Shown here piece by piece: positions 1-52,144 of a stretch of 52,144 bases of DNA (position 1 is the first letter of the stretch; the number at the start of each line of letters is the position of its first letter). Location of the stretch: the IMG/VR virus record IMGVR_UViG_3300009506_000046, positions 1-52,144 of that record; one strand, given 5' to 3'. The position numbers and the translations under genes were made by a program. Under the pieces are notes generated by a model. The model ran no database searches. It worked only from the letters and a program-made list of their open reading frames with translations, and was not told the DNA's origin. The DNA is from a virus (taxonomy: Duplodnaviria > Caudoviricetes).

Positions 1-914
1 ACAGAGAGCTATGGAGTTGAAAGCGCAAGGGGTAACCGTCAATCAATGGCGACTTCGGGAAATGGAAAGGTATAAAGCCTTGCATGCACAAACTGTTGCG
101 CAGTTCAACAGATATGCAAGCTACGCTGACGGATACATCTCTGACGGCCAAAGGGAGATCGGTCATCTTGGCATTGCCCATTCCCAACAGGCAATCCAAC
201 TCTCTTATTGGCCCCGAGTGGATGTCACGTTCAATCGCTTGCCTTTCGAGGCAGTTGAGAACATGGTGGGCCTTGCGGGGAACGGTCAACCTTTGGGGGA
301 GTTGTTGAAACAGCGAATGGTCATGAGCGCCAGTGGTGAACCCTTGCCCGACGTGTGGGATAGATTGACCCGAACTCTCGTAGAATCCACCGCCATAGGC
401 CGCAACCCGCGCCAAACCGCCACCCTGATGAGGGATGACCTGGCAGGCGGGTTACAAAAGGCCCTCACCATCGCTCGCACCGAGCAACTCAGAGTGTACC
501 GTCAACTCCATGCCGACTCATACGCCGCCAGCAACGTCGTGAGGGGCCAAAAGCGACTCACGGCTCACGACGGTCGAGTTTGTGCTGCTTGCCTCGCCGA
601 CGAGGGTACGATATACTCAGTCTATGAGATTCTCCCTGACCACGTCATGGGCCGCTGCACCTCTGTCCCCGTCCTTGACGAAGGGCCACAAGTTGATTGG
701 TTGAGTGGCGAGGATTGGTTGAAAACCCAACCCATAGATGTTCAACAAGCCATAATGGGCAAGGGGAGGTGGGAGGCTTACAATCGGGGTGAGTTTGCTT
801 TCGGGGACATCGTGCGGCATACTCATGACTCTGTTTGGGGCGGGGGGATAGGGGTTAGGAATTTATCTGATTTGGTTGCCAGGCAAACCGAGTATTACGA
901 GAGCACAGCTGTTG
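1..914. repeat. Terminal direct repeat, copy 1 (circularity overlap)
   Basis: 1-914 matches 51224-52144 apart from ~26 substitutions and a 7-bp duplication in copy 2. Confidence 0.95.
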
Positions 915-1417
915 GTGTAGGGGGCGAAGATCCGAGAGTCGTTGCTGAGACTTGGGGCGCGACACAGGCGGAGCTTCAAGGTATTTCCTTCAGTCATAAG
1001 CCCTTGGCTGGCTACTCCGAAATTGACAGTCAAACTTTTCGATCTGGTGATGGTCGCAGGGTAGGGGGCGTTTATTCAAACGTTACCAGAACGGTTCATG
1101 TCCCCCCAAATGCTACATCAGCCACCATCATGCACGAAGTTGGTCACCACGCTACCATGAACAGATACCAACGTTTGACCAATGCCGTTAAAGCAAAGTT
1201 CAAGACCCTGAAGGAAGAGCGCAACTATGCCTATAGAGCTCAAGATAAGCATACTGGGTTAAGGGATTATTCCTACAAAGACCATCTAGAGTTTATGGCC
1301 GATTCTTATATGGTGTTGAAGATCGGTAGTCTAACGCAGAGAAAAAATCTTATCGAGTTTGTCAAATCTTATGCAGGTGTGGATTTGACTCCACTTACTC
1401 AATTGGAGTATGATTAG
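11..1417 (+). CDS. MuF / SPP1 gp7-like head morphogenesis protein with C-terminal HExxH zincin-like domain (true N-terminus at 51075 on the circle)
   Basis: IARTEQLRVY and HDGRVCAAC...PDHVMGRC MuF-type motifs; C-terminal IMHEVGH...EFMADSY; located between portal block and scaffold. Confidence 0.85.
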   Translation: MELKAQGVTVNQWRLREMERYKALHAQTVAQFNRYASYADGYISDGQREIGHLGIAHSQQAIQLSYWPRVDVTFNRLPFEAVENMVGLAGNGQPLGELLKQRMVMSASGEPLPDVWDRLTRTLVESTAIGRNPRQTATLMRDDLAGGLQKALTIARTEQLRVYRQLHADSYAASNVVRGQKRLTAHDGRVCAACLADEGTIYSVYEILPDHVMGRCTSVPVLDEGPQVDWLSGEDWLKTQPIDVQQAIMGKGRWEAYNRGEFAFGDIVRHTHDSVWGGGIGVRNLSDLVARQTEYYESTAVGVGGEDPRVVAETWGATQAELQGISFSHKPLAGYSEIDSQTFRSGDGRRVGGVYSNVTRTVHVPPNATSATIMHEVGHHATMNRYQRLTNAVKAKFKTLKEERNYAYRAQDKHTGLRDYSYKDHLEFMADSYMVLKIGSLTQRKNLIEFVKSYAGVDLTPLTQLEYD

Positions 1418-1598
1418 CATGTTACAAGACTTTGACCCCGAAAAGCACAAGGGTTTGCCATTACTTGAGCTTATCACGGTTGAGAGTGAAAGCCAACCGG
1501 GGGTTTTTGAAACCGTCACCCGCCCCGCCGAGGTTGACTTTGAAACCGCCAGTCTCACACCGTGGTATTACGTCGTTGAGGTGGAAGATGAAAGTTAG
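1410..1598 (+). CDS. Small acidic hypothetical protein, candidate immunity partner of the MuF C-terminal domain
   Basis: 62 aa ORF overlapping the MuF stop; position typical of polymorphic-toxin immunity genes (inference). Confidence 0.5.
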   Translation: MISMLQDFDPEKHKGLPLLELITVESESQPGVFETVTRPAEVDFETASLTPWYYVVEVEDES

Positions 1599-1713
1599 TC
1601 TGTGTCATCGCCAGAGGTGCGGGGGAGAAGCATCCCCTTCCCTGTACCCCTGGCGTTGAGGCGGCCTAACGCTAGTGGCAAGAGGCCGATAGCGAAACCA
1701 ACAGGAGGGCGAG

Positions 1714-2349
1714 ATGCCTAACGATAAAGACCAACCAACACCACAACCTCAGCCGGGGCAGGGAGATCCCCCCGCGCAAGGTAACGGGGAACCGAGAAGC
1801 GACCCCATAACCATTGAGGACTTTGACAAGTGGCTAGCATCCCAACCGCCAGAGGTGCAATCAGCATACCAAACGCATACGTCCGGCCTCAGGTCGGCGC
1901 TCCAGTCCGAGAGGGACCGCGCCAAACAGCTTGAGAGGGAAAAAGCCGACCGTGCCCGCGCCGAGAAGGACGCAGAGGCACAACGGCTTGAGGAGCAACA
2001 AAAGTGGGAGGAACTAGCCAAACAGAGGCAGACCGAACTTGACGAACTCCGGGCGCAAGTCCAGGAGCTTGAGCCGCTATCCGCTCAAGTCGAGCGCTAC
2101 ATGACTGCACTCGGCTCATACCTGGAGGCGGCAAGAGACGGTGTGCCTACTCACATCATTGAGCTACTTGACAAGATGGATCCGGTTGACCAACTCACTT
2201 ACATCACCGAGCACGCCGACGCCCTAATCCCGCAAGAGAACAACCGCGGGAGCGGGCCGCCTAAAACCCCCAGGGCGAGGGAGCGAGGTGACACCTTGAC
2301 CGAAGACGAGCGCCGGAAAAAAGCGGTCAGTAGCCGAACTTTTTGGTAA
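1714..2349 (+). CDS. Capsid scaffolding protein
   Basis: Pro/Gln-rich N-terminus, long charged coiled coil, AGGAGG RBS, upstream of the capsid genes. Confidence 0.8.
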   Translation: MPNDKDQPTPQPQPGQGDPPAQGNGEPRSDPITIEDFDKWLASQPPEVQSAYQTHTSGLRSALQSERDRAKQLEREKADRARAEKDAEAQRLEEQQKWEELAKQRQTELDELRAQVQELEPLSAQVERYMTALGSYLEAARDGVPTHIIELLDKMDPVDQLTYITEHADALIPQENNRGSGPPKTPRARERGDTLTEDERRKKAVSSRTFW

Positions 2350-2370
2350 ATTTGGCAAAGGAGTAATTCA

Positions 2371-2778
2371 ATGGCCGATCTTTCGATAACCGCGACGGAC
2401 GTTGCTCCGGTCAAGGTCATCGAGCAAGTCACCGGACCAGCCGCCGCCGCCATTGACGCGGGGGAAGCGGTTTACTACGTCGCCGCAGATGGTACTTTCA
2501 ATCTCGCCGACGAGGATGTAGCCGCGCCCGTCAATGAGCCGGAAGGCATCGCCATCACCACGGCGAACCAAGCCAACATCACTATTACGGTGGTTAAAAA
2601 GGGCCTGCTGGACCTCGGGGACGCGCTCGATGGCATGGGCTATGGAGCAACCGTCTACTTGAGCGCCACCGCTGGCAAACTGGCCGACGCCGACCCCGGT
2701 AACGCGGTCGTTATCGGCGAAGTTGTCCCCGCGTGGGGTGCTACTACCGCAGATAAACTTCTGCGGGTGGATCTATAG
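2371..2778 (+). CDS. Capsid cement/decoration protein
   Basis: AAAAIDAGEAVY, GATVYLSATAGKL motifs; directly precedes the major capsid gene. Confidence 0.7.
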   Translation: MADLSITATDVAPVKVIEQVTGPAAAAIDAGEAVYYVAADGTFNLADEDVAAPVNEPEGIAITTANQANITITVVKKGLLDLGDALDGMGYGATVYLSATAGKLADADPGNAVVIGEVVPAWGATTADKLLRVDL

Positions 2779-2791
2779 GAGGTGAGTGAAC

Positions 2792-3856
2792 ATGGCTAAT
2801 ACACTCGCCTATGGGTTCGTTGGCCTAGAGTCCTTAATGGCCGAGCGTGTCACCACCGTTGGTGTCAACGTGGTAACCACCGCCATTCAGGAATCAGCCG
2901 CCGAACATACTCGCACGATTAACGCGCTCATGTCCGCTTTCGTGCGCCGCACAACCGAGCATCAGAAAAGGTTCAAGCTCCCCGGCGTCGGCACCCTCCA
3001 GCCTCTGGATGAGTGGGGCAACCCCCTGCCCGTCCGTGAGGAAGGGTACTATGACGTCGCATTCCCCATCCAGGGGGGCGGTACCGCGTGGGGCGATAAC
3101 CGCGTAGCGCGCGCCTTGATGGACGTCGCTTACGCCAATCGTATGACCGTTGAAGCCCTACGTCGTGACGCTGACTGGATGCGGCGTCATCTCTTGGCCG
3201 CGATCTTCGACAATGCCACCTGGACCTATGCCGATCCAGAGTACGGCGATCTGACCGTTCAGCCTTTGGCAAACGGCGATTCCGTTACTTACGTTCGCAC
3301 AGGCGGGGCAGCGTCAACCGATACGCACTATCTTGCCCAGGCCAACGCCATTGACGACTCGAACAACCCCTACGGCACCATTCACGATGAGCTATCCGAG
3401 CATCCGTCTAACGCTGGCGCGAACATTATAGCCTACATCCCAACCAACTTGGTTGCAGCGACGGAGGCCCTAACCGCTTTCGTGGAAGTCGGGGACCCCG
3501 ACATCCGTTACGGCTCTGGCGTAGACACCCTTGCGGGGACTGTTGACCGCGGGTTCGGCGACGAAGTACTAGGCAAAGCGAACAAGGTATGGATTGTTGA
3601 GTGGAAGTTCTTGCCCGACAACTACATCATAGCCCATGCCCAAGGCAGTACCGTGCTTGCGATGCGTGAGTACAATGCTACCGAACTCCAGGGGTTCTTT
3701 ACCGAGAACCACACCCCCGATGGCAACCTGCAGGAAACTCGCATGATCCGCTATGCGGGGTTTGGCGCAGAAAACCGCATCGCCGCGCTGGTCTACCGCA
3801 TCGGGAACGGCACCTATGGTATCCCGACCGGGTACGCCGCGCCCCTGGCGGTCTAA
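2792..3856 (+). CDS. Major capsid protein
   Basis: ~354 aa, AGGAGG RBS, follows scaffold/cement and is followed by a hairpin; called by size and synteny. Confidence 0.8.
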   Translation: MANTLAYGFVGLESLMAERVTTVGVNVVTTAIQESAAEHTRTINALMSAFVRRTTEHQKRFKLPGVGTLQPLDEWGNPLPVREEGYYDVAFPIQGGGTAWGDNRVARALMDVAYANRMTVEALRRDADWMRRHLLAAIFDNATWTYADPEYGDLTVQPLANGDSVTYVRTGGAASTDTHYLAQANAIDDSNNPYGTIHDELSEHPSNAGANIIAYIPTNLVAATEALTAFVEVGDPDIRYGSGVDTLAGTVDRGFGDEVLGKANKVWIVEWKFLPDNYIIAHAQGSTVLAMREYNATELQGFFTENHTPDGNLQETRMIRYAGFGAENRIAALVYRIGNGTYGIPTGYAAPLAV

Positions 3857-3879
3857 CCTTAGCTTGGTCACCTGGTTTA

Positions 3880-3908
3880 GTTGTGGGGTGGCATCCCCAC
3901 CCCACAAC
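3880..3908 (+). terminator. Hairpin after the capsid gene (no U-tract; mRNA stabiliser or weak terminator)
   Basis: GTTGTGGGGTGG / CCACCCCACAAC 12-bp stem. Confidence 0.45.
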
Positions 3909-3928
3909 CAGCCATAAAGGAGCACGAA

Positions 3929-4471
3929 ATGAACCAAACGAACTTCAAACTTTCGCCAGCGGTGAAGCTAATTGCTCTCCTGGTCCTGGGCGCCTTGCTC
4001 TTTGGTGCCGGCTATGGCCTCCGCGCTTTCTTGGAGGATGACGTCGCAGAATTCCAAACCCAAGGCATTAGCATCCCCGGTGTGCCAAGGACTCGTGTCA
4101 CCGGTCAACTCATCGCTGACTTGCTGACCGTCAATTCCCTATCTGAGTTCACCGGCGCCGCTGACTTTGCCAGCACCTTGCAGTTTGGGACCGACAACCT
4201 ATACACTCTCGGACATGCATCCTCTGGCAAGCAACTTGTATGTGGGACGACTGGCACTTTCACCGCTACAACCGCGCTTGATCTCAGCGGGTCACTCACC
4301 ACGGTTGACGCTATCCTGGTCAGTCAGATCACAGATGCTGCCAGTACGGGCGCGTTTGTCACAGCTACTGACCCGACTACTACCACCGTGACTGTAAAGT
4401 CTTGGGAAGCCGATGCAACCGCGGGAACGACCGGGGTGGATGTCCATTACTGTGCGGTCGGTGGACAATGA
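3929..4471 (+). CDS. Protein with N-terminal hydrophobic helix and Thr/Gly-rich beta domain (head-fibre-like)
   Basis: AGGAG RBS before ATG 3929; KLIALLVLGALLFGAGYGL hydrophobic segment. Confidence 0.65.
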   Translation: MNQTNFKLSPAVKLIALLVLGALLFGAGYGLRAFLEDDVAEFQTQGISIPGVPRTRVTGQLIADLLTVNSLSEFTGAADFASTLQFGTDNLYTLGHASSGKQLVCGTTGTFTATTALDLSGSLTTVDAILVSQITDAASTGAFVTATDPTTTTVTVKSWEADATAGTTGVDVHYCAVGGQ

Positions 4472-4812
4472 AAAAGTCAATAGCTGCAGCGCGCAGGCTT
4501 GACGCCGAACGCAGCATAACCGCCAGTGCGGGAAAGCTGGCCGATCGGTTTGGTGTACAGCCTCCACTCATTATCACCGTCCAGGACCCCGCGAGCCGCA
4601 GCGTCCTACAGCTTGAGGCGATAGCTAGTTTCCTGGAGCGGCTTTCTGTAGCAGGCTCTTGGGGAGAGCTTGAAGCTGTTATTGTCCAGCGGCTTGTAGC
4701 GGCAGGGTATGGCTCACCAGCCTCTGTCATCAGTGCTGATGACGGCGAACTGCTCAGAATCGAGGGCATAGGCCCCGCGACCTTGAAGCGCATCCGTGAG
4801 GTACTAGCATGA
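4468..4812 (+). CDS. Helix-hairpin-helix domain protein
   Basis: C-terminal ELLRIEGIGPATLKRI HhH motif; ATGA coupling at both ends. Confidence 0.75.
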   Translation: MKKSIAAARRLDAERSITASAGKLADRFGVQPPLIITVQDPASRSVLQLEAIASFLERLSVAGSWGELEAVIVQRLVAAGYGSPASVISADDGELLRIEGIGPATLKRIREVLA

Positions 4813-5222
4813 CAGCGCCGACCAGTTACACCGAAGACCAACTCAAGGGCTTTATGCACCGCACCCTGGGCGCGGTTGCGTCGGTGCTTAACTGGGACGT
4901 TTTCACCAACGCCTATGACGAAGCGGCTATAGAAACTCTGTTGGCCTACGGTGTTGACACTATCGCCGAGGCAACCGACATGCGTAAGCTGAGAGCCTTG
5001 GCCCGTCGTGAAGTCTGGCGCGCCGTCATGCACGAAACCGTAGGCGACTTTGACTTCTCCGCTGACGGAGGGAGCTATAACCGCAGTCAAATCCACGCTC
5101 AGGCTGTAACGCAGTTCAGCCGGGCAGCCGACGACGCCCTTGAGTATGATGATATCAATTGGCGCGTGAGCGTCGCCACACTCACGCAAGAGTACGACCC
5201 TTACGCGCCTCCGGAGGATTAA
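4809..5222 (+). CDS. Head-tail connector/adaptor
   Basis: Synteny; DFSADGGSYNRSQ adaptor-like motif. Confidence 0.65.
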   Translation: MTAPTSYTEDQLKGFMHRTLGAVASVLNWDVFTNAYDEAAIETLLAYGVDTIAEATDMRKLRALARREVWRAVMHETVGDFDFSADGGSYNRSQIHAQAVTQFSRAADDALEYDDINWRVSVATLTQEYDPYAPPED

Positions 5223-5227
5223 AAACT

Positions 5228-5566
5228 ATGGCAGCAGAAACACTCACTATCCAAAACGTTGCCCGAACCGGCGCGCAACTCTCTCTTGAGTCCGTCACCA
5301 CCGCTGACGGATTCAGGTTCCTTAACGATGGCCAAACCATCCTCTACATTGAGGAACAAAACGCCGGAGCGGTCACGTTGACGTTTACTCCCACGTTGAA
5401 GGTGGATGGCCTGACTCCCGCAGGTCGTGCCGTCGTCGTCACCGCATCTCAGAACTGGTTTATGGGCCCCTGGCCTCAGCAACAGTACAATGACTCGGAT
5501 GGTTACCTTAACGTCGCCATCACCGCAGATGAGGCGAGTGCAGTAGCCGCTATCAGTGTGCGATAA
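5228..5566 (+). CDS. Hypothetical virion protein
   Basis: GGAGG RBS before ATG 5228; beta-rich; in head-tail cluster. Confidence 0.6.
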   Translation: MAAETLTIQNVARTGAQLSLESVTTADGFRFLNDGQTILYIEEQNAGAVTLTFTPTLKVDGLTPAGRAVVVTASQNWFMGPWPQQQYNDSDGYLNVAITADEASAVAAISVR

Positions 5567-5874
5567 TGAAACTCAGAAACCAAAGAGGTGACACCGTTTT
5601 GCTCAAGTTCCGCAACCGACCGAGGCAGATTAGGAACCTTCTTGAGCAGGGCTTCACGGTGGTTGGTGAACCCCTGTCAGGTGAGTTCCCCACTTGCCCT
5701 CAATGCGGGGAGCCTCTTGTTTGCCTTGCGGCTTGTCACTTGTGGTATCACGCCGAGAGTGAGCCGCAAAAGGCCACAAGAAGCCGCAAGAAACCGCGGA
5801 CAGCGCCGGTTCCCCGCGGTAAGCAGCAAGAAACCGCCACTAAGGACGGCGAAGGCGAGGAAGCCGCCGAATGA
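5566..5874 (+). CDS. Hypothetical protein with CPQC/CxxxCH motif and basic tail
   Basis: Coupled to both neighbours. Confidence 0.55.
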   Translation: MKLRNQRGDTVLLKFRNRPRQIRNLLEQGFTVVGEPLSGEFPTCPQCGEPLVCLAACHLWYHAESEPQKATRSRKKPRTAPVPRGKQQETATKDGEGEEAAE

Positions 5875-6254
5875 GGCACTTTACCGCTGGTGAGTTGTCA
5901 CGCTTGCAATCCACGCAACAGGGACACATGCAGGATATCTGCATGGTTCAGAGGTACAGCGCCTTTGAGGATGCGTACGGCAACCCCTCGCCTGATTACA
6001 CCGACCAACCCGCTATCTCCTGCGGGGTGGATCAGTCTAGCCCGACTGAGCTTCAAGGCAGCGGCAGGGTACCGGAGATTGACCTTTCCCTGCGGTTGCC
6101 TGTCGGTACAGTTATCGACCCCCGCGACCGCATCAAGGTCACGCACCGTTACGGCCTGGCACTTGCTACTGCAGAGGTGTATGCCATTGTTGGCCCGGTG
6201 GAACGTGGCCCGTCCGGCCTGGTTGTGAGGCTCAAAAGGCACAAGGGAATCTAA
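5871..6254 (+). CDS. Head closure (stopper) protein
   Basis: DAYGNP...LPVGTVIDPRDRIKV...YAIVG pattern of SPP1 gp16-like proteins; synteny. Confidence 0.7.
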   Translation: MRHFTAGELSRLQSTQQGHMQDICMVQRYSAFEDAYGNPSPDYTDQPAISCGVDQSSPTELQGSGRVPEIDLSLRLPVGTVIDPRDRIKVTHRYGLALATAEVYAIVGPVERGPSGLVVRLKRHKGI

Positions 6255-6634
6255 TGTCAGGTAAAGTCGCTTGGTACGGCGACAAAGTCACCGCTATGGT
6301 CGATGATGCCGCCGACTTAATCATAGAGCGTATCGCGTTCTACGTTGAGGGCGCAGCCAAGACCCGCGCTCCGGTAGACACCGGCTTTATGCGAAACGCG
6401 ATCTACACCATAGCACCCGGTGGCTCGGGTAGATCACAAGCAACAGCACAGGCCAAATCCGTGGCCAACCGCGAGGTAGCGCCATCGCCGAGCGTGGGAG
6501 AACACGAAGCAGCAGTCCACGCAGCAGCAGGTTATACCATCTATCAAGAAAACCGGGTCGGTTTCTTGTGGGGTGGTTTGGAGGAAGCAGCGGGTCAATT
6601 CCCAAACATCGCCGGGGTGGTGCGTCTTGGTTGA
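6254..6634 (+). CDS. HK97 gp10-like tail completion protein
   Basis: AKTRAPVDTGFMRNAI motif. Confidence 0.8.
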   Translation: MSGKVAWYGDKVTAMVDDAADLIIERIAFYVEGAAKTRAPVDTGFMRNAIYTIAPGGSGRSQATAQAKSVANREVAPSPSVGEHEAAVHAAAGYTIYQENRVGFLWGGLEEAAGQFPNIAGVVRLG

Positions 6635-7016
6635 TCTAAACTCTGTCATCAAGGCTCATCTCGTAACTTGCGCCGACCTGGCCGACTTAATCTCTAACCG
6701 AGTTTACTCAGCCAGGGACGTCCCGCCGCCAGGTTACGACCTTGACAGTGGTGCCTGCGTCACCTTCCGCGTTCGCGGGGGTGACATTGACTATCCCGAC
6801 GCCTTACACCGCCCTTCCGTTCAGTTCAAGTGCTACGGTCAGAACGACCGCGAGGCGTGGCAAGTCTATCGCGCTCTGTATGATGCGCTTCAGAATACCC
6901 ATTCTGCAAGCATCCTCCATGCTCAACTTGAAGTCCAGGGGCAGTCATTGGAGGAACCAGAAACCGACTGGCCCTTTGTGCTAACGTACTTTCGCTTTTT
7001 AATCAGAGAGTCTTAG
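6627..7016 (+). CDS. Tail terminator protein
   Basis: LADLISNRVY...VQFKCYG pattern; precedes tail tube; TTG start inferred. Confidence 0.7.
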   Translation: MVDLNSVIKAHLVTCADLADLISNRVYSARDVPPPGYDLDSGACVTFRVRGGDIDYPDALHRPSVQFKCYGQNDREAWQVYRALYDALQNTHSASILHAQLEVQGQSLEEPETDWPFVLTYFRFLIRES

Positions 7017-7026
7017 GAGGTTCCAA

Positions 7027-7644
7027 ATGGGAACACCGTCAGTAACCAACATCATTCACTCTGGCGCGTGGTTGTACCATGCCCCAGTGGGTGAAACTAT
7101 CCCCGATGAGACCAGCGTAGCTCTCGGGGCGGCTTGGGGTGGCAACTGGGAGCGTGTCGGCTACACCGATGCCCCCTTGACCCTAATCTATGAGTCGGAG
7201 GAAGCCGACATCGCGGTAGAGGAGCACTTGGCCCCCGTCAAGCGTCGGCGTATCTCAGAGAACTTGACCGCCGAGACTGTGCTTGCCGAGTTGACGGCCG
7301 AGTATCTTCAACTTGGCGCCGGTGACCAAGACGCCGTCTCGACCACTGCGGCAGGCGCCTCACAAAAGGGCTATGAGGAAACCGGCCTCGGCGACGAACC
7401 AATCATATCTGAAAAGTCTTGGGGCTTTGAGTGTCGTCACATCGACGCCTCCGGCAACGAGCACCCGTTGAGAGTCTTCATCCACATCGGCACAGGCACG
7501 CTCAACGGTGAGTTGACCTTCAGCCAGAAGGCGGAGGACAAGGCGGGTATCCCGATCCAAGTCAAGGCGTTAGTCGATCCAACTCAATCTGTCGGTCAGC
7601 GCCTGTGTTTGTTCCAGAGGGTAACCGCCCCGGCGACTAGCTAA
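7027..7644 (+). CDS. Major tail (tube) protein
   Basis: AGGAGG RBS; WERVGYT motif; synteny. Confidence 0.8.
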   Translation: MGTPSVTNIIHSGAWLYHAPVGETIPDETSVALGAAWGGNWERVGYTDAPLTLIYESEEADIAVEEHLAPVKRRRISENLTAETVLAELTAEYLQLGAGDQDAVSTTAAGASQKGYEETGLGDEPIISEKSWGFECRHIDASGNEHPLRVFIHIGTGTLNGELTFSQKAEDKAGIPIQVKALVDPTQSVGQRLCLFQRVTAPATS

Positions 7645-7662
7645 AGTGATAAAGGGGATGCG

Positions 7663-8070
7663 ATGAAAACAGTAACCATAGTTCTTGACGGAACAGAGTA
7701 TACAGTTGAGGAACTCCGTAGTCGCAATAACGCAGAGTGGCGCGCGGAGTTGGAAAAGCACTTTAGCGAGATCGCAAACGCAATCGAGGAGCTTGGCGTA
7801 GGTGGTGAAGTGGAAGTGAACGACTTTGACGCTATCGCTGGCCTGGTCCGTTCCTTCAGCGGCAAGCTCCTTGGTTCGGTGGGCATCGTTCACGAAATGG
7901 TCAAAAGCTACCTCCCGCCGAACTTGCATAGTACCCTTGACGATGCCTATGATTCTGAGATCATCGAAGCCTTTATCGCCATCCTTGGTTTGGCCTACCC
8001 TTTTGGATCCGCGGTGGGCAAACTGGTTCAGCTTTGGGAGACGATTGGCTCAACGCCGCGTCAGACATAA
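7663..8070 (+). CDS. Tail assembly chaperone (gpG-like)
   Basis: Between tail tube and tape measure; in-frame slippery heptamer near its 3' end. Confidence 0.75.
   Translation: MKTVTIVLDGTEYTVEELRSRNNAEWRAELEKHFSEIANAIEELGVGGEVEVNDFDAIAGLVRSFSGKLLGSVGIVHEMVKSYLPPNLHSTLDDAYDSEIIEAFIAILGLAYPFGSAVGKLVQLWETIGSTPRQT
7998..8004 (+). other. -1 programmed ribosomal frameshift site C CCT TTT
   Basis: X XXY YYZ heptamer in frame with the 7663 ORF; the -1 frame is open and runs into the 8034-8306 ORF. Confidence 0.8.
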
Positions 8071-8306
8071 CGGAGTTGGCGTTATCTCAATGGGGCCTTT
8101 GGGATGACCAATTAGACATACTGACCTTGGCAACCTTGCAAGTGTCCTACATAAGGCGCAAACGATGGGAAGCCAAGCTTCTGGCGGGCGAAGTGTGGAA
8201 AACACTGAGTGACGCTATGAGTCAAAGAGGTCAGGCGCGGAACATTGACTTGTCCGGCTTTATGTCCCAAATGGGTCATCCTGGATTAAAGGAAGGTGCA
8301 GAATGA
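8004..8306 (+). CDS. Frameshift extension of tail assembly chaperone (gpGT-like)
   Basis: -1 frame relative to the 7663 ORF, open from the slippery site to 8306. Confidence 0.7.
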   Translation, partial: WIRGGQTGSALGDDWLNAASDITELALSQWGLWDDQLDILTLATLQVSYIRRKRWEAKLLAGEVWKTLSDAMSQRGQARNIDLSGFMSQMGHPGLKEGAE

Positions 8307-8596
8307 AAGGCAAAGGAATGTCACAAGGTCAAGCGGAAGCAACGGTGCAGAAGGTGCTTGACTTGATGACAACCGACGAAGTTGATGAGATCGTGCCAGA
8401 CGGTGACCCGACCTTTCAACTCATCAGCGATGCGATTATGGCGTGGTACGTGCTCTTGTGGGCATCAGGCGTCTTTCGAACCAGGACCAACAAACAGAGG
8501 CAAGCGGTTGAAAGGACCCTGGCTGGTTCCCTACTCATCCTGGGAACGCTTGTGAAATACACTTATGCTTTGGGGATGCGTAAGGACTCTGACTAA
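8303..8596 (+). CDS. Hypothetical protein with two hydrophobic segments
   Basis: ATGA coupling; abuts the tape measure start. Confidence 0.6.
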   Translation: MKGKGMSQGQAEATVQKVLDLMTTDEVDEIVPDGDPTFQLISDAIMAWYVLLWASGVFRTRTNKQRQAVERTLAGSLLILGTLVKYTYALGMRKDSD

Positions 8597-11143
8597 TTGA
8601 GTGTCAAACTCGGCGATGCTCTTGTATACATCAAGGGAGATCGCACAGACTATGACAGCGACTTAGACAGCGCCGAAAAGAAAACCAAGGGATTTGTTTC
8701 CCGAGCAGGCTCGGCGATAAAATCAGGCCTAGGCACCGCCTTTTCTATGGCGAGTGGTATGCTGATTGCCCAAGGCATCGGCAAGATCACAAGCGCCATA
8801 GGCGAGATGGTTTCTGAGGTCCCCCGCGTTGATGCTATGGCCCAAACCTTTGACAAACTGATCCAGTCTGTTGGGGGTGACACCGCCCAGGCGATGCAAC
8901 AACTCCGTGAAGCCACTCGCGGGATGGTCTCTGACGCTGACCTTCTTTACGCTGGCAACAAGTTCCTTGCCATGGGTTTGGCTGAATCATCCGACGAAGC
9001 CGCAAAACTCGCTGAGGTCGCCACTCAATTAGGATTGGCGATGGGCGAGGACGTAACATATAGTATGGAAAATTTTGCTCTGATGCTTGCGAATCAGAGC
9101 ATCCCGCGCCTAGACTCTTTCGGCATCTCCAGCGGCAAAGTTCGCGAACGCATCAAAGAGCTAATGGAGGCCGATTCGTCATTGACCCGCGAGACCGCCT
9201 TCATGACAGCTACCCTCGAGCAAGCCGAGCTCACGATGGCGAAGGTTGGTGAGCAAGGTGACAATGTGGCGGCGTCACAAGCGCGAATGAAAGCCAAGAT
9301 GGAGAATGCCAAAATAGCGATTGGCCGATCCATTCTCCCAATGTGGCAAAAGTTTACTGGGTTCTTGGCCGACACAGCATCTAAGTACATCCCCCTCATC
9401 GCTGACGCCTTTCAAAAGAAAGTCATCCCTTTCCTGCAGAACAAAGTTATGCCCATCCTGGAGGAATTGGGGGGCTGGTTGGGCAAGATGTTGCCCAAGG
9501 CTATCAAGGTCGTCAGCGGTTTTATCACGTCGGTTTTTATTCCCTCCTTCAATCGCTCCGTCGAGGCCGCCGAATTAGTCATCAGCGTCGTCCGTGGCAT
9601 CATTGAGGCTATTCAGCACTTCCTCCAATGGGGCGAGGTGATGGGACCCGAAGAGTTTATCCCAGGGTTTGCCAGTATGCCTGAGTGGCTACAGGGTATA
9701 ATCAATACCGCCTTTGAAATCATGTGGGGCATCGTCGCCTTCATTCAAGATACCCTCATCCCAGGCATTCAGGAGGGGATGGAGTTCCTGTCCACAACCG
9801 TCATCCCGATCATCGTCGCCGTCGCCCAAACCATAATGGAAAAGCTTAACGAGGCTATAGCCTGGGTTCAAGAAAACTGGACGATGATTTCTACTATCAT
9901 TGGCACCGTGCTACAAGTGGTCTATGATACTGTCGTCTCTGTCCTAATCGAGGTTGTGTCCGAGATTATGGACAAAGTCATGATCATCGTCAACTTCATC
10001 CGTGAGAATTGGGACTTAATTCAGCAAACCATTGTCACGGTCATGACAGCCATCGCCACAGTCATAGGCGCGGTTTTGTTTATTATTTACAAAGCGTGGG
10101 AAGAGTTTGGCGATGAGATTACGGCGGTGGTTAAGTTCGTTTGGGATTTGCTCAACACGATCATAGAACAAGCCATGCACCTGATCTTGGGTATCATCAA
10201 AGTTGTCATGCTTGCCATAAATGGCGATTGGTCGGCGATCTGGACCATGATCAAGGACTTTGCCGCCAATATCTGGAACACCATTAAGAGCGTAGTCGAG
10301 TCTATCGCCAATGCTTTGAAAGATGCCATTATCGGCATCATCTCCGCTTTGCAGGGGTGGCTGTCGGGCGCCTGGTCAAGCATCAAATCAACCGCGAGCG
10401 CTACCTGGACCGCGCTGAAGCTTGCGGTTGAATCTCTGGTCAACAACCTACGCACCGCCATTAAAGACATCATCTCCAATGTGCAATCCTGGCTCTCTGA
10501 CCGCTGGAACGATATCAAGCGTGCTGCGGCTGATGCCTGGGAAGCGGTCAAGGCGATTGTCTCAACCAAGGTCAACACTCTCAAAACCAACTTGCAATCC
10601 GCTTTTGAGAACATAAAAACGGTCATCTCTAACATTTGGGACGCCATCAAAACAGTTATCTCCCGTGCCTGGGAAGGAATCAAGGGCATAGTCTCCGACT
10701 CTATTAATGCCGTGTTGGGAATCCTGCGTGGCATTGTCGGTCAGTTCGAGGCCGCGGGTCGTGCCGTGGTTGACGCCGTGCGTAACGGTATCGCCAACGC
10801 CTGGGATGGTCTTGTTGGATGGTTCAAAGACAAACTCAACGATCTACGTAACATGCTCCCGTTCAGTGAACCGAAAGCAGGCCCCGCCTCGCCATTGTAC
10901 GGGTTAGGAAAAGCGGGAGAGGCCATCATTGGCAATCTGGCTCAGGGCGCCGACCGAGCTCTGAGCGCGGGCGGTCTTGGTGTGTTGGCAAACTTGCCGC
11001 AAGCCATTGCCTCAGCGATAGCCAGCACCAGATTGACAACCGCTTCTGGCCCTATCTTCAACATCGACGCTCACTACGCCTACCGGGAGGAAACTGACCT
11101 GGTGACCGATATACAGATGCTGAGAAAGTTGTACGGGGGATAG
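8597..11143 (+). CDS. Tape measure protein
   Basis: 848 aa, helical, Trp-periodic amphipathic repeats in the C-terminal half; synteny. Confidence 0.92.
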   Translation: MSVKLGDALVYIKGDRTDYDSDLDSAEKKTKGFVSRAGSAIKSGLGTAFSMASGMLIAQGIGKITSAIGEMVSEVPRVDAMAQTFDKLIQSVGGDTAQAMQQLREATRGMVSDADLLYAGNKFLAMGLAESSDEAAKLAEVATQLGLAMGEDVTYSMENFALMLANQSIPRLDSFGISSGKVRERIKELMEADSSLTRETAFMTATLEQAELTMAKVGEQGDNVAASQARMKAKMENAKIAIGRSILPMWQKFTGFLADTASKYIPLIADAFQKKVIPFLQNKVMPILEELGGWLGKMLPKAIKVVSGFITSVFIPSFNRSVEAAELVISVVRGIIEAIQHFLQWGEVMGPEEFIPGFASMPEWLQGIINTAFEIMWGIVAFIQDTLIPGIQEGMEFLSTTVIPIIVAVAQTIMEKLNEAIAWVQENWTMISTIIGTVLQVVYDTVVSVLIEVVSEIMDKVMIIVNFIRENWDLIQQTIVTVMTAIATVIGAVLFIIYKAWEEFGDEITAVVKFVWDLLNTIIEQAMHLILGIIKVVMLAINGDWSAIWTMIKDFAANIWNTIKSVVESIANALKDAIIGIISALQGWLSGAWSSIKSTASATWTALKLAVESLVNNLRTAIKDIISNVQSWLSDRWNDIKRAAADAWEAVKAIVSTKVNTLKTNLQSAFENIKTVISNIWDAIKTVISRAWEGIKGIVSDSINAVLGILRGIVGQFEAAGRAVVDAVRNGIANAWDGLVGWFKDKLNDLRNMLPFSEPKAGPASPLYGLGKAGEAIIGNLAQGADRALSAGGLGVLANLPQAIASAIASTRLTTASGPIFNIDAHYAYREETDLVTDIQMLRKLYGG

Positions 11144-11144
11144 C

Positions 11145-12026
11145 ATGGCGACCATCTCTGTAACCATTGACGGAATAGAATACGACCTCAGCAACACTTT
11201 CAACTTTCTCGGTCATGACAGCCTTGGCATGCCTGCCCAGCACCGATTGGCCGAGCGCGCCCCGCAACAGCATGGCCAGACGGATAGGGGTTTTCGGCTC
11301 GACGCAAGAACTTTCAGGTTGTATTTTGGCCTTGATGGGTCAGACATAGCCGATCTTTACGACAAGCGAGAGCAATTCCTAAGGCTTTTCAAGCCATCCA
11401 ATCAAGTTATTAGAGTCACGTTTAGTCTTGACAATGGCTACACCCGCCGCATAGATGCTCACTACAATGGAGACATTAACTTTGCCAGCGCAGACAAACA
11501 GGGATTTTACTTGAGGGTGGTTGTTGCCCTGGTGGCCCCCGACCCCACTTTATACAATCCCGTTGAGCAAGCTGAAGTGTTCGCCCTCGGGGCGGGTGGT
11601 GGCGCGTTTGCCGTCCCTATGGAAGTCCCTCTCGCTGTGGGTGCATCTGTCCTCAATGTCAACAGGGTAGTGGATTATGCCGGCAGTTGGGTGTCTTACC
11701 CCTTCATTCGCATTGTAGGACCCATCACGTCTGCCAAGGTTTACAATGTCACCACCGGCGAACAAATCTACTTTGGCGGGGTGACAATAGACGCAGGCGA
11801 CTACTATGACGTCGATTGTCGCTATGGCCAGAAAACCGTAGTCGACTCGGAGGGCAACAATAAGATCGGCGACTTGTCCACCGACTCGGATCTTGGCACG
11901 TTTCACCTTGAGGCCCCGCAGGGACTTGCTACAAGCCTACCCAATGACATTCAAGTGACCGGCAGCGGGGTAACCTCCGCAACAGAGGTGTACTTGCGCT
12001 ACGCCGAGCGCTTTATCGGAATTTAG
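11145..12026 (+). CDS. Distal tail protein (Dit-like)
   Basis: Follows TMP; APQQHG, LVAPDP, IVGPIT motifs of siphophage tail components. Confidence 0.8.
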   Translation: MATISVTIDGIEYDLSNTFNFLGHDSLGMPAQHRLAERAPQQHGQTDRGFRLDARTFRLYFGLDGSDIADLYDKREQFLRLFKPSNQVIRVTFSLDNGYTRRIDAHYNGDINFASADKQGFYLRVVVALVAPDPTLYNPVEQAEVFALGAGGGAFAVPMEVPLAVGASVLNVNRVVDYAGSWVSYPFIRIVGPITSAKVYNVTTGEQIYFGGVTIDAGDYYDVDCRYGQKTVVDSEGNNKIGDLSTDSDLGTFHLEAPQGLATSLPNDIQVTGSGVTSATEVYLRYAERFIGI

Positions 12027-12043
12027 GAACCCAGGAGGGTGTC

Positions 12044-13036
12044 ATGGCAGAAAAGTCTATCTTTTGGACCACCGGCAGCACCGGTGATGGCGCAACAGAA
12101 TATACCCAAGCGGAGCTGATCCGCTGGGTGCGCCAATGGATGATTGGTGACTCCACCACTGAGGGAGTGCATAAAAACTACCTCAACGAACTGGAGGTCA
12201 CTGGCACGTCCTCGCCAGTCTCCGTCAACACCGGCGCGGCTATCGTCTACGGTTTTCCCTACTGGAACACCGCGAGTGAGACTGTAGCCGTCCCGACCCC
12301 GTCGTCCTCTACTCGCATCGACAGGATCGTACTTGAGGCAGACTGGACAGCGCAAACCGTCAGAATCACCCGCGTCGCCGGGACGGAAGGGGCAGGTGCG
12401 CCCAGTCTCACTCAGACGGATGGCGTGGAGTGGCAAATACCGCTCGCGCAGGCCTCCATCACTACCGGAGGGGTGATTACTGTCACCGACGAACGAGCGT
12501 TCGTACATCCCAATATCGAGATCGAGACGAGCATGATTGAGGATGAGGCGGTGACCGCGGCCAAGATCGACAATAGGACACGGACGGTTTTTATCCCTTG
12601 TAGCCAAGCGCATGTGTATCTTTCCTCGACTGTACGAGATGTTGAGGCTCAGGGATGGGTCATGTCGGACGATGGTTATACAACCGTTTGCAAGGGTTGG
12701 GGCAGAGTGCCAGAAGACTTTGCCAGCGGATTGACCATCGAGGCGGTCATTGTCGGCAGCACTAGCGCGACGGGCAATATCTACACCTACAATGCGGCAT
12801 ACTATGGCGCCGTTGGCGAATCTTACACCAACCATACCGCTGGTGCGTCGTGGGCAACGGTCAACTTGGACACTACCAACGAGATATTTGAAGCACGGAG
12901 CATGTCTCTGTCCAGTGCCGCTGCTGGTGACCATGTTAGCCTAGAGTTCCAGCGTAACCCCGGACATGCCTCTGATGTCCTTAGCTCAGACTGTTACTTC
13001 GCTGGTTGGTTGATGACCTATACAGCGGACAGCTAA
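12044..13036 (+). CDS. Baseplate/tail fibre-anchoring protein
   Basis: TRIDRIVL, WQIPLA...ITVTDER motifs of minor tail proteins. Confidence 0.7.
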   Translation: MAEKSIFWTTGSTGDGATEYTQAELIRWVRQWMIGDSTTEGVHKNYLNELEVTGTSSPVSVNTGAAIVYGFPYWNTASETVAVPTPSSSTRIDRIVLEADWTAQTVRITRVAGTEGAGAPSLTQTDGVEWQIPLAQASITTGGVITVTDERAFVHPNIEIETSMIEDEAVTAAKIDNRTRTVFIPCSQAHVYLSSTVRDVEAQGWVMSDDGYTTVCKGWGRVPEDFASGLTIEAVIVGSTSATGNIYTYNAAYYGAVGESYTNHTAGASWATVNLDTTNEIFEARSMSLSSAAAGDHVSLEFQRNPGHASDVLSSDCYFAGWLMTYTADS

Positions 13037-16000
13037 TGGCAGCCACCAAGCAACAAATCCTGGATTGGGTCGCGGGCTTAACCAGCCGCGGCGATCGGCG
13101 CGTCATCATAGGTCAACAGATCTGCGGTCGCGCCCTCGATATACAATCCTGCTACGACCATTACTTTCTTGACCTGGAAACCGCCACCGGGCAACAGCCT
13201 GCCCTAATCGGTTTTCAATGGCGACGCTACAATCCCACCTTTACCGCCCAAAACATAGCCTTGATGTCATCGCTTGCACAAGACCACTGGGACGCTGGCG
13301 GCCTGGTGGTTATCATCCCCAACTTCCCGAACCCCTGGAACGAATCCTACGCCAATGATACCGACCGGCCACTATGGGGGCTTGAAGATCTTGTAGACGA
13401 CCAAACCGCGGTTTATGATACCTGGCACTCCATGATTGACGACATGATGGAAGAGTTCAAGGTTATGACCGATGAGGGAGTCATTATCATCTTCAGACCG
13501 TTTCGAGAGTGTACGGGCGGCTGGTATTGGTGGGGTCCCGTGCCCGACGCTGGCAATGAGTGGAATCTAAACCAGTCACGTTATATCGCTTCCTTTGTCG
13601 CCATGTGGGAGGACCTGCGGGATTACGTTGAGCAAGAGCACGGCATGGCCGACAAGCTCATCTGGCTCTACACTACCGCGAACCGTGACCAGGGGCGCGA
13701 CTTGTCAGCTCAATGGCCTGGTTCAAGCTATGCCGATTGGGCAGGGGCGTCATGCTACGAGGATGACGCTGAAATCACATCGCCGGGCTACACCGAGCTG
13801 GACGGCATAAGCGGTGCCGAAATCTGTTACTCGGAGCACGGCCCTTACTATCCCAACACAGGTAACTATAACTGTATGGTCCCCCTGAACAAGATCAAGA
13901 CGGGCGGTTACTCCAACATGGTCATGATCATGTGGTGGGCGACGTGGGGTGAGGATTACCAGGAAGCTATTGTAGACAATGCCCAGGCATCTAACCTCAT
14001 GAACGATCCCTGGTCAATCGTGCTTGGGTTGGTTGAACCTCAAGAGGGAGCGCCGCCAGAACCGCCAGAGGAGTCGACAGAGGTATATAAAGACGATGAC
14101 AGCTTGGTCGGCTTTTGGGCTATGGAGGAAGCCTCGGGCACGCGGTACGATCAAAGCGTGAGGCTCAACCACCTGACCGACAATAACACCGTGAGTCAAA
14201 GCGCAGACCAGAAGGAAGGTACTTACAGCGCAGACTTTGAATCCGGAAATAACGAATACCTAAACATCACCGACGCCAACCAATCGGGGTTGGCGCTTTC
14301 TGGCGAGTTCACCATTTGTATGTGGATCAAGGCCGAGTCCGTTGCTGCCTCTCAGGTTCTGGCGGCAAAGTACGTCACATCTGGAAACCAACGGAGTTAT
14401 ATGGCGTGGTTGATCTTGTCGGGCGGCAGCGTCTACCCGCGGTTGAATGTCTCAAGCAATGGAAGCACTTACTCGGCAGTTCAGGCCGACACTCCGGTAT
14501 CAGCCGGGACATGGGTGCATCTTGCCTTTGTCTATGATGGGTCTGAACTCATCATCTATCGCGACGCAGAATCTGATTGCACCCCGACTTCCTTCTCTAG
14601 CGCAGTTTTTGACTCCACCTCAGAATTCCGCTTGGGGCGGCATCCCGAAAACACGTGGCCTTACGATGGCTTGATGGATGAGGTCTTGGTTTTCAATCGT
14701 GCACTGACAGCGACTCAGATCAATGATATCTACACCAATGGCATTCGCAACCCGCCGGTCTACGACACTGACGTGAACCTGCGCGCCCTGTATCGCCTTG
14801 AGGAAACCAGCGGTACAAGGTATGATAGCTCCCCCAATGATGACAATGACTTGACTGATGGTAACTCGGTGGGGTACTCGACCGATTCGCAAGAGGGAGA
14901 CAACTCAGCTGACTTTGAGGATACGAGTAGCCAATATCTAACTATTGCTGACGCCAGCCAGACGGGGTTGGACCTAAGTGACCGCTTTACCTTGCTTTGT
15001 TGGGTGAAACCGGAGACTCTTACCGCCGTGAGCCGCCACGCTCTTGTGTCCAAATTTGACATTGATGGTGGCGACAGGGCTTACCAACTCTCTTTATTAT
15101 TAGACACCGGCAATTACTACGCTCGCATCTCTGTATCTCCTGACGGTGCGGCTGCAACTCACCACAGGGGAGATACCGCCATCTCCGCTGGCACTTGGTA
15201 TCACGTCGCCGCTGTCTACGACGGTTCAGAGCTCCGCATCTATATTGACGGAGATCTTGACTCTGCCCCAACTACAAGTTTCACCAGCTCGCTCAACAAC
15301 TCCGACGCGGCGTTCGAGCTTGGCCGAGGCCAAAACGACACTTTTTACTACGATGGCCTCCTTGACGAAGTAGCAGTTTTTGACCGCGCCTTGCTCCAGG
15401 GTGAGATACAGTACATCATAGCCAGTGGGATCGTGGCCCCATCGGCTCCCCCCGCCGAGGAACCCATCCCCCCTCCCCCGTCCCTGACCCCCGGCATGGT
15501 TTATGACGTCCAATACCGTCTTGACTTTCTCAACATCAGCGGCGTCAAGGTTGCCGAGGTATGGGACTTTCTTGGCCTATCCTATGTCAAGAAGGTTAAC
15601 ACTTACGGTTTGTGTCGGTTCCTCCTTCCTGGAGATCACCACTCTATCGCTACCCTCGGTCATCGTTATATCGTGGAGGTTTGGCGCAGGGTTCCCAATG
15701 CTGGCCTTGACTGGTATCGTGACTTCCAGGGGCTGTTTTTGGATCAGCGCCGGTTTTGGTCCGGTGCTTCCTACTTTGAGGGAATTGCCCCCGGCATCCT
15801 CTGGCTTCTCTCCACTCGTCATGTGGCCTGGAAGGCCGGGACCGCGAACCGCAGTCAATTTACTTCATCTCCGGCCGAGACTATCCTCAAGCGCCTTGTG
15901 GATTACAACTGCGCAGCCAACGCCACAACTGCAAACGGCAGGGAACGCGCAGGGGTAATCTCTGGCCTGACCGTCGAGGCAACAAGCTCAGGAGGCAATA

Positions 16001-16596
16001 CCATAACCTGGGCATGCGCTTGGAAAAACGTACTTGCCGAGTTGACCAAGATAGCCGACATCGCCGGCGGCGACTTTGACCTTGTAGAGCAATCCGCTGC
16101 CAATTGGGAATTTCAATGGTTTGCGGGGCAGCGTGGTAGTGACCTGTCAGCAAGCCTGACATTCAATCTCGAGCGTGGTAACATGGGCAATCCCTCTTAT
16201 CGCATGAACCGTATCCAGGAGGGCACCGTTGCCATTGTCGCCGGCAGGGGGCGCGAAGATTCGCGAGCTACGCGCATAGTCGCGGGTCCAGATTACAGCG
16301 CAAGCAATGACGTGGAGATATTTGTTGACTCCAGCCAGAGCTTGACGCAAGCTGCTCTGCAGGCGGTTGGCAATCAAAAGCTCAGTGAAACGCAAGCCAA
16401 AGGCGTCTTGACCTTTGATGTTCTCCAAACTCCGGCCACGATGTACGGTATACATTACTGTGTGGATGGAGTAATGGGCGACCTTGTCACCGCCGACTAC
16501 GAGGAAGTCGAGGAAACCCACAAGGTCATCCAAGTCTCCGTTGCATTATCTCAAGATGGGACCGAGAGAATTGACATCCAAACAGAGGCAAACTAA
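13036..16596 (+). CDS. Multidomain tail protein: GH26-like glycoside hydrolase + two LamG domains + baseplate hub (ReqiPepy6 Gp37-like)
   Basis: FRPFRECTGGWYWWG and YSEHG GH26-like motifs; two WxHxAxVYDGSE...YDGLxDEVxVFxRAL repeats; C-terminal VAGRGREDSR...GDLVT hub pattern; ATG overlaps upstream TAA. Confidence 0.8.
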   Translation: MAATKQQILDWVAGLTSRGDRRVIIGQQICGRALDIQSCYDHYFLDLETATGQQPALIGFQWRRYNPTFTAQNIALMSSLAQDHWDAGGLVVIIPNFPNPWNESYANDTDRPLWGLEDLVDDQTAVYDTWHSMIDDMMEEFKVMTDEGVIIIFRPFRECTGGWYWWGPVPDAGNEWNLNQSRYIASFVAMWEDLRDYVEQEHGMADKLIWLYTTANRDQGRDLSAQWPGSSYADWAGASCYEDDAEITSPGYTELDGISGAEICYSEHGPYYPNTGNYNCMVPLNKIKTGGYSNMVMIMWWATWGEDYQEAIVDNAQASNLMNDPWSIVLGLVEPQEGAPPEPPEESTEVYKDDDSLVGFWAMEEASGTRYDQSVRLNHLTDNNTVSQSADQKEGTYSADFESGNNEYLNITDANQSGLALSGEFTICMWIKAESVAASQVLAAKYVTSGNQRSYMAWLILSGGSVYPRLNVSSNGSTYSAVQADTPVSAGTWVHLAFVYDGSELIIYRDAESDCTPTSFSSAVFDSTSEFRLGRHPENTWPYDGLMDEVLVFNRALTATQINDIYTNGIRNPPVYDTDVNLRALYRLEETSGTRYDSSPNDDNDLTDGNSVGYSTDSQEGDNSADFEDTSSQYLTIADASQTGLDLSDRFTLLCWVKPETLTAVSRHALVSKFDIDGGDRAYQLSLLLDTGNYYARISVSPDGAAATHHRGDTAISAGTWYHVAAVYDGSELRIYIDGDLDSAPTTSFTSSLNNSDAAFELGRGQNDTFYYDGLLDEVAVFDRALLQGEIQYIIASGIVAPSAPPAEEPIPPPPSLTPGMVYDVQYRLDFLNISGVKVAEVWDFLGLSYVKKVNTYGLCRFLLPGDHHSIATLGHRYIVEVWRRVPNAGLDWYRDFQGLFLDQRRFWSGASYFEGIAPGILWLLSTRHVAWKAGTANRSQFTSSPAETILKRLVDYNCAANATTANGRERAGVISGLTVEATSSGGNTITWACAWKNVLAELTKIADIAGGDFDLVEQSAANWEFQWFAGQRGSDLSASLTFNLERGNMGNPSYRMNRIQEGTVAIVAGRGREDSRATRIVAGPDYSASNDVEIFVDSSQSLTQAALQAVGNQKLSETQAKGVLTFDVLQTPATMYGIHYCVDGVMGDLVTADYEEVEETHKVIQVSVALSQDGTERIDIQTEAN

Positions 16597-16889
16597 TGAC
16601 TCTGAGTAGACAGTTTTTCGAGAGCTTGCTTGAGCAAATATCTGCACTTGAGACGCGCTTGGCGATCCTGGAGTCGAGGGAACCTCTTGCGATTGGTAGC
16701 TACTCAGAGAATGACGTAGGGAATCCACCCACCCTTGAACAGATCGAGGGGGCACTGGGGGCTTCTACGGATGTGGGAACCGGCGCCATTGGTGTAATCA
16801 ACGACAATGGCGCCGGGTCCAACGTTTGGTTCTGCGTCTCTCTTGGCTCTGACGGTTGGTGGTACGAGGCGCTTACTGCGGCCTCCTAG
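16596..16889 (+). CDS. Small tail-associated protein
   Basis: Coupled; N-terminal ALETRLAILESRE coiled coil. Confidence 0.6.
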   Translation: MTLSRQFFESLLEQISALETRLAILESREPLAIGSYSENDVGNPPTLEQIEGALGASTDVGTGAIGVINDNGAGSNVWFCVSLGSDGWWYEALTAAS

Positions 16890-17119
16890 ATTGGTTCTCC
16901 GACAATTGCCAACGATGGGAACAAAACCTCACAAACCTCAGCTTGGTTCATAATTTGGCTGCCCTGTAATGGCTCTCCGTTATAGGCGCAACGGTAAAGC
17001 CGATACAAGCAAGTGCCATCCGATTCTTTTCTGAGCACCAGGGCTTTGACGACGAAATACATTTCGTCACCTTGCTTGATCTCTGCAGGCACAACGGTAT
17101 AGGCGTTAACCACTGGCAT
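16886..17119 (-). CDS. Hypothetical protein
   Basis: GGGGTG RBS before ATG 17119. Confidence 0.6.
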   Translation of the reverse strand: MPVVNAYTVVPAEIKQGDEMYFVVKALVLRKESDGTCLYRLYRCAYNGEPLQGSQIMNQAEVCEVLFPSLAIVGEPI

Positions 17120-17423
17120 TGATCTCACCCCCTTTCTTTTTCTCATTCAATCGCCCAAACTCGGCCAACAAGATAGCGATTTCCTTTTTTGTTTCTATTG
17201 CCCAGCCGGGGTCATGTGGGAGGATCGGCTTGACGACTTCTCCCAACAGAGCAATGGCGCGCTCTGTCAACTCCCGGCGTCTGTCCTCCTGCATGGCCTC
17301 ATGATACAGTCGATCAACCGCAACAGTGACAGCGGTCGTCTCTGTCCCATAGATCTTTTTCAACTCTGCAAGCTGCTCGTTGGTGATATCTCCTATTCTC
17401 AAACCCTTCACCATCTTAGCCAT
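17106..17423 (-). CDS. Putative DNA-binding protein (ribbon-helix-helix-like N-terminus)
   Basis: KGLRIGDITNEQLAELKKIYGTETTAVTVAVDRLY strand-helix-helix pattern. Confidence 0.5.
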   Translation of the reverse strand: MAKMVKGLRIGDITNEQLAELKKIYGTETTAVTVAVDRLYHEAMQEDRRRELTERAIALLGEVVKPILPHDPGWAIETKKEIAILLAEFGRLNEKKKGGEINASG

Positions 17424-17450
17424 AACTTTGTCTCTTTCTCCCTGTCGAAT

Positions 17451-17547
17451 CCACACCCGACCCTTGCGATAACTCAGCATCTCCCCTGCGCGTGGTTGGT
17501 GGTGGCGACTCACGCCTTCCAGGCTACAGGTTCGGGGTCGGGTGTGG
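17451..17547 (-). ncRNA. Candidate structured intergenic RNA
   Basis: 13-bp closing stem CCACACCCGACCC/GGGTCGGGTGTGG enclosing ~70 nt with internal hairpins. Confidence 0.4.
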
Positions 17548-17554
17548 CTGCGGA

Positions 17555-17788
17555 TTACTCTCCCACTTCCTCAGAGCGGTCGATCACGTCACACGGTGGC
17601 TCATGTTCTGGCAAGATGACCTCACAGATTTCCTCGCGCTCGATTTCTCTGCCCTTGGCCTTCAACCAATCACGGTTGCATTGTTGCTGGGTGTAGGCCC
17701 AGGCGCGCCTCTTGTGGGTCGAGGTCAACATACCCTCTGAGTCATCCTTGTATCTGTACCAGGTTGTTACTCTGTAGCATACGGTCAT
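17555..17788 (-). CDS. Hypothetical protein
   Basis: GGAGG RBS; ATGA coupling. Confidence 0.6.
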   Translation of the reverse strand: MTVCYRVTTWYRYKDDSEGMLTSTHKRRAWAYTQQQCNRDWLKAKGREIEREEICEVILPEHEPPCDVIDRSEEVGE

Positions 17789-18093
17789 GACGCTTGTCCT
17801 CCATAGACTTTCAAGAAATGGGTGGCGCTTAACACTCGAACCGGCCTCCCCTTGCTCTCCTTTTCCTGCGCGATCCGCGCCAACTCCCCCATGTGAACTC
17901 TCTCGCAGTTCTTGAGGATTGTGGAGAGTGCAACAAGGTCGCTCTCGTACGCCGCTCGCCCGCCATCCTCCGGTTTGTGCCGAATGATAACTCTATGCCA
18001 TAAACCACGCGGCAACAGCCTGAACAAATAGTCATCTGGGCCTATGCCGCCTTGTTTCATTGTACATGGTCCGCCCTTGAATTTCGTAGGCAT
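17785..18093 (-). CDS. Hypothetical protein
   Basis: AGGAGG RBS; operon packing. Confidence 0.6.
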   Translation of the reverse strand: MPTKFKGGPCTMKQGGIGPDDYLFRLLPRGLWHRVIIRHKPEDGGRAAYESDLVALSTILKNCERVHMGELARIAQEKESKGRPVRVLSATHFLKVYGGQAS

Positions 18094-18102
18094 GATGTCC
18101 TC

Positions 18103-18357
18103 CTAAAACCAGAAGTAAACTTGCTGCACAACCGACACCGGCACGCGATGCTCTCCCCCATCCGTCGTGTACCCCACCATCTTATCAACCGGGCCGAATC
18201 TCACCGATTGACAGTCGAACGATTCTATCTTCCCGCCGCGCCAATTCAGGACAATGACGATCCCTGCCGGCTTTGGCGCTCCCGGCGCGGTGGTCAACTT
18301 GCGCAACTCCTGTACGTTGTTTTCAAAGCTGTCGTCCGTTGCGTAGAATCTGAACAT
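18103..18357 (-). CDS. Hypothetical protein
   Basis: AAGGGGA RBS; operon packing. Confidence 0.6.
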   Translation of the reverse strand: MFRFYATDDSFENNVQELRKLTTAPGAPKPAGIVIVLNWRGGKIESFDCQSVRFGPVDKMVGYTTDGGEHRVPVSVVQQVYFWF

Positions 18358-18369
18358 GATCTATCCCCC

Positions 18370-18597
18370 TTAGTTAATTGACACTTTGCACAAAACCTCA
18401 AGAGGTTTGCACTTGCGTCCTACTTCCGAGTCGTCAACATCTTGAGTGTAATAAACTCCATTATTAAAGATGATGTGCCACAAGCCGTATCGTTCGACAT
18501 AGTCATTGAATCCAACGCCTGCAATAAGGTCATCGAACGATGCGGTTCGAGGCATATCTGCCCAGTCCACGGTGAAACTTCCGTCGATTTTACTCAT
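18370..18597 (-). CDS. Hypothetical protein
   Basis: Overlaps upstream stop; GAGG RBS. Confidence 0.6.
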   Translation of the reverse strand: MSKIDGSFTVDWADMPRTASFDDLIAGVGFNDYVERYGLWHIIFNNGVYYTQDVDDSEVGRKCKPLEVLCKVSIN

Positions 18598-18985
18598 TCT
18601 TTAACCTCTCCCTAATGACTTCCACCGGCTGATATTCAAAGTATGGGTCAAGCGCCTCAATGCTCATCCCATTTGCTTTCAAGAGTTGCACAACCTCGTG
18701 GTTGCTCCGGGGAGGCATCTGCACCCGCAGGATGTCAGTCGGGGGGATCGTCCCGCAGAACTCGGCCCAAACATCATTGACCATCCGGAAGCGGGGGTCC
18801 TCATTGTCAACCTCGAACTCAATGTGGATCCTCTGTCCAGGCCCTGGGTTATCATACTGATCCACACTCATCAGAACAAAGGGCAATCTCTCCCCGGCGT
18901 CTGCGTCTCTCCCGGGCATGATGCCGTGGGTCAGGATTGACTTCAGGCTATCCCTATAGCTGTAGTGATAAGCTTTGACCTTCAT
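18590..18985 (-). CDS. Putative ADP-ribosyltransferase-fold protein (Tpt1/KptA/DarT-like)
   Basis: YHYS...LKSILTHGIMP, VLMS, IEFEV, TIPPTDI motif order. Confidence 0.55.
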   Translation of the reverse strand: MKVKAYHYSYRDSLKSILTHGIMPGRDADAGERLPFVLMSVDQYDNPGPGQRIHIEFEVDNEDPRFRMVNDVWAEFCGTIPPTDILRVQMPPRSNHEVVQLLKANGMSIEALDPYFEYQPVEVIRERLKNE

Positions 18986-19021
18986 TTTGCTTGACCTCCA
19001 TCGTACTATTGAATATCATCA

Positions 19022-19057
19022 TATAACCATTGTATAACAGATGATCTTATAAGTCAA
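19022..19057 (-). promoter_or_regulatory. sigma70-type promoter, family A
   Basis: TTGACT-17-TACAAT; 19-mer TATAACCATTGTATAACAG identical to 21761-21779. Confidence 0.8.
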
Positions 19058-19080
19058 TACATTTTCTGCGGCTTAACATT

Positions 19081-19130
19081 AAAAAGTCCCAATGCAACCC
19101 CCGACTCGATACATTGGGGGTTGCATTGGG
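19081..19130 (-). terminator. Intrinsic terminator
   Basis: Perfect 15-bp stem CCCAATGCAACCCCC/GGGGGTTGCATTGGG followed by ACTTTTT on the minus strand. Confidence 0.75.
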
Positions 19131-19138
19131 CGTTTGCT

Positions 19139-19534
19139 CTACTCTGTTTCACCCTTGATTAGGTCTTCTGCCTGGGTCAGGGCCTGCAATCTTGCTAGCG
19201 CCTCCATGTAATACGTCCTCTGGCTGGCGGTCATCGTCGCCAATGCCGTGAGGTTGGTCGCTTTCCCAATTGCCCACAAGGCGACGTCCTCATAGTCGAG
19301 TACGTTCCCTGAGTCAACGTGACCGTGGTAAGTATCTGGAAGTTGGTCGAGATGATTCAGCAAACGGGTCGCTTCGTCCCTCATAGTCTCCAGGTACTCC
19401 CTCATGCTGTCCCCCAACTTCCGGCGCTCGTACTCAACTTGGGTCATCGCTAACCTGGTCGCTTGTTCGGCCGCTTTCTCAAGGGCAATCTGTACCCCGT
19501 CAAGTGCTACTTGTACACTACGCTCGTTATCCAT
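19139..19534 (-). CDS. Helical hypothetical protein (paralog of 19527-19868)
   Basis: GGAGG RBS; shared EDxAxWxIGK motif. Confidence 0.7.
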   Translation of the reverse strand: MDNERSVQVALDGVQIALEKAAEQATRLAMTQVEYERRKLGDSMREYLETMRDEATRLLNHLDQLPDTYHGHVDSGNVLDYEDVALWAIGKATNLTALATMTASQRTYYMEALARLQALTQAEDLIKGETE

Positions 19535-19868
19535 CGTGTTCCTCCGGGAGTTGCTTCAGATCCTGATGCAATCGGTAATCTTCCTCGTACTGTAGGGCTT
19601 CTAGCGCAGCCTGCGCCTCTAGCAGGTGAGTTCGATGCATGTTCAAAACCATCGCTTGATCCAACCACCCTGGCACTTTGCCGATTACCCAGTTGGCGAT
19701 GTCCTCCAAGCCCACGCTATTGTTGAGGCCATCTCCATTGTCCAGGTAGTCAGTGAACCTCTCCGCTTCCTCTTTTACCGTTCGCAAGAAAACTCTGAGA
19801 TCCTCTTCCAGGCGCCCTGCGCTGCGCTCTACGTTCGCCGCGTAGTAATTCTCCCCATGCTCTTTCAC
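19527..19868 (-). CDS. Helical hypothetical protein (paralog of 19139-19534)
   Basis: AGGAGG RBS, GTG start; shared EDxAxWxIGK motif. Confidence 0.7.
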   Translation of the reverse strand: MKEHGENYYAANVERSAGRLEEDLRVFLRTVKEEAERFTDYLDNGDGLNNSVGLEDIANWVIGKVPGWLDQAMVLNMHRTHLLEAQAALEALQYEEDYRLHQDLKQLPEEHDG

Positions 19869-20164
19869 GGCACCCTCCTGATGTCAACCGCGCCGACCAG
19901 CCCGGGCGACAATTCCTCCCGCACGACTGGCGAGCCGTTGTCCCACGCGAGGAAGGTCAATCTCTGCCCCGCCTTAGCGATGACATCCACATCTCCCCAG
20001 TCATCGGGTCCAGCATACAGCAAAACGCGGTACAGATGCTTGCCCTCTCTGTCAAAAACATCCACCCTGGCGCCCTCTGTCCCCGGTTTAACCTGGCAAA
20101 CCTGGACTTGTAGCGCCGGGTCATCCCTTATCTGAAACTCTGGCTTACTCCCTGTCTCTACCAT
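19865..20164 (-). CDS. Hypothetical protein
   Basis: AAGGAG RBS before ATG 20164. Confidence 0.6.
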   Translation of the reverse strand: MVETGSKPEFQIRDDPALQVQVCQVKPGTEGARVDVFDREGKHLYRVLLYAGPDDWGDVDVIAKAGQRLTFLAWDNGSPVVREELSPGLVGAVDIRRVP

Positions 20165-20216
20165 GACCTTCTCCTTGTGCCCGCCCGCCCGCCCTCTTGA
20201 TTGACCGTTTCCCTGA

Positions 20217-20930
20217 TTACTCCGTCTCTGCCAAGTGCGCCCGCAGTTCCCGCAGGTCATCCAGCACGATTGCTTCATTCATTCTGTGCTCCAGGCGCGC
20301 CCGTCCCCATTTGAAATTGCTACCCGTGTAGCTTCCCTCGATAAAATCTGAGTTGGCGGCGACTTGCACATCCTCGACAAAGTTATGCAGCACACCCGTC
20401 GAGCGTGACCACGGTCGGTTGACAGCATCGGCGCGGTTGATCCTCTGTTGAGCCTGGTTTTCGATCTTGCCCAGCGTTTCGAGCCAATCCCCGGGTGCCG
20501 TTTCCCACATCCAAGTGAGAGCCATGCGGTTCAAATCCCTCCGCGCTTCTCCCAAGATCAACTCGTCGCCCTTCCAAGCGAACCGATCAGCGATACCATA
20601 CCCGCGCTCGTGTGCTTCCTGCAGCTGATTCAGCACGCTAGCAACTCGACCTTCGCCGTCGTCAACCGCTCGCCACAACTCGTAGGTAAACTCCGCCAAC
20701 AACTCGGATGCGGTAAACGGTTGCGGGAACTTTTGCAAGTCCTCAAGCTCCAGCTCAATCTCGGCGATACGCTCCGCCCGCGCCTTGCCCTCGTAGCGCT
20801 TCTGCTTTTCCTCCAGGTCCTTCAGTTCCTCTCGCAACTTTCTTGCTTCTGCACTCTCCAGGTCCCACTGTTCCTGTATTGATTTGAACAAACCCGCATC
20901 TTCGATAATCGTAACACTGTTCTTGCCCAT
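20217..20930 (-). CDS. Coiled-coil hypothetical protein
   Basis: AAGGAGG RBS before ATG 20930. Confidence 0.7.
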   Translation of the reverse strand: MGKNSVTIIEDAGLFKSIQEQWDLESAEARKLREELKDLEEKQKRYEGKARAERIAEIELELEDLQKFPQPFTASELLAEFTYELWRAVDDGEGRVASVLNQLQEAHERGYGIADRFAWKGDELILGEARRDLNRMALTWMWETAPGDWLETLGKIENQAQQRINRADAVNRPWSRSTGVLHNFVEDVQVAANSDFIEGSYTGSNFKWGRARLEHRMNEAIVLDDLRELRAHLAETE

Positions 20931-21022
20931 GACCTTCCTCCTTGCTTTTCTATGTCCACCTACGCCGGTGGACTGACCGTTGGGCCGGTTACCTTGTTCC
21001 GGCCCAAGCGTCAGGCCAGCGA

Positions 21023-21292
21023 CTAAAACAAGTACCCTCCACCCAGGTACTGATGACATCGGGAGCATCCCACGTCTACCCGCCCGGTGTGGGAGTCCTC
21101 AACCTCTTCCCTGTGCCCGATCAGGGGGCAAATTACCCGCCCCGCAACCTTGGCCTTGACATCGGTCAGCACGAACCCGATCTTGAGTAACAGAGTTGGC
21201 ACCGGTCTCTTGTCGTCATACCCGCGCATGATGTTCTCAGCGTAGGCCTCATGGTCCAGTTCCTGCAAGTACTTCTTGATCTTCATTGTCAT
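21023..21292 (-). CDS. Small Cys/His protein (DUF1660-like CxxxGH...CxRC)
   Basis: ICPLIGH...GCSRC; GGAGGAG RBS. Confidence 0.55.
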   Translation of the reverse strand: MTMKIKKYLQELDHEAYAENIMRGYDDKRPVPTLLLKIGFVLTDVKAKVAGRVICPLIGHREEVEDSHTGRVDVGCSRCHQYLGGGYLF

Positions 21293-21347
21293 CTCCTCCC
21301 GGTGAAGTCGGAGGGGGGTTCCTCCGACCTCCACCTCTGTTTTTTGG

Positions 21348-21716
21348 TTAGTTGTTTGCCAGGTGCATCAAGTGACTGTGGTAAATTGCTCTTTGGACCT
21401 TGGGGTCAGTGACATTATATTGAGTGCAGTAGCTTTCGGCGTAGTCCTCAGCGCGCTTTTTCAATTCCTCGCTTCGAGCTTTGGCCTCTGCTTCTCGCCT
21501 CTCCTGCAGTTTCCTTTCGAGATACTTGATCTCTGCGTCGAGTTCCGCAAGCGCTTCCTCGGGACCTTCCCCGATTCCGAACAGTCCGTCGAGGTGCTTC
21601 AATTTGCAGGAAAACACAGCTATAAAAGTAATCCCTCCACAGTCGTCCTCGACGTCGATGATGATGTTTACCTTCGATTCCTTTTCTTTGAGCATAACTT
21701 CCTGTAGCCCTGTCAT
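21348..21716 (-). CDS. HicB-like N-terminal domain protein
   Basis: GLFGIGEGPEEALAELDAEIKYL resembles the HicB GxTxEEAL motif; GGAGG RBS before ATG 21716. Confidence 0.55.
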   Translation of the reverse strand: MTGLQEVMLKEKESKVNIIIDVEDDCGGITFIAVFSCKLKHLDGLFGIGEGPEEALAELDAEIKYLERKLQERREAEAKARSEELKKRAEDYAESYCTQYNVTDPKVQRAIYHSHLMHLANN

Positions 21717-21755
21717 TTCTTTCCTCCGTTCTATCATTGAATATTCTTGATTTGT

Positions 21756-21795
21756 CATTGTATAACCATTGTATAACAGGTTTAGGAGAAGTCAA
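21756..21795 (-). promoter_or_regulatory. sigma70-type promoter, family A
   Basis: TTGACT-16-TACAAT; tandem 11-mer CATTGTATAAC x2. Confidence 0.8.
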
Positions 21796-21868
21796 TACTC
21801 CTAACATTAAAATTTCCCAATTCAGACCACAAACCGCCGTCACAAGTTCTTGCACCCCTCCCCTCCAC

Positions 21869-21902
21869 AAAAAAAACCCCCGCTCTTGGTGAGAGCGGGG
21901 GT
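21869..21902 (-). terminator. Intrinsic terminator
   Basis: ACCCCCGCTCT/AGAGCGGGGGT stem followed by a T-run on the minus strand. Confidence 0.85.
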
Positions 21903-21907
21903 CTCAT

Positions 21908-22288
21908 TCAATCGTCGTCGCCTATCACCGTGAAATCTCTAGGGATAGGCATACGGTCAAGGTCGCTATTGTACCATGGGGGATACTGTTGCATTGGCTG
22001 CCCAAGCTGTGGGTACTGCCCGGGTTGTATCACCACAACCGGGGGTTGTTGCGGTTGCGTCCGCGTCTCCGTCTCTCTGCTCTGTTGGGTTTGCCTGTAA
22101 CGCATCAGTATAACCGTGCCTATCATTGTAGCAGGCACGCCAAACGCCAGAGCGCAAACCGCGCCGAGCACGGCTGAAATAGCCGACTCATCCAACCTTG
22201 TCGCTATCACCGCACCCGCGCCGATACAAAACGCGATGACCAGCAGCGCGAACCCTCTACTTGCCCGACCCCCATTGCTCGAATCCAC
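21908..22288 (-). CDS. Two-TM membrane protein with Pro/Gln-rich tail
   Basis: Two hydrophobic segments; GGAGG RBS, GTG start. Confidence 0.75.
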   Translation of the reverse strand: MDSSNGGRASRGFALLVIAFCIGAGAVIATRLDESAISAVLGAVCALAFGVPATMIGTVILMRYRQTQQSRETETRTQPQQPPVVVIQPGQYPQLGQPMQQYPPWYNSDLDRMPIPRDFTVIGDDD

Positions 22289-22304
22289 CTTTGGCCTCCC
22301 AAAA

Positions 22305-22380
22305 TACTACTACTACCTTCCCGCGAACCTCCGGATGTTGCTTTGACCGCAAAAAAGCCCTTGTGCGGGTAGTAGTAGTA
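22305..22380. repeat. Inverted repeat of TAC triplets
   Basis: TACTACTACTACC (22305-22317) and GGTAGTAGTAGTA (22368-22380). Confidence 0.8.
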
Positions 22381-22384
22381 GTCT

Positions 22385-23692
22385 TTACGCTTTTTTTGGT
22401 CGTTTTTCCTGTTCCAGCATCGTGCAAACCTTGGTCACCGCCCTGCCCCTATGGCCTGCCGTGCTTGTGTCACCGTCCCCGAATATGGCTGCGGCGATCT
22501 TGCCCTTGCCTCCCCACTCATACTTGCCGCTCTCCCCGTCATAGATTTGACTCCAAACGGGCCTGGCTAACTCGACTCTTTCACTCAACAAGTCATCGTG
22601 TGGGTCATCATCGTGTGGCTCTGGCAATTCGGGCAAGCCTACGGGAGAACTTGACTGCGACTGAGAGATATTGGTCACCTCTGCCCACAACTCACGTGAG
22701 CCAATGTAGGCGGCCTGGAACCTCGTAACTTGACCGCCAGTGACAGCCATAAAGTCACCCTTGCCGGTCAACCGATCGGCGCCCGTCCCGGCGTAGCCCG
22801 TCGCCACCTTTGCATCCTCCGGTGATGTCACTCGCCCGACCAACCTTACGGGAAAGTTGGCTTTGACCAGTGACCCTATCACCGCCGCCGAGGGTTTCTG
22901 AGTGCAAGCGATTACGTGTATACCCGCCTCTCTTCCCCTCTGCACCAACCTTGTGAGTGGCTTCTCTGCCTCCGGTTCGCTCATGAGCAAGTCGACCAAC
23001 TCATCTATCACGACGACTACCCGAGGTTCTCCCCCCTCGCCGCTGTCGGGCATAATGCCTTCTTGGTCGCGCTTAATCATTAGCCTCACCAACCTGTCGA
23101 GTGCATCCTTGACCTCTTGCCCCTCAGACAATACCGGGGTAAGCAAGTGAGGCAACAAACCAAAATGCTTAAATGCTCTCAGCTTTGGGTCAACGAGCAG
23201 GAACCCAACTCGCTCAGGACTCCAGCGCCGCGCCAACGATGCAATAATGGTTTTAGCCAGTGCGCTCTTGCCGCTGCCGGTAGTGCCAGCGATGAGCAAG
23301 TGACTCACTTGCGGCGAGGGCAACCGCACCAACAGAGGCGCGCCGTCGTCAGCCAGCCCAAGCACGGCGCTGAGGAATGGCCTGTCGGCAAGGTTTTCCT
23401 CCATTGACATCAGGGAGACTATAGACGGGTCAGCCCTGGGAATCTCGATCGTCATCAAATTACCTTGTCTTGCCACCCTGCATGTATCTGTGTCCAGGCT
23501 GAGCGCCAATTCCTCCGCTAACCCTCTCACTTTCGCCACCCTGGTCCCCAACGCTGGCAGTACCTGGAACTGAATCCACCTAGGCGAAACCATCCCCCCG
23601 GTCACCCGCGCTGAGACCTTGTGCCGGGCGAGCACTGCCTCGATGCGGTCGGCCTGGAACTCAAGTACTCGTCGGTTCGTTTTGCTCATCAT
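22385..23692 (-). CDS. FtsK/SpoIIIE-family DNA translocase
   Basis: HLLIAGTTGSGKS Walker A, LLVDPK, VVVIDE Walker B, RGREAGIHVIACTQKP; FtsK-alpha-like N-terminus. Confidence 0.9.
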   Translation of the reverse strand: MMSKTNRRVLEFQADRIEAVLARHKVSARVTGGMVSPRWIQFQVLPALGTRVAKVRGLAEELALSLDTDTCRVARQGNLMTIEIPRADPSIVSLMSMEENLADRPFLSAVLGLADDGAPLLVRLPSPQVSHLLIAGTTGSGKSALAKTIIASLARRWSPERVGFLLVDPKLRAFKHFGLLPHLLTPVLSEGQEVKDALDRLVRLMIKRDQEGIMPDSGEGGEPRVVVVIDELVDLLMSEPEAEKPLTRLVQRGREAGIHVIACTQKPSAAVIGSLVKANFPVRLVGRVTSPEDAKVATGYAGTGADRLTGKGDFMAVTGGQVTRFQAAYIGSRELWAEVTNISQSQSSSPVGLPELPEPHDDDPHDDLLSERVELARPVWSQIYDGESGKYEWGGKGKIAAAIFGDGDTSTAGHRGRAVTKVCTMLEQEKRPKKA

Positions 23693-24335
23693 GCACCCCC
23701 GCAAACTCCTGTGCTTCCCTTGCCCATCCCCTCAGTGAACTATCACTCGGTGGGGAGAACCCGGCCTCTGTCACAAGCTCTCGCACTTTTGCCGCGGTCA
23801 TGTCGTGACTTGTGCCATTACCACGGTAAATTTCCCGCCAATCGTCGACGGTTGCGGTTGGCTTATTGGCGCTTTCCCGTGGCTTTTCGCCACTTGCTGA
23901 CGGTTTCTCTGCAATTTCCCGCCTCTTTTGCGCGTACCCGACAGCAATTACCGTCACTCCGGTGCTACTTGCGACGGATGCGCTCCAGACCCACCACAGC
24001 CAGCCATCACTTAACACTTCTTTCAACGGCAACTCCCGCACGTTCGCCGCCACGTACGGGGCGAGTATCACGGTGAATGTCAACACCATAGCAATTGCCA
24101 TCGGCGCAAGCAATTTGCTGCCTTTATCTCTCTGCACTCTCCAGGCATTCAGCACGTAGGAAATAGCAAAGGCCTCGACCACGGCCATTCCCAAGGACAA
24201 TAGTGCGGCGACGACCCTCCACCACTCCAGCCACTCTTGGGGCAGGGGAGTGCCTTCTGCTATCATCAAAGCACCAGTCCATCTCGGTATGGCGGTCAAC
24301 ACAGCGGCGATCTTGATTGCTTTGGCTTCGTCCAC
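23661..24335 (-). CDS. Multi-pass membrane protein with C-terminal helical/HTH-like domain
   Basis: About four hydrophobic segments, then PPSDSSLRGWARE; overlaps the FtsK start. Confidence 0.7.
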   Translation of the reverse strand: MDEAKAIKIAAVLTAIPRWTGALMIAEGTPLPQEWLEWWRVVAALLSLGMAVVEAFAISYVLNAWRVQRDKGSKLLAPMAIAMVLTFTVILAPYVAANVRELPLKEVLSDGWLWWVWSASVASSTGVTVIAVGYAQKRREIAEKPSASGEKPRESANKPTATVDDWREIYRGNGTSHDMTAAKVRELVTEAGFSPPSDSSLRGWAREAQEFAGVHDEQNEPTST

Positions 24336-24336
24336 C

Positions 24337-24579
24337 CTACACCTCTATTGGGTTTCCGGGTGCGGCAAAGTGCGTCACGGCAAGGTCGGGTAGCTTGGCC
24401 CCCTCGATGCAAGAGTTGAAAACCCAAACCGACTCAATGGAGGCCGGTGTGTCCCCGATGTATCGGCAAATCAGCGACTTTCTCAGCCCCACCGCTAGCA
24501 ATACTCCAAACCCCCTCGGCGTTTTAACCAATGGTTTCTTGTACGTCATTAAAACTTGAAGTAGCTCTTGTGGTTCCAT
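24337..24579 (-). CDS. Hypothetical protein
   Basis: AAGGGGA RBS before ATG 24579. Confidence 0.55.
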   Translation of the reverse strand: MEPQELLQVLMTYKKPLVKTPRGFGVLLAVGLRKSLICRYIGDTPASIESVWVFNSCIEGAKLPDLAVTHFAAPGNPIEV

Positions 24580-24593
24580 TGTGCATCCCCTTT

Positions 24594-24758
24594 CTATTTG
24601 ATCTGCCTCCCGCACCGGAGGCAATACCACCGCCCCAAGCTTGGTGCAAACCAAGCTTGGAACTTTTTACCTTCTCTATTGGTCACGCAATTGTCAAACT
24701 TGCATTGCTTCGGCTTGCGTGTCCAACGCTTCGACCAGACAACCGCCCCCGATGTCAC
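24594..24758 (-). CDS. 54-aa zinc-finger-like protein (absent from the ORF track)
   Basis: GTGA overlap with upstream stop; MTSGAVVWSKRWTRKPKQCKFDNC...WYCLRCGRQIK. Confidence 0.55.
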   Translation of the reverse strand: MTSGAVVWSKRWTRKPKQCKFDNCVTNREGKKFQAWFAPSLGRWYCLRCGRQIK

Positions 24759-25543
24759 GCTAGCTCAATCGGGAAATTCCTCACCGCCAAGTCCTCGGGT
24801 ATAGCAACCGTCTTTGGCCTCACCCCCGCCATCTGTTTGAAAAAGAAAGGCACGCTCCAACGGTTGCAAGTGTCCCTGATCGCCCTCGCCCACTCGGGAT
24901 CCATCGGGCGGTAGTTCGGTCCGCTCTCCCCGCCGACAATGACCCAATCAGTCATCACGACCCAACCCGACAGGTCAACAAACTCGAGCAACGGCTCCAC
25001 GCTCAGAAATGTCTTACAAGATGGATTGTCCAACAAGATATCTCGCATCATTGGAGCGCGCTTGTCAAGCGTTTCCTGGTCCTCTATGCTGGTTCCCAGC
25101 CAAAGATTGTCGGCAAGTTGCTCCGGGCTCTCCCTGAAAAAGTCGCGCGCCTGGCGTGGTCGCTTGGTCAAAACCAACCACTGAAGCTCTGGTCTGGTTT
25201 TGGCAATCATGTCGAACAACTCATAGCGCCACTTCATCAGCGAGGGGTTATCCTCAAACACATCGCACAACGACCCGCAGAAGACTTTCAGCGGGCTGAA
25301 ACCGTCGCCGCCCTCCGCTTTTCTTTGCACCTCCCTCATCCACCTGAATGGTTGCCCCCAATACTGGTCAGTCGTTCTGACCCGCGTGCTGGTTTCAACT
25401 GGTCCCCAAGAATTCGCCCACCTATCCTTGCGGGTCATTTCCCGCTCGGCGTAGCAATTGGCGCAGCCCGCAGAGACTTTTTGACACCCAACCCAAGGAT
25501 TGAATGTCGCATCTGTCCATTCTATCCCACTCTGTTTTCCCAC
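24755..25543 (-). CDS. Phage Gp37/Gp68 (DUF5131) radical-SAM-like protein
   Basis: IEWTDATFNPWVGCQKVSAGCANCYA, LTKRP, WVIVGGESG, FFFKQ motifs. Confidence 0.92.
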   Translation of the reverse strand: MGKQSGIEWTDATFNPWVGCQKVSAGCANCYAEREMTRKDRWANSWGPVETSTRVRTTDQYWGQPFRWMREVQRKAEGGDGFSPLKVFCGSLCDVFEDNPSLMKWRYELFDMIAKTRPELQWLVLTKRPRQARDFFRESPEQLADNLWLGTSIEDQETLDKRAPMMRDILLDNPSCKTFLSVEPLLEFVDLSGWVVMTDWVIVGGESGPNYRPMDPEWARAIRDTCNRWSVPFFFKQMAGVRPKTVAIPEDLAVRNFPIELA

Positions 25544-25765
25544 GGTTTAGCCTCCTTGTGTTTTTTTATGTCACACTGACGTTACATTCACCAACCGGGC
25601 GGGGAGCGCACCCGATAAAGTTCCCCGGTTGGTTAGCAAAAGCCATTCCCTTATCAGTCGGCTAGATCGGATGCTCAGTCCATCTATGCCAGGTTCCCTT
25701 TTCTCCTTTCGGTTAGGGGTCATGTGTGCTCCCCGGTGGTTCCTGCTTTATCTCTTGTGCGGCTT

Positions 25766-26077
25766 CTATGACGGAGCGAAGCCCAATATTTCAAACAGCT
25801 GCAATCTAATCTCTCCGGCCAATTCCTGCAGCTGATCGCCCAACCTGCCAACGTCCTCCGGTGTTGCGCAGGAGATCAAAAGTTGCTCGGCGATGCATGA
25901 CATATCTTCCTCATCGCCAGTCAACGCAAGCAAAAGCTTTATGGCCAACCTAATGAATCCGCTGGCCTCGCGGTCGTTAACGTATGGGACAAGGGCTTGA
26001 TACAAGTCTCCGTCCATAACGATTCGCATCGTCTTTCTGTTGGGTTGGTCGTACTCCCTCAAGTTTTCAAGTCTCAT
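25766..26077 (-). CDS. Putative RHH-like DNA-binding protein
   Basis: KTMRIVMDGDLYQAL...SGFIRLAIKLLL pattern; ATGA coupling. Confidence 0.5.
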   Translation of the reverse strand: MRLENLREYDQPNRKTMRIVMDGDLYQALVPYVNDREASGFIRLAIKLLLALTGDEEDMSCIAEQLLISCATPEDVGRLGDQLQELAGEIRLQLFEILGFAPS

Positions 26078-27159
26078 TGCTTTCTCCTAATCGCTAGGAC
26101 CTTAGGCAGGGGTAGCTCAGTCGCCTCAACAATTTCTTTGTTCGTTGCGCCCGCCGCAATCATGCTCACCGCTGTGTCCTCCTTGTTCAAGGCTGTGTCC
26201 TCCTTGTTCAAGACGCTGACTGTTTCTGTTCTCTTTGTTTCTTTTTCACTTGTGCCTTTGCTGAGTTGTTCCCTCGCCCCGAGTATCATGAGCTCCATCT
26301 GTTTGTCGGTCAACAGATCGCTTATCATCTCGCGTTCGTTCTCGCTCAACACTTCCCCGGGTGCGGGATTGTCCAAGTTGGCAGGGTGGGCCCTGTACTG
26401 TTCTATCGCTTTCCAGCTGAACTCGGGGATCCGCTCTGGTAGAATCTGACGTACGCTCCACCCGCGGCCATCGCCATCAGGCTCAATCTTGCCGATCCTC
26501 GCCTTCAGCACCAGGGCAGCAGGCGCGCCGGTCGGTGAATCTCCTGGCACCAGCCAAAACATGCCAGATGACAACGTAGTAAGCACCTTCATTCTGCCAC
26601 CGGGTCTGACTTTCCCCACGACTGGTTGGTCGCTGATCCACACGTTTTTCAGATGCGAGGTCAAGATAATGTCCTTTACCCCTCTTTGTGCAATTGCCTC
26701 AAGCAAACCTTGGTACAGAGGCCTTACTCCCTCCGTTTCCATCCGACCGTAGGCGCGGGTTCCTGACCAGCCAAACACTCGCCGCCCCGCCTCAACCGCC
26801 GCGGTCATCGCCGCTTCAATTGGGCCAACGGTGTCAATTCCCACGGCCAGGTACTTACCATTCTCAAGTTGCTCATTGAGGACTTTGATCAGGTAATCAT
26901 AATACCCCACAAGAGCATTTCTGCCGGCCTGATCCACCCAAGGCACTTCACCCCTCGCCAGCCGGTCAAGCATGTCCCCGCCGACCCTCAAGCGATCGTA
27001 CATCCTGACGTGTTTGAATCCAAGGCCAATCATATCACTCATGGAGTCCTCGGTGTCAAGCACCAGAAGTTTGTCAATGTCCTTGGGCGGTAAGAACGTA
27101 ACGATAGCAGTACTCTTTCCCGACCCTTTGTTCCCTGAAATTACCCAAACCTTTTTCAT
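26074..27159 (-). CDS. AAA ATPase, Sak4/AAA_24-like single-strand annealing protein
   Basis: ISGNKGSGKS Walker A, VLDTE, GIDTV, ILTSH motifs; adjacent to an ERCC4-like nuclease. Confidence 0.75.
   Translation of the reverse strand: MKKVWVISGNKGSGKSTAIVTFLPPKDIDKLLVLDTEDSMSDMIGLGFKHVRMYDRLRVGGDMLDRLARGEVPWVDQAGRNALVGYYDYLIKVLNEQLENGKYLAVGIDTVGPIEAAMTAAVEAGRRVFGWSGTRAYGRMETEGVRPLYQGLLEAIAQRGVKDIILTSHLKNVWISDQPVVGKVRPGGRMKVLTTLSSGMFWLVPGDSPTGAPAALVLKARIGKIEPDGDGRGWSVRQILPERIPEFSWKAIEQYRAHPANLDNPAPGEVLSENEREMISDLLTDKQMELMILGAREQLSKGTSEKETKRTETVSVLNKEDTALNKEDTAVSMIAAGATNKEIVEATELPLPKVLAIRRKQ
26171..26212. repeat. 21-bp perfect in-frame tandem duplication (LNKEDTA x2)
   Basis: GCTGTGTCCTCCTTGTTCAAG twice. 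Confidence 0.9.
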
Positions 27160-28028
27160 GACGCTGTTCCTTTCATTATATGATGGAGCTTCTCTATTCG
27201 TTCCTTGGTTGCGCCCGAACCTCCGTCCAGGGTAACCACAAACTCGCCGTCACTCAATCCTAACCATTCCCTTACCGCCAGGAGAGTTTTTTTTCCTATC
27301 CCCTGCGGCCTTCCTAGCGCCTTCTGCAGGCTGGCAGTCGTCAGATAATGCAAGGCGCCGTTGAGCGTTTGGTATTCCTTCGGCAAGAACTCAGCTATGG
27401 CTTGAGCGCCTTGGGGACCCAGTCCCCTAATCCCTGTCAGGGGCGCCCACCAATGCTCTTCGTACCTCACCGCCTGAACTGGGGGGCGGTCAATGATGAC
27501 TTTGTCCTCCCCCAATCTCCTAAACGTACTCTCATGCCACCGCGCCAGCCAACCCGCGATCTTGTTTGCGCTGTGCAACTGCGTTACATGCCCACCCCGC
27601 AGTTGCCACCAATCGAGCGCGGCGGTGATTTGCTGATAGTTGAATGATGTACTAACCCACTTGCGGCCGATATACACCGCTCCGTCCTTGCGCTCCTCAA
27701 ATTGCCCAATGACCAACAGCCACGGCCCCATCGCACCGCACCATTCAAGCATCCGTCTTTCGATGTCGGCCAAGTGGGGGATGGATGACAAGAGATCCTG
27801 CCCATCCTTGCGCTGGATTAGCACGCCTGCCTCAGTGTGTTCCCTCAGCGCCTTTTGATGCGGGATGCCTTGTGTCAACACGGCGGGCAGTTTAGGACTC
27901 CTAAGTGGAGAGACAAGCAAATCGGCCCCGGTGAAGTGTTCCAGACCCTGAACTTGTATCGCGGCTTGCTGCACCGCCTTAGGCAAGCGTGAGTTGCTTC
28001 GCGCCTCTGTTGGGTCAATGGCTATCAT
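27156..28028 (-). CDS. ERCC4/XPF-like nuclease with HhH motifs
   Basis: IAIDPTE, GADL, IQRKDGQDLLSS; GIRGLGPQGA and GIGKKT HhH motifs. Confidence 0.75.
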   Translation of the reverse strand: MIAIDPTEARSNSRLPKAVQQAAIQVQGLEHFTGADLLVSPLRSPKLPAVLTQGIPHQKALREHTEAGVLIQRKDGQDLLSSIPHLADIERRMLEWCGAMGPWLLVIGQFEERKDGAVYIGRKWVSTSFNYQQITAALDWWQLRGGHVTQLHSANKIAGWLARWHESTFRRLGEDKVIIDRPPVQAVRYEEHWWAPLTGIRGLGPQGAQAIAEFLPKEYQTLNGALHYLTTASLQKALGRPQGIGKKTLLAVREWLGLSDGEFVVTLDGGSGATKERIEKLHHIMKGTAS

Positions 28029-28312
28029 ATCCCCAGGCGCTTTCTTGTCGCTTCTAGCATGGCTATAAACTCGTCAAGCTGTTCGGTGTGCACCAAGATG
28101 GGCGAACCCAACTTTGGCATACTTGTCACTCGGTCAACAATTGACTCAAAGATCAGGATACCTCGCCCCGCGCCATCGCCGGTGACATTGACTCTATGGT
28201 CTTGGTTAACTGGTATCATCTCATCGTCAATGCTGTAGGGGTCGTCATCCTCTGTCATGTGGACTGTCTTCGTTGAAAGCGTGATATTTGGCATGACCTT
28301 TTCCTTGTCCAT
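28025..28312 (-). CDS. Hypothetical protein
   Basis: ATGA coupling; start may be 28295. Confidence 0.6.
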   Translation of the reverse strand: MDKEKVMPNITLSTKTVHMTEDDDPYSIDDEMIPVNQDHRVNVTGDGAGRGILIFESIVDRVTSMPKLGSPILVHTEQLDEFIAMLEATRKRLGI

Positions 28313-28314
28313 AG

Positions 28315-28345
28315 GCGGGGTGGGGGAGTTGCACCCCCACCCCGC
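28315..28345. other. GC-rich intergenic hairpin
   Basis: GCGGGGTGGGGG-AGTTGCA-CCCCCACCCCGC 12-bp stem. Confidence 0.55.
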
Positions 28346-28373
28346 ACGATTTGAGCCAACACTTAAGGCGGGA

Positions 28374-29648
28374 TTAGACCTTATCCCACCAACTCAGTAC
28401 CTCTTCCGGCGTGGTCATGTACTCTTCGGCGAGTCGTTTGGCCATCCCCGTCAACGCTTTCTTGACAACGGGCATCGGGCGGTTTTTCCCGTCGAGTACG
28501 GTTTCCCTGATCTCATTGACAGCAGTGTACCAGTCATCGGGGTACTCCCTCCATGCCTCCGGTACACTATCGCCCGAACTCGCGGTCTCCTCGGTGTCAG
28601 ATTCGGCGTCAGGCTCGGCGTCAGGTTCGTCTGCACTTACCTCAATCTCCAAGTCCTCGCGCTCCGCTTTTGCGGCGGTAGTCGCCGTCCTCTCGCTGGT
28701 GTAGAATGCGGTCACGACGGGAACTCGATTGCGGCGTGCTTGACCTTCCGGCGTCGTCCAAACGTCATCCACCCGAGGGGATGGGACCTGGATCACTCGA
28801 CAGAACACCGCATCTTCCCAGTTGTGGGTAGCTACCATAAGCGCTTCCTTGAGCTTGTCGCTCTCGGTCTTGTCGGGGTCGCTGATCTTTGCATCCTTCT
28901 CCCCGAGCGCGGCCCATAGGTCAATGCGCCGTTGCCAGAGTACACTCTTGTCGTACCCCACTTCCCCGTTGCCGACCATCCGTTCCTCAAAGTCGGCGGT
29001 GACAATGAACTCATCGTCAGGCACCAAGAACTCGCCCAGATCAAAGCCAGGAGACTTCCACTTCATCAGCGTGGCATAGGCAGCAACCAGGGAGGGCAAA
29101 GTCATCCCGTGCCATCGCCACCAACTCGGGGAGTTCTTTGCAATCCCCTTTTGTTCCACGCTGAAGACCATGACATCGGTTTCGAATTTCTCCTTTCCCT
29201 CATCAGAGATGGTCAGCACGTCAGCGATGGGCATTTCCAACCGCCACAGATGCGAGGGTCGGCGGTCAAACGGTCTTCCCGATCGGCTAGCAGCGGGTTC
29301 CTCCAAGTTCAACAGTCGTGCCAGAACCGCCGCTTGGTCAGGATCGCGGTAGATGTAGTTGAACTTGTCACCGGCGCGGGACGTTTCGATTAGGTCAGCT
29401 ACACCGTGCTCTCTGACCAGCAGGTCCACCCATCGCTCGTTGGTCACCTCGTCGGTTTCGTCCAGGACGGTGCGTAGGTCGTTATTGTAATCGCTGTATA
29501 GTTGTTCAAGGTTGAACTCTACCCAACCCACAGCGTATACATGTCCAGCCTTCGCCGGGCCGATCCAGGCACTTGGCGCAAAGCTCGTGCCTACAGGCGT
29601 TTCGTGTGATTCTGTTCCCAATTTAAATATCTTGTGCGGCATTGCCAT
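28374..29648 (-). CDS. Hypothetical protein with acidic linker (possible SSB/recombination factor)
   Basis: 424 aa, AAGGAG RBS; first gene of the Sak4/ERCC4 operon. Confidence 0.75.
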   Translation of the reverse strand: MAMPHKIFKLGTESHETPVGTSFAPSAWIGPAKAGHVYAVGWVEFNLEQLYSDYNNDLRTVLDETDEVTNERWVDLLVREHGVADLIETSRAGDKFNYIYRDPDQAAVLARLLNLEEPAASRSGRPFDRRPSHLWRLEMPIADVLTISDEGKEKFETDVMVFSVEQKGIAKNSPSWWRWHGMTLPSLVAAYATLMKWKSPGFDLGEFLVPDDEFIVTADFEERMVGNGEVGYDKSVLWQRRIDLWAALGEKDAKISDPDKTESDKLKEALMVATHNWEDAVFCRVIQVPSPRVDDVWTTPEGQARRNRVPVVTAFYTSERTATTAAKAEREDLEIEVSADEPDAEPDAESDTEETASSGDSVPEAWREYPDDWYTAVNEIRETVLDGKNRPMPVVKKALTGMAKRLAEEYMTTPEEVLSWWDKV

Positions 29649-29739
29649 TTTCTCCTTGTGTTTTTCTACTTCAAATTGAATACCGATAACCGTCTACTCC
29701 CGTTGCCCTATTGACTTACCTTGTACCTCCTTTCATCTC

Positions 29740-29783
29740 ATACGATACATTGATAATGTATCATATTATTACAAAGTTGTCAA
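29740..29783 (-). promoter_or_regulatory. sigma70-type promoter, family B, with palindromic operator
   Basis: TTGACA-17-TACATT with TG extension; GATACATT-GAT-AATGTATC palindrome; 27-mer identical to 35624-35650. Confidence 0.85.
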
Positions 29784-29784
29784 G

Positions 29785-30396
29785 TCACGCCCAATCGAAC
29801 ACTACCATGAGCTTGAGCATGTTCCTTGTGACTCCGGTCCACCCCGCAAAGTGCATGACGTGGATGGCGCAGTTGAACCAGCGATTAGTTACCCAACAAG
29901 GGTAATACTTGATCCAACGACCTTCCTTAATCGCTAATTCGACGCCTTCGCGGTCAAGGCTGGAGTCGAGCCCATACTTCAATTCGTTCCCCTCCATCGT
30001 CATGGAGGGCAGGATAGCCACGCTGCCCTCCATTATCTTGCTGAACCCAGGCACAAGCGAAAGGGCACGGAGCAAGTCTTGATTATGCACACTCTCGATA
30101 ATGTATCCAACCGTTGGTTGGTCACCATGAGCCGTTGGGTGTGCTTGCGAGGGGTTGCCCTCGTAAAACGCACTATGGAGTGGTGGGCGACTGTCAATGT
30201 GCTTAGTGGGCATACCGCAGAACTCATCCCAAAACTCGTCCTCATCATCGTCAAGGGACAGCACGGGCACAGGCGCATCTTCAATGCTGCCGTAGGTGAC
30301 TTCTAACTTGTTGGCGATTTCCCAATCAAAGCGTGGGTCATCCTTTGCGGCATCGTTAATGCCGCAAAGGAATATAAGATAAGGGTCAACTGACAT
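29785..30396 (-). CDS. Hypothetical protein
   Basis: 203 aa, GGAGG RBS. Confidence 0.7.
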   Translation of the reverse strand: MSVDPYLIFLCGINDAAKDDPRFDWEIANKLEVTYGSIEDAPVPVLSLDDDEDEFWDEFCGMPTKHIDSRPPLHSAFYEGNPSQAHPTAHGDQPTVGYIIESVHNQDLLRALSLVPGFSKIMEGSVAILPSMTMEGNELKYGLDSSLDREGVELAIKEGRWIKYYPCWVTNRWFNCAIHVMHFAGWTGVTRNMLKLMVVFDWA

Positions 30397-30826
30397 TGCT
30401 TTTGCCTCCCTGTCGCAGATATGCCGTCAGCACATCTTCAAAGTCGAGGTCATCATAGTCCAGGTCGGTCACAGGGGGCAATCCCCGGTTGTCTCTATGC
30501 TCATTTCTTTCCCTGTTGAGTCGAGCAACATACTCCCGGCCCCACCTCTCGATGTCGGTGATGGTCACGGTGATGCACACTCCGGCATCAAGCTCTAAGT
30601 TGCGCCTGCGGTACTCGTCAGCATAGTCTCGGTCGGGGTAGATTGCAGCGTAAAACACACCATGCCTAAATTCCCCCGTCCATTCCTTGTGACCGTACAG
30701 AGGTCGGGCGGCATTGTAGATTTCCGCTCCTTCGGCCAGGTCGGGCGGTATCCCCATCGCGCGAGGGTTCAGGTGACTGTCGGCGGGCATCCCTTCTACA
30801 AAGATTACTTCCTTTGTGTCGGTCAT
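30386..30826 (-). CDS. Hypothetical protein
   Basis: GGAGGTG RBS; ATGA coupling. Confidence 0.7.
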   Translation of the reverse strand: MTDTKEVIFVEGMPADSHLNPRAMGIPPDLAEGAEIYNAARPLYGHKEWTGEFRHGVFYAAIYPDRDYADEYRRRNLELDAGVCITVTITDIERWGREYVARLNRERNEHRDNRGLPPVTDLDYDDLDFEDVLTAYLRQGGKSNVS

Positions 30827-31305
30827 GATTTCACCTCCGGGGCAAGCACGATCAGTTCCTTCGAGATGAAAGTTCGTGGGTCATCCCTCTGCTCGACAAA
30901 GTCAAGGTCAAGATGCGGTGCGGCTTTCTCAAAAGCCTTCGCATCCAGCTTGAGGAACTTACCAAGCGTCGTGCAGAACTTCAATGCCGCTCCCTTATCA
31001 TAGACCAAGTTGGTATACACCCTGATTTCAACAGAGGGGTGGGGCTTCTTGGTCCCGTCGAACTCATAAGCCTCTAGCGCGGCGTGGCGCAAGTGTACCT
31101 CCGCTTGCAGCCGGTCACTCTTCGCCGTCTCTAGCGCCTCATGCTTCTGGTCCAGAATCTGCCCGTACCGTGCCGCTACCATCTCGGCAACCTCGGCCTC
31201 AATTGCTGCAACCTCATCCTCGAGTTGTTCCTCAACCTCCCGCGCCCTCGCTAACTCACTCACCAACTGGTTGATCTTCTGCATGGCCATTTCCTCCTTT
31301 TTCAT
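30823..31305 (-). CDS. Coiled-coil protein, Gam/Gp157-like
   Basis: N-terminal coiled coil followed by GTKKPHPSVEIR...LKLDAKAF. Confidence 0.5.
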   Translation of the reverse strand: MKKEEMAMQKINQLVSELARAREVEEQLEDEVAAIEAEVAEMVAARYGQILDQKHEALETAKSDRLQAEVHLRHAALEAYEFDGTKKPHPSVEIRVYTNLVYDKGAALKFCTTLGKFLKLDAKAFEKAAPHLDLDFVEQRDDPRTFISKELIVLAPEVKS

Positions 31306-31489
31306 CTATAAACTCCCACTCATCCAGTCCAGGGATGAGGCCCAATCCAGAGCCGCGATCCCAATCCACGAACATGGTCCCGCGCCCGTCTACGCCTGTG
31401 ACAGTGCCTTCGTCGCCAGGTTGAACCCTGGTTATTTCGTCATCCGTGTAGATGAGTCTCACCCTGCGCCCTATGTTTGCATTGCTCAT
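31256..31489 (-). CDS. DUF4314-like protein
   Basis: GRRVRL...PGDEGTVTGVD..GTMFVDWDRGSGLGLIPGLD pattern. Confidence 0.8.
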   Translation of the reverse strand: MSNANIGRRVRLIYTDDEITRVQPGDEGTVTGVDGRGTMFVDWDRGSGLGLIPGLDEWEFIDEKGGNGHAEDQPVGE

Positions 31490-31528
31490 TGACTTACCTT
31501 TCTGTTGCCCACCCTCCCGCCCGATTGA

Positions 31529-31714
31529 TTACTTTTCAATCACTTCAAACTCGTGTGCCCACACTTTGACCTTTTGCCCAGTGTCACCTTTGACAACGGC
31601 GTACCCGCTTCGTCCAGGCGAAAACTCTAAGACCTCATACGTCTTTCCTTTGAGCATGCCGTGACAATCTTCAACGGGGACATCCTGAGTCAACTTAATC
31701 CTCAACGCCTTCAC
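31529..31714 (-). CDS. Small SH3-like hypothetical protein
   Basis: GGAGG RBS, GTG start; short beta-rich ORF. Confidence 0.55.
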   Translation of the reverse strand: MKALRIKLTQDVPVEDCHGMLKGKTYEVLEFSPGRSGYAVVKGDTGQKVKVWAHEFEVIEK

Positions 31715-34403
31715 CTCCTTCCTCGACTAATTCTACCTCTGTTTCCTCATCTTCAATCAATGCCTCTTGGTCGTAAACCTCCAACTCTTGGGCGAACCTC
31801 GACGGGAACATAGCGGAGTTTCTGTACCTCTGCACTCCGCTGAGGTGACATTCCTCTTTTGCTCGACTGACAAGCACAAAAGCGATACATCTTTCATCTT
31901 CAACTCTTGACATCCCGCCAGTCGGTAGCACCCCGGCGTTAGGGGGTGGTATCATTGAAAAAGTATGAGGCAGCAAGCCCCGCGGTTCTCCAGTTCGGAT
32001 GTCATACCCTTCACTTAACCCAATGCCATACACCACCTTTCGCTCCAGGCCCTTCAATCGGTGCACCGTGCTCAATACCACGTACTCATCCCAATCTTTA
32101 TCCTTGACGCTCTCGGCCGCTTTCACCGCTTGCGCCACATAGTCAAGGAACTCTTTTGCATCGTCAAATTCTGCAGCGATGTCAATAACCGTCTCCAGGT
32201 CATCAAGCTTTGCTGAGTCGCCATCGTCAACGATTCCCTCTTTGTGAACCAGGTACTTGCGGTAGCAGTGGTCAATGATGTATCTCAGCGGTTGCGCTGC
32301 GTTCTCCCCTGCAGCTAACTCCGCTTGTAACTCTTGAACAAACCCGGTCAGGTCTGAAACACCAGGCTTCCAACTGCGTCTTTGCCCTGCCGCGTGCCAA
32401 ATCCTCCGGTAATCTTCCCCGCACGCTGACAGGAACGCTCTCCCCAAGTACCGATGTGGGCAATACTCATCTTTCTTTTCGCCCCACAAGTGAACGTTGT
32501 AGTTGGAAGCGATGTTATACACTCGCTTGAAAGCCTCCCGATCGGATTCGTCATACGCCAGCCGCAGATACCCGATGACATCGGCTACGTGCATCATTGT
32601 CCAAAAGCTCCCGCCCGTAATATTGATAAACGGGATCTCGGACTTTATCAGAGCGCCCTCCATGTACCCCAACTGGGCGCGGGTACGGGCGCCCACAAAG
32701 TAATCTCCGGGCTCCCTCCCGTTCGCCAATCCCTCAATCAAGGATGCGGTGAGGGAAATTGCCTCTATCTCCGGTGATGGGTGCATTGTAAAACTGACGG
32801 GGTCCCCGTCCGGTGCATCCTCCCGCGGTCGTAGTTCCTTCAGGTACTTGTCATCATACGGCCCGCCCTCTTGCTGATAATTGTACCTAATCAGTCTCAA
32901 TTGGGCGTCGATGATCTCCTTTGTGGAGCGGTAATTAGTCTCCAGCTTGATCAGCACGCCATCGGGGTAGCGCTCCTCGAACCCCTCATACAGGTTGCTT
33001 TCCGGCGTGGCGCCTGCAAACCTGTAGAGCAATTGGTCAGTATCCCCGACAATGTAGAATCTGTTCTGTGGTTCTGCCAGGGTGGTGAGGATCCGCATAG
33101 CTTGGGCGCTTGTGTCTTGCCCTTCGTCCACGATGATGTACTGGTAGCGCTCTTGGAACTTTTCGCGGAAGCCCCGATCGGTTTTGAGTTTGATTTCTGC
33201 ATCTAGTAGCATATCGGAGAAGGTCAACAAGTTCTCGCGCTTCATCCGTCCGTCAAATTGCCGGCGCGCTTCGTGCAATTGCCGTCCCACATTCCGACCG
33301 TAGCAGTCAACACATTGGGAAAAGAAGTCCTGGTCATCGCCACTGGTCAATCCCTCTATCTTTGCGGCGTTGACCCACGCTAAGACCTCTGCCCACCCCG
33401 GTTGATCTCCCCCGGGTCCCCAACTTTGCTCAATCGCTTCCTCCATGTACTTTTCCTGTTGCCAGAACTTTGCAACTCGACGCCCGTCGCCATCCTCGCG
33501 TAACATCCGGAAGCACAGGGCATGTATTGTACAGACCTGATCTTCTGCCGCAGTCCCTTGCGCCTGCGGGTTGACCTTGATAATCCGCTTGAGCAACTCC
33601 GCTGCCATGTCTTTGTTGAATGTCACGGCTACAATGTTATTGGGAGATGCGCCATTCGCAATCAGGTAAGAGTAACGTCGGGCGACAACGAACGTTTTAC
33701 CCGCGCCAGGCCCTGCAAGCACCCGCACCGCAGAGTCGACAGGCGCCTCAATTGCCGCCATCTGTTGCGGGTTGGGCGTCGGTCCCGACAACTCAACTTT
33801 GTTTGGTTCAAGGAGCGTTACCAATTCCTCCGTTTCCCCGTCAATCTCCGTCACGTGAGCCTCATCGCCCAACCTGAACGGCGAGGCGGGAGGGGAGGCC
33901 GGTGCCTCAGCACCGACCTCCGAGGAAGGTGTATCGTTTCCGGGGGGAATTGGGCCTCCCGCCTCTGTCAGTGTCGAGGAATCACTCATCTCGGTTTGCT
34001 CTGTTTCCTCCATCGACTCCTCAACACTGACAGGTTTGCGCCCCTTGCTATCCTCGAGCGCCAACTTCCACAGTTCTCTCAATTTAGCAACCATGCGATC
34101 CTGCCAACCGGGTTGGCGCGTGGTCCAGCGATCAAACTTCCCGAGCGCAAACCACTCTCTTGCTTTAGGGTAGTAGTACTCAACCCACAGCCGGATAGAA
34201 TCTTCTCCGGTGTCACCCGCAATCCCGACCTTTGGGTCAATGCTCGATCTAATGACGATGCGCTTGTTTGTCCCGGCGACTTTCATTGTATAGGTCAATT
34301 CCTCTTTGACAGTCGCCAGGAACTCCCACAGGGGTTCCCCCGTTGCTTTGTTGACGGGCAGCGCCGCCTCAAATTGCTCCCTGGTGAATCTTTCAATAGT
34401 CAT
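31695..34403 (-). CDS. UvrD/PcrA-family SF1 helicase with N-terminal extension
   Basis: AGPGAGKT, VTFNK, TIHALC, VDEGQD, VGDTDQ, NYRST, STVHRLKGLE, VSRAK motifs. Confidence 0.93.
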   Translation of the reverse strand: MTIERFTREQFEAALPVNKATGEPLWEFLATVKEELTYTMKVAGTNKRIVIRSSIDPKVGIAGDTGEDSIRLWVEYYYPKAREWFALGKFDRWTTRQPGWQDRMVAKLRELWKLALEDSKGRKPVSVEESMEETEQTEMSDSSTLTEAGGPIPPGNDTPSSEVGAEAPASPPASPFRLGDEAHVTEIDGETEELVTLLEPNKVELSGPTPNPQQMAAIEAPVDSAVRVLAGPGAGKTFVVARRYSYLIANGASPNNIVAVTFNKDMAAELLKRIIKVNPQAQGTAAEDQVCTIHALCFRMLREDGDGRRVAKFWQQEKYMEEAIEQSWGPGGDQPGWAEVLAWVNAAKIEGLTSGDDQDFFSQCVDCYGRNVGRQLHEARRQFDGRMKRENLLTFSDMLLDAEIKLKTDRGFREKFQERYQYIIVDEGQDTSAQAMRILTTLAEPQNRFYIVGDTDQLLYRFAGATPESNLYEGFEERYPDGVLIKLETNYRSTKEIIDAQLRLIRYNYQQEGGPYDDKYLKELRPREDAPDGDPVSFTMHPSPEIEAISLTASLIEGLANGREPGDYFVGARTRAQLGYMEGALIKSEIPFINITGGSFWTMMHVADVIGYLRLAYDESDREAFKRVYNIASNYNVHLWGEKKDEYCPHRYLGRAFLSACGEDYRRIWHAAGQRRSWKPGVSDLTGFVQELQAELAAGENAAQPLRYIIDHCYRKYLVHKEGIVDDGDSAKLDDLETVIDIAAEFDDAKEFLDYVAQAVKAAESVKDKDWDEYVVLSTVHRLKGLERKVVYGIGLSEGYDIRTGEPRGLLPHTFSMIPPPNAGVLPTGGMSRVEDERCIAFVLVSRAKEECHLSGVQRYRNSAMFPSRFAQELEVYDQEALIEDEETEVELVEEGGEGVED

Positions 34404-34404
34404 C

Positions 34405-34713
34405 TTAGTGTCTCCCGTACTCTTTGCGCATTTCCTTCACCCACTCAATCGCTTGATCTATGCGCTCGGCATAATTCGTGCCGTCCTTGACCTCCTTGCG
34501 CAATCCCTGCAGTCGTCGTAACTCGTAGGTCGCTTTGGGGTAAAAGCTGTATGCTTGCTGCATCGTGTTCCAGACATGCCTACCGGCTGCTCTGCTGTAA
34601 TGGCCTGCGCATAGTTGGAGGAATGCCCACCGGATTAGTCCGGTGTCTACGTCATCCTCGAAAACTCTCTCTGGGTTCCAGTGTGACTTTGGCATCTTAG
34701 ATTTCCTCCGCAA
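34405..34713 (-). CDS. Hypothetical protein
   Basis: Operon packing; start may be 34695. Confidence 0.55.
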   Translation of the reverse strand: MRRKSKMPKSHWNPERVFEDDVDTGLIRWAFLQLCAGHYSRAAGRHVWNTMQQAYSFYPKATYELRRLQGLRKEVKDGTNYAERIDQAIEWVKEMRKEYGRH

Positions 34714-35221
34714 ATTGCTCTTGTTCCTCTCGCATCTTTCGCCAGAACATTACTCCGAGCGATGCGGCGGGTGAGTTTCCCTTTGACCAAGACTGTTCAG
34801 CTTTTTCCTCGCGGGTGGGTTCGGGTTCTGGTTCGGGTTCCTCTTCGTAGACTACCATCCACAGTTCCCCAACTCCATTGGCGGGGATGCACTTGTAGAC
34901 CTTCCCGCCGATACGTCCCAACCTCTGAGCATTGGCCTCTGTCGCGCACCAACTGATTGTCTTGTTCAGTTTGGCGGCGAGGACCTCAGCAACGGCGATG
35001 CTGTGATAACATACTGTCCCGTTGCCATTCCCCAAGCACAAGTTCCCCCGTAGGGTCCCACGACATTCAAAAGAGATCACTCCGTTTCGCTCGACTTTCA
35101 CTCTGTACTGCTTCCCTCTTGATCCTGGGACAATGAATGTATTGGGGGAACTTTCAGCGGTGAATATCGCTGCTGCTTTGGCCTTTTTGATGCGGTTTGC
35201 CAAGTTTGTTTTGGAGGTCAT
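34697..35221 (-). CDS. SWIM-like zinc-finger protein
   Basis: FIVPGSRGKQYRV...FECR...C...CYHSIAV. Confidence 0.6.
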   Translation of the reverse strand: MTSKTNLANRIKKAKAAAIFTAESSPNTFIVPGSRGKQYRVKVERNGVISFECRGTLRGNLCLGNGNGTVCYHSIAVAEVLAAKLNKTISWCATEANAQRLGRIGGKVYKCIPANGVGELWMVVYEEEPEPEPEPTREEKAEQSWSKGNSPAASLGVMFWRKMREEQEQFAEEI

Positions 35222-35592
35222 GAGATCGTCTCCACAAGGCGCAGGCCTGAGCCCTTGCTCAATCTGAACAGATCCCCAAACGCTAAAAACCCGTCAGCCT
35301 CCATGACGGTCAGCATCAAGGTTTCTGCATCGCTCAGGTCATCAAAATCTTTCATAAAGATGTCAACTTGCGGTCGGGTTGCTCTGTTGACGTAGGGCGT
35401 CATCGCTGCGACTCGGAACTTGCCCCGAACATTCAGGAGGGTGAGGCGGGCGGTTCCGGTTAGGTCCGTCACTACCTCAATCAGCTTTCCCCCGAGCTGG
35501 GAGACAAATCTGTCGGTGTCTTCGCCCGACCCGTTCCTCAATCTCGACTCCAATTTGTCAACCTGATCTTGTGCCCAATCTTTTTGATCCAT
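35218..35592 (-). CDS. Hypothetical protein (first gene after a family B promoter)
   Basis: AAAGGGG RBS before ATG 35592; the upstream part of the tracked ORF overlaps the promoter. Confidence 0.6.
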   Translation of the reverse strand: MDQKDWAQDQVDKLESRLRNGSGEDTDRFVSQLGGKLIEVVTDLTGTARLTLLNVRGKFRVAAMTPYVNRATRPQVDIFMKDFDDLSDAETLMLTVMEADGFLAFGDLFRLSKGSGLRLVETIS

Positions 35593-35623
35593 CTGACTTC
35601 CCCTTTCTTGAACTCCGGAATTG

Positions 35624-35667
35624 ATACGATACATTGATAATGTATCATATCTCCGCGAGTTTGTCAA
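35624..35667 (-). promoter_or_regulatory. sigma70-type promoter, family B, with palindromic operator
   Basis: TTGACA-17-TACATT with TG extension; same palindrome as 29744-29762. Confidence 0.85.
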
Positions 35668-35754
35668 GAGGGAAACTTGAAACTCATCAGAGTCCATTAA
35701 ATCCAATGCGCTCCCAATGCACTATCCACACACGACCGCGTCACTCCAATATAA

Positions 35755-37383
35755 TCAAGCGTCAATGACAGACTCTTTCAGAGATTGCGGCAAGGAGTTC
35801 TTGACCCTTCTCCAACTGCCGTCAGCTATCGCCACGAACCCGTTGAACTCATCGCCAAGGTCATAATCCTCCGGCCTGCCCCTGCGAGTTCTCCCCAATC
35901 CCTGCGCCAGTGTGTTCCCTGCTTGCCACAGATACCTTTGCATTGAATAGGCTCTCCAAGCGGCCTCAAACGAACTCCCCGACCCCCACAGCGGATAAGG
36001 CACTTTGGCGGCGATGCAAATCTTCTCATCCACGCCATCATACCCGACCCAAAAACTCCAAGTGATACAGATGCTGTTGGGCACTCTCGACTTGCGTTGT
36101 TCCCATTCAATGACTTGCCGATCGGTTGCTACATAGTCATCACCGCCACCGGGCGTTACCCAAACTCTGTCCTCCAACCCCCTCCGCGCCAGTCTATCTG
36201 CAAGTATTCCGGCCTCTGCTTTTCTTGTCACAAGAACCAACCCCGGCCAATCATAGGGACAGTCTAAAATCGACCGTGCTATCTCATCCGCTTGGCGATT
36301 GAAGTCGATCTCTGATGCTTTCGCGCCCATGCTTGGTACGTCCAGAGCGTAGACCGATCTGGAGTCTGGCGGGAACTGGTTTTCAACCGTCAAGCTGGTA
36401 TAATCCTCTATGCCCAATTCCTCCGTGAATGCTCCCAACTCGCCGATTGTCGCGCTCATTAAAATTGTACTAGGCGCATTGATAAAGTACCCTGGAAAGT
36501 GATGCTTGGCAGTTAACGGTTTTGCCACAAATCCAGGCATGATTCTACTTCCCCACCCGGCCGCTCTTTTCCCGCTCTTGATGTACCATTCTGAGTTGTT
36601 CCTAACCAAGGCGTCGCGCGTTGCTCTCAGTTTCCTCCCCAATCTCTCGGCCCTTCTCTTTTCCCTCAATCCCTCTTTTGTTTCGGCGAATCTCAATCTA
36701 AGCCAATGCTGGACCATTAGATCCCTCGACACGTTCAACCACTCCACCGCCTCAGGCACAGGGTCAGACTCATCTATCATCATACCCCCGCCCTTCCTCG
36801 GGCGTAGCTCCGGGAACTCTGGCAATTCCCACGTCTTTCTGTCCTTCTCTGTAATGGTGCATCCTGCCCAATCGGTTACTACCTTGTGAAGCTCATGTGC
36901 CTCATCAAGCACCAGGCATGACGCCGGGTTCTGCCTTGGCCACTTTGCGCTCAAGTAATAGGCATAGTTCAAGCTCGCCTTATCGCTCTGTTTGGCGATT
37001 TCCTTCTGAACCACGTACGGGCAAGATTTGACATGAGGGCACTCGTACATGTTGGAGTTGTGGAGGCAATCCGCTGCCGTTGCTTCTAATAAAGCTTCCT
37101 CATGAACACACTCGTAGTTTCCCTTGCCAAACAGCACATCAAACTCATACACCCTGCCGTAGTTCTCAGATTGTAGGTTCTTGGTTCTACAAAGTGCTAT
37201 CACTGACTTTGTGTTCCCTACTCCCGCGGCGTAGGACGTTTTCCCGCTCCCCGTTGGGGCCTCAATAACTCCCACGCCTTCTAAGTTGAGGCACCAATCA
37301 ATCGCCCCGGCTTGTCCTGGCCTCAAGTTCTCATGAGGCAATCCATAATCACGTTCCTCTTGCTTATCCTGCCCGTTGTCCAT
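35755..37383 (-). CDS. DinG/Rad3-like SF2 helicase
   Basis: LRPGQ, EAPTGSGKT, GKGNYEC...C...C...CPY (FeS-type Cys), LDEAH, LMSAT, QGLGRTRR. Confidence 0.88.
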   Translation of the reverse strand: MDNGQDKQEERDYGLPHENLRPGQAGAIDWCLNLEGVGVIEAPTGSGKTSYAAGVGNTKSVIALCRTKNLQSENYGRVYEFDVLFGKGNYECVHEEALLEATAADCLHNSNMYECPHVKSCPYVVQKEIAKQSDKASLNYAYYLSAKWPRQNPASCLVLDEAHELHKVVTDWAGCTITEKDRKTWELPEFPELRPRKGGGMMIDESDPVPEAVEWLNVSRDLMVQHWLRLRFAETKEGLREKRRAERLGRKLRATRDALVRNNSEWYIKSGKRAAGWGSRIMPGFVAKPLTAKHHFPGYFINAPSTILMSATIGELGAFTEELGIEDYTSLTVENQFPPDSRSVYALDVPSMGAKASEIDFNRQADEIARSILDCPYDWPGLVLVTRKAEAGILADRLARRGLEDRVWVTPGGGDDYVATDRQVIEWEQRKSRVPNSICITWSFWVGYDGVDEKICIAAKVPYPLWGSGSSFEAAWRAYSMQRYLWQAGNTLAQGLGRTRRGRPEDYDLGDEFNGFVAIADGSWRRVKNSLPQSLKESVIDA

Positions 37384-37400
37384 CCTTTTCCTCCTTGTCG

Positions 37401-37525
37401 TTTATTAATTAAGCTTGATTAACTAATTAACTCTTAACTTTCCTGTGATAATTAAAAGTTAATTAATTAAAGCGTCTGTAACACTCTTATGTGTTACAGG
37501 TCATTTAATTAATTAACTTTTAATT
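37401..37525. other. AT-rich region with a 76-bp inverted repeat; candidate replication origin
   Basis: 22-bp arms 37450-37471 / 37504-37525 plus 9-bp inner arms CTGTAACAC/GTGTTACAG; multiple TTAATTAA. Confidence 0.6.
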
Positions 37526-38088
37526 GATCTCCAAAACCCGCGCCCTGCCGCTGAGCTATACCCCTCTCTTGATGCTACGTTTTTCATTAGTGACCAATCT
37601 TGCTCGTCTCTTATTATGCCCTCGATCTCTGCTGCAGCTTTGATGTCTCCGACCTCGTACTCCTCGCCATTGGCAAGCAACTCTTTCAACCATTCAAGCA
37701 TCGCTTGTGTTTTGGTCGCCGGGGTGGGGGATTTTATAGCGTACGTCCTCAGAAATTCCTCATAGTCGATTTCATGTGCTTCACAAAACTCCCCAAAGTC
37801 TGCTAGCCCCATACGCTCATACAACTCGGCTAGTAGCTCCTGGTCGGACGAATCCGCTTGCCTTCTTAGGGCTTCCAGCTTTGTAATAATGGCAATAGTC
37901 TTTCCGTCAACTTTATCACCTAACTCATCCGACACCGCTTTAAGTCCAGCGAACCAGATATGATTGATTGCTCCGGTTTTACTGGTCCCGAGTGCTGCCC
38001 AAACTTTGATAAACTGCGTCTCCAACTCAAGTACCTCATCCGGTGAACCTCTGGAGTAGACGGGGTAGACTCTAATCACTTGTGCCAT
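37513..38088 (-). CDS. Putative DNA-binding protein with winged-helix-like C-terminus; candidate initiator/regulator
   Basis: First gene of the early arm, GAAAGGA RBS; WLKELLANG...DIKAAAEIEG...GFW C-terminus. Confidence 0.6.
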   Translation of the reverse strand: MAQVIRVYPVYSRGSPDEVLELETQFIKVWAALGTSKTGAINHIWFAGLKAVSDELGDKVDGKTIAIITKLEALRRQADSSDQELLAELYERMGLADFGEFCEAHEIDYEEFLRTYAIKSPTPATKTQAMLEWLKELLANGEEYEVGDIKAAAEIEGIIRDEQDWSLMKNVASREGYSSAAGRGFWRSIKS

Positions 38089-38136
38089 GTTTTTTCCTTT
38101 CTGGTGGAGTTAGGTTGGTGGAGTTGGGATTGAAAC

Positions 38137-38238
38137 AAAAAAAGCCCTTTGCGCGAGTCCGGCCCCAAGGTAAGTCAGTGAGTTGGGGCCGGGCCAGCCC
38201 CTTAAGAAAAGGGCCGGACCCGTGCAAAGAGCTTTTTT
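38137..38238 (-). ncRNA. Structured early-leader RNA (terminator/antisense switch)
   Basis: ~28-bp stem ending in U7, an alternative inner hairpin, and loop CACUGACUUACCUU complementary to early RBS motifs. Confidence 0.65.
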
Positions 38239-38340
38239 GAGTGCGGTGCACAGTTGTCAAGGTTGCCACTGACTTACCCTTTCTTGCTTGCCCCGTCTGC
38301 GGGTTGCCCAATCCCGCGGGGTTACTTACAACGCACTGCC

Positions 38341-38369
38341 ATTCTAACACATTTCTTACCGTTTGTCAA
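38341..38369 (-). promoter_or_regulatory. Leftward (early) promoter
   Basis: TTGACA-17-TAGAAT with TG extension. Confidence 0.85.
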
Positions 38370-38389
38370 GCATTCGTTAGATGTCTCTG

Positions 38390-38418
38390 TTGACATTGGC
38401 CCTTTTCTATGCTATACT
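38390..38418 (+). promoter_or_regulatory. Rightward (late) promoter
   Basis: TTGACA-17-TATACT with TG extension; back-to-back with the early promoter. Confidence 0.85.
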
Positions 38419-38455
38419 GGACCGGACGAACGGGGAGACGCTGCCCGATTCGGTG

Positions 38456-38491
38456 CCCGCGGTATCCCTGTCGCCCGCGGGTTTTCTTTTT
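38456..38491 (+). terminator. Promoter-proximal terminator in the late leader
   Basis: CCCGCGG...CCGCGGG stem followed by TTTTCTTTTT before the holin RBS. Confidence 0.6.
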
Positions 38492-38513
38492 CCGTCACCG
38501 AAAGGAGCTGCCT

Positions 38514-38810
38514 GTGGATCTACAAGAGTTTTTAGTATGGGTCTTTGGCGGCGGTGGTAGTATCGCCGCGGCTTACCTCTTGGTCAAGTACATCTCATTT
38601 CTTGACAACCTCGCCAGCGAGCCCAAGCGATATGCTTCCCTTGCCATAGCATCCGTTCTTGGTGGGGCGGCATTCTACCTCAGCACGGTTCTTGGTTACG
38701 TTGACACCCCGGAAAGCGCCAAAGCGTGGATCGAGGCACTATTTGCCATCGCCTGGGTAGTTGTGACCGGCTCTCAAGCCGTCCACGGTCGACTTGACCT
38801 TAGGGAGTAA
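38514..38810 (+). CDS. Putative holin (3 TM)
   Basis: AAAGGAG RBS, GTG start; three hydrophobic segments; precedes the amidase. Confidence 0.7.
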   Translation: MDLQEFLVWVFGGGGSIAAAYLLVKYISFLDNLASEPKRYASLAIASVLGGAAFYLSTVLGYVDTPESAKAWIEALFAIAWVVVTGSQAVHGRLDLRE

Positions 38811-38969
38811 CCATTACCTTGATACCTTTTTTAAGGGCAAGCCGCGATAAACCACGCGGTGCCGCCGCCCGCCGTGGTAAGCCGTTCCTCCTTGCGGCTT
38901 GCCGCTACTCCCCGCGGCTTGTTGCGGCTTGCCCTACGCTACAATGGCTTTCCCTCGCTATAAGGTGAC

Positions 38970-39638
38970 ATGATGACAGACCAAAACCCCCTGCAGCTTG
39001 CTACTCAGATGCTCGGCCTCACGAACCAACTTATCGACTCCCTAAGGGGTTTGCCCAAACCTCCTCCTTGGCGCAACATCATTGGCGAACTCGCCACTAA
39101 CCCCGGCCCTTATTCCAACGTTTATCTCAACCGCAGCGGCGGTTGGTGGCAGAGGTCCATGGATGAAATTACAGGCATGACCTTTCACCATACCCTCAGC
39201 GACAGCCCCCACGCTACAGCCGCCCACTATGTCAATTATGGAGGCGGCAGGCCAACCACCCCGTACTCAATTTGGATCACTCAGACCGGCGAGATTCTCC
39301 TTTGCGTCCCTCTAACCTCTGGCTTGTGGCATGACCACACCGGCCACCGAAACACTAACTTATCCATCGGTTTGGCTGGCAAGTTGCATATTTACCAACC
39401 CGCCGATGTCCAACTTTACGCCGCGGCCAAGCTCGTCAAGTGGTTGTTGCACTCTCCTGACTTTCCCCGACTAACTTCAACCGCACAAATCAAAGGCCAC
39501 ATGGACGTAGGAACCTGCAAGAACCGAACAGAGTGCCCCGGCTGGATGACCATTGACGCTGAGCGCGGGGTACAACTCGAGGACCGTTGGAAGAACCGCT
39601 TCCAACGCATCATAGCCAAGGTCTTTGATGCTAACTAA
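38970..39638 (+). CDS. Endolysin, N-acetylmuramoyl-L-alanine amidase (Amidase_2-like)
   Basis: TFHHT, WHDHTG..NTNLSIGLAG, IKGHMDV...TECPG Zn-amidase motifs. Confidence 0.8.
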   Translation: MMTDQNPLQLATQMLGLTNQLIDSLRGLPKPPPWRNIIGELATNPGPYSNVYLNRSGGWWQRSMDEITGMTFHHTLSDSPHATAAHYVNYGGGRPTTPYSIWITQTGEILLCVPLTSGLWHDHTGHRNTNLSIGLAGKLHIYQPADVQLYAAAKLVKWLLHSPDFPRLTSTAQIKGHMDVGTCKNRTECPGWMTIDAERGVQLEDRWKNRFQRIIAKVFDAN

Positions 39639-41595
39639 CCCCGGCTTTGAGCAAGATTGGTCTGACGGTGGAACACACCAGGCCTTAGTCATCCCCGCGA
39701 GTCTAGACCCGTATTTCACCGAGCTTGGTAACGTTTTCTCCCCACCGGGTTGGTCAACTTGGTACAGACACGAAGGCGAGTTCGCCCAACCTGAGGTGCG
39801 TGAGTCTTTTTCAATCAATCCCGATCGGATGCGCTCCGGGCTAAAGGGTCTCCTTCTTTTCACGTTCTACCGCAAGCATGACGCTGGATTCTACCAACGA
39901 GTTTTTGTCACCCCGGGCCAAACTTACAGATTGTCAGCCTACGCCCATGCCTGGTCAAACCATCAGGACCCCGCCAGACCTGACAAGTTCCCGCACCCCG
40001 ACGATCCATATTGGAGCGAGGGGGCAGCATACAATCCCTACTTTGCCAAGGTTGGCGACACCGAAGATGACGACCTGCGCAATTTTACCTTTCAGGTGGG
40101 TATTGACCCAACTGGAGGCATCCACCCCCTTTTGCCAAGAGTGGTTTGGGGGGAGGGCGCCCACATCTATAACACTTTCTACCGCGTTCCAAGTGTAGCC
40201 GTAACCGCCGAAACTGACATTATCACCGTTTTCCTGCGCTCATCCACCCTCTGGCCTTTCAAGCACAACGACGCCTATTGGGACGACGTCGAGCTTGAGC
40301 TTGTCGCCGCCCAACGCGGCGCGCCTCGGGTCCAGTACGCCAGAACGTATGTTCTGCTTCCACCCAACTCTAGTTTGGATCTGTGGTATCAGGCAGTGGA
40401 TGAGTTCGCCGGTCTTGACCATACCATCGGCAAAAGCGCCGACGACGCTGGGGTAGGTGACCTTGACCAACGAGTAGTCAAAGCGGTCAATCCCGAAGAG
40501 TGGGGCGCGGGCGAGGATGGCACCGGACTCGCGGGCTTTTTCGCCAAGTACTACCCGGGCGTGGATTTCCAAACCGTCTCCCTTGGCGGTGGGGGAACCG
40601 AACCGCCACCCGTCGAGCTTCCAGAGGGGGAGCGGTTGAGCATCCACCTACAGACGGAAGTCGTGGGGTGGCTGGCGCTCATCAAGGCTATGGCGCGGCG
40701 CGCTATTACCCCCAACGCTTACAAGGCGCAACTTGCAGAGGCTGTTGCAGTCACTACCGGGTACGTCTCCACCGTCAAACCAACTTGGGTCAAGCTCGTT
40801 GGCAACTTTGAGCTTGCCGATGACATCAGGCGAGCCTCACCTGACACGAGGGTGCTTATCCGCCAGCACATCAGTAACCAAGAACCATATTACTCCGGGG
40901 ACCCTGTCGCAGGAGCAAAAGCCTACATTGACACTTTTTGGGATGCGGTCATCGCCAATCCCGACATTGACGGTGTATCCTCACTCAATGAGGAAGTTCC
41001 CACAAACAACCTCAGCAAGCTCATGCAAATCATCGCTTTTGATCTCGCGTTTTCTGATGAGGTGGCGCGTCGCTCGAAAGCTCTCGGCCGTCACATCGTC
41101 GCTGTCCTATTGGAAATTGCGGTTGGGAACCCCGAGCATTCCGAGATGAAGCACCTTGTTCCCATTGCCGAGAAGTGCCTAGAGCATGACCACGCCATCG
41201 GGTACCACGCTTACTTCCCGTGCCATCCCGATTATGCCGAGGAGTGGTTTGAGAAGTGGGGCTATCATTACCACTTCCGTACAAGGTCAATGCAATCCGA
41301 GTTCGACAAGCACGGCTTGCGCCCTCGCTACCTCTACACCGAAGCCGGAGCGGTGGCGGGTGAGCCAACCGCTGACGGTCGGGTAGGCGTGCTCAACGCC
41401 GGTGCGGGGTGGCGACACCCAACTTGCTTGGTCGGCAACCTGGACCGCTACATCAATCTCTTGCTGCGTCTCCGTGATGAGGATGATTTGGCCGAAGTCG
41501 CCACCATCTTTACAACCGGTATGGACTACATCGGGTGGAAGTGGTTTCTATTTAACGGACCTGAATTGTCGAGATTATCCAGTGCCCTAGCATGA
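39628..41595 (+). CDS. CBM-like domain + clan GH-A glycoside hydrolase (second lysin or envelope hydrolase)
   Basis: LTNPGFE...YWDDVEL CBM-like domain; LNEE, GYHAY, YTEAG TIM-barrel GH motifs. Confidence 0.65.
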   Translation: MLTNPGFEQDWSDGGTHQALVIPASLDPYFTELGNVFSPPGWSTWYRHEGEFAQPEVRESFSINPDRMRSGLKGLLLFTFYRKHDAGFYQRVFVTPGQTYRLSAYAHAWSNHQDPARPDKFPHPDDPYWSEGAAYNPYFAKVGDTEDDDLRNFTFQVGIDPTGGIHPLLPRVVWGEGAHIYNTFYRVPSVAVTAETDIITVFLRSSTLWPFKHNDAYWDDVELELVAAQRGAPRVQYARTYVLLPPNSSLDLWYQAVDEFAGLDHTIGKSADDAGVGDLDQRVVKAVNPEEWGAGEDGTGLAGFFAKYYPGVDFQTVSLGGGGTEPPPVELPEGERLSIHLQTEVVGWLALIKAMARRAITPNAYKAQLAEAVAVTTGYVSTVKPTWVKLVGNFELADDIRRASPDTRVLIRQHISNQEPYYSGDPVAGAKAYIDTFWDAVIANPDIDGVSSLNEEVPTNNLSKLMQIIAFDLAFSDEVARRSKALGRHIVAVLLEIAVGNPEHSEMKHLVPIAEKCLEHDHAIGYHAYFPCHPDYAEEWFEKWGYHYHFRTRSMQSEFDKHGLRPRYLYTEAGAVAGEPTADGRVGVLNAGAGWRHPTCLVGNLDRYINLLLRLRDEDDLAEVATIFTTGMDYIGWKWFLFNGPELSRLSSALA

Positions 41596-41598
41596 CCA

Positions 41599-41895
41599 AT
41601 GCCTGCAGAACTCATCAATGTCCTACTTCAACTGGGCGTAGCGGGGGTCTTTATATGGTTTTTATACAATCAGCTGGACCGTCGCGAGAAGCGACTGACC
41701 GAGTACGAAAAGGAAGTCTGTAGGCTGCGGGATGAGTATGACGAACTCCTTATGGCGCGCATTCACGATAAGGAACGGCAAGAAACCATCCTCTGGCAGA
41801 TCGGGCGGGCCCTGCAACAACTCGCAGAATCGGAACGGCGCAGAAATGGAAAGAAGGCTGGTGGAAGCACAGACTCGCCTCGAGAGCGCTTATAG
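41599..41895 (+). CDS. Single-TM coiled-coil protein (holin-like)
   Basis: LLQLGVAGVFIWFLY TM followed by a coiled coil; in the lysis cluster. Confidence 0.6.
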   Translation: MPAELINVLLQLGVAGVFIWFLYNQLDRREKRLTEYEKEVCRLRDEYDELLMARIHDKERQETILWQIGRALQQLAESERRRNGKKAGGSTDSPRERL

Positions 41896-41953
41896 TTTTT
41901 TTCTTACCGCCGTACATGACGTGAAAAAAGCGGCGACGACAGAGGGGGAATAG

Positions 41954-42538
41954 ATGCCACAGGCTTACCATAAAAACCCGCGGGTCATTACCAGGAAACA
42001 GAGGGATGACCTCGCCGAGTGGCTAGAGGAACTTGGTGACATCAGCGGCATAGTCCACGACTTGAACTCCGACGAACTCCCTTGCGGGAACCAGCGATCG
42101 GACATCATTGACATTGGTCAATGTGAGATCGTCTTAACCGAAGAGCTTAACGAGCCCGACGAGCAAGGAACCGTTGCTTGGGGCTATGCACTCTGGAACG
42201 GCAAGAAGTACAACTACCGCGCCGTGAGCTGGACCCCCGAGCAATGCGAGAAGGCTAACATCATAGCCAACGCCTCCGGTGGTGACTGGGATTGGACAAT
42301 GCTAGCTTCTGACTTTGACGCCGCGGATCTCCTAAAGTGGGGAATTGACGGTATTGACCTGGCCCTAAAACCCAATGGCGGGAGGGGCAAGGCTGGCGAG
42401 ATTGACCTTTCCCAATTTGAGCAAATCGATGCGCCCAATGTGTTCTATCGTGTAGTCATCGACGGCTTAACCCTCTCCGGTGCCAACAAGATAGCGGAGG
42501 ACTTTGAGGGCGCAAGGGTGGAGCAATACCGTGAGTGA
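41954..42538 (+). CDS. ParB/Srx-like domain protein
   Basis: YHKNPRVI...LEELGD...GNQR and NIIAN...GDWD...L motifs. Confidence 0.7.
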   Translation: MPQAYHKNPRVITRKQRDDLAEWLEELGDISGIVHDLNSDELPCGNQRSDIIDIGQCEIVLTEELNEPDEQGTVAWGYALWNGKKYNYRAVSWTPEQCEKANIIANASGGDWDWTMLASDFDAADLLKWGIDGIDLALKPNGGRGKAGEIDLSQFEQIDAPNVFYRVVIDGLTLSGANKIAEDFEGARVEQYRE

Positions 42539-43943
42539 CATCGGCAGCCTTGGCGTGGTTGCGGTTATGCCGTTCTGGTCAAACTCCGACAACCTCAACA
42601 CTGACAGCAACTACGTTTTTGTGCGTGTCGTGCTACCTGAGCTATCCAAGCTCATGCCGCACTCTGTCATCTTGCTCTTTTTCCCTGACCCTGCCTACGG
42701 CCGCGACAAGTGGTACTACACTCCCGATGGACTGCAATCGGACCGGATTAGATTCATTTCTTGGCCTTACGACACCGCCATGCGCTCATCCGTTCTCGGG
42801 TTCTCAACGGAGCGCTTTGGCGAGATCGAAACCGACTATGCCCCCGTCGTCTATTGGCTTCACCAAGTCGAGTCCGGGGCTTCAATGAAGGGCGGCTTCA
42901 AGCAACACTTTAACTATGCCTCCCAACCGAGTATCGTAGCACAGCACCATTACATCATCCACAAAAGCCTTCCATACCCCTTTGAGGGCATGTTCCCTAG
43001 GCTGTGGCATCAGATGGGCGGTTCAATCGCTGCCGATGCCGTGGTTTACAACTCCGACCACTGCATCAGTATGGCGCGGGACTCTTTCGGCATGTATCTC
43101 AATTCCCAACAGATGGACCAACTTGAGAAAAAGTCCCAAGTACTGCGGTTTGGCCTCTTGCGTGGGGACGAACCGCAGGCGCCCAACGCCAACGGCGACG
43201 AACCGCCCATCGTGCTTTACAACCACCGCTTTGAGAACTACAAGCAACCCAAGACAACCTTTGCTGTCCTTGACAGCTTGCGTGAGGCTCACAACTTTCG
43301 AGTGTGGGCCACCCAGGTCAGTGGTCAAGATACAAAAAGCTATAACATCGACGAATTTCTTTACGAGCCCAACAGAGCATCATATCTCGCCCGTTGCGCT
43401 GTCCCTGCAATCAATACTATAAACTCCATTCACGAAACCTTTTGCATCTCAATCCTTGACTCTCTGGCCATGGGTCATTTGGTAGTTTTGCCCAACGCCT
43501 TGACCTTCCCTGAGCTTGTGCCACCCGACTATCCTTACCTATTCAAGAACGAAGTTGAGCAAGAAGCGATGCTCTCCAGTATCATGGCCAACTGGCCTGA
43601 TTCCTTCAATGAATGGTCAAACGCATTATCCACTCACGCCAGGGAAAATTTTAACGTTGAGGCTTACGCTCGTCGTTACCTTGAGGTGCTCGAGCTTGCC
43701 GAATCACGTTACCGCAGGTTTGTCAAAAAAGACCACATACAAGTGGCCATGGATCGCTTTTTCGCTTCTTTCAAGGTTGGGGAGGAATACGACTTGCTCA
43801 CTGCGGGGCGCAAGTGTCGCCGCAATGCCAAACTCAGCGACCAGGCTTGCCCCAACCGCCGCGTAACCCGCGAAGCTATGATGTATGGTGGTATCGGTGT
43901 CAAGTGGGCAGATGGAGGGATTAGGCTCTACCGCTATGACTAG
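42531..43943 (+). CDS. GT-B (GT4-like) glycosyltransferase
   Basis: VVYNSDH, VLYNHRFENYKQP, SIHETFCISILDS...VVLPNALTFPELVP; GTG start overlapping the ParB-like stop. Confidence 0.75.
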   Translation: MSDIGSLGVVAVMPFWSNSDNLNTDSNYVFVRVVLPELSKLMPHSVILLFFPDPAYGRDKWYYTPDGLQSDRIRFISWPYDTAMRSSVLGFSTERFGEIETDYAPVVYWLHQVESGASMKGGFKQHFNYASQPSIVAQHHYIIHKSLPYPFEGMFPRLWHQMGGSIAADAVVYNSDHCISMARDSFGMYLNSQQMDQLEKKSQVLRFGLLRGDEPQAPNANGDEPPIVLYNHRFENYKQPKTTFAVLDSLREAHNFRVWATQVSGQDTKSYNIDEFLYEPNRASYLARCAVPAINTINSIHETFCISILDSLAMGHLVVLPNALTFPELVPPDYPYLFKNEVEQEAMLSSIMANWPDSFNEWSNALSTHARENFNVEAYARRYLEVLELAESRYRRFVKKDHIQVAMDRFFASFKVGEEYDLLTAGRKCRRNAKLSDQACPNRRVTREAMMYGGIGVKWADGGIRLYRYD

Positions 43944-43944
43944 T

Positions 43945-44145
43945 TCAACGCATCAACTTGGTTACCGTGGGCATGGGAACCCTTTTCTTGGTTGTCCTAC
44001 TGTAAGCCTTGATAGCATCAATATACGCTTGAGCTGCAATCCTCGCGGACTCTTCACTAACCTGTCCTTGGTAGAATGCCGCCTTAAGGATCTCGAACGT
44101 TTTCCGGGCACTTCTAACGGCGTCTCCTGGTGTGTTCCCTGTCAT
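43945..44145 (-). CDS. Small basic protein with its own family A promoter
   Basis: GGGAGG RBS; fills the gap between the glycosyltransferase and terS exactly. Confidence 0.7.
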   Translation of the reverse strand: MTGNTPGDAVRSARKTFEILKAAFYQGQVSEESARIAAQAYIDAIKAYSRTTKKRVPMPTVTKLMR

Positions 44146-44171
44146 TTCTTGGCCTCCCTCTGTATATCATT

Positions 44172-44207
44172 TATAAAACATTATATAACAGACTGTGGTA
44201 GAGTCAA
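44172..44207 (-). promoter_or_regulatory. sigma70-type promoter, family A
   Basis: TTGACT-16-TATAAT; CTGTTATATAATG matches the CTGTTATACAATG of the other two copies. Confidence 0.75.
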
Positions 44208-44261
44208 CTCCCTAAACTCCAATTGCACGCATGGAGTGCACAGATTGAGGTTTTACGCCTA

Positions 44262-44759
44262 ATGCCTAGCAATCGTTGGAAGGAAAGCAACAAAGCGCAT
44301 ATTGAGATCAGGCGCACTTGGGTGGCGCGCTTTCTCGCTATAGGGATGAAGCGTTGGGAGATTGTCAATCAACTTGGGGACATCCCCTTACTCAATCCTG
44401 CCACTGGCTTACCTTATGACCCATCTACCATCTCGCGGGACATTGGTGTTATCACCAGGCGTTGGCAAGAGGATGCAGTTGAGCACATCGCCACGCTCAA
44501 AGCGGCACAACTGGCTGAACTCAGAGCGGCACGGCGCCAGGCGTGGACCAACAAAAGTATGTCTGAGGTTCGTCGTAATCTTGAGTTTGAGGCTAGATTG
44601 ATGGGTACAGAGGCCCCAATTAAGCACGACGTATCTTCACTCAATGTCAACGCCCAACTCTCTCCGGAGGACTTTGGCTCTCTGAGCGACAAGGAACTGC
44701 GTGACTTTCGCTACTATGTCGATGAAGTTTTGGGGATTGGCGGCAATGGTAACCGCTGA
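44262..44759 (+). CDS. Terminase small subunit
   Basis: HTH-like STISRDI, ARLMGTEAPIK motif; overlaps the large-subunit start. Confidence 0.75.
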   Translation: MPSNRWKESNKAHIEIRRTWVARFLAIGMKRWEIVNQLGDIPLLNPATGLPYDPSTISRDIGVITRRWQEDAVEHIATLKAAQLAELRAARRQAWTNKSMSEVRRNLEFEARLMGTEAPIKHDVSSLNVNAQLSPEDFGSLSDKELRDFRYYVDEVLGIGGNGNR

Positions 44760-46314
44760 GCGCCCTGTTGAACTTCCCGCAGTCGCCCAGAGGCTGAATC
44801 AAGAAAACATTGGCTTGTTTGATGTCGGGCTTGACTTGGCCCATGTTGACCGGTTCGGTTTCAAGGGGTACGTCGAGCGTGCTTGGGTCAGGGTGCGACC
44901 CCATGAGTCATTTATTGACGGTTGGCATATCGACGCTATTTGTGAGCACCTCGAAGCCATCAAGTCGGGGGAGATTCGTAACCTTATTATCAACGTCCCG
45001 CCCCGGCACACCAAGAGCTTGTTGACGTCCGTCTTTTTTCCTACCTATTGTTGGATTGATCTCCCTGGCTCCTGTTGGCTCACCGCATCATACGCTATCC
45101 CCCTGGCTGTCCGTGATGCCACTCGCTCGCGCCGCTTGATGCAATCTCCTTGGTGGCAAGCGCGATGGGGCAGCTCTTTCAAGTTTGCGGGTGACCAGAA
45201 CCAAAAAAGCAGGTACGAGAATAACCAAGGAGGCCACCGTATTGCCATTGGCGTGACAGGCATGGGCACCGGCGAGGGCGGTGACTTTATCATCGTGGAC
45301 GACCCGGTGAAAGTCGCTGACGCTGATTCCGATCTTGCTCTTGACAATGCCAACACTTGGTGGGCTCAAACGATGTCAACGCGCACCAATGACCCCCGCA
45401 CAGCTGCAAAAGTCGTCATCATGCAGCGGTTGCACGAAAACGACTTGACTGGCCATCTCCTTGATGAAATGAAGCACGGCGGGGAGCATTATGAGCTACT
45501 GCGCCTGCCGGCCGAGTTTGAACCTAACAGGCACTTTGTCACCTCTATTGGTTGGTCTGACCCTCGCACCGAGGAAGGCGAGTTGCTTAACCCAGAGCGG
45601 TTTGGCAAAAGGGAACTCGCCAACCTCAAAGCTGTATTGGGTGAGCAAGCAACGGCGGGGCAGTTGCAACAGCGCCCCGCGCCCGCAGGCGGCGCGATCT
45701 TTCAGCGCAAGTGGTGGGAGGACGACAATCGTTACGACCCCAACGATACCGCCCTATGGCAAACCACTGTAGGACGCTGGTTGTCAATTGACACTGCCCT
45801 GAAGGACAAAGAGACAAACGACTACCACGCTCTCGGCGTTTGGGAGATGACAAAAGATTACCGCTTGGTTCTCCGTGAGGCCCAATGGAAGCGACTGCAA
45901 TTCCCCCAACTTGCCGATTGGATTCAAGAGGAAGCTCTGCGCTGGCGAGGGAGGGATTTCCTCAAAGGCATCCTCATTGAGGACAAAGTTAGTGGGACAT
46001 CAGCCCTTCAAACCCTGCGTCAAGAGGCACCTGAGTGGCTAGCCGACTTACTTATCGGCTTTGAGCCTCGTGGCAGCAAAGAGGGCAGAGCGCGACAAGC
46101 CGCCCTTTGGTGTGACCGTGGTTGCATCCTCTTGCCAGAGCCAAGCACGGGCGCCCCCTGGCTGTTTGAGTTCGAGGAAGATTTCTTGTACAAGTTCCCG
46201 ATGGGTAAGTTTGACGACCCGGTAGATCAGCTGTCTCAGATGGTCATCTACCTGGAGCATTATCTCGCCCAAGGGTGGCGGTCGAGGGTAAGGGTGGAAT
46301 ATGGCGATAGTTAG
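44746..46314 (+). CDS. terL: Terminase large subunit
   Basis: INVPPRHTKS Walker A, IIVDDP Walker B, IMQRLHENDLTG, QQRPAP, FPMGKFDDPVD. Confidence 0.95.
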   Translation: MVTAERPVELPAVAQRLNQENIGLFDVGLDLAHVDRFGFKGYVERAWVRVRPHESFIDGWHIDAICEHLEAIKSGEIRNLIINVPPRHTKSLLTSVFFPTYCWIDLPGSCWLTASYAIPLAVRDATRSRRLMQSPWWQARWGSSFKFAGDQNQKSRYENNQGGHRIAIGVTGMGTGEGGDFIIVDDPVKVADADSDLALDNANTWWAQTMSTRTNDPRTAAKVVIMQRLHENDLTGHLLDEMKHGGEHYELLRLPAEFEPNRHFVTSIGWSDPRTEEGELLNPERFGKRELANLKAVLGEQATAGQLQQRPAPAGGAIFQRKWWEDDNRYDPNDTALWQTTVGRWLSIDTALKDKETNDYHALGVWEMTKDYRLVLREAQWKRLQFPQLADWIQEEALRWRGRDFLKGILIEDKVSGTSALQTLRQEAPEWLADLLIGFEPRGSKEGRARQAALWCDRGCILLPEPSTGAPWLFEFEEDFLYKFPMGKFDDPVDQLSQMVIYLEHYLAQGWRSRVRVEYGDS

Positions 46315-47842
46315 GCGGTTTTTCGGTGGGGCGGTGACACAAGCTATACCTACATCGCTTCCATACTACTACGAAGCAACTAGCCAGTACCGCGCCTTTC
46401 ACGATTTGCTCAGAGCGTACTATCTCAGCAATGGCCTTTACGACGAAATACGCACCGCCCTGCAGGTGACCGGCGCGGAGGATGAGTCGCTTAAACCCCT
46501 GCGCAACCCCGCATCCCGCGCCGTGGAGTTCTATGCCGCCAAGTTGTGGCCCGGCACTCTCCCCGACGCTTTGCCCATCGTCACTGACAACCAGGCAATC
46601 ATTGAGCCGGTGAAACAAATATGGACCTGGTCAAACTGGTCTCACCGGAAACAGGTGGCCGCTCGGTGGTTGGCCATGTACGGCGATTTGTTTATCAAGG
46701 TCGGATCGAGTGAAGGCAAGGTCTTTCTACAAATCATCGACCCGCGCCACTCCCCCTATTATGACCTTGATGACAGAGGTAACCTCACTCACTTCCGCGC
46801 TGACATCCCCATTTCTGCAATCGACGCAGAGACGGGCGAGCTAACCATCGAGTCATTCACCGAGGTATGGGACAAGGGCTTGCAGTGGTATGCCCAGTGG
46901 ACGCACACGGAAAACTTTGGCGTCAGCCTCTCCCAACTCGGTACGCCAGATTACACCGCCGACTTTTCCGAGTTTGGCGTTGACTTTGTCCCCGTCGTTC
47001 ACGTCAAGCATAGAGACATTGGCGATGACCACGGCGACGGAGTGTTCTCCCACGTCATCGACAAGATAGACGAGGCGAACCGGCAAGCCACTCGCTTACA
47101 TCAGATGCTCTATCGCTCAAACCGCAGCCTTTGGGTTTTGCAAGCCAACCTCCTTGATGCCCAGGGCAGGCCGATGCCTGCCCCGACCATTGGTGACTCC
47201 AATGAGCTTGAGATAGGCGACGACACTCTATTTCGACTCCCCGGTAATAGTACCTTGCAATCAATGGTGCCCCAGCTTAATTACACTGATGCTCTTTCGA
47301 TCTTGAATGCTCAACTTGACGAAATCGAGCGTGACTTGCCAGAACTGAACTACTACCGCATCAAAGAAATGGGAGGCAACATCTCGGGTCGGGCGATTCG
47401 TCTATTACTCTCAGACGCTGTTGACAATGTGCTAGAGGTTAGGGGTAACGCCGAGGCGGGCCTTGCTCGTGCTGACATGATGGCCCTGACTATAGGGGCC
47501 AATATGGGGCTGGAGGGGTTCAATGTAGGATCCTATGAGGCGGGTGACCTTGAGCACTCTTTTGCCGAGCGCGCGGTGATAGAATCAGAACCCGACGAGC
47601 GAGCCGATACGTTGCAAAAGTATCGCGGGGCAGGCCTTGCTCTTACCACAGCTATGCGCTTGACCGGTTTCAGCGAGGAAGAGATTGTCAGAGCGCAAAC
47701 CGATCTCCAGATGGAACAGGCGCAGGCGACTACGTCTCTGGCGTCGGCTCTGTTGGAGCAACAAAGGCGTTTTGATCAGGAACAGCAGGCGCAGTTGGGT
47801 GGACCTCGGCAAGAACCAGGGACACCAGAGGGATTAGTTTAG
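46301..47842 (+). CDS. Portal protein (SPP1 gp6-like)
   Basis: 513 aa directly after terL; VPVVH, ISGRAIR motifs. Confidence 0.85.
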   Translation: MAIVRRFFGGAVTQAIPTSLPYYYEATSQYRAFHDLLRAYYLSNGLYDEIRTALQVTGAEDESLKPLRNPASRAVEFYAAKLWPGTLPDALPIVTDNQAIIEPVKQIWTWSNWSHRKQVAARWLAMYGDLFIKVGSSEGKVFLQIIDPRHSPYYDLDDRGNLTHFRADIPISAIDAETGELTIESFTEVWDKGLQWYAQWTHTENFGVSLSQLGTPDYTADFSEFGVDFVPVVHVKHRDIGDDHGDGVFSHVIDKIDEANRQATRLHQMLYRSNRSLWVLQANLLDAQGRPMPAPTIGDSNELEIGDDTLFRLPGNSTLQSMVPQLNYTDALSILNAQLDEIERDLPELNYYRIKEMGGNISGRAIRLLLSDAVDNVLEVRGNAEAGLARADMMALTIGANMGLEGFNVGSYEAGDLEHSFAERAVIESEPDERADTLQKYRGAGLALTTAMRLTGFSEEEIVRAQTDLQMEQAQATTSLASALLEQQRRFDQEQQAQLGGPRQEPGTPEGLV

Positions 47843-47864
47843 TATGGATGTAACCGAGTAGATA

Positions 47865-49574
47865 ATGCCAGACACCGGAGCTTGCTCACCATCTGCCAAC
47901 GGAGATGATTATACCGGCTGGACCAACGCGGCCAACTGTTACACCAGTGATGATAGCGACGGATATCCCGCATCATCATACGCCGCTCACGACTGGTATA
48001 ATTTCAGCTTCAGCATTCCCGGAGGCGTTACAATTGATGGCATTCTCGTATCCGTCGAGGCGGCCAAGTCATCGCCTGGCGGCTCATCCGGTGACGCCAT
48101 CGAGCTATCGTGGGATGGAGGATCGAGCTACACTAGCTCCGGTTATTCGGTTAGTTACAATAACGATGTAGCAGACAATATCTACACTGCTGGAGGATCC
48201 AGCGACAATTGGGGCAGATCCTGGTCAGATTCTGAGTTTTCCAACACGAATTTTCGCATACGTCTAACCAGCACAGGTACAAAACGCGAAGACGTCGACC
48301 ATATTCAAGTTACAGTTTACTACACGTCAGGCGTAACTCGTGAGTTTTCGGCCACTCTTACCGGCACATCAAGCACCCCAGCGCCAAAGTTGGTTGTTGC
48401 TAGACCACTATCGGCTTCTCTTTCTGGTGTGTCATCTACCCCGGCGTCAGTTCTCGCCGTGCTAAGGGAATTTGGTGCTATCGCCACTGCCGCATCATCG
48501 TCAGCCGATAACACTTTACTTCTTGCTACATTGGAGTTTGCCGCGACCCCCTCGGCGGTGTCGGACACTCCCGACACTGTAGTTTTGGCAATCCTCCATG
48601 AACTAACCGCCACCCTATCTGCGGTGACTTCCATCCCTGACGCCAAGCTTGCCGTTACGAGGGGGCTAACCTCTGTTCTGTACGGGGCAACATCAGCCCC
48701 TGATGCAGTTCTAAACGTGTCTCGACCGATGAGCGCTACGCTGACAGCGACCACGACCACCGCTGACAACGCTTACTTGCTCATCATAAAGACCTTTGCC
48801 GCAATCGCAACAGCGAACACAACCACCCCCGATGCAGTTTTGGCCGTCGCCAGAAGTTTTACCTCGACTTTTACCGCGGCGAGCAGCACCCCTGATAGCG
48901 TGGGGTTGGCAGTCGCCCGCGCTTTTGCCGCCGTCCTAACCGCGGTGTCATCTACTCCGGACACGGTTGATCTAGTTGTATCTGGTGGCCCGCTGGAGTT
49001 CGCCGCCATTTTAACTGCTGCATCCACGACCCCGGACGTCCAACTATCAATAGTCAGGCCAATGGATGCGGCGGCGCTGGCTCAATCATCCACCCCTGAC
49101 GTCATTCTATCCGTGCTCAGGGAGTTCCAGGCAACCGCAGCGGCAGCGACGGTCACCCCCGACGACGTTGACTTGATTGTAGCCCTCGCCATGTCAGCAG
49201 TCATGACCGCTGTCACAAGCACAGCAGACACGGCGATATTGGCCGTTCTGCGTGAGTTCGCAAGCGCATTGGTGGGGACAACCACCACCACGGAACAGGC
49301 AGATTTGAACATAATCCGCCCAATGATTGCTTCACCCTCAGCTGTGTCAAGTACATCAGAAGTGATGCTTTCTGTCACAAGAGCATTATCTGCCCAATTG
49401 AAAGCCGCATCTCTTACAAATGACCAAGTTATTTTAGTCGCAGAAATTATAGGCCTGGCGGTGGGTTTAGTCATCACCGTAATAAGAGGCGCTCGCCCAA
49501 GCGTGTCAGCAGCGGGGCGCCAAGTAGGGGTTGACGTCTCTGGAGGTCGGCCCGAAGCAGGAACAGACCAATAA
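47865..49574 (+). CDS. Virion fibre-like protein: globular N-domain + ~21-22-aa repeats
   Basis: Repeated RxF/LxAxxxAxSSTPDxxLxV units. Confidence 0.7.
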   Translation: MPDTGACSPSANGDDYTGWTNAANCYTSDDSDGYPASSYAAHDWYNFSFSIPGGVTIDGILVSVEAAKSSPGGSSGDAIELSWDGGSSYTSSGYSVSYNNDVADNIYTAGGSSDNWGRSWSDSEFSNTNFRIRLTSTGTKREDVDHIQVTVYYTSGVTREFSATLTGTSSTPAPKLVVARPLSASLSGVSSTPASVLAVLREFGAIATAASSSADNTLLLATLEFAATPSAVSDTPDTVVLAILHELTATLSAVTSIPDAKLAVTRGLTSVLYGATSAPDAVLNVSRPMSATLTATTTTADNAYLLIIKTFAAIATANTTTPDAVLAVARSFTSTFTAASSTPDSVGLAVARAFAAVLTAVSSTPDTVDLVVSGGPLEFAAILTAASTTPDVQLSIVRPMDAAALAQSSTPDVILSVLREFQATAAAATVTPDDVDLIVALAMSAVMTAVTSTADTAILAVLREFASALVGTTTTTEQADLNIIRPMIASPSAVSSTSEVMLSVTRALSAQLKAASLTNDQVILVAEIIGLAVGLVITVIRGARPSVSAAGRQVGVDVSGGRPEAGTDQ

Positions 49575-49587
49575 AGGAGCATGCATT

Positions 49588-50421
49588 ATGGGAAGTATAA
49601 CTGACTTTCTGGCTAAGGAGCTGTTGGACCATGTGTTCAATGCGTCGTTTAGTCCTGCGGCCACGCTCTATCTATGCCTGTGCACCGCTGACCCGACCGA
49701 CGCCGCGACCGGTGCGAGTATGAACGAAACCGCCAATGCACAAAGCTACGCCCGTACCGCCATCACGTTCGCGGCGGCGGCCTCACGTACGGTTGACCAG
49801 ACCGGGGATGTAGATTTCCCGCAAGCGTCGGGCGACTACGCTTCACCCATCACTCACTGGGCTATCGCTGATACCAACACTTACGGCTCTGGCAATGTCT
49901 ATGCCCATGGAGCGTTTGCTGCATCCAAGACTATCTATAGCGGCAACACTCCAAGCGTCAACGCCGGGGCCAATGACGTCAATGTGACCTTCAGCGCGGG
50001 GGAGATCAGTAACTACCTAGCCAACGCCTTGCTTGACTTTGCATTCAGGAACCAGGCATTCAGTCAGCCCGATACTTACGTTGGATACACCACCGAAACC
50101 ATTGAGGACACCGACACCGGCTCAAGCATTACCGAGGTAAGCGGTGGGTCCTACGCCAGAGTTCAAGTCAATCCTAACGGCGGGTCAACTCCGACTTGGG
50201 ACAATGCGGCGGGTACAGGTACTTGCTATGTTCAAAACACTCACGCTGTCACTTTCACCACCGCTACGGCAAGTTGGGGCACCGTTACTTCCGCTTTTGT
50301 CGCTGATGCTGTCAGCGCTGGCAATCTCCTGATGTATGATAACGCGATGGGAGATCAAGCGGTCGGTGATGGCGATACGGCCACTTTCCCGATCGGTGAC
50401 CTGGACTGTCAGATGAGCTAA
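49588..50421 (+). CDS. Virion structural protein with an internal domain duplication
   Basis: ITDFLAKELLDHVF...SYARTAITF and ISNYLANALLDFAF...SYARVQVN halves; AAGGAG RBS. Confidence 0.75.
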   Translation: MGSITDFLAKELLDHVFNASFSPAATLYLCLCTADPTDAATGASMNETANAQSYARTAITFAAAASRTVDQTGDVDFPQASGDYASPITHWAIADTNTYGSGNVYAHGAFAASKTIYSGNTPSVNAGANDVNVTFSAGEISNYLANALLDFAFRNQAFSQPDTYVGYTTETIEDTDTGSSITEVSGGSYARVQVNPNGGSTPTWDNAAGTGTCYVQNTHAVTFTTATASWGTVTSAFVADAVSAGNLLMYDNAMGDQAVGDGDTATFPIGDLDCQMS

Positions 50422-50425
50422 TCTT

Positions 50426-50770
50426 ATGCCTACGATTCTAACGACCGGCGCGGTAGAGGAATCCACTTTCGTTGTCACCTTAACGTTTACAGACGAGGAC
50501 GATAATGCTGTCACTCCGGGGACTCTCACTTGGTCACTCTTTGACTCTGGCGGGAGCATTGTCAATAGCCGGCAGGGTGTCAACGCCAATCCCGCCAGCG
50601 AAGTTGTGAACATTGTCCTACAGGGCGATGACTTGGCCATACTCTCCGCGTCAGATGATAGGATGCGCATGTTGACCGTGTCGGGTACTTATGACTCTGA
50701 CTTGGGCAACGATTTGCCCATTCAGGATGAGGTTGTGTTCCAGATTATACCTCTGTTGGGGGTTACTTGA
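50426..50770 (+). CDS. Hypothetical virion protein (Ig/BppU-N-like)
   Basis: Beta-rich 114 aa in the structural operon. Confidence 0.55.
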   Translation: MPTILTTGAVEESTFVVTLTFTDEDDNAVTPGTLTWSLFDSGGSIVNSRQGVNANPASEVVNIVLQGDDLAILSASDDRMRMLTVSGTYDSDLGNDLPIQDEVVFQIIPLLGVT

Positions 50771-50889
50771 TGCGTTATATTCTGACTCTCGTCGTGGGCT
50801 TTGCCTGCGGGATGGTCGTCACCCTGGGTATGCTCGACCGTCTCGTCGGCTCATGCCCACATCTTGATGAGGTTATGAGAGTGCCATAG
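50770..50889 (+). CDS. 39-aa hydrophobic peptide (absent from the ORF track)
   Basis: TGATG coupling; MRYILTLVVGFACGMVVTLGMLDRLV... Confidence 0.4.
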   Translation: MRYILTLVVGFACGMVVTLGMLDRLVGSCPHLDEVMRVP

Positions 50890-50903
50890 TTTGGTGTATC
50901 CTG

Positions 50904-51074
50904 ATGCCAGTTCAGCAATGTACTCTTGACGGTAAACCCGGTTATAAGTGGGGTGAAAGTGGTAAGTGTTACACCTATACTCAAGGAAGTGAAGTAAGTC
51001 GCAAGGGGGCAATCCGCAAAGCGCAGGCGCAAGGCGCGGCGGTGAGAGCGACAGGATGGAAGGAAAAGAAATAG
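50904..51074 (+). CDS. 56-aa basic phage protein (absent from the ORF track)
   Basis: MPVQQCTLDGKPGYKWGESGKCYTYT...AQAQGAAV; stop abuts the MuF TTG start. Confidence 0.7.
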   Translation: MPVQQCTLDGKPGYKWGESGKCYTYTQGSEVSRKGAIRKAQAQGAAVRATGWKEKK

Positions 51075-52144
51075 TTGGCTCAATCTTCCGACCCCGCTGT
51101 AGTCATCGCCATGCGTGAGTTCAAGCAAGGCATTATCGCCAGAGAAGCGGTGCAGATGACGCAAATGGCGCGGCAATGGTTGAGTGTTGAACAGGCACTA
51201 CAAGGACACATTGAGCTAACCGCACAGAGAGCTATGGAGTTGAAAGCGCAAGGGGTAACCGTCAATCAATGGCGACTTCGGGAAATGGAAAGGTATAAAG
51301 CCTTGCATGCACAAACTGTTGCGCAGTTCAACAGATATGCAAGCTACGCTGACGGATACATCTCTGATCTCTGATGGTCAAAGGGAGATCGGTCATCTTG
51401 GCATTGCCCATTCCCAACAGGCAATCCAACTCTCTTACTGGCCCCGAGTGGATGTCACGTTTAATCGCTTGCCTTTCGAGGCAGTTGAGAACATGGTGGG
51501 CCTTGCGGGGAACGGTCAACCTTTGGGGGAGTTGTTGAAACAGCGAATGGTCATGAGCGCCAGTGGTGAACCTTTACCCGACGTGTGGGACAGATTGACC
51601 CGAACTCTCGTAGAATCCACCGCCATAGGCCGCAACCCGCGCCAAACCGCCAGACTGATGAGGGATGACCTGGCAGGCGGGTTACAAAAGGCCCTCGCCA
51701 TCGCTCGCACCGAGCAACTCAGAGTATACCGTCAACTTCACGCCGACTCATACGCCGCCAGCAACGTTGTGAGGGGCCAAAAGCGACTCACGGCACACGA
51801 CGGCCGAGTTTGTGCCGCTTGTCTCGCCGATGAGGGTACGGTATACTCAGTCTATGAGATTCTCCCTGACCACGTCATGGGCCGCTGCACCTCTGTGCCC
51901 GTCCTTGACGAAGGGCCACAAGTCGATTGGTTGAGCGGGGAGGATTGGTTGAAAACCCAACCCATAGATGTTCAACAAGCCATAATGGGCAAGGGGAGGT
52001 GGGAGGCTTACAATCGGGGTGACTTTGCCTTCAGGGACATCGTGCGGCATACTCATGACTCTGTTTGGGGCGGGGGGATAGGGGTTAGGAATTTATCTGA
52101 TTTGGTTGCCAGGCAAACCGAGTATTACGAGAGCACAGCTGTTG
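51075..52144 (+). CDS. N-terminal part of the MuF gene; frameshifted in this copy by a 7-bp duplication
   Basis: Runs into the sequence repeated at position 1; ATCTCTG duplicated at 51360-51373. Confidence 0.75.
51224..52144. repeat. Terminal direct repeat, copy 2
   Basis: 921 bp matching 1-914. Confidence 0.95.

What the first reader, a model, noticed from the sequence alone, without database searches (positions are those of the whole stretch)
38137..38340. Early-leader RNA whose loop is antisense to a motif at four early start/leader sites: candidate RNA-based immunity or lifestyle switch
Seen: the leftward transcript from the 38341-38369 promoter can fold into a ~28-bp stem (AAAAAAGCUCUUUGCACGGGUCCGGCCC / GGGCCGGACUCGCGCAAAGGGCUUUUUUU, two G-U pairs and one mismatch, ending in U7) or into a mutually exclusive hairpin CCGGCCCCAA...UUGGGGCCGG. 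The enclosed segment CACUGACUUACCUU (38167-38180) is complementary to a motif on the same minus-strand mRNAs: AAGAAAGGGUAAGUCAGUG in the leader itself (38267-38285; SD + GUG of a leader frame that overlaps the 37513-38088 start), AAGAAAGGGGAAGUCAG-AUG (start of 35218-35592), AGAAAGGUAAGUCA-AUG (start of the DUF4314-like gene, 31487-31503) and AAGGUAAGUCAA (29711-29722, just after the second family B promoter). The large loop also contains CCCUUUUCUU (38204-38213), complementary to the AAGAAAGGG SD half. Known: P1/P7 C4 RNA and P4 CI RNA are leader-derived antisense RNAs acting on repeated targets in their own operon. Inference: with no CI repressor or integrase visible, this may be an unrelated multi-target antisense regulator of the replication/recombination arm.
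Basis: partly seen in the sequence, partly recalled or inferred. Interest (0 to 1): 0.88.

Follow-up and report, generated by a model that had tools for sequence, protein, structure and literature searches.

The report
Phage early-leader RNA with anti-start-site loop
An uncultivated sediment phage starts its early genes with a short leader that ends in a large branched terminator, and the exposed loop of that terminator is the mirror image of ribosome start sites in the same operon, so it may be an RNA regulator, though this is untested.

Summary
A near-consensus leftward promoter (38369-38341) is followed by a ~200-nt leader ending in a very stable branched terminator with a U7 tail. Its 14-nt loop (38182-38169) is predicted single-stranded. 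The loop pairs over 14 bp with the leader's own SD-7nt-GUG motif (38280-38267). It also pairs at 15 of 16 positions with the start site of the DUF4314 gene (31489). Only these two sites beat shuffled loops. The sites at 35594 and 29711 share the DNA motif but pair no better than chance with the strict loop.

No Rfam family matches, including the P1 c4 / P4 CI family. I found no relative carrying the element, so covariation could not be tested. The region occurs in metatranscriptome contigs, but strand and RNA ends are not established.

My best reading (about 0.4) is a leader-derived antisense RNA/attenuator that works like P4 CI, P1 c4 or Salmonella IsrK without being homologous. Rivals are a purely cis folding switch, a plain promoter-proximal terminator awaiting an antiterminator, or a DNA site. 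The "immunity/lifestyle switch" label is unsupported. Two other early promoters carry a palindromic, protein-type operator.

The parts
38341..38369 (-). Early leftward promoter, TTGACA-17-TAGAAT with TG upstream of the -10. The start site is inferred near 38334.
   Evidence: 11 of 12 consensus matches. Sequence.
38131..38334 (-). Leader RNA of about 200 nt, from the inferred start to the end of the U tract.
   Evidence: Folds (-88.3 kcal/mol for 204 nt; z-score -2.78 for the 241-nt stretch).
38267..38285 (-). Leader start-site motif AAGAAAGGGUAAGUCAGUG (SD, 7-nt spacer, GUG). It is the best complement of the loop, with 14 bp including one G-U.
   Evidence: (-20.5 kcal/mol, best site in the window apart from the loop's own complementary DNA strand).
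38072..38269 (-). 65-codon frame opened by the motif's GUG. It reads through the terminator and stops 14 nt past the ATG of the 191-aa gene. It has no coding signature.
   Evidence: log-likelihood ratio -0.002 per codon against 0.243 for long genes; 20% of random frames stay open this long. No Pfam hit. No protein of this frame in the database.
38138..38238 (-). Branched intrinsic terminator. The outer stem is 38238-38218 / 38158-38138, followed by U7 (38143-38137).
   Evidence: (I3). Covariance model R1 matches only here.
38194..38217 (-). Hairpin 1: CCGGCCCUUU-UCUU-AAGGGGCUGG. It contains CCCUUUUCUU, the complement of the SD half of the motif.
38159..38192 (-). Hairpin 2: a perfect 10-bp stem with the 14-nt antisense loop CUCACUGACUUACC (38182-38169).
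   Evidence: loop unpaired probability near 1. (also unpaired in the alternative fold).
31487..31503 (-). Start site of the DUF4314 gene (31256-31489). It is complementary to the whole loop plus closing pairs at 15 of 16 positions and is the best trans candidate.
   Evidence: DUF4314, E 6.5e-17; rank 2 of 80; net -13.7 kcal/mol; unstructured.
35593..35611 (-). Start site of the 124-aa gene (ATG 35592), 22-40 nt downstream of the operator-bearing promoter at 35667-35639. Weak complement (7-nt perfect run).
   Evidence: rank 5, -12.9; net -9.0, rank 3.
29711..29722 (-). Motif copy AAGGUAAGUCAA in the 5' UTR after the promoter at 29783-29755. It is followed by AUA, not a start codon. The 11-nt perfect complement needs the two closing A-U pairs to open.
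   Evidence: (rank 3, -13.3, not better than shuffles).

Best explanation
The leftward early promoter makes a leader of about 200 nt that mostly stops at a very stable branched intrinsic terminator.

The terminated RNA, possibly trimmed to about 120 nt, displays a 14-nt anti-start-site loop. This loop pairs with the SD-spacer-start motif on newly made leaders and on the DUF4314 message. It may pair more weakly with the motif copies after the two operator-controlled early promoters.

Pairing would block ribosome loading. On the leader, the motif's GUG opens a frame that runs through the terminator. Blocking that ribosome would let the terminator form, so the RNA would reinforce its own termination and shut down the replication/recombination arm.

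What is shown: the promoter, the terminator folds, the exposed loop, the complementarities and their statistics. What is inferred: that the short RNA accumulates, that it acts in trans, that the leader frame is translated, and that translation controls read-through.

It works like P4 CI, P1 c4 or Salmonella IsrK but is not a sequence relative of them.
For: - Consensus promoter.
- Terminator element of -61.6 kcal/mol with a U7 tail. The loop is unpaired in both near-isoenergetic folds.
- Across both strands of the window, the loop's best partner after its own complementary DNA strand is the leader motif at -20.5 kcal/mol.
- Among 80 start regions, the leader site and the DUF4314 site rank 1 and 2. 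Shuffled loops reach them in 2.4% and 2.6% of 500 trials for the 14-nt loop. For the 18-nt loop, 0 of 400 shuffles reach either.
- Net energies after subtracting opening costs are -14.9 and -13.7 kcal/mol. The next sites are -9.0 (35592) and -7.3.
- Perfect complements of 11 nt or more exist at only three places in 104 kb of two strands. All three have SD-7nt-start geometry on the early-arm transcribed strand.
- All four motif copies keep the same SD-7nt-start spacing.
- The targets are predicted unstructured.
- The leader motif nearly duplicates the start site of a real Pfam-supported gene.
- The upstream-target / antisense / downstream-target layout matches the description of P4 seqA-CI-seqC. 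The short-and-read-through layout matches IsrK (passages read in PMC4825925).
- Very weak: contigs from RNA libraries of one study cover the leader. One run shows adapter junctions at 38144 (the last stem base before the U tract) and 38261.
Against: - There is no covariation, because no relative carries the element.
- Sites 35594 and 29711 are not better than shuffled loops with the strict loop, at 71% and 67%.
- Background sites at -17.5 to -16.8 kcal/mol exist elsewhere in the window, so 31489 (-17.7) stands out only because of where it lies.
- The look-elsewhere scan found two other hairpins with three 11-nt complements each.
- The leader frame has no coding signature, and 20% of random frames are open that long.
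- RNA-library contigs also run across the promoter itself (37929-38431, 38232-38406, 38296-38795). They are therefore not simply this transcript, and DNA carry-over cannot be excluded.
- The one informative adapter orientation at 38261 would place that fragment on the + strand if the library is dUTP-stranded (the reading of adapter types is mine).
- The near-identical strain in the RNA runs has no change in loop or targets, so it says nothing either way.
Confidence: 0.4

Rival explanations
1. A purely cis-acting folding switch. The leader motif and the loop pair within one molecule. This either delays terminator folding during transcription or closes the leader start site afterwards. The other motif copies are simply similar start sites with no RNA partner.
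For: - The intramolecular partner is the best one, at 14 bp and -20.5 kcal/mol.
- Stepwise folds of growing transcripts put this helix in the minimum-energy structure when the transcript ends at 38166 or 38156. The terminator wins only from 38145 onward.
- Two of the four proposed trans sites are at chance level.
Against: - The helix shares no nucleotides with the outer terminator stem, so it need not prevent termination. At full length the terminator fold is 10 kcal/mol better, at -88.3 against -78.3.
- It does not explain the 15-of-16 match to the DUF4314 start site.
Confidence: 0.25
2. An ordinary strong promoter-proximal terminator that holds early genes off until a phage antiterminator (N-, Q- or put-like) acts. 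The motif matches would be incidental similarity among purine-rich start sites.
For: - The divergent rightward promoter (38390-38418) is also followed by a terminator-like hairpin with a T-run (38467-38481 plus tail) before the holin-like and amidase genes. That is the lambda late-leader layout described in PMC4825925.
- C/U-rich loops pair easily with SD regions, so the shuffle baselines are high.
- Other hairpins show triple 11-nt complements by chance.
- The 5' arm of the stem contains GCUCUUU. I recall this as the core of boxA; that identification comes from no call.
Against: - No antiterminator family was recognised in 49 ORFs plus the leader frame scanned with Pfam, though such proteins are diverse.
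- A 12-nt perfect complement 90 nt upstream, placed exactly in the exposed loop, is unlikely by chance. My estimate is about 1e-4 to 1e-5.
- All three complements of 11 nt or more fall at start-site geometry.
Confidence: 0.2
3. The motif is a DNA site for an unidentified protein, in three direct copies in early 5' regions and one inverted copy. The hairpin context would be coincidental.
For: - The 12-mer AAGGTAAGTCAA is identical at 29711 and 31489. All copies share the AAGG part, which lies outside the strict loop complement.
- The copies after the two operator promoters sit at nearly the same distance from the -10 box (33-35 nt).
Against: - The motif is asymmetric and single at each place.
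- The inverted copy sits exactly in the loop of a perfect 10-bp hairpin.
- The AAGG part and the 7-nt spacing to a start codon are explained by ribosome binding.
Confidence: 0.07

Closest known systems
Satellite phage P4 CI RNA with its seqA and seqC targets
   Same: - The antisense element lies inside an untranslated leader.
- One complementary target lies upstream in the same leader and others lie downstream in the same operon.
- The proposed outcome is premature termination of the phage's own replication genes (as described in PMC4825925, passage read).
   Different: - No sequence or structure match to any Rfam family.
- Here the element is itself an intrinsic terminator with a U7 tail.
- No lysogeny genes were recognised.
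- Processing is unknown.
Phage P1/P7 c4 antisense RNA of the immI operon
   Same: An RNA encoded upstream in the operon it controls, acting on a binding site near the downstream genes (PMC8201110, passages read). From recall only: the c4 target overlaps the icd ribosome binding site.
   Different: - No Rfam match.
- No antirepressor or icd-like gene was recognised.
- There is a single antisense loop rather than two.
Salmonella Gifsy-1 IsrK
   Same: One promoter gives a short RNA ending at a Rho-independent terminator and a read-through polycistronic message. The short form acts in trans on the long form around a small ORF's ribosome site (PMC4825925).
   Different: - IsrK activates translation of the read-through message, whereas pairing here would occlude the start site.
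- There is no homology. The weak below-threshold STnc100 and Pseudomonadales-1 alignments are noise.
Leader-peptide attenuators in which a ribosome reads through the terminator (E. coli pyrBI type; recalled, from no call)
   Same: A leader frame starts upstream of the terminator, crosses it and ends at the first gene's start.
   Different: - No coding signature, and no evidence that the frame is translated.
- The control input proposed here is an RNA loop, not nucleotide supply.

Membership tests
C4 antisense RNA family (P1 c4, P4 CI and relatives; family name recalled) | Match to the Rfam covariance model | tested here: not met
   No family reached its gathering score over the whole window. 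No c4-type match even at E up to 10 over 37900-38600.
C4 antisense RNA family (P1 c4, P4 CI and relatives; family name recalled) | Antisense segment complementary to repeated targets in its own operon | tested here: met
   Leader site of 14 bp and DUF4314 start site at 15 of 16 positions. Two further weak copies.
C4 antisense RNA family (P1 c4, P4 CI and relatives; family name recalled) | Mature RNA released from the leader by processing | tested here: inconclusive
   Only contigs were available. One run shows adapter junctions at 38144 and 38261, with the strand unresolved.
C4 antisense RNA family (P1 c4, P4 CI and relatives; family name recalled) | Sits in an immunity region of a temperate element | tested here: inconclusive
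   No integrase, repressor or antirepressor family in 49 ORFs and the leader frame. There was only a sub-threshold DUF3701 hit. The record is estimated 72% complete.
Intrinsic (Rho-independent) terminator | Stable G+C-rich stem directly followed by a U run | tested here: met
   A 28-nt inverted repeat plus U7, at -61.6 kcal/mol. It is absent from the simple scan only because that scan allows loops of 3-8 nt.
IsrK-type short/read-through dual RNA | Promoter-proximal terminator upstream of genes on the same strand | tested here: met
   Promoter at 38369-38341, terminator at 38238-38138, first gene ATG at 38088.
IsrK-type short/read-through dual RNA | The short form acts in trans on the long form | not testable with these tools
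   Needs expression experiments.
Leader-peptide attenuator | Translated leader frame crossing the terminator | tested here: inconclusive
   The frame is open with a good SD-7nt-GUG, but its codon score is -0.002 against 0.243, and 20% of random frames are as long.

The most novel reading that the evidence does not exclude
The element would be an RNA-only, self-reinforcing early shut-off switch.

The terminated leader RNA binds the start site of a leader frame on nascent copies of itself. This removes the ribosome that would otherwise melt the terminator. Each termination event then raises the probability of the next. The same loop also silences DUF4314 and the operator-controlled early units.

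This would be a bistable circuit built from one promoter, one terminator and one loop, in a phage lineage with no recognisable repressor. It would have arisen independently of the c4/CI family.
Probability: 0.15. Interest if true: 0.7.

Novelty: new variant of a known kind. Interest (0 to 1): 0.45.

Why it matters
If it is real, this would be an independently evolved example of a phage controlling its own early operon through a leader-derived antisense RNA. It comes from an uncultivated sediment phage clade with no characterised relatives, and the antisense element and the terminator are the same structure. That would extend the P4 CI / P1 c4 / IsrK principle beyond enterobacterial temperate elements. 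It would also give a compact, testable design in which one loop and one motif can be probed with compensatory mutations. If it is only a terminator, the finding is ordinary.

Tried and rejected
**Searches for relatives.** None of these found the element.
- blastn of 37400-38900 against phage records found no match.
- Close-relative scans of viral contigs with the 191-aa protein and with the helicase found none.
- The exact hairpin pattern found none.
- The hairpin stems with a free loop found none.
- Motif-gap-antisense pattern: 8 loci, none matching model R1, so taken as chance.
- The operator palindrome gave one hit inside a coding region of an unrelated AT-rich phage, taken as chance.
- The helicase alignment A2 gave 18 viral loci and 4 MAG loci at 23-48% identity. 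None had an R1 match.
- The closest 54-kb relative, L005, has a different upstream layout.
- Weak homologues of the 191-aa gene in L022 and L025 sit inside operons without a leader.
- The 191-aa protein has no homologue, and the leader frame has no database protein.
- tblastn of the helicase against phage records found only matches below 29% identity, mostly in phages with genomes of 136 kb or more.

**Other tests that led nowhere.**
- A generic scan for loop/start-site complements in relatives was too noisy to use.
- Atlas look-ups of the 191-aa and 124-aa proteins gave nothing usable.
- There are no tRNA genes.

**RNA-run cover.** In runs X10 and X11 the bins 37723-38123 show no cover while 38124-38524 do. 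Following the tool's own caution, absence of cover in contigs is not used as evidence for termination. The adapter-orientation reading of strand rests on a single calibrating contig and is not used either.

**Idea rejected.** The loop-motif helix is not a classical antiterminator, because it shares no bases with the outer stem.

Full report
**Context**

The window is one IMG/VR virus record of 52,144 bases, classed linear and estimated 72% complete. The gene layout comes from ORF lists and family scans.
- Plus-strand late genes run from about 38,400 to the end of the window and on from 1 to about 17,000. They include a holin-like membrane ORF at 38514-38810, an Amidase_2 gene at 38970-39638, large terminase at 44701-46314, portal at 46301-47842, and then head and tail genes.
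- A minus-strand arm runs from 38,100 down to about 17,100. It includes a 191-aa orphan, a Rad3/DEAD_2 helicase, a 902-aa UvrD-type helicase, DUF4314, an AAA_24 protein, DUF5131 and an FtsK-like ATPase.
- The finding lies in the 300-bp divergent control region between the two arms.
- No integrase, repressor, antirepressor or antiterminator family was recognised in 49 ORFs and the leader frame scanned with Pfam.

**The observation**

- The minus-strand promoter at 38369-38341 is TTGACA-17-TAGAAT with an upstream TG, matching 11 of 12 consensus positions.
- The 204-nt transcript inferred from it folds to -88.3 kcal/mol. A 241-nt stretch has a z-score of -2.78 against shuffles.
- Its 3' half (38238-38138) is a 28-nt inverted repeat, 89% complementary, followed by seven U.
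- ViennaRNA prefers a Y shape. The outer stem has 15+5 pairs. Hairpin 1 is CCGGCCCUUU-UCUU-AAGGGGCUGG. Hairpin 2 is a perfect 10-bp stem around the 14-nt loop CUCACUGACUUACC. Together these give -61.6 kcal/mol, and the loop is unpaired with probability near 1.

**The motif**

The four sense-strand copies share AAGG(U/G)AAGUCA(A/G). All have the same geometry: an SD-like AAGG/AGGG, a 7-nt spacer and then a start position.
- At 38269 the start position is GUG.
- At 31489 it is the AUG of a Pfam-supported gene (DUF4314, E 6.5e-17).
- At 35592 it is the AUG of a 124-aa ORF.
- At 29710 it is AUA, followed by a stop four codons later.
- Three copies lie 22-68 nt downstream of predicted promoters.

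**Is the complementarity more than chance?**

Several tests give a mixed answer.
It was designed after seeing the sites.
- I scanned the 14-nt loop against every 24-nt window of both strands. After the loop's own complementary DNA strand, the best partner is the leader's own motif (-20.5 kcal/mol), followed by 31489 (-17.7). Unrelated sites follow closely at -17.5, -17.2, -17.1 and -16.8. The 35594 and 29711 sites are not in the top 30.
- Against 80 start regions, the four sites rank 1, 2, 3 and 5. Of 500 composition-matched shuffled loops, 2.4% and 2.6% reach the rank-1 and rank-2 energies, while 71% and 67% reach ranks 3 and 4.
- If the two closing A-U pairs are allowed to open (18 nt), 0 of 400 shuffles reach ranks 1 and 2, and 3.3% reach ranks 3 and 4.
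- Perfect complements of 11 nt or more exist at only three places in the whole window, at 38278, 31500 and 29722. All are on the early-arm transcribed strand.
- After subtracting opening costs, the net energies are -14.9 (leader), -13.7 (DUF4314) and -9.0 (35592), followed by unrelated sites from -7.3.
- A look-elsewhere scan tempers this. Of 615 hairpins with 9-20-nt loops, 110 have at least one 11-nt complement on the same strand. Two other hairpins have three.

My conclusion is that pairing with the leader's own motif and with the DUF4314 start site is beyond chance. The other two copies are real repeats of the DNA motif but are not distinguished by pairing energy.

**What the pairing could do**

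Stepwise folding shows that once the loop segment has been transcribed, with the transcript ending at 38166 or 38156, the minimum-energy structure pairs it with the upstream motif. The terminator takes over from 38145, and at full length it is 10 kcal/mol better. The helix shares no bases with the outer stem, so it is not a classical antiterminator.

The motif's GUG opens a 65-codon frame that crosses the terminator and stops 14 nt after the next gene's ATG. That is the geometry of ribosome-dependent attenuators. However, the frame has no coding signature (-0.002 against 0.243 per codon), and 20% of random frames are as long.

My favoured model is that the terminated RNA acts in trans on nascent leaders and on the DUF4314 message, and perhaps on the other two copies. 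It would block ribosome loading and so favour termination. The steps from "the RNA accumulates" onward are inference.

**RNA evidence**

The phage sequence occurs in sediment metagenomes and in four metatranscriptome runs of one study. Only Logan contigs could be laid.
- Contigs from the RNA libraries cover the leader: 37929-38431 in X7, 38232-38406 in X11 and 38296-38795 in X10.
- These contigs also cross the promoter itself, so other transcripts or DNA carry-over are possible.
- In X11, adapter sequence abuts 38144, the last stem base before the U run, and 38261. This would fit a fragment of about 118 nt holding the whole structure.
- The strand is not established. One adapter-type reading would even favour the + strand if the library is dUTP-stranded.
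- The strain in those runs differs at 38285 and 38090 but nowhere in the loop or the targets, so it offers no covariation.

**Relatives**

I found no relative that carries the element.
- The 191-aa protein is an orphan.
- The helicase has many homologues, but at 56% identity or less.
- 22 loci from viral and genome contigs with helicase relatives at 23-48% identity have no match to a covariance model built from the element.
- Pattern scans found nothing or only chance hits.

**Comparison with known systems**

No Rfam family reaches threshold in the window. Nothing resembling the c4/CI family appears even at E up to 10. So the element is not a member of that family.

In function it resembles three systems:
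- P4 CI, where an antisense element in the leader has one target upstream and others downstream and causes premature termination;
- P1 c4, an RNA upstream in the operon it controls;
- Salmonella IsrK, where a short terminated RNA acts in trans on the read-through form.

What I read: passages of PMC4825925 and PMC8201110, and listing abstracts. The primary P1 and P4 papers were seen only as references in those passages. Supplementary files were not consulted.

**Rivals**
- A cis-only folding switch (0.25).
- A plain promoter-proximal terminator awaiting an antiterminator (0.2). This is supported by the mirror arrangement on the rightward late promoter.
- A DNA-level protein site (0.07).

The "immunity/lifestyle" label has no support. 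The two operator-bearing promoters point to a protein regulator that no family search identified.

**Verdict**

This is a real, statistically supported structural and complementarity feature with a plausible mechanism of a known type. It is unverified and currently unique to one uncultivated phage. I rate its interest as moderate.

Noticed in passing
window 38390-38490 (+): The divergent rightward promoter TTGACA-17-TATACT (11 of 12 matches, with TG) is followed about 40-70 nt later by a terminator-like hairpin with a T-run. Next come an SD-GTG at 38514, a 98-aa holin-like membrane ORF and an Amidase_2 gene. This resembles the lambda late leader that needs an antiterminator.
   Followed up: partly
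window 35624-35668 and 29740-29784 (-): Two early promoters (TTGACA-17-TACATT with TG) share a 45-nt block containing the perfect 19-bp palindrome GATACATTATCAATGTATC across -10/+1. It is probably the operator of an unidentified repressor. The only other IMG/VR match was a chance hit in a coding region.
   Followed up: partly
window 37419-37525: AT-rich nested palindromes built from TTAATTAA units lie between the 191-aa gene and the helicase gene, in a genome of about 54% G+C. One pair has 35-nt arms that are 89% complementary. This could be a replication origin, a protein-binding site or a terminator.
   Followed up: no
window 38834-38935: A 41-nt inverted repeat (73% complementary, 20 nt apart) rich in GCGGCTTGCC-like units lies between the holin-like ORF and the amidase gene.
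   Followed up: no
window 19016-19040 and 21755-21779: A 25-nt direct repeat, 92% identical (TCAT..TATAACCATTGTATAACAG), occurs at two intergenic places in the distal early arm. It may be another shared control site.
   Followed up: no
window 30029: Strains in the RNA-library runs carry a 15-nt insertion here, in two variants differing by one base. A cluster of substitutions lies at 29951-30039, inside the 203-aa ORF.
   Followed up: no
window 38226-38232 (-): GCUCUUU lies in the 5' arm of the terminator stem and matches what I recall as the boxA core of Nus-dependent antitermination sites. The identification comes from memory only and is a 7-mer, so it may be chance.
   Followed up: no
L022 5082-5684 and L025 4292-4951: The otherwise orphan 191-aa first early protein has weak homologues (28-32% identity). 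They sit just upstream of the helicase homologue, on contigs binned into MAGs of unrelated phyla. The bins probably hold phage contigs, so they give no host clue.
   Followed up: partly
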